Of a DNA stretch of 20,000 nt, positions 1 through 20,000 are shown piece by piece. The notes under the pieces were generated by a model. That model searched no databases and was not told the DNA's origin. It saw only the letters and a list, made by a program, of their open reading frames with translations. The translations under genes were made by a program, and so were the position numbers. The stretch is from IMG/VR virus record IMGVR_UViG_3300012665_000499, one strand, 5' to 3'. How positions within the stretch are numbered: position 1 is the first letter of the stretch; each line of letters starts with the position of its first letter. The stretch comes from an uncultured virus (IMG/VR IMGVR_UViG_3300012665_000499) (Duplodnaviria > Heunggongvirae > Uroviricota > Caudoviricetes).

Positions 1-336
1 GTTGGATAGCATGTAGTAGCCACCACCTTTACGCACAGTTACATAACTACCGTCTGACTTGCATGCTAGGTACGCAATGGGGTACTGCTCATCGAGTTTC
101 ATAATCTCCATCCACTCGTACACATACACCTTACCTGCGAACGCAGCCCCATCACCCTGCGAATAGAACCCGCTGAAAACAATGTCGTCCACACGCACCC
201 CCTTGAGGGCGCAGTCAGCCTTGAAGTTGTCGTAGATAAAGTCCCACCACTCCCATTCGGTAGCGTACCCAGTCCACTTCCAATACTCATCCCTGAAACG
301 CTTGGGGTAGCGTTCCTTTAGTTCTTTAGCGTCCAT
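1..336 (-). CDS. Hypothetical phage early protein with FSGFYSQGDGAAF motif (3' end outside window)
   Basis: Not in the ORF track. ATG at 336 after GGAG; frame is open to position 1 (MDAKELKERYPKRFRDEYWKW...DIVFSGFYSQGDGAAFAGKV...). The SGFxSQGDG motif recurs in phage/plasmid hypothetical proteins. Confidence 0.8.
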   Translation of the reverse strand, partial: MDAKELKERYPKRFRDEYWKWTGYATEWEWWDFIYDNFKADCALKGVRVDDIVFSGFYSQGDGAAFAGKVYVYEWMEIMKLDEQYPIAYLACKSDGSYVTVRKGGGYYMLSN

Positions 337-562
337 ATTGCTCTCCAATAAGTAGTGCCGTACAAATACCCTCGAGTTCAGTCTTTGCTTCCTCTTGGGT
401 ACGATAGATAAATATCGCGGGGCTGTCCATTGCCTCACGCAGTTTGGGTGCTACGACTGCACGAACAGCATCGCCATAGGGTTGTATCCAACCCACCCGC
501 ATATCGTTGATATACAGGTTGCCATGAACAAGTTCCTCTGAGTGGTTCCAAAAGATTTTCAT
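326..562 (-). CDS. Hypothetical protein
   Basis: Start moved to ATG 562 (MKIFWNHSEE), which forms an ATGA overlap with the stop of the upstream gene; its own stop overlaps the start region of the next gene. Confidence 0.7.
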   Translation of the reverse strand: MKIFWNHSEELVHGNLYINDMRVGWIQPYGDAVRAVVAPKLREAMDSPAIFIYRTQEEAKTELEGICTALLIGEQYGR

Positions 563-939
563 ATATTTATGTCCACTACACGGCTGACACAAATAACATT
601 TGCGGTGTATTCCCCGCCTTCGGTGAATTCAATGTCATCTGTATCCTCACCGAGGCGCACCATCTCGTAGTTGTAGCCCGCGATACCTCCATCGGTATCG
701 TTCTCTAACATACTAAGCATACGCAGGAACGCTTGAACATCAGGGTAGGAGTCGTACCATTTCACATCCACGATGTTGAATATCAACGCACATCCCTCGT
801 CACGCCACTCCATGTTCGCATCGAATAGCGCAACCGTATCTTTGAATGTGGTGCCCATCAACACCTTGAGCATGTCGTACTTTTCTTGGTTGCACTCGTC
901 AGGGTAGATAACCACGCTTACATCTGAACGGTATCCCAT
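559..939 (-). CDS. Hypothetical phage protein (MGYRSDV N-terminus)
   Basis: 126 aa, AGGAG RBS, tightly packed in the operon; this N-terminus is typical of phage early genes. Confidence 0.8.
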   Translation of the reverse strand: MGYRSDVSVVIYPDECNQEKYDMLKVLMGTTFKDTVALFDANMEWRDEGCALIFNIVDVKWYDSYPDVQAFLRMLSMLENDTDGGIAGYNYEMVRLGEDTDDIEFTEGGEYTANVICVSRVVDINI

Positions 940-940
940 A

Positions 941-2086
941 TCATTCTCCTAAGTTAATAGTCACACCGTATGGTGCTTTAAGGTCAGTCGTCAACGCCCA
1001 CATAGTCGGGCAGTCGCTACGCCCCCAGTCGCCTACATACCCATCGCTGAACTGGATGATGGCTTGGGGATGGATGTTCTTCTCACGCAGGTAGTCAAAC
1101 AACACCGCACCATTGGTACCCCCACCCCCCTTGGGCTTGAGGTCTTGGATAGCAAACTGCCCATCCTCGAATGTCTGATGACCTACCACATCGGTGTCCC
1201 AATACACCACATGCACTTTGCTTGGCTTGACATCCTCAATCACTCGAGTAGTCTCCGATGCAAACAGCGTCATCTCATGGCTGCCAAACACCGAGCCTGA
1301 TGTGTCGAACCCGATGACCAACTCGGTCATAGTCATACCCAACATAGTCGGCATGTAAATGTCCTCACTCAGGAACCTACGATTAGGTCTAGCCCACGAT
1401 GATTCATCACGCCCCGCACAGGTCTCTTGGATGAAGTCACGCAACACTTTGCGCCAGTCCACCTTGGGAGAGAGCAGGTCACCGAACGCACCATCCTCAC
1501 CCCCCGAACCATTTGCGCTACGCTTCTTACGCATAATCTCGCCTTGTCGCAGGGCACGACCAATCTCGTTCTCCATCTCTTGCTCGGTAGGTGTGCGCCC
1601 ATCGCCATCCCAGTCATGCTCATCGGTACCTTCCTCACCGCCATCCTCATCCTCTTGCTCGAGGTCGGTATAGATTTGCAGTACTGACCAACCCTTGTAC
1701 TTAGGCTTAGGTTTAATACCAACCTTGGGCATCTTGACAAAGCCCTCACCCGCATCGGTATCGTGCAGTACGCCATTGACAAAGTAGTCAGCAGCCACAT
1801 TCGCAAGTCGAGCGTTTGATTTGTGCAACTCTTTCCATACAGTCAGGTGTCGGTATGCTTTGTGTGTCGCCTCATGCAATACAAGGAAACGCAACTCGGC
1901 ATCGTCTGCCATGTTCTCTTCGATGAACTTGGGGTTGTACATGACATTCCACCCATCGGTACAGGCGGTTGGTACATCCTCAGTCACAGTCACTTTGCCA
2001 CACGCTAGCACCCCTGCAAATACGCAGAACTTTTTGTGCTGCATCACAGCGATGTGGGCTTTCTTGATACGGTCGGCTACATTCAT
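941..2086 (-). CDS. DUF2201-like putative metallopeptidase with C-terminal vWA-like domain
   Basis: TACTDG, HEATH (HExxH), acidic linker, MIDAS-like DTSGS, GGGGT and FSDG. Start at ATG 2086 (MNVADRIKKAH) after GGAG. Confidence 0.9.
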   Translation of the reverse strand: MNVADRIKKAHIAVMQHKKFCVFAGVLACGKVTVTEDVPTACTDGWNVMYNPKFIEENMADDAELRFLVLHEATHKAYRHLTVWKELHKSNARLANVAADYFVNGVLHDTDAGEGFVKMPKVGIKPKPKYKGWSVLQIYTDLEQEDEDGGEEGTDEHDWDGDGRTPTEQEMENEIGRALRQGEIMRKKRSANGSGGEDGAFGDLLSPKVDWRKVLRDFIQETCAGRDESSWARPNRRFLSEDIYMPTMLGMTMTELVIGFDTSGSVFGSHEMTLFASETTRVIEDVKPSKVHVVYWDTDVVGHQTFEDGQFAIQDLKPKGGGGTNGAVLFDYLREKNIHPQAIIQFSDGYVGDWGRSDCPTMWALTTDLKAPYGVTINLGE

Positions 2087-2172
2087 AGTGGTCTCCATGC
2101 GAATAAATCAAAGGCTAAAACGATAACGGCTAAAACATATACCGTTATAAGTATTTGTGTAATGGGTCTCAT
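2083..2172 (-). CDS. 29-aa single-transmembrane microprotein
   Basis: MRPITQILITVYVLAVIVLAFDLFAWRPL*; ATGA overlaps at both ends, GGGGA RBS, one hydrophobic helix. Below the ORF-track cutoff. Confidence 0.7.
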   Translation of the reverse strand: MRPITQILITVYVLAVIVLAFDLFAWRPL

Positions 2173-2312
2173 GATGTCCCCTTCGCTTCGGCTTGTTGCC
2201 TGCGATACACAAAGTCGGGTAACTTGGGCACACCCAGTGCTTTCTGCGGATGCCAAGTTTTATGTAGACGGACGATGGTGCGCCCGTTTGAAGTGCGTTC
2301 AGTAATCAACAT
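2169..2312 (-). CDS. 47-aa basic hypothetical protein
   Basis: MLITERTSNGRTIVRLHKTWHPQKALGVPKLPDFVYRRQQAEAKGTS*; preceded by TAAGGACTTCTATC, the RBS cassette also used by other early genes. Confidence 0.7.
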   Translation of the reverse strand: MLITERTSNGRTIVRLHKTWHPQKALGVPKLPDFVYRRQQAEAKGTS

Positions 2313-2323
2313 GATAGAAGTCC

Positions 2324-3385
2324 TTAGAAGAATTTGCCGAGTTTGGCTGCGGCTGCGGTGAACTTGCGGTTCTTACACGCCATGCCCACCTTGGCTTTGT
2401 TGGTAGCCACGGACATAACGAACAGGCTGTATGCCTCGAACGATTCCACACCCATGCGGTCGGCGTACTCCATCACCGCATCCATAGTCGTCTCGGTCAC
2501 ACGCCCCGCCAACATGAAGGCAAGAATGAACAGCGCACCTGCACCATCAGGCACCTTGGCTTTATCGGGTGACTTAACGATGGTCTCGAACATGGGCAAC
2601 TGGTCAGCGAGATTAACCAACGCATCCATCTGCCGAGCAGCCGCTTCACCTACTGTACCCGCCAATGCAGGGAGGGTCGCCGCACCCAGTACATCACGCT
2701 GACTCACGATGTGACCTGCCTTAGTAAGTGAGCGAAGGGAACAGTACGCCTTGGTGTTGCCAGTCAAGGGATTGAAGATGTAGGGGTTCTTAACCTTGGG
2801 GTCGAGGTCGGTGTAGCAGTCGAATACCTCGGGGGTCTGCTTGCCGAACACAATCACCTCGGGTGCTACGCCATTGTTGGTAGCCCACGGCAGCCATTCC
2901 TCAAAGGTCGGGTTACTTATGTCCACCACAGTCATACGATTGAACGCATGGGCAGGGATGTTGTCACCCACGCCATCGGTGTCGAGGTTGGTAGTGCCGA
3001 ACACAATGCTGCCCTTGGGCAGGGGTACATCCCCAATGCGATGCTCCAAGATTACAGGCAGCAGCATATTCATCACAGGTCGGCTCGCCTTACCCAACTC
3101 ATCGAGCATGAGTACGACAGGCTTTGTTTGGTCACGCCCCACACCGAACCGAGTATTCGGTGCATACGATGTGGTCATGTTGTCTCGGTCGATGACAGGC
3201 ATACCCAAGTCACCGAGGTCGAGGTTGGCTACATCTATGTAGCAGATATGGTAGTCAGGGAGATTCTCACGCATCACCTCAAGGATGCTTGACTTACCGA
3301 TGCCGGGCTGACCACGCAGCAAGATTGTGTTGGTGGTGCCAATTGTGCAGACCATGTTGGCTGCTTGAGAGAGAGTTACATTCAT
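2324..3385 (-). CDS. MoxR/AAA_5-like AAA+ ATPase
   Basis: Walker A GQPGIGKS, Walker B LMLDEL, sensor GTTN, AFNRM arginine-finger region; lies next to a vWA gene. Confidence 0.9.
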   Translation of the reverse strand: MNVTLSQAANMVCTIGTTNTILLRGQPGIGKSSILEVMRENLPDYHICYIDVANLDLGDLGMPVIDRDNMTTSYAPNTRFGVGRDQTKPVVLMLDELGKASRPVMNMLLPVILEHRIGDVPLPKGSIVFGTTNLDTDGVGDNIPAHAFNRMTVVDISNPTFEEWLPWATNNGVAPEVIVFGKQTPEVFDCYTDLDPKVKNPYIFNPLTGNTKAYCSLRSLTKAGHIVSQRDVLGAATLPALAGTVGEAAARQMDALVNLADQLPMFETIVKSPDKAKVPDGAGALFILAFMLAGRVTETTMDAVMEYADRMGVESFEAYSLFVMSVATNKAKVGMACKNRKFTAAAAKLGKFF

Positions 3386-3439
3386 GATAAAAGCCTTGTA
3401 TTAAATATAAAGAAAGAGAAAGTTATAACAGGTATAAGT

Positions 3440-4189
3440 TTAGAGTTGGTCTGTGTGGGTCACCTCCGTTGCTATTGTGTCGTACATGGCGCGTTTGTAT
3501 TCCTTCATGATGCGTGACCACGCACCCTTGGCATCGTCTCGCTCCACCCATATCCATTTGTGTCCTGCAACATTGTCCCACTTGCCCTTCTGCTCGACCT
3601 TGGCTTTCTGCACAACAGCCGACCAATGGTCAGCGTCATCAGGGTCAGTCAGGTCAGGGGTATTCCTAAACCCAGCAATAAAACTCACAGCCTCAAGGGG
3701 AGCCGTTGCGTACAACAAAGGAAACATATCCTTGAATCCCGAGGTCTTGATACCCTCCATGAATTCCTTGCTCTCAGCCTTGTTGATACGCCGTGCTTCA
3801 AAGGTTCGGGGTTTGGTCAGCAGGTTGCCCAACGCATCGAATGTGATGCCATCGTAGTATGCGTACCCATTGCATGTCGTCTGACTTATACCCATTATAA
3901 CTTTGTTGTATATGCTGAGCCGATGCGGGATAAATTTACGGGCTGCGATTCCCAGTTGGGTCTTGGTGGTCATCGAGTTCACCCACCCATTGCAATGCAC
4001 AGTCAGTTTGCCATCGGGGTACACCCTGAAAATATCGCTATGGTGAAACACCACAGCCACATGGTCGCCTCGGTCGGCTACCCTGAATTGGCATTTGCTG
4101 CGTCTGTCTACTGGTGCATCACCTTTGTAGTGCCCCTTTGAGTAGGCATGGATGCGAATGTGTTCTTTGATTTTGTCGTACGAGTTCAT
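3440..4189 (-). CDS. Hypothetical phage protein
   Basis: 249-aa ORF with TAAGGA RBS, co-oriented with neighbours. Confidence 0.85.
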   Translation of the reverse strand: MNSYDKIKEHIRIHAYSKGHYKGDAPVDRRSKCQFRVADRGDHVAVVFHHSDIFRVYPDGKLTVHCNGWVNSMTTKTQLGIAARKFIPHRLSIYNKVIMGISQTTCNGYAYYDGITFDALGNLLTKPRTFEARRINKAESKEFMEGIKTSGFKDMFPLLYATAPLEAVSFIAGFRNTPDLTDPDDADHWSAVVQKAKVEQKGKWDNVAGHKWIWVERDDAKGAWSRIMKEYKRAMYDTIATEVTHTDQL

Positions 4190-4217
4190 GATAGAAATCC
4201 TTAAAAAGTTATACCGG

Positions 4218-4490
4218 TTATAAGTTTGTTGCGTTTTCTGTAAAGTCGGTCTCTTGCAATGGGGGCAACTCCATCGCCTTATTCATCATTGCCCACACAT
4301 CCTTCAAAGACTCCATGTCCTCTGAGCCTGTGCATGGTGAGCCGTACCCAGTCGGCTTGTTGTCCTTGCCGTAACACACTTCCTGTAAGCAGTACCAGTC
4401 TTCACCGCCATTCTCTGACTTGGTATTTACAATGCGGTAGTTCCATGTGAACCCGCCGTCATCATTTAGTTCGTTTAGTTCATCAGTCAT
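4218..4490 (-). CDS. Hypothetical phage protein (WNYRIV motif)
   Basis: 90 aa, GAGGA RBS, operon packing. Confidence 0.8.
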   Translation of the reverse strand: MTDELNELNDDGGFTWNYRIVNTKSENGGEDWYCLQEVCYGKDNKPTGYGSPCTGSEDMESLKDVWAMMNKAMELPPLQETDFTENATNL

Positions 4491-4491
4491 A

Positions 4492-4701
4492 TCATGTCCT
4501 CTTTGGGTTAAGTTGTTTCAACATCTCAGGGTCGGTGAAGAGCATGTAGTTGCTCTTGTTCATAGGTGCAATCGTGTGCTTGACACGCTGCGCCAGTCTC
4601 TCCCCACACTCAGCACAGGTGGGGCGTAGTGCCTTGGCTCTCTGTGGTTCTACCCTTACTGCGTAGCAGCAGGTACAGATTGGTAGGTATCGCTCGTTCA
4701 T
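4492..4701 (-). CDS. Small zinc-ribbon-like protein
   Basis: CTCC...CAEC cysteine pairs, GGAGG RBS, ATGA overlap with the upstream gene. Confidence 0.8.
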   Translation of the reverse strand: MNERYLPICTCCYAVRVEPQRAKALRPTCAECGERLAQRVKHTIAPMNKSNYMLFTDPEMLKQLNPKRT

Positions 4702-4868
4702 TGCACATCCTCCACTTGTTTGACATTGATGATGTCCGAACTACCCAAGCCGTAGTTCACAGGGTTGAACTTCTGCCAAGCGAGTAACTCGGCTTCCTTG
4801 CGGTTCTCCGCTTCCACAAACACAATCGTCACTTCAACACGCTCAATGGTTACTTCGTACGAGTTCAT
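4698..4868 (-). CDS. Hypothetical protein (VEAENRKEAE type)
   Basis: ATG 4868 (MNSYEVTIER) after GGAG. Confidence 0.75.
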   Translation of the reverse strand: MNSYEVTIERVEVTIVFVEAENRKEAELLAWQKFNPVNYGLGSSDIINVKQVEDVQ

Positions 4869-4899
4869 ATATTTCTCCAAAAGTTATAACAGGTATAAG

Positions 4900-5193
4900 T
4901 TAGTTCGACTCATACCCAAGGGCGGCTAATACTTCTAGCCGTTTCGCTGCCAAGGTGAACGCTTCCGCTATCGCCCTAGCCAACTCGAGGGGGGTATATC
5001 CTGCGTTTGTACCCCCTGCACCATACGAGAAACTTACTCGTGGTTTGCCTGTGTAGTCAAAGTCCACACCAACTCGGCAAATACCACTGGTCGCCCAATG
5101 TGTGTCCGAGTGATACTGGTAGGTCATCTGTCCCACCACCTTGCCATCTTTGATGTAGGTGTAGTCGTCTGTCTTTTCGTATACATGTGCCAT
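4900..5193 (-). CDS. Hypothetical protein
   Basis: 97 aa, TAAGGA RBS. Confidence 0.75.
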   Translation of the reverse strand: MAHVYEKTDDYTYIKDGKVVGQMTYQYHSDTHWATSGICRVGVDFDYTGKPRVSFSYGAGGTNAGYTPLELARAIAEAFTLAAKRLEVLAALGYESN

Positions 5194-5204
5194 GATAGAA
5201 ATCC

Positions 5205-5420
5205 TTACTTAAAGTCGATTGCGAATTCGTTGCCGTTAAAACTTGCCTCTATGTTGCAGTACAGCATTTGTTTCAGTTGCTCTACCACGCGGTCAATGTC
5301 CCGCGCCTGATACCCATCGTCCCCACGGACAAACAAAGTACCGTTGCAGAAATACGCACAGTCAGCGATGACGGCGTTGAGGTCTTCTAACTTGTCCAAA
5401 ACAATTTTCTCTAGTCCCAT
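5205..5420 (-). CDS. Hypothetical protein, first gene after the long leader
   Basis: Start moved to ATG 5420 (MGLEKIVLDK), with GGAG 7 nt upstream. Confidence 0.7.
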   Translation of the reverse strand: MGLEKIVLDKLEDLNAVIADCAYFCNGTLFVRGDDGYQARDIDRVVEQLKQMLYCNIEASFNGNEFAIDFK

Positions 5421-5439
5421 TTTCATTCTCCGGTTATGG

Positions 5440-5957
5440 AAGTTATACCAGTTATAACTTACCGCAGAGGGCACGGAAATGCCCAATGCGCTAAGCCCTC
5501 TTTTAGTGAGGACTGTCGCCCTGCTATACATAGCAGTGGACTACGATAGGGCTTGTCGTTCACACATATTCCCCCGAGGGGGTTTGCGTTCCTAACACGG
5601 CATCAACGGCGGTCGCTACGCGCCATAATCTCCGTGCATTAGCGGGTCTAGGTCATTACCCTAGATACCCACGCCCAGTTAAGTAGTATCGGTTTGATTT
5701 GCATGATGCTGTAACCACATCATGTCAGGACTACACCTAACGCCTATTCGCCAAGGGAGGGTTCTCATGTCTGCTTATGGGTGTGCCGTGGTAGCCTCGG
5801 TGGGGTCTGGCATAAATGCTACTGCTACTGAGTAGTCATCGACCTTCACCTAATCTACCGCGTGTCCTCTTGTTGTCAGCGCAATTCATCCTATTGGTTT
5901 CTGCATTGTTGCAGCGGCGGTTTCATGGGGGGCTTGAAAGTTATACTGGTATAACTT
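5440..5957 (-). ncRNA. Putative large structured RNA or 5' leader
   Basis: No credible ORF; at least nine local or long-range helices; lies downstream of a near-consensus sigma70 promoter. Confidence 0.5.
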
Positions 5958-5990
5958 ATGGTTAGATATAATCAAACCCCTTGAGTACAG

Positions 5991-6004
5991 ATTGTTAAAG
6001 AGCG
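5991..6004 (-). promoter_or_regulatory. boxA antitermination element
   Basis: Minus strand CGCTCTTTAACAAT matches rrn/lambdoid boxA (YGCTCTTTAACA), about 60 nt after the predicted transcription start. Confidence 0.75.
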
Positions 6005-6069
6005 ATGCCCCCATAGGTGTAGGTGGTAGGCGGTACAGTTCAGAGCGATATCTCAACTGACTAGCCATC

Positions 6070-6098
6070 AGTATAGCAGGTATAGGGGGGCTTGTCAA
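6070..6098 (-). promoter_or_regulatory. Strong sigma70 early promoter
   Basis: TTGACA (6098-6093), 17-bp spacer, TATACT (6075-6070) with extended-10 TG. Confidence 0.85.
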
Positions 6099-6113
6099 GC
6101 CCCTTTTGGAGAG

Positions 6114-6395
6114 TTATACCGGGTATAACTTCTTAGCCTTAGCGATGATTTGGTGAACCCTGATTTCGGATAGGTTGTACGCCTTGGCTACATTGGCACG
6201 GGTTTCGTGCTTCTGCAACACACGCTCCACAATCTCCGCATCTCGTTTGGCTAGGTCGGGTTTCATGTATTCAGGTTTGCGTTTCACCCATGCCATCAGG
6301 GCAGCCGCAGCAGCCATGTGCAGGTCTTTGGATTCGTGGGAGTTGGTGAGCGCGTCCGCGAAAGTGTCAGGTAGTTCAAGTGATAGTTTTTGCAT
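6114..6395 (-). CDS. Small DNA-binding protein (RHH-like N-terminus, Mor/sigma-r4-like HTH C-terminus)
   Basis: 93 aa from ATG 6395; RDAEIV...TRANVAKAYNLSEIRVHQII is HTH-like and MQKLSLELPDTFADAL resembles an RHH strand-helix. Confidence 0.7.
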   Translation of the reverse strand: MQKLSLELPDTFADALTNSHESKDLHMAAAAALMAWVKRKPEYMKPDLAKRDAEIVERVLQKHETRANVAKAYNLSEIRVHQIIAKAKKLYPV

Positions 6396-6443
6396 AGTTA
6401 TACCGGTATAAGTTGAGGGAGTTGTAGTATATATCATATTTCT

Positions 6444-6791
6444 TGTTACGGGTGTTACGAGGGTAAAAAGGGTGCTGTAACGCTGGAGGGCGCATGGATG
6501 CTCATTTGTTACGCTGTTACAGATGTTACAGGGTTTTTGGGGTGTTTCCGGAAAAACACGAATGTATGAACGCCAATCCAAAATATTTCGTGATACCGAC
6601 TATACCTGCGCCCAAAAACCGATATTTGGATTCGAGAGCCAAAAAGCCTGTAACAGCGTAACATACACTAAAAATAAAAAAATATAATATATATACTCTC
6701 TCTAACTCATTGATTTCATTAGCTTTTTTATTTTGGATTTTGCCTTTGCTTTGTTACAGGCAAATTGTAACAGCCTGTAACACCTGTAACA
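6444..6791. repeat. TGTTAC/GTAAC iteron cluster with AT-rich core (origin-like)
   Basis: About 12 copies in both orientations; perfect 16-bp inverted repeat 6507-6522/6648-6663; AT-rich 6661-6745. Confidence 0.65.
6703..6715 (-). promoter_or_regulatory. IHF consensus site
   Basis: AATCAATGAGTTA fits WATCAANNNNTTR and sits in AT-rich DNA. Confidence 0.5.
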
Positions 6792-6987
6792 TATACCGGT
6801 ATAAGTTTGCCGAAAATGATAGTCGTGCCGCGCTGCGATGCCTCGAAGTTATACTGGGTATATGTTTGCCGTGTCTGTCAAGGCGGCGTTGGTTCGGTGG
6901 CTCGACTCTCCCTCTCCCGTTCGAGCCCACGCGCGCACGCTCTCCCGCTCGGTCGTGCTACTATCACCAGCCCCAAAATTGGGGCGC

Positions 6988-7011
6988 AAAAAAACCCCGC
7001 CGAGGCGGGGT
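6988..7011 (-). terminator. Intrinsic terminator
   Basis: Minus strand ACCCCGC-CTCG-GCGGGGT followed by a T run, just after the 7030-7215 gene. Confidence 0.85.
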
Positions 7012-7029
7012 AGTTATACCGGTATAGGT

Positions 7030-7215
7030 TTATGCGGTTCGTTCCGCGATTTCTTCCAAAATTATTTCGGCCCAAATTTCAGCGGCCATCAGGGTATTGC
7101 AGGCTTCAACTTCGGCCGTGGTGGCTTCCATCAAAATTTCGGCCAATTCATCGATGTTCAAAATTTGGCCATGTTGGCACAATCCATCGATATCGCATTT
7201 TGCTACAAAGTACAT
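7030..7215 (-). CDS. Small acidic hypothetical protein
   Basis: 61 aa, AAGGAG RBS, followed by a terminator. Confidence 0.75.
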   Translation of the reverse strand: MYFVAKCDIDGLCQHGQILNIDELAEILMEATTAEVEACNTLMAAEIWAEIILEEIAERTA

Positions 7216-7236
7216 TTTAATTTCTCCTTTAGATTT

Positions 7237-7265
7237 AACCCTAGGCGTTTCCGCCTAGGGTTTTT
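7237..7265. terminator. GC hairpin between two early genes (GAAA loop on minus strand; terminator-like on plus strand)
   Basis: AACCCTAGGCG-TTTC-CGCCTAGGGTT followed by Ts on the plus strand. Confidence 0.55.
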
Positions 7266-7269
7266 GGTT

Positions 7270-7845
7270 TTACTTCGCTTCGGTAAACTTAGGGTTTACT
7301 TCGACAATCAAATCCAACAAGGCCGCGGCCGTTTCGTTTTTCTGCAAAACCCGTGCGATGGCCAGGGTTTTAATCAACGCGCTTTCCAGCGTTTCGATTG
7401 TCGTGGTTTTCGCGCTGGCCTTTTCTACCGCTACGCCATCGGCTTCGGCCGCGGCCTTTTCCGCGGCCTTGATTTTGCGCGCCATCGGGTCAAAGGCTTT
7501 TCCCTCTTCGTAGCAAAGCCAGTAACTAGATGCGTACATTGTGGCCGTGTTTTTCTTCATCAAGCCATCGGCCGCAAATCCCGCGAACATATCCGCAATG
7601 TCGCGCTTGGCTTGATTATTCACCGCGGTACCGGCCAAGAATACGGCCATTTTGGTTTTCTGCGCGGCACGCATAGAATCCATCACCATTTGCACGCCAT
7701 CGTTGCGCGCTTGAACCGCATCGGCCGCGGCTTTGTCCAAGCCTTGGATTTTGTCCGCCATGGTTGACCATACTTTGCCCAATACCGCGGGAGAAAAGGT
7801 AGCGGGAGACAATGCGCCAGTGGCGCTTTCATTAAACGATGTCAT
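7270..7845 (-). CDS. Ala/Lys-rich hypothetical protein, probably the first early gene
   Basis: 191 aa, GGAG RBS, own promoter upstream. Confidence 0.8.
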   Translation of the reverse strand: MTSFNESATGALSPATFSPAVLGKVWSTMADKIQGLDKAAADAVQARNDGVQMVMDSMRAAQKTKMAVFLAGTAVNNQAKRDIADMFAGFAADGLMKKNTATMYASSYWLCYEEGKAFDPMARKIKAAEKAAAEADGVAVEKASAKTTTIETLESALIKTLAIARVLQKNETAAALLDLIVEVNPKFTEAK

Positions 7846-7895
7846 AAGATACTCCAGTTTATCGGGTCATTGAAATAATGCTTGCCGATGACTGA

Positions 7896-7924
7896 ATTCT
7901 ACATGGTTGGTTAGAATTAAGCAA
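7896..7924 (-). promoter_or_regulatory. sigma70-like early promoter
   Basis: TTGCTT (7924-7919), 17-bp spacer, TAGAAT (7901-7896). Confidence 0.65.
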
Positions 7925-8157
7925 GCATTTTATACCGGTATAACTTACCCCACCCCGCCCCCACCAAGCCTTTGTGGCTATGGGACTCCGCCCGTCCCGC
8001 TACGCTGGGCGCGACATTAACGAACACAACCACAATAAAAAGTATAGCTCCTATACCCCCACCCCCCTCAATACAGAGACCCCCCGGGTACCAAAATAAA
8101 ACACACCTCGAAAAAAATACTATACAATCCGCCCAACTTAGGCTGCACAACTTCGCC

Positions 8158-8703
8158 ATGTACCCTGTCTCTATAGATACTGATGTTCCGCTTGCTGAAT
8201 TCGCCCCGACTTTCGAGTCCCTAGATACCCGTGTGGCTGCTGCTCTCGCCTCGCTTGTAGATACCGACTCACTGCCGAACGAAATCTCCGACGAGAACAT
8301 GAATACGTCCCGGGCTATTTTTACCGGGCAACAACTTGCGTCTGATATAGACTTGGCCAAGCCAGAGGTCATCGCTCACCTTGGAGCGCTCCTGCAAGAA
8401 TACGACCACATCGTAGTTAAGTCTGCTGCGCAGCTACGTACATATATAACCAACAAGCTCATTTTGGATTCCGCCAATGCAGACCCACGGGTTCGTCTGA
8501 AGTCACTTGAGATGCTGGGCAAGATCAGCGACGTTGGGTTGTTTACAGACAAGACCGAGATTACGATGCGCCACCGGCCCACGGAAGAGTTGGAGCAGTT
8601 GCTGCGCGAGCGCCTCACCCGGGTAGTCGAAGCAGAAGCCGCCACCCCCTACCAGCCCACCCAGAAAGTTAGCTTAGATATTACAGAGGTGGTTGGCCGG
8701 TGA
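8158..8703 (+). CDS. Putative terminase small subunit
   Basis: Directly upstream of TerL with a GTGA overlap; RLKSLEMLGKISDVGLFTDK is TerS-like. Start ATG 8158 is inferred. Confidence 0.65.
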   Translation: MYPVSIDTDVPLAEFAPTFESLDTRVAAALASLVDTDSLPNEISDENMNTSRAIFTGQQLASDIDLAKPEVIAHLGALLQEYDHIVVKSAAQLRTYITNKLILDSANADPRVRLKSLEMLGKISDVGLFTDKTEITMRHRPTEELEQLLRERLTRVVEAEAATPYQPTQKVSLDITEVVGR

Positions 8704-10229
8704 ACAACATGCTCGAGCTAACCCCCGAGATCATCGAAAAGATCATAAAGGGCATGCCACGGCATGAAGCGGCCGAGCTCCTGATAATGTTTGACGAGTT
8801 GGAGGAGCGCAAGCGGGTGACTATGGCCCAGACGGACTTCCTTGCGTTTATAGCGGCTATTGATAAGACGTATAAGTTCGGTGTTCACCTGAAAAAGCTG
8901 GGCAATCTGCTGATGGACGTGGAGCAGAACACCAAAAACCGGATCGCCGTGAGCATGGCACCGCGTATGGGCAAGTCCCAGATGATTTCGATCTACTACC
9001 CTGCATGGTATTTAGGCAAACACCCCGATCACAAGGTCATTGTGGCCTCCCACACGGCTGATTTGGCGCTGGTTATGGCTAGAAAAGTGCGAAATTTGAT
9101 TAATACTGCCGAATACAAGGCAATTTTCCCCCAAACGGCGATCGCAAGTGACGCTAAGGCCGCTGGACAGTGGAATACGACCAAGGGAGGCGAGTATTTC
9201 TCCATTGGTGTGGGTGGTGCGCTGGCTGGACGGGGTGCTCACCTCATAATTGCCGACGATCCGCTGTCTGAGCAGGACATTAAGTCCGGAAACACCAATT
9301 CTTTGGACAATACGTACGAGTGGTTCAGTGCTGGACTGCGTACCCGCTTGATGCCCGAGGGGAAAATCTGTGTTTTGCATACCCGGTGGCACCAGAGGGA
9401 CCTGATCGGCCGGCTGCTCAAGGATTCCGCCATGAATGAGGGCGGGGACAACTACGAAGCCTTTGATTTCCCAGCTATCCTGAACGAGAACACACCTGAA
9501 GAGAAGTCCATCTGGCCAGAGCAGTGGACATTGGAGGCACTGCAGCAAACCCGGGCGTCAATGCACCACATCATGTGGCAGTGGTTCGCTCAGTACCAAC
9601 AAAACCCGACAGCATCGGAAGCTGCGATCGTCAAACGGGAGTGGATTAAGTGGTGGCCCAAGGACGACCCGCCTCCGATTAACTTCATTGTGCAGGCATA
9701 CGATACGGCGCTTACTACGAAGCAGCGGTCTGACTTCTCTGTGTGCCATACGTGGGGTACGTGGACAAACGAGGAGGACGGGACGGAGAACGTCATCCTG
9801 CTCAACAAGGTCAAGGGGAAGTACGAGTTCCCGGAGCTCAAGAAGATGGCCCACGAGCAGTTCGAGGAGTGGCAGCCAGACAGTGTGATCGTCGAGGCGA
9901 AAGCCAGTGGGCAGCCGCTCATTGACGAGATGCGCAGGTCAGGTATATTCGTGCAGGACTTCAGCCCCGGGAAAGGGCAGGACAAGATCGCGCGGTTGAA
10001 CGCGGTGACGGACATGTTCGCCTCTGGCCATGTGTGGTTCCCTGAGAGCGCATGGGCAGCAGCCACGGTCGAGGAGATTCTGGCGTTCCCCGCCGGCGAG
10101 CACGACGACGAGGTGGATACAATGACGCTGGCCTTAATGCGTATCCGCAAGGGTGGGCTATTGCGCTTGAGCACCGACCACGAGGATAATGAGTTATTTC
10201 GGAAACCCAACCGAATGTCTTTCTACTAA
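8700..10229 (+). CDS. terL: Terminase large subunit
   Basis: Walker A variant APRMGKS, Walker B LIIADD, HTRWH coupling motif, nuclease motifs AYDTA and HDDEVD. Confidence 0.95.
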   Translation: MNNMLELTPEIIEKIIKGMPRHEAAELLIMFDELEERKRVTMAQTDFLAFIAAIDKTYKFGVHLKKLGNLLMDVEQNTKNRIAVSMAPRMGKSQMISIYYPAWYLGKHPDHKVIVASHTADLALVMARKVRNLINTAEYKAIFPQTAIASDAKAAGQWNTTKGGEYFSIGVGGALAGRGAHLIIADDPLSEQDIKSGNTNSLDNTYEWFSAGLRTRLMPEGKICVLHTRWHQRDLIGRLLKDSAMNEGGDNYEAFDFPAILNENTPEEKSIWPEQWTLEALQQTRASMHHIMWQWFAQYQQNPTASEAAIVKREWIKWWPKDDPPPINFIVQAYDTALTTKQRSDFSVCHTWGTWTNEEDGTENVILLNKVKGKYEFPELKKMAHEQFEEWQPDSVIVEAKASGQPLIDEMRRSGIFVQDFSPGKGQDKIARLNAVTDMFASGHVWFPESAWAAATVEEILAFPAGEHDDEVDTMTLALMRIRKGGLLRLSTDHEDNELFRKPNRMSFY

Positions 10230-10235
10230 GGATAT

Positions 10236-10511
10236 ATGGCGACTTCACAATTTATGGGGGCAAATAGTTTGATCGACCGCTTGGCCGCACAAGTTGGGTC
10301 GAGAGAGACTGCCATTAAATTACTGCGTAGCCGTGGACAGATGGAGGAGCACTCCGAGAACTTGACCGCCGCAGGTAAAGCGCGTGACGCGATGACTGCT
10401 GAGGAGAGAGCCAAAGACCGCGCGTCTAAACTCTCAGGCAAGAAACCTACCGCGTATTCATACGATCCGAAAACTAACCGAGCTACGCTAGCGCGAAGCG
10501 GAAAGAAATAA
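10236..10511 (+). CDS. Basic hypothetical protein
   Basis: 91 aa, AAGGA RBS, between terL and portal. Confidence 0.8.
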   Translation: MATSQFMGANSLIDRLAAQVGSRETAIKLLRSRGQMEEHSENLTAAGKARDAMTAEERAKDRASKLSGKKPTAYSYDPKTNRATLARSGKK

Positions 10512-10512
10512 T

Positions 10513-13041
10513 ATGGCAACCAACAGCATGAGCCCCGCCCTGTACCAAGCCCCCATGGGTATCGACGCAGGAGAAGCTGAACCCGATTTGGAGATTGAGA
10601 TCGAAGACCCAGAAGGGGTAACGATTAAAGCGGGCGGCATGGAGATTGAGATTCTCCCTCATACTGAAGAAGAGTTCGACGCAAACTTAGCCGAGGAGAT
10701 GGACGACGGTGAGTTGCAGAAGCTGGCCAGTGAGTTGATTGATCTGGTGGATACGGATATCCAGTCGCGCAAAGATTGGGTGGAGATGTATGTCAAGGGC
10801 CTTGAGGTCTTGGGCATGAACTACGAAGAGCGTACCGAGCCGTGGCTAGGTGCCTGTGGTGTGTACTCCACAATCCTCACAGAAGCGGCCATCAGGTTCC
10901 AGTCAGAAACTATTACTGAGAGCTTCCCCGCGCAGGGCCCCGTCAAGACTCGGATCATTGGGGAAGAGAACCCAGAAACCACCGAGGCTGCAGAGCGTGT
11001 CCGCGACGACATGAACTACCAGTTGACTGAGGTGATGCTCGAGTATCGCCCGGAGCATGAGCGCATGCTGTACAGCTTGGGCTTGGCAGGATCGGCGTTC
11101 AAGAAGGTCTACTACGACCCAGCACTGGGCCGGCAGGTGTCGATGTACATCCCTGCAGAGGATATTATTATTCCTTATGGAGCGTCTAGCACTCAGACGG
11201 CCGAGCGTGTTACCCATGTGATGCGCAAGACAAAAAACGACATTCGTAAGCTGCAGGTGGCAGGGTTCTACCGCGACATCGAGTTGTCTGACCCAGAACC
11301 GATCCACACTGACGTGGAGAAGAAGAAAGCGGAAGGCCAAGGCTATACGCTGACTGACGACGAGCGCTATCAGATTCTTGAGATTCACGTTGACTACAAC
11401 CTGCCCGGGTATGAGGACGACGATGAGATCGCACTGCCTTACATTGTTACGATTGACCGGGGCACCTCAGAGGTGTTGGCCATCCGCCGTAACTGGAACA
11501 AAGACGACGAGCTCGAGCAGAAACGCCAGCACTTCGTGCAATACACCTATGTGCCCGGGTTCGGAGCCTACGGCCTTGGCCTGATTCACTTGATCGGTGG
11601 CTACGCGCGCGCAGGTACATCTCTGATTCGTCAGTTGGTGGACGCTGGCACATTGTCGAACTTGCCCGGTGGTATGAAGACCAAGGGTATGCGCGTCAAA
11701 GGAGATGACACTCCTATCGCTCCCGGCGAGTTCCGAGATGTGGACGTTGCCTCCGGCACGATCCGCGACAACATCATGGCGCTCCCATACAAAGAGCCAA
11801 GCCAAGTTCTGTTGGCATTGCTGAACCAGATCACTGAAGAAGGTCGTCGCTTAGGCTCGATCTCCGACATGAACATCAGCGACATGGGCGCGAACGCTCC
11901 GGTAGGTACAACACTTGCGCTGCTTGAGCGTCAGTTGAAAACTATGTCGGCCGTACAGGCGCGTGTCCACTACTCGATGAAGCAGGAGTTCAAGCTCCTC
12001 AAAGAAATCATCCGTGACTACACACCTGAAGATTACAACTACACACCTGAAGGTGGAGACCGTAAAGCGAAGCAAGCGGACTACGACCTCGTAGAAGTTA
12101 TTCCTGTGTCGGACCCCAACAGTTCGACAATGGCCCAGCGGATCATGCAGTACCAAGCTGTTATTCAGTTGGCCCAGAGCGCACCACAGATTTACAACCT
12201 CCCACATCTGCACCGTCAGATGATTGAGGTGCTCGGTGTTAAGAACGCCGACAAGTTGGTGCCCATCGACGACGACCAGAAGCCCCGCGATCCGATCTCG
12301 GAGAACATGGCGTTCCTCAATGGCAAGCCCACGAAGGCGTTCATCTACCAAGACCACGAAGCACACATTGCGGTACACAGCACGTTCATGCAAGACCCGA
12401 TGATCGCAGCCTCTATTGGCCAGAGCCCGATGGCCGCGCAGATGCAGGCCGCCATTCAGGCGCACATTGCAGAACACCTTGGCTACGCATACCGCGTGAA
12501 GATTCAAGAACGCCTTGGCGCGCCGTTGCCCACTCCTGACGTGGAGCTCTCACCTGAGTTGGAGGTCCAGTTGTCCCGCGTGGTCGCACAAGCCGCGCAG
12601 CAGTTGCTCACCATCAACAAGGCCCAAGCTGCTCAACAGCAAGCGCAGCAGCAAGCCCAAGACCCGATCCTCCAGTTGCAGATGCAGGAAGTTCAGATCA
12701 AGAAGCAAGACGCGGATACTAAGGCCCGCAAGGTGGACGCTGACATCGCGAACAACCGCGAGAAGCTGGCGCTCGAGGCGGACAAGGGCGGTATGGACCC
12801 CATGCAGCTAATGCAAGAGGCCCAACAAGCTGAACAGCAGCACCAGCAGCAGCTACAGATTCAAGCCCAGCAGGCGCAACAGGCCGCGCAAGTTGCCCAA
12901 CAGCAGCAGGGTATGAAACAGCAGCAGATGGCACAGGCTGCACAACACAAAAATCAGGCCCACCAGCAGGGGCTCACCCACAAACAACAACTGCACGAGC
13001 AGCGGCTGGCCACGCCCCAACCCCCAAAGGAAGGAGCGTAA
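10513..13041 (+). CDS. Portal protein (P22-like, Gln-rich coiled-coil C-terminus)
   Basis: 842 aa after terL; GSAFKKVYYD, YGLGLIHL and NLPGG motifs of podovirus portals. Confidence 0.88.
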   Translation: MATNSMSPALYQAPMGIDAGEAEPDLEIEIEDPEGVTIKAGGMEIEILPHTEEEFDANLAEEMDDGELQKLASELIDLVDTDIQSRKDWVEMYVKGLEVLGMNYEERTEPWLGACGVYSTILTEAAIRFQSETITESFPAQGPVKTRIIGEENPETTEAAERVRDDMNYQLTEVMLEYRPEHERMLYSLGLAGSAFKKVYYDPALGRQVSMYIPAEDIIIPYGASSTQTAERVTHVMRKTKNDIRKLQVAGFYRDIELSDPEPIHTDVEKKKAEGQGYTLTDDERYQILEIHVDYNLPGYEDDDEIALPYIVTIDRGTSEVLAIRRNWNKDDELEQKRQHFVQYTYVPGFGAYGLGLIHLIGGYARAGTSLIRQLVDAGTLSNLPGGMKTKGMRVKGDDTPIAPGEFRDVDVASGTIRDNIMALPYKEPSQVLLALLNQITEEGRRLGSISDMNISDMGANAPVGTTLALLERQLKTMSAVQARVHYSMKQEFKLLKEIIRDYTPEDYNYTPEGGDRKAKQADYDLVEVIPVSDPNSSTMAQRIMQYQAVIQLAQSAPQIYNLPHLHRQMIEVLGVKNADKLVPIDDDQKPRDPISENMAFLNGKPTKAFIYQDHEAHIAVHSTFMQDPMIAASIGQSPMAAQMQAAIQAHIAEHLGYAYRVKIQERLGAPLPTPDVELSPELEVQLSRVVAQAAQQLLTINKAQAAQQQAQQQAQDPILQLQMQEVQIKKQDADTKARKVDADIANNREKLALEADKGGMDPMQLMQEAQQAEQQHQQQLQIQAQQAQQAAQVAQQQQGMKQQQMAQAAQHKNQAHQQGLTHKQQLHEQRLATPQPPKEGA

Positions 13042-13242
13042 ATGGAACAGAACGTAATGGACCTGCTGACGAAGCAGCTTAACGAGGATCGAGACATGCT
13101 TATTTCCGCTATTGCGGGCGGGAAAGTAGCTGATTTCGCGGAGTACAAAGAGCTATGCGGGCAAATCCGGGGTATCTCCCGAGCACAAATCCGTGTATCT
13201 GAGATGGTGTCGCGCCTGCGACAGGGAGAGCAGGACGACTGA
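13042..13242 (+). CDS. Small conserved head-module protein
   Basis: 66 aa, AGGAG RBS; DFAEYKELCGQIRGI is typical of the gene following such portals. Confidence 0.8.
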   Translation: MEQNVMDLLTKQLNEDRDMLISAIAGGKVADFAEYKELCGQIRGISRAQIRVSEMVSRLRQGEQDD

Positions 13243-13313
13243 GTTTGGATGGGTTTATCTGGGGTTACCCGCCGAAATACGCTAAACCCCATGCGTGAAA
13301 GTAAGGAAGTCAA

Positions 13314-13715
13314 ATGTCAGAATTTAATGTTAACGCCGTAGATTTGTCTGGGGTACTCAACGCCACAGATGAAGAAAAGGCCCGACAAATTCCAGACCCG
13401 GTTACGTACCACTTGCTGTGTATGTTGCCCAAGGCCGAGGAAGAAATCGGAGAGAGCGGACTGATTAAAACCAGCCAAATGATGCACCACGAGGAGCTTT
13501 TGTCCCCCGTGTTGTTCGTAGCCAAAATGGGCCCTGACGCCTTTACCGACGAAAAACGCTTCCCCAGCGGCCCAAGCTGCAAGGTAGGTGACTTTATCTT
13601 GGTACGTCCCAACAGCGGTACACGGATGAAAATCCACAATACCGAGTGGCGACTCATCAATGATGACTCGGTTGAAGCAGTTATCCAAGACCCACGAGGA
13701 GTACAACGGCCATGA
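13314..13715 (+). CDS. GroES/Cpn10-like co-chaperonin
   Basis: ESGLI mobile-loop region, VAKMGPDAF, CKVGDFILV, RLINDDSVEAVI. Confidence 0.8.
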   Translation: MSEFNVNAVDLSGVLNATDEEKARQIPDPVTYHLLCMLPKAEEEIGESGLIKTSQMMHHEELLSPVLFVAKMGPDAFTDEKRFPSGPSCKVGDFILVRPNSGTRMKIHNTEWRLINDDSVEAVIQDPRGVQRP

Positions 13716-14665
13716 GCATCGAACAAACTGAATTTGAGTTTCCCGACGAGGAAGGTACCAAAAACGCTCGCGCAGGCGGACGTGTGGTTGAACCTGAGTC
13801 TGAGCCAGAGATCGAAATCGTTGACGACACCCCTGAAAAGGACCGCCACCGCACTCCCCTAGGCGAAGCCCCCAAGCCTGTAACGGAGGAAGAACTCTCC
13901 AAATATAGCGATCAGAAGCTAAAAGACCGCCTTGCCCACATGAATAAGGGGTATCACGAAGAGCGTCGGGCCAAAGAAGTGGCCTTGCGGGAACGTGAAG
14001 AGGCCGTACGGGTCGCTCAGTCTGTAGTGGAGGAGAACAAACGCCTGCAAGGGTCGCTGGCCTCCAACCAAACGGCACTGATTGACCAAGCTAAGCTGGT
14101 AGTAGCTTCGGAAATCGAAGATGCTAAGCGGGCTTACAAGGACGCCTACGAGGCTGGGGATGCTGACGCGCTCACAAAAGCGCAAGAAAAGCTGACTTCT
14201 GCATCAATTCGTGCAGATAAAGTACAGAATTTCAAGCCGGCACCTTTACAAACTACAGAATATCCTGTACAAACGCAACAACAGGTTCCTCAAGCGCCTG
14301 AAGTTGATGCTAAAACACGCGACTGGTTAGACAAAAATTCGTGGTTTGGTACCAACCGAAAGATGGCAGCTTACGCTCTCATTTTGCACGAGGACCTAAA
14401 GGATTCTGGTGTGCCTGTGGCTAGTGATGAATATTACGAAGCTATCGACGCCGATATGAGAAAACGGTTCCCTGAGTCATTTGCAGAGGAACCCGCTGAT
14501 GCTAAAACTTCTCAGCGAACAAAATCAAATGTAGTTGCACCCGCATCACGTAGTACAGCGCCTCGAAAGATCGTACTTACACAAACGCAGGTAAACATCG
14601 CCAAGCGGCTCGGCGTTCCTTTGGAACTCTATGCTCGTAAGGTTGCGGAAGAAATGAGGAAATAA
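13712..14665 (+). CDS. Putative capsid scaffolding protein
   Basis: Acidic N-terminus, long coiled coil, C-terminal LTQTQVNIAKRLGV helix; upstream of the capsid gene. Confidence 0.75.
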   Translation: MSIEQTEFEFPDEEGTKNARAGGRVVEPESEPEIEIVDDTPEKDRHRTPLGEAPKPVTEEELSKYSDQKLKDRLAHMNKGYHEERRAKEVALREREEAVRVAQSVVEENKRLQGSLASNQTALIDQAKLVVASEIEDAKRAYKDAYEAGDADALTKAQEKLTSASIRADKVQNFKPAPLQTTEYPVQTQQQVPQAPEVDAKTRDWLDKNSWFGTNRKMAAYALILHEDLKDSGVPVASDEYYEAIDADMRKRFPESFAEEPADAKTSQRTKSNVVAPASRSTAPRKIVLTQTQVNIAKRLGVPLELYARKVAEEMRK

Positions 14666-14668
14666 ATT

Positions 14669-15121
14669 ATGACTGAACAAATTCGTAAGAGCCGTGAGCT
14701 TGATACCCGCGCAACCACAACTCGCCCAGCGAAGTGGCTGCCACCCCAGCTTCTACCTGATCCCACACCGGAGGAGGGTTATGCGTTTCGCTGGATTCGT
14801 ACCTCGACTCTTGGCAAAGATGATCCGACAAATTTATCCTCGAAGCTACGTGAAGGCTGGGAGCCTGTAAAGGCATCTGACCATCCTGAGATTAGATTGT
14901 TTGGTACGGCCGATGGCCAGTTTCCAGACAGTGTTGTCGTAGGTGGATTGATGTTATGCAAAACACCCGTGGAATTTACGGAACAACGTGACGAGTACTA
15001 CCGCCAACAAGCGGAAACTCAAATGAATTCTGTAGATAACACGTACATGCGCGAGAGTGACCCACGTATGCCGCTTTTTAAAGAGCGTAGTACCAAGGTA
15101 ACTTTCGGTAAAGGTATTTAA
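14669..15121 (+). CDS. Conserved head-module hypothetical protein
   Basis: 150 aa with FRWIR, REGWEPV and GGLMLCK motifs. Confidence 0.8.
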   Translation: MTEQIRKSRELDTRATTTRPAKWLPPQLLPDPTPEEGYAFRWIRTSTLGKDDPTNLSSKLREGWEPVKASDHPEIRLFGTADGQFPDSVVVGGLMLCKTPVEFTEQRDEYYRQQAETQMNSVDNTYMRESDPRMPLFKERSTKVTFGKGI

Positions 15122-15138
15122 TTTTTAGGAGACCTTAA

Positions 15139-15762
15139 ATGGCATCTACCGCTTCTCCCTACGGCCTCCGTGCCGTAAACGAGTTGGGTGGCCTACCTTA
15201 TGCAGGTAGCACTCGCTCGTTTGCAATCAACCCCGCTGGTTACGGCACAAACATCTATAACGGAAGTTTGGTGTATGTTACAACCTCGGGTTACATCGAA
15301 ATCGTTACCGCTACTGGCGCTGACGCAACCACAAACGGCTTCCCTGTTGGCACTGCTAACACCGGCGCTGTTGGTGTGTTTGTTGGATGCTCTTACGTTA
15401 ACGCACAAGGTCAAACCGTTTTCTCTCAATACTACCCAGCCAGCGCGTTGAACGCAGTAGCATTTGTGATTGACGACGACCGTACCGTGTTCCAAGTTCA
15501 GTCTGCTGGTACTGTTACCATCGCTGCTCTGGGTGCAAACGTGTTCTTCTCCACTGGTGCAGTGGCTACTGGTAGCACAACTACTGGTAACTCCACCGCT
15601 TCCGTTGTGGCTGGAGCTTCCGCTGTTGCTACTACCGCCGCTTTCCGCGTCGTTGGTTTTGTAAACATGGTTGGCTTCTCCACAGTAGGTGACGCATATA
15701 CTGATATTCTGGTGAAGTTCAACCCCGGATACCACTCTTACAGCAACGCTGTTGGTCTGTAA
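15139..15762 (+). CDS. Putative capsid decoration/cement protein
   Basis: 207 aa, A/G/T/V-rich, PYGLRAV and GVFVGC motifs, AGGAG RBS, immediately before the major capsid gene. Confidence 0.7.
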   Translation: MASTASPYGLRAVNELGGLPYAGSTRSFAINPAGYGTNIYNGSLVYVTTSGYIEIVTATGADATTNGFPVGTANTGAVGVFVGCSYVNAQGQTVFSQYYPASALNAVAFVIDDDRTVFQVQSAGTVTIAALGANVFFSTGAVATGSTTTGNSTASVVAGASAVATTAAFRVVGFVNMVGFSTVGDAYTDILVKFNPGYHSYSNAVGL

Positions 15763-15775
15763 AAGGAGCTAAATC

Positions 15776-16687
15776 ATGGCTATTTCACGCGCACAACTAC
15801 TTAAAGAACTCTTGCCCGGTCTGAACGCTTTGTTTGGACTTGAGTACGCCAAATATGGTGAAGAGCACAAAGAAATCTACGAAACAGAAGCGTCTGAGCG
15901 TAGTTTTGAAGAAGAGACCAAGCTGTCTGGCTTCTCCGCCGCTCCGGTGAAGAACGAGGGCTCTGCCATTGCTTATGACAATGCGCAAGAAGCTTGGACT
16001 GCACGTTACAACCACGAAACAATCGCGATGGGTTTCTCCATCACTGAAGAAGCCGTGGAAGATAACTTGTATGACTCTTTGTCAGCACGTTACACCAAGG
16101 CTTTGGCCCGTGGTATGGCGTACACCAAACAGGTCAAGGCTGCCTATGTATTGAACAACGCGTTCAACACTGCGGTTACCTACGGCGACGGCGTTACCTT
16201 GTGTAACACTGCTCACCCCCTGATCTCTGGTGGCACCAACAGCAATCGTCCTACGACCGGCGCTGATTTGAACGAAACTTCGTTGGAAAACGCAGTTATT
16301 CAGATCGCTGCTTGGACAGACGAGCGCGGTTTGCTGATCGCTGCTAAGCCTAAGAAATTGGTCGTTCCTCCTGCTTTGATGTTCGTTGCTACCCGTTTGT
16401 TGGAAACTAACCTCCGTGTTGGTACTGCTGACAACGATATCAACGCGTTGAAGAACAACGGTTCGATCCCTGAAGGCTACACAGTCAACCACTTCTTGAC
16501 CGACACAAACGGTTGGTTCTTGTTGTCTGACGTGCCTAACGGCTTGAAGCACTTCGTCCGTATGCCTTTGGCTAACTCCATGGACGGTGACTTTGATACT
16601 GGTAACGTCCGTTACAAGGCTCGCGAGCGTTATTCGTTCGGCGTGTCTGACCCACTTGGCATCTTCGGATCGCCCGGTTCGTCCTAA
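15776..16687 (+). CDS. Major capsid protein (HK97 fold, Mu gpT-like family)
   Basis: 303 aa, MAISRAQLLKELLPGLNALFG N-terminus, KLVVPPAL, YKARERYSFG; AAGGAG RBS, biased codons, terminator after. Confidence 0.9.
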   Translation: MAISRAQLLKELLPGLNALFGLEYAKYGEEHKEIYETEASERSFEEETKLSGFSAAPVKNEGSAIAYDNAQEAWTARYNHETIAMGFSITEEAVEDNLYDSLSARYTKALARGMAYTKQVKAAYVLNNAFNTAVTYGDGVTLCNTAHPLISGGTNSNRPTTGADLNETSLENAVIQIAAWTDERGLLIAAKPKKLVVPPALMFVATRLLETNLRVGTADNDINALKNNGSIPEGYTVNHFLTDTNGWFLLSDVPNGLKHFVRMPLANSMDGDFDTGNVRYKARERYSFGVSDPLGIFGSPGSS

Positions 16688-16704
16688 GCCCTCGGGCTTA
16701 TTAG

Positions 16705-16734
16705 AAAGGGCTCCTTCGGGGGCCCTTTTTATTT
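16705..16734 (+). terminator. Intrinsic terminator after the capsid gene
   Basis: AAAGGGCTCC-TTCG-GGGGCCCTTT followed by TTATTT. Confidence 0.9.
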
Positions 16735-16735
16735 G

Positions 16736-16764
16736 TTGCGCACACCCAAATAAAGTGATATATT
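16736..16764 (+). promoter_or_regulatory. Possible sigma70-like promoter
   Basis: TTGCGC, 17-bp spacer, TATATT with extended-10 TG. Confidence 0.45.
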
Positions 16765-16773
16765 GCTGCTAAT

Positions 16774-16846
16774 CCGGGCTTTCCGGTGCATTAGACAGTC
16801 CCGGCTGACGACATACAGACTAATGCGCCTAACTTGTATGTAAGGA
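16774..16846 (+). ncRNA. Putative pseudoknotted cis-regulatory RNA leader
   Basis: Three interleaved helices and a CTGACGA junction ending at the SD of the next gene. Confidence 0.55.
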
Positions 16847-16852
16847 ATTATC

Positions 16853-17272
16853 ATGGCAATTACCACATTTAACGGCCCGGTCAGATCGCAAAATGGATTT
16901 ATCGCTGGTCACCAAGTTGGCACAGCTAACGCGATCAACGCAACCGCAACAGCCACCGCAGCACAAGTTGCAACCGGCTACATCACTTCTACTTCAGCCG
17001 CCGCTACTACCATCACTTTGCCTACAGGCACTTTGTTGGGAACACAATTAGGCGCTGTGCAGGGTACATCTTTGGATTTGTACATTGACAACACCGCTGG
17101 TGCTGATGTCGTTACGATTGCTGTAGCTACAAACGGTATCTTGTCAAGCGCAGCCGCTGACACTGCTGGTAGCTTTGGTGATTTGACTGTTGCTGCTGGC
17201 GCAACCGGTCTTGCTCGTTTCACCATCATGTTCTCCAGTGCAACTGCGTACGTCTTTACCCGTACTGCTTAA
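16853..17272 (+). CDS. Virion structural protein (Ala/Thr-rich)
   Basis: 139 aa, MAITTFNGPVRSQNGF N-terminus, TITLPT motif. Confidence 0.75.
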   Translation: MAITTFNGPVRSQNGFIAGHQVGTANAINATATATAAQVATGYITSTSAAATTITLPTGTLLGTQLGAVQGTSLDLYIDNTAGADVVTIAVATNGILSSAAADTAGSFGDLTVAAGATGLARFTIMFSSATAYVFTRTA

Positions 17273-17315
17273 TTGATCTTGGGGGCTTCGGCCCCCGCAT
17301 TACAGGAGATTGATT

Positions 17316-17804
17316 ATGGTGCAGACAGACGTACAGTCGTATCACAACACAGTTACAGGTGTAGCTGTGCCTTACCGCACTCGCCTCAAGGGTATTGTTT
17401 GTTCTCCGTCATCTTCAAGTACTTTGAACGTGTCTATTTGTGACAACAACCCAAAAACCGGAACTTACAACATTCCGGGCACCACGGTTTGTACGGTTAC
17501 TCTGGCAAATCATGGGTTGGTTGCAGGCAGCAGTCGGGTCGTCCTTAACTTTACCTCCGGCACTGCTGTGCCTGACACGTACCTTGTTCAGACAACCCCT
17601 ACAGCGAATACGTTTACTGTAACTACAGCTACACTGACAACAAGCGGAAACGTAACTGCGTACACTGACCTTTTGATTGAGATTGATGTTGCAACGGCTA
17701 CTGCGTTTTATACGTTAATCCCCGGGGAAGGTGTTTTGGCGACTAACGGCGTATACGTCTTTTTGCCATCCACAACCGTGGCAACAACCATTTTTTACGG
17801 GTAA
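17316..17804 (+). CDS. Virion structural protein, paralog A
   Basis: ATG 17316 after AGGAG; RTRLKG...HGL...IPGEG...FYG. Confidence 0.8.
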   Translation: MVQTDVQSYHNTVTGVAVPYRTRLKGIVCSPSSSSTLNVSICDNNPKTGTYNIPGTTVCTVTLANHGLVAGSSRVVLNFTSGTAVPDTYLVQTTPTANTFTVTTATLTTSGNVTAYTDLLIEIDVATATAFYTLIPGEGVLATNGVYVFLPSTTVATTIFYG

Positions 17805-17810
17805 CGCATC

Positions 17811-18299
17811 ATGGCAATGCAATACGATGTAACGGCTGGCTATGTAACCGGTCCCGGTAAGCTCGTTACAAGCGCTAGAACCCGGCTTAAAGGGTTAACA
17901 GTCACTTCACTTACTGTTTCTGCGCGTAACATGGCTGTGTGTGAGCCAACCACCAAGAAGTCTGGCACTTACAGCCAGTCGCTACTCGTCATAACAGTTA
18001 CCATTGCAGCGCACGGTTTGGTCAATGGACAACGTGTATTTTTGGAAATCCTGACAGGCGCTAGTCGCGCTGGTGTGTACGCAATTACATACATTGATGC
18101 CAACTCATTTTCAGTCGCCGCACTTCCAAGCCAAACAGCGTCGGGCAACGTCAACATGTACCCCGGCCTGATTGTTGAGATTGACACGTTTACTTCGGTT
18201 GGCTTGCCAATCAAAATTCCCGGCGAAGGTATTCTTTGCCCCAACGGGTTTTTTGTTGGGGTAGGCGCATCTGTAACCACATCGGTGTTCTATGGCTAA
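17811..18299 (+). CDS. Virion structural protein, paralog B
   Basis: Same motif order as the preceding gene (RTRLKG...HGL...IPGEG...FYG). Confidence 0.8.
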   Translation: MAMQYDVTAGYVTGPGKLVTSARTRLKGLTVTSLTVSARNMAVCEPTTKKSGTYSQSLLVITVTIAAHGLVNGQRVFLEILTGASRAGVYAITYIDANSFSVAALPSQTASGNVNMYPGLIVEIDTFTSVGLPIKIPGEGILCPNGFFVGVGASVTTSVFYG

Positions 18300-18546
18300 G
18301 AAAAACCCATCCCTTGCAGTAGGTCGCGGTGAGAAGTTGCCGGTCTCTAAGGGGGCTGGGCTGACTGCCAAAGGCAGGGCTAAATACAATGCAGCCACAG
18401 GGTCAAACCTCAAAGCGCCACAGCCCGAAGGTGGGCCGCGCAAGAAGTCATTCTGTGCCCGTATGTCCGGTATGCCCGGTCCGATGAAAGACGAAAAAGG
18501 CAAGCCTACCCGTAAGGCTGCTTCACTAGCAAGATGGAAGTGCTGA
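18292..18546 (+). CDS. DUF6321-like basic protein
   Basis: GLTAKGR...RKKSFCARM...RWKC pattern. Confidence 0.75.
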   Translation: MAKKNPSLAVGRGEKLPVSKGAGLTAKGRAKYNAATGSNLKAPQPEGGPRKKSFCARMSGMPGPMKDEKGKPTRKAASLARWKC

Positions 18547-18547
18547 T

Positions 18548-18793
18548 ATGAACGCCGAAATACAAACCGCAAGGGAACTCGCCACACACGCGGCGGACAT
18601 TGCCCATCTCCAAGAAGACATGGATAAGATGGCTAAAGACATGGCGGAGATAAAAGCTACGCTTAATAGCATCAACACTACACTTGCAGAGGCCAAGGGC
18701 GGCTGGAAAGTGCTCATGATGTTTGGTGGTGCAGGTGGCTTGGTAGGCGCAATGCTGGCCCAGATTATTCACGCAATCCCCGGAGGCAAGTGA
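18548..18793 (+). CDS. Coiled-coil protein with C-terminal membrane anchor
   Basis: 81 aa, heptad region followed by GGWKVLMMFGGAGGLVGAMLAQII. Confidence 0.75.
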   Translation: MNAEIQTARELATHAADIAHLQEDMDKMAKDMAEIKATLNSINTTLAEAKGGWKVLMMFGGAGGLVGAMLAQIIHAIPGGK

Positions 18794-19218
18794 TGCCCTC
18801 CACAAGCAAAAAGCAACACAATTTCATGGCCGCGATAGCCAATTCGCCATCGTTTGCTAAGAAAGTAGGAATCCCACAGTCCGTGGGAAAAGACTTCAGT
18901 AACGCCGATAAAGGCAAGAAATTCTCAAAAGGTGGTGATATGGCTACAAAAAAACTTCCCCCGTTCATGGGTAAAGAGACTAAGGCTGAAGAAGCCAAAG
19001 AAATGAAGATTAAGGCTGTTAGTCCCAAGATGTATCAAAAGGGCGAAAAGGCCGAAGGCATCCACAAGATGGCTAAGGGTGGCATCTCTTCTTCATTGAA
19101 GGCCCATGCAGCAGCACCCGCGTCCAAAGCTCACGCTAGTATGGCTAAAGGCGGCGGCATTGAGACCAAGGGTAAAACCAAAGGTAAACAGATCGTAATG
19201 AAAAAAGGCGGTAAATAA
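18793..19218 (+). CDS. Lys-rich hypothetical protein
   Basis: MPSTSKKQHNFMAA N-terminus, repeated KGG motifs. Confidence 0.8.
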   Translation: MPSTSKKQHNFMAAIANSPSFAKKVGIPQSVGKDFSNADKGKKFSKGGDMATKKLPPFMGKETKAEEAKEMKIKAVSPKMYQKGEKAEGIHKMAKGGISSSLKAHAAAPASKAHASMAKGGGIETKGKTKGKQIVMKKGGK

Positions 19219-19220
19219 TC

Positions 19221-19703
19221 ATGGCTACTAATCCAATCGTCAGCAAAAAAGAGCTAGAAGATTCTGGCTTTACAAACTTACGCGACTACCTCAATGACAA
19301 GCGCGGGCTTACCCGTCGCGGCTCTCCTATGGCCGTCAAACGTGCGGACCCGATTACTGCGGACTCCGAAGCCCGTAACAGCCGTGGTAGCCGTGCTATG
19401 CCGCAAGACATGTCAGACCGCGACGCCTTGGGTAAACAGATGAGCGAATCTGGCACCGACATGGCCATGGCACAGCGCGATTCAGACGCTGTTCCTAAAT
19501 TCCTTCGTGCCGGCGAGTCTGGCAATAGCCGTGGCTCAAGCAAGTATCGCGAAAGCGGACAGGCTATGGTTGATAAGCAAGACCGAGACGCCGCAGAGGT
19601 GCGCCGTGAGGCCCGTATGAAAAAAGGCGGTTCAGTATCGTCAGCTTCCAAACGTGCAGACGGTATCGCCACCAAAGGCAAAACTCGCGGAAAGATGTGC
19701 TAA
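19221..19703 (+). CDS. Hypothetical protein with ADGIAxKGKTRGK C-terminus
   Basis: 160 aa, operon packing. Confidence 0.8.
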   Translation: MATNPIVSKKELEDSGFTNLRDYLNDKRGLTRRGSPMAVKRADPITADSEARNSRGSRAMPQDMSDRDALGKQMSESGTDMAMAQRDSDAVPKFLRAGESGNSRGSSKYRESGQAMVDKQDRDAAEVRREARMKKGGSVSSASKRADGIATKGKTRGKMC

Positions 19704-19705
19704 TC

Positions 19706-19930
19706 ATGGCTGATGTTAAATACCCCAAAGATGTCCCAGTGGACGAGCCTGTGGCCAAGCCAAAGCAGTCAAAGGCTAAGATGTATCCTGACTACACTCC
19801 AGTGGATGAGCCAGTCGTAAAAAAGGCCAAGGGCGGGTCCATCCGTGGCGGCGGTATCGAGTCCCGTGGAAAGACCAAGGGTAAGATGGTCGCTATGTGC
19901 AGCGGTGGTATGACTAAGGGCAAGAAGTGA
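19706..19930 (+). CDS. Lys-rich hypothetical protein
   Basis: ATG 19706; internal YPxxxPVDEPV duplication; GKTKGK C-terminal motif. Confidence 0.75.
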   Translation: MADVKYPKDVPVDEPVAKPKQSKAKMYPDYTPVDEPVVKKAKGGSIRGGGIESRGKTKGKMVAMCSGGMTKGKK

Positions 19931-20000
19931 TTGCCAGTCGCGGCATGGGGGCCATAAACCCCTCCAAGATGCCTAAAGGTGTGAAGAAGGCCCGCCGGGA
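19927..20000 (+). CDS. Partial hypothetical protein (MIASRGMGAINPSKMPK...)
   Basis: GTG overlaps the previous stop; open to the window end. Confidence 0.6.
   Translation, partial: MIASRGMGAINPSKMPKGVKKARR

What the first reader, a model, noticed from the sequence alone, without database searches (positions are those of the whole stretch)
5440..5957. ~500-nt ORF-free, densely structured RNA at the head of the early operon
Seen (plus-strand coordinates): GGGCA/TGCCC 5469-5484 nested in CGCA/TGCG; AAGCCCT 5493/AGGGCTT 5548 enclosing CTGCTA/TAGCAG 5521-5536; C5/G5 5571-5582; long-range CACGGCA 5596/TGCCGTG 5784 enclosing hairpins 5644-5670 and CATGATG/CATCATG 5702-5724; nested GGTAG/CTACC, GGTG/CACC and GGTC/GACC at 5790-5859; CTGCA/TGCAG 5901-5914. 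The two flanking palindromes (5440, 5938) have mutually complementary centres (CCAG/CTGG) and could close the whole domain. The rest of the arm is tightly packed with genes. Inference: a multi-domain ncRNA made from the strongest promoter, possibly a protein-independent antiterminator (put-like), an anti-defence decoy or a processed large phage RNA. I cannot assign it to a known family.
Basis: partly seen in the sequence, partly recalled or inferred. Interest (0 to 1): 0.8.

Follow-up and report, generated by a model that had tools for sequence, protein, structure and literature searches.

The report
Conserved folded leader RNA with boxA
The gene-free stretch is a real, conserved, heavily folded untranslated RNA that opens the early genes of an uncultured freshwater phage and its many relatives, sits behind a host-type promoter and the bacterial ribosomal-RNA "boxA" signal, and matches no described RNA family.

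Summary
It is the untranslated leader of the leftward early operon, read on the MINUS strand. A near-consensus sigma-70 promoter (TTGACA-17-TATACT, 6098-6070) is followed about 60 nt later by an exact rrn-type boxA (6003-5993).

Homologous leaders occur in 3 close relatives and at least 45 more IMG/VR contigs. Seven hairpins covary strongly there; the central block has 10 of 15 pairs changed on both sides in 37 distinct sequences, against at most 5 in slid controls. About 95 G-U cells in that block fix the strand. No Rfam family matches the window or 10 relatives.

The palindromes are probably operators, with 10 copies in the window and a different sequence in each phage.

Most likely this is a cis-acting, Nus-factor (boxA) antitermination or anti-Rho leader. 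The role of its large conserved RNA domain is unresolved. Transcription has not been shown.

The parts
6070..6098 (-). Sigma-70-type promoter: -35 TTGACA (6098-6093), 17-nt spacer with TG, -10 TATACT (6075-6070). The inferred start is near 6063.
   Evidence: scores it 11 of 12. The motif is conserved in L004, L005 and L006. TTGACA-N16-18-TAnA[AC]T is found upstream in 26 of 35 distinct wider relatives. The start site is inferred, not measured.
6037..6058 (-). H1, the 5' hairpin of the leader (AGUUGAGA-UAUCGC-UCUGAACU).
   Evidence: 6 of 8 pairs change on both sides and 91.6% of cells are paired in 15 sequences; slid controls give 0-3. The MAFFT alignment of 12 sequences agrees.
6007..6031 (-). 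H2, a hairpin with a C/A/U-rich G-free loop (CCUACCACCUACACCUAU) that ends 3 nt before boxA.
   Evidence: Pairs were counted on the four close relatives, where one pair changes on both sides (helix 3). An equivalent hairpin was seen by eye in 11 leaders. Its register differs between MAFFT rows, so no family-wide count was made.
5993..6003 (-). boxA, GCUCUUUAACA, an exact match to the consensus GYTCTTTAANA.
   Evidence: It is the only exact match in the 20-kb window. The consensus comes from passages of PMC5725501. It is invariant in the 4 close relatives. It is perfect in 25 and within one mismatch in 32 of 35 distinct wider relatives, always between the promoter and the domain.
5960..5973 (-). 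Small hairpin after boxA (GGUUA-NNNN-UAACC type; imperfect in the window).
   Evidence: Only 76.8% of cells are paired and 1 of 5 pairs changes on both sides in 12 sequences. Support is weak and limited to a subgroup.
5939..5957 (.). O2, a copy of the phage-specific palindrome AAGTTATAC-N-GTATAACTT, at about +106 to +125 of the transcript.
   Evidence: Relatives carry a different palindrome at the same place.
5901..5922 (-). Conserved strand AACCGCCGCUG plus hairpin P-a (5901-5914), which marks the start of the conserved domain.
   Evidence: The stretch is 100% identical in the 4 close relatives. The anchor is found in 35 of 35 distinct wider relatives. A hairpin forms at the same position in 39 of 42 sequences, with at least 12 different stems (each folded singly).
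5761..5886 (-).
   Evidence: It is absent from L005/L006 and 100% identical in L004. One RNA-library contig replaces it with 52 other letters and one DNA contig skips it. No covariation test was possible.
5670..5766 (-). Central conserved block: CCUCCCU..GAAUAGGCGU, hairpin P-b (5724-5741), hairpin P-c (5702-5724) and the conserved strand ..ACCGAUACUACUUAACUGGG.
   Evidence: Model R1 scores 100.9 bits here and matches 38 of 49 sources, with none in 7 control loci. On 37 distinct sequences 95.0% of cells are paired, 10 of 15 pairs change on both sides (120 cells), and the covariation score is 0.621 against at most 0.117 when slid, with 0 of 500 shuffles as high. The MAFFT-only alignment gives 0.618.
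5644..5670 (-). P-d hairpin (GGGUAUCUAGG-GUAAUGA-CCUAGACCC).
   Evidence: It is predicted in single and paired folds. Two outer pairs change on both sides among the four close relatives (helix 8). It was not tested family-wide.
5593..5648 (-). V3, an optional hairpin module (CACGG..GGCG-CGUAGCGAC-CGCC..CCGUG).
   Evidence: It is absent from L005/L006. The differences between the window and L004 are compensatory or G-U on the minus strand. Variants C>T at 5610 and G>A at 5622 sit together in the contigs of two runs and keep the pair.
5561..5590 (-). C5/G5 hairpin inside an outer 4-bp stem (ACGC..GUGU).
   Evidence: Two outer pairs change on both sides (helix 10). In L005 the inner stem CCCCC/GGGGG becomes CCGCA/UGCGG (read by eye). 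The A>G variant at 5562 turns a G-U pair into G-C.
5441..5558 (-). 3' block: conserved strand CGACAAGCCCUAUCGUAG, then hairpins P-g (5521-5536), P-h (5495-5513) and P-i (5463-5490, extended to 5459-5494).
   Evidence: Model R2 scores 101.9 bits here and gives 16 matches. 16 of 22 pairs change on both sides, 91.7% of cells are paired, and the score is 0.349 against at most 0.107 when slid.
5441..5460 (.). O1, a second palindrome copy, 9 nt upstream of the Shine-Dalgarno sequence. It is complementary to O2 (about 20 bp with one bulge).
   Evidence: all four MFE folds pair O2 with O1. An exact long-range complement of 12 nt or more is found in only 10 of 42 family members.
5424..5431 (-). Shine-Dalgarno GGAGA (5431-5427) and the ATG (5426-5424) of the first early gene (73 aa, 5205-5426).
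   Evidence: An SD-led ORF follows the RNA in 40 of 46 family sequences.
6112..6131 (.). O3, a palindrome copy centred about 58 bp upstream of the inferred start. It overlaps the stop codon of the upstream 93-aa HTH gene (6117-6395, minus).

Best explanation
Window 6063 to 5427, read on the minus strand, is the roughly 640-nt untranslated leader of the phage's leftward early operon.

Proposed sequence of events:
1. Host sigma-70 RNA polymerase starts at a near-consensus promoter.
2. It transcribes two 5' hairpins and then an exact rrn/nut-type boxA.
3. It continues without any terminator through a conserved multi-hairpin RNA domain into the first early gene. The core of that domain is about 300 nt; with two optional modules it is about 480 nt here.

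Proposed mechanism: boxA recruits NusB-NusE(S10) and the other Nus factors, as in rRNA operons and lambda nut sites. Polymerase then becomes resistant to Rho, and perhaps to other terminators, across the long untranslated RNA and on into the early genes. The large conserved domain folds co-transcriptionally as part of this leader. What it adds is unresolved; it may strengthen the modified polymerase complex, protect the message, or gate the first gene.

Shown here: the RNA structure and its conservation, the strand, the conservation of promoter and boxA, and continuity with the operon.
Inferred: the transcription start, Nus recruitment, antitermination, and any role of the large domain.
For: Promoter and boxA:
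- The promoter scores 11 of 12 and is conserved in the close relatives and in 26 of 35 distinct wider relatives.
- boxA is the only exact hit in 20 kb, equals the published consensus (passages of PMC5725501), and is invariant in the 4 close relatives.
- It is perfect in 25 and within one mismatch in 32 of 35 wider relatives, always between the promoter and the domain.

Structure:
- Central block: 10 of 15 pairs changed on both sides, 120 cells, 0 of 500 shuffles as high, slid controls at most 5 pairs.
- 3' block: 16 of 22 pairs.
- H1: 6 of 8 pairs.
- P-a forms in 39 of 42 sequences with at least 12 different stems.
- MAFFT-only alignments agree.

Strand:
- There are about 95 G-U cells in the central block.
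- In helices predicted on both strands there are 7 G-U against 1 A-C.
- Alifold energy is -94.85 for the minus strand against -81.20 for the plus strand.

Constraint:
- The aligned domain is 95.8% identical between the window and L004, and 94.6% between L005 and L006.
- Third codon positions of the adjacent gene are only 75.3% and 86.5% identical.
- No ORF is conserved.

Leader status:
- No minus-strand terminator-like site lies in 5100-6900, and none is found in 38 of 46 family leaders.
- An SD-led ORF follows in 40 of 46.

Mechanistic precedent: rrn nut-like elements and anti-Rho activity are described in passages of PMC8632103.
Against: - No transcript has been observed. A 9.5-kb contig of a variant lies in one metatranscriptome library, but contigs cannot show transcription, ends or strand, and DNA may be present in that library.
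- The host is unknown, so whether its Nus factors read this boxA is an inference from a gamma-proteobacterial consensus.
- boxA is degenerate or absent in 10 of 35 wider relatives (7 with one mismatch, 3 with none found).
- boxA alone would not need about 300 conserved structured nucleotides, so the main function of the domain is unexplained.
- The published boxA in the suhB leader represses rather than antiterminates.
- The CM-derived alignments lean towards the model structure.
- The counts of promoter-like and terminator-like sites in the region are no higher than in shuffles (3 against 2.6).
Confidence: 0.5

Rival explanations
1. The leader is the precursor of a stable, trans-acting large non-coding RNA. 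The domain would be cut out, for instance at the O2:O1 duplex by RNase III. It would then act on a host or defence target at the start of infection, as a decoy, a sponge, or a mimic of an rRNA precursor. boxA would serve, as in rRNA operons, to protect and chaperone a long untranslated RNA.
For: - Conservation and covariation are much stronger than a simple leader needs.
- The layout is rrn-like: promoter, hairpins, boxA, then structured RNA.
- In this phage an O2:O1 duplex of about 20 bp closes the domain in all four MFE folds. This resembles the leader-trailer helix described in passages of PMC8632103.
- Invariant loops and strands suggest binding partners.
Against: - The bracketing complement is present in only 10 of 42 members.
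- No terminator or conserved processing stem delimits the RNA, and it runs straight into an SD-led ORF in 40 of 46 sequences.
- The palindromes are dispersed operator-like sites.
- No target is known and there are no expression data.
Confidence: 0.22
2. The domain is a cis-regulatory sensor, riboswitch-like or protein-binding. It would gate translation or elongation into the first early gene through alternative pairings near its 3' end.
For: - The 3' end of the domain lies 10-40 nt from the SD in the members inspected.
- Two mutually exclusive helices near the 3' end both vary compensatorily. One is the extension of P-i (CUAGCG:CGAUAG type; C-G 5, U-A 3). The other is a terminal hairpin (GAUAGC/GCUAUC, GGUAGC/GCUACC, GAUGG/CCAUC, GGUGAG/CUCACC; read by eye).
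- A conserved pyrimidine strand CUCCCU could pair with the SD (inference only).
Against: - No known riboswitch model matches.
- The terminal hairpin is missing in the window itself.
- The first gene is variable or replaced in relatives, which fits poorly with a dedicated sensor.
- The alternative-pairing reading was not tested statistically.
Confidence: 0.15
3. The signal is at DNA level only. The region would be operator or origin DNA, or the functional RNA would be the plus strand (an antisense RNA).
For: - The palindromes behave like operators. There are 10 copies in the window, the half-sites are conserved while the centres vary, and the sequence changes from phage to phage.
- The plus strand folds slightly better in the single-sequence test (z -2.89 against -2.50).
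Against: - The covarying helices lie between the palindromes and include many G-U pairs that would be A-C mismatches on the plus strand.
- The promoter and boxA are on the minus strand and conserved.
- The -10-like TATAAT at 5968-5973 on the plus strand is not conserved in relatives.
- The iteron-like TGTTAC array lies elsewhere, at 6440-6800.
Confidence: 0.05

Closest known systems
Bacterial rrn operon leader: nut-like boxB-boxA-boxC element, the rrn antitermination complex (NusA/B/E/G, SuhB, S4) and the leader-trailer helix cut by RNase III
   Same: - A strong host-type promoter.
- Hairpins upstream of an exact boxA, which is the rrn order (hairpin then boxA).
- A long untranslated, highly structured RNA downstream.
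- In this phage, complementary sequences bracket the structured RNA.
Sources: passages of PMC8632103; title and abstract of PMC10250234 in the listing.
   Different: - The RNA is not rRNA and matches no Rfam model.
- It is followed directly by protein genes.
- No boxC was identified.
- The bracket is built from operator-like palindromes and is absent in 32 of 42 relatives.
Lambda-type nut sites (boxA + boxB) with N protein; the lambda pL-nutL-N leader
   Same: boxA lies shortly after an early promoter at the head of an early operon. A phage-specific palindrome or hairpin lies next to boxA in nearly all members. Nus factors are implied.
   Different: - There is no conserved 5-bp, pentaloop boxB.
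- The palindrome centres, which would be the loops, vary between copies while the half-sites are conserved. That pattern is typical of DNA operators.
- No arginine-rich N-like protein is encoded among the first five early ORFs.
- The leader carries about 300-480 nt of extra conserved structure.
The lambda details are recalled, apart from the passages seen.
HK022 put RNAs, and other RNA-only processive antiterminators such as EAR (named in PMC8632103)
   Same: A cis-acting folded RNA lies just downstream of an early phage promoter. Such an RNA could modify the polymerase that makes it.
   Different: put is about 70 nt with two stem-loops and needs no boxA (recalled). This element is several times larger, has a different architecture, and is boxA-linked.
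Large structured RNAs associated with phages or prophages in Rfam (GOLLD, ROOL and similar)
   Same: These are large, multi-helix, phage-borne RNAs of unknown function that were found by comparative analysis.
   Different: No Rfam model reaches its gathering score on the window or on 10 related loci. In the 1.2 kb around the finding, nothing is better than E = 1.6. Those RNAs are not operon leaders behind boxA (recalled).
boxA-led structured leaders noted earlier in this scan in other phage lineages (e1-151558, e1-156313, e1-5874228, e1-6133293, e1-5826727, e1-198511, e1-6046902, e1-5851805)
   Same: They share the same theme: host-type early promoter, rrn-type boxA, then a long untranslated folded RNA at the head of the early genes.
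   Different: No sequence likeness to this element was found. They are unchecked AI notes and were used only as leads.

Membership tests
Any Rfam 15 family | Covariance-model score at or above the family's gathering threshold | tested here: not met
   There are 0 matches on the whole window and 0 on 10 related loci totalling 103 kb. With permissive filters on 5300-6500, the three hits have E of 1.6-9 and lie far below their gathering scores.
rrn-type nut-like leader (boxA-dependent antitermination) | boxA matching the consensus GYTCTTTAANA on the transcribed strand, downstream of a promoter | tested here: met
   There is an exact match at 6003-5993 on the minus strand, about 60 nt after the inferred start. 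It is conserved in relatives.
rrn-type nut-like leader (boxA-dependent antitermination) | Hairpin (boxB) upstream of boxA and a linear boxC downstream | tested here: inconclusive
   Hairpins H1 and H2 precede boxA. L004 and L038 carry an extra hairpin directly before boxA. No boxC reference was at hand, so boxC was not tested.
rrn-type nut-like leader (boxA-dependent antitermination) | Leader-trailer helix bracketing the structured RNA | tested here: inconclusive
   O2:O1 can form about 20 bp here. Only 10 of 42 members have an exact complement of 12 nt or more.
rrn-type nut-like leader (boxA-dependent antitermination) | Binding of NusB-NusE and read-through of Rho-dependent termination | not testable with these tools
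   This needs biochemistry or reporter assays.
Lambda-type nut site | boxB hairpin with a conserved loop a few nt after boxA, and a cognate N protein with an arginine-rich motif | tested here: not met
   The small hairpin after boxA is only 76.8% paired and limited to a subgroup. The palindrome centres vary between copies. None of the five first early ORFs has an arginine-rich N terminus. Pfam and PHROGs give no N-like hit.
HK022 put-type RNA antiterminator | About 70 nt, two stem-loops, acts without boxA or Nus factors | tested here: not met
   The size and architecture differ, and an exact boxA is present. The put features are recalled. No put model was compared.
Protein-coding gene or string of small ORFs | An ORF conserved in frame among homologues | tested here: not met
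   The longest ORFs are 29-52 aa, in different frames and places in the four close homologues. The 11-codon ORF at the domain start loses its stop in L006 and its ATG in wider relatives. The indel lengths are not multiples of three.

The most novel reading that the evidence does not exclude
This would be a new class of large phage non-coding RNA built as a miniature rRNA operon. A consensus host promoter and rrn boxA drive a conserved 300-700-nt RNA as the very first product of infection. That RNA would act beyond its own transcript. It might capture the host rRNA antitermination and ribosome-assembly machinery (Nus factors, SuhB, S4) for phage transcription, or disarm a host defence. The class is widespread in uncultured freshwater phages, and the scan's earlier notes describe parallel cases in several unrelated phage lineages.
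Probability: 0.2. Interest if true: 0.85.

Novelty: new variant of a known kind. Interest (0 to 1): 0.68.

Why it matters
boxA-based antitermination is textbook for rRNA operons and for lambda N. A large, strongly covarying RNA attached to boxA at the head of phage early operons is not described in Rfam. It was also not found in the two literature searches made here.

The family is sizeable. One strict motif finds 40 IMG/VR contigs; the window's own subgroup and other ATPase relatives add more. It is also diverse enough for structure determination.

If the domain helps polymerase resist termination, it would be a new RNA-based antitermination device, larger than put or EAR. If it acts in trans, it would be a new phage counter-host RNA.

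Either way it gives a testable handle on how uncultured phages take over host transcription in the first minutes of infection. It also fits a recurring pattern that this scan has noted in other phage lineages.

Tried and rejected
- DNA searches against GenBank phages found nothing, for the window region and for the L036 homologue.
- Two pattern scans of genome contigs found nothing, so no prophage copy or host was identified.
- The metagenome scan with the HTH protein alignment gave only 3 loci, identical to L005 or L006.
- Relatives of the 73-aa first gene (L008-L012) have no leader, no boxA and no model hits.
- The window's own assembly is not held.
- tRNA/tmRNA search: none.
- Reading the region as small ORFs is rejected.
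- Plus-strand promoters at O2 are rejected. TATAAT at 5968-5973 is not conserved in relatives, and the scan's TTGAAA-17-TATGGT is only 9 of 12.
- A pseudoknot between the P-b loop and the ACUAC strand is rejected. The strand varies (ACUAC, AGUGC, ACUGC, CGUAC) while the loop stays constant, so there is no covariation (by eye).
- Centre complementarity of O1 and O2 (CCAG/CTGG here, TCAA/TTGA in L005, a G-U in L006) was considered as evidence for selected RNA pairing. It rests on two or three events with a 50% chance each, and other copies carry the same variants, so it is not significant.
- Sequencing runs: 20 of 24 listed runs hold part of the stretch, and 7 hold half or more of its words. Only contigs could be laid, so no start, end, strand or level of an RNA could be read. 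Parts without cover in those runs are not evidence.
- Host inference from TerL and the ATPase gave only distant hits: 42% to HTVC023P-type pelagiphages and about 26% to N4-like phage ATPases.
Full report
**What is there.** Window 5427-6116 is 690 nt without a credible gene. It lies between a 93-aa helix-turn-helix gene (6395-6117, minus strand; weak KorA and sigma-70 region 4 matches) and the first gene of a leftward operon of small early genes. That first gene starts at ATG 5426 with SD GGAGA. The right arm encodes terminase, portal and capsid, so this is a phage. The 477 nt between the two flanking palindromes fold better than dinucleotide shuffles on both strands: z -2.50 for minus and -2.89 for plus, with 0 of 100 shuffles as good in each case. 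Rfam has no match at gathering scores on the window. With permissive filters around the finding, nothing is better than E = 1.6. There is no tRNA or tmRNA.

**Transcription context.** On the minus strand there is a TTGACA-17-TATACT promoter with a TG extension (6098-6070), scoring 11 of 12 and the best in 5100-6900. The number of promoter-like sites in that region is no higher than in shuffles (3 against 2.6), so the argument rests on this site's quality and conservation, not on the count. About 60 nt after the inferred start lies GCUCUUUAACA (6003-5993). This is the only exact match in the window to the boxA consensus GYTCTTTAANA, which was derived from E. coli rrn and suhB boxA (passages of PMC5725501). 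No terminator-like site lies on the minus strand between the promoter and the early genes.

**Close relatives.** Three distinct relatives were found through the flanking proteins and conserved DNA words: L004 (with L007 from the same sample), L005 and L006, which is G001. The metagenome scan returned only copies of L005 and L006. The promoter and boxA are conserved in all of them. The aligned columns of the domain are 95.8% identical between the window and L004, and 94.6% between L005 and L006. Third codon positions of the adjacent HTH gene are only 75.3% and 86.5% identical. No ORF is conserved. Indels remove or add whole hairpins: a 15-nt hairpin before boxA in L004, the 126-nt module 5761-5886, and the 56-nt module 5593-5648. 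On these four sequences, 76 local pairs are 98.0% paired and 10 change on both sides, against 0-1 in slid controls. That structure was derived from the same sequences, which inflates the contrast.

**The wider family.** Searching with the early-operon ATPase (2324-3385) brought 14 loci, 10 of them from more distant phages with 67-76% identity. Eight of these held a long ORF-free leader on the same strand. Each has a TTGACA promoter, a boxA or boxA-like element, and recognisable blocks of the domain. A strict motif taken from them (24 positions, 19 specified) finds 40 IMG/VR contigs, 35 of them distinct. Among the 35:
- boxA is perfect in 25, within one mismatch in 7 more, and not found in 3.
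- A TTGACA-N16-18-TAnA[AC]T promoter is found in 26.
- The strand AACCGCCGCUG is found in all 35.

No Rfam family reaches threshold on 10 of these loci. Neither the window's region nor L036's has a blastn match in 50,697 GenBank phage records.

**Structure tests on the family.**

| Element | Alignment | Sequences | Cells paired | Pairs changed on both sides | Covariation score | Best slid control |
|---|---|---|---|---|---|---|
| Central block (window 5670-5766) | MAFFT | 12 | 97.2% | 8 of 15 | 0.618 | at most 0.133 |
| Central block | model R1 | 37 distinct | 95.0% | 10 of 15 (120 cells) | 0.621 | at most 0.117 |
| 3' block (window 5441-5558) | model R2 | 16 | 91.7% | 16 of 22 | 0.349 | at most 0.107 |
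| 5' hairpin H1 | model R3 | 15 | 91.6% | 6 of 8 | 0.533 | at most 0.162 |

- For the central block in R1, 0 of 500 shuffles reach the observed score. Several pairs show four Watson-Crick types.
- R1 matched 38 of 49 sources. It missed 4 motif-bearing loci (L046, L049, L056, L063) and all 7 control loci.
- The MAFFT alignment of 12 sequences agrees for H1.
- Hairpin P-a forms at the same position in 39 of 42 sequences folded singly, with at least 12 different stems.
- Model-fitted alignments lean towards the model, but the MAFFT-only counts give the same picture.

**Strand.** Four lines of evidence point to the minus strand:
- The promoter and boxA are on the window's minus strand.
- RNAalifold energy favours it, -94.85 against -81.20 kcal/mol.
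- In helices predicted whichever strand is folded, there are 7 G-U cells against 1 A-C.
- The central block has about 95 G-U cells in covariation-supported helices, and these would be A-C mismatches on the plus strand.

**Leader status.** In 38 of 46 family sequences there is no terminator-like site between the promoter region and the first ORF, and an SD-led ORF follows in 40 of 46. That set includes four pairs of near-duplicates, and six sequences are cut before an ORF.

**What fell.**
The local hairpin covaries (C-G to U-A), whereas the long-range pairing is lost in L005/L006 and in wider relatives.
- CACGGCA/TGCCGTG joins two optional modules. It is broken in L004, where the local stem is kept instead through G-U and a double change.
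- The two flanking palindromes do pair in all four MFE folds. However, they are 2 of 10 copies of one motif in the window, at 3421, 4207, 5441, 5939, 6112, 6396, 6789, 6847, 7012 and 7928.
- Relatives carry a different palindrome at the same places. The half-sites are conserved while the centres vary. Only 10 of 42 family members have a long-range complement of 12 nt or more.
- I therefore read the palindromes as DNA operators of a phage-specific regulator. The rRNA-like leader-trailer helix becomes a possibility in this phage rather than a family feature.
- An RNA role for the palindromes, as a boxB-like hairpin, is not excluded. One copy sits next to boxA in nearly all members.

**Expression.** Of 24 listed public runs, 20 hold part of the stretch, and 7 hold half or more of its words. 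In one metatranscriptome library, a 9.5-kb contig of a variant spans the leader, with the V1 module replaced by 52 other letters. This does not show transcription. The variants seen in those contigs fall in loops or joining strands, or are compensatory: 5610 with 5622, and 5562 turning a G-U pair into G-C.

**Mechanism.** The best-supported reading is a cis-acting leader that recruits the Nus factors through boxA. Polymerase would then become Rho-resistant over a long untranslated RNA and into the early genes, as in rrn operons and lambda (passages of PMC8632103). Recruitment and antitermination are inferred. boxA alone does not explain about 300 conserved, covarying nucleotides, so the domain must add something. 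Three options remain:
- It is an RNA co-factor of the modified polymerase, like put but boxA-linked.
- It is a stable RNA released for a trans function.
- It is a sensor that gates the first gene.

I rank these 0.50, 0.22 and 0.15, with 0.05 for DNA-only or plus-strand readings and the remainder unassigned.

**Relation to earlier notes of this scan.** A word search returned eight notes on boxA-led structured leaders in other phage lineages. None is similar in sequence to this one. They are unchecked leads and were not used as evidence. They do suggest that the layout recurs.

**Limits.**
- The host is unknown. The closest TerL is 42% identical, to HTVC023P-type pelagiphages.
- No full-length structural model or tertiary contacts were established.
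- The H2 hairpin and the region between P-c and the 3' block were not tested family-wide.
- The statement that the RNA is undescribed rests on Rfam and two literature searches.
- Supplements of the cited papers were not consulted.

Noticed in passing
window 3421-3441, 4207-4227, 5441-5460, 5939-5957, 6112-6131, 6396-6414, 6789-6806, 6847-6866, 7012-7029, 7928-7945: There are ten copies of the palindrome AAGTTATAC-N2-5-GTATAACTT, mostly 0-35 nt upstream of gene starts on both arms. L005/L006 carry TTATAT-N-ATATAA versions at the same places. The 93-aa HTH protein is almost identical in its HTH region in all four phages, so it is probably not the specificity determinant.
   Followed up: partly
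window 6792-7885: This stretch is not homologous between the window and L005/L006, and part of it differs in L004. It holds a minus-strand pair of genes, 7270-7845 (191 aa) and 7030-7215 (61 aa). Both have good SD sequences and no Pfam hit, and the pair is flanked by palindrome copies. It is a candidate immunity or specificity module. The 309-aa plus-strand ORF at 6838-7767 is probably spurious.
   Followed up: partly
window 6440-6800: There are about a dozen TGTTAC/GTAACA repeats around an AT-rich stretch at 6670-6745. Similar GTAACA repeats lie directly upstream of the early promoter in L034 and L036. This could be a replication origin or a regulator-binding array.
   Followed up: no
L034 about 3676-3702; L039 about 3437-3466: The H2-type hairpin, with a loop like CCUACCACCUAC...UAU closed by G-C pairs, normally sits just before boxA. 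In L034 and L039 it recurs as an insertion inside the domain (blastn hits; sequences). It behaves like a movable RNA module.
   Followed up: no
L007 89-292; window 5193-5417: The first gene after the leader is a variable slot. The L004/L007 phage has an extra 204 bp with a small ORF between O1 and the 73-aa gene. The contigs of two runs replace the 73-aa gene with 226 other letters.
   Followed up: partly
window 941-3385 (minus): The early operon carries a MoxR/AAA-type ATPase (353 aa) followed by a protein with a DUF2201 metallopeptidase-like domain and a VWA-like domain (385 aa). The nearest cultured relatives of the ATPase are in N4-like phages, at about 26% identity.
   Followed up: no
window 6085-6107 and 6984-7011: A G+C-rich hairpin overlaps the -35 of the early promoter. 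It covaries in L004, has a T-run only on the plus strand in the window, and has none in L005/L006. A second hairpin, AAAAAAACCCCGCC-GAG-GCGGGGT at 6984-7011, looks like a terminator closing the 7845-7030 gene pair.
   Followed up: no
window 4492-4701 (minus): A 69-aa basic early protein has two CxxC pairs and is zinc-ribbon-like. It is the only nucleic-acid-binding-looking product among the first five early ORFs. It has no family hit.
   Followed up: no
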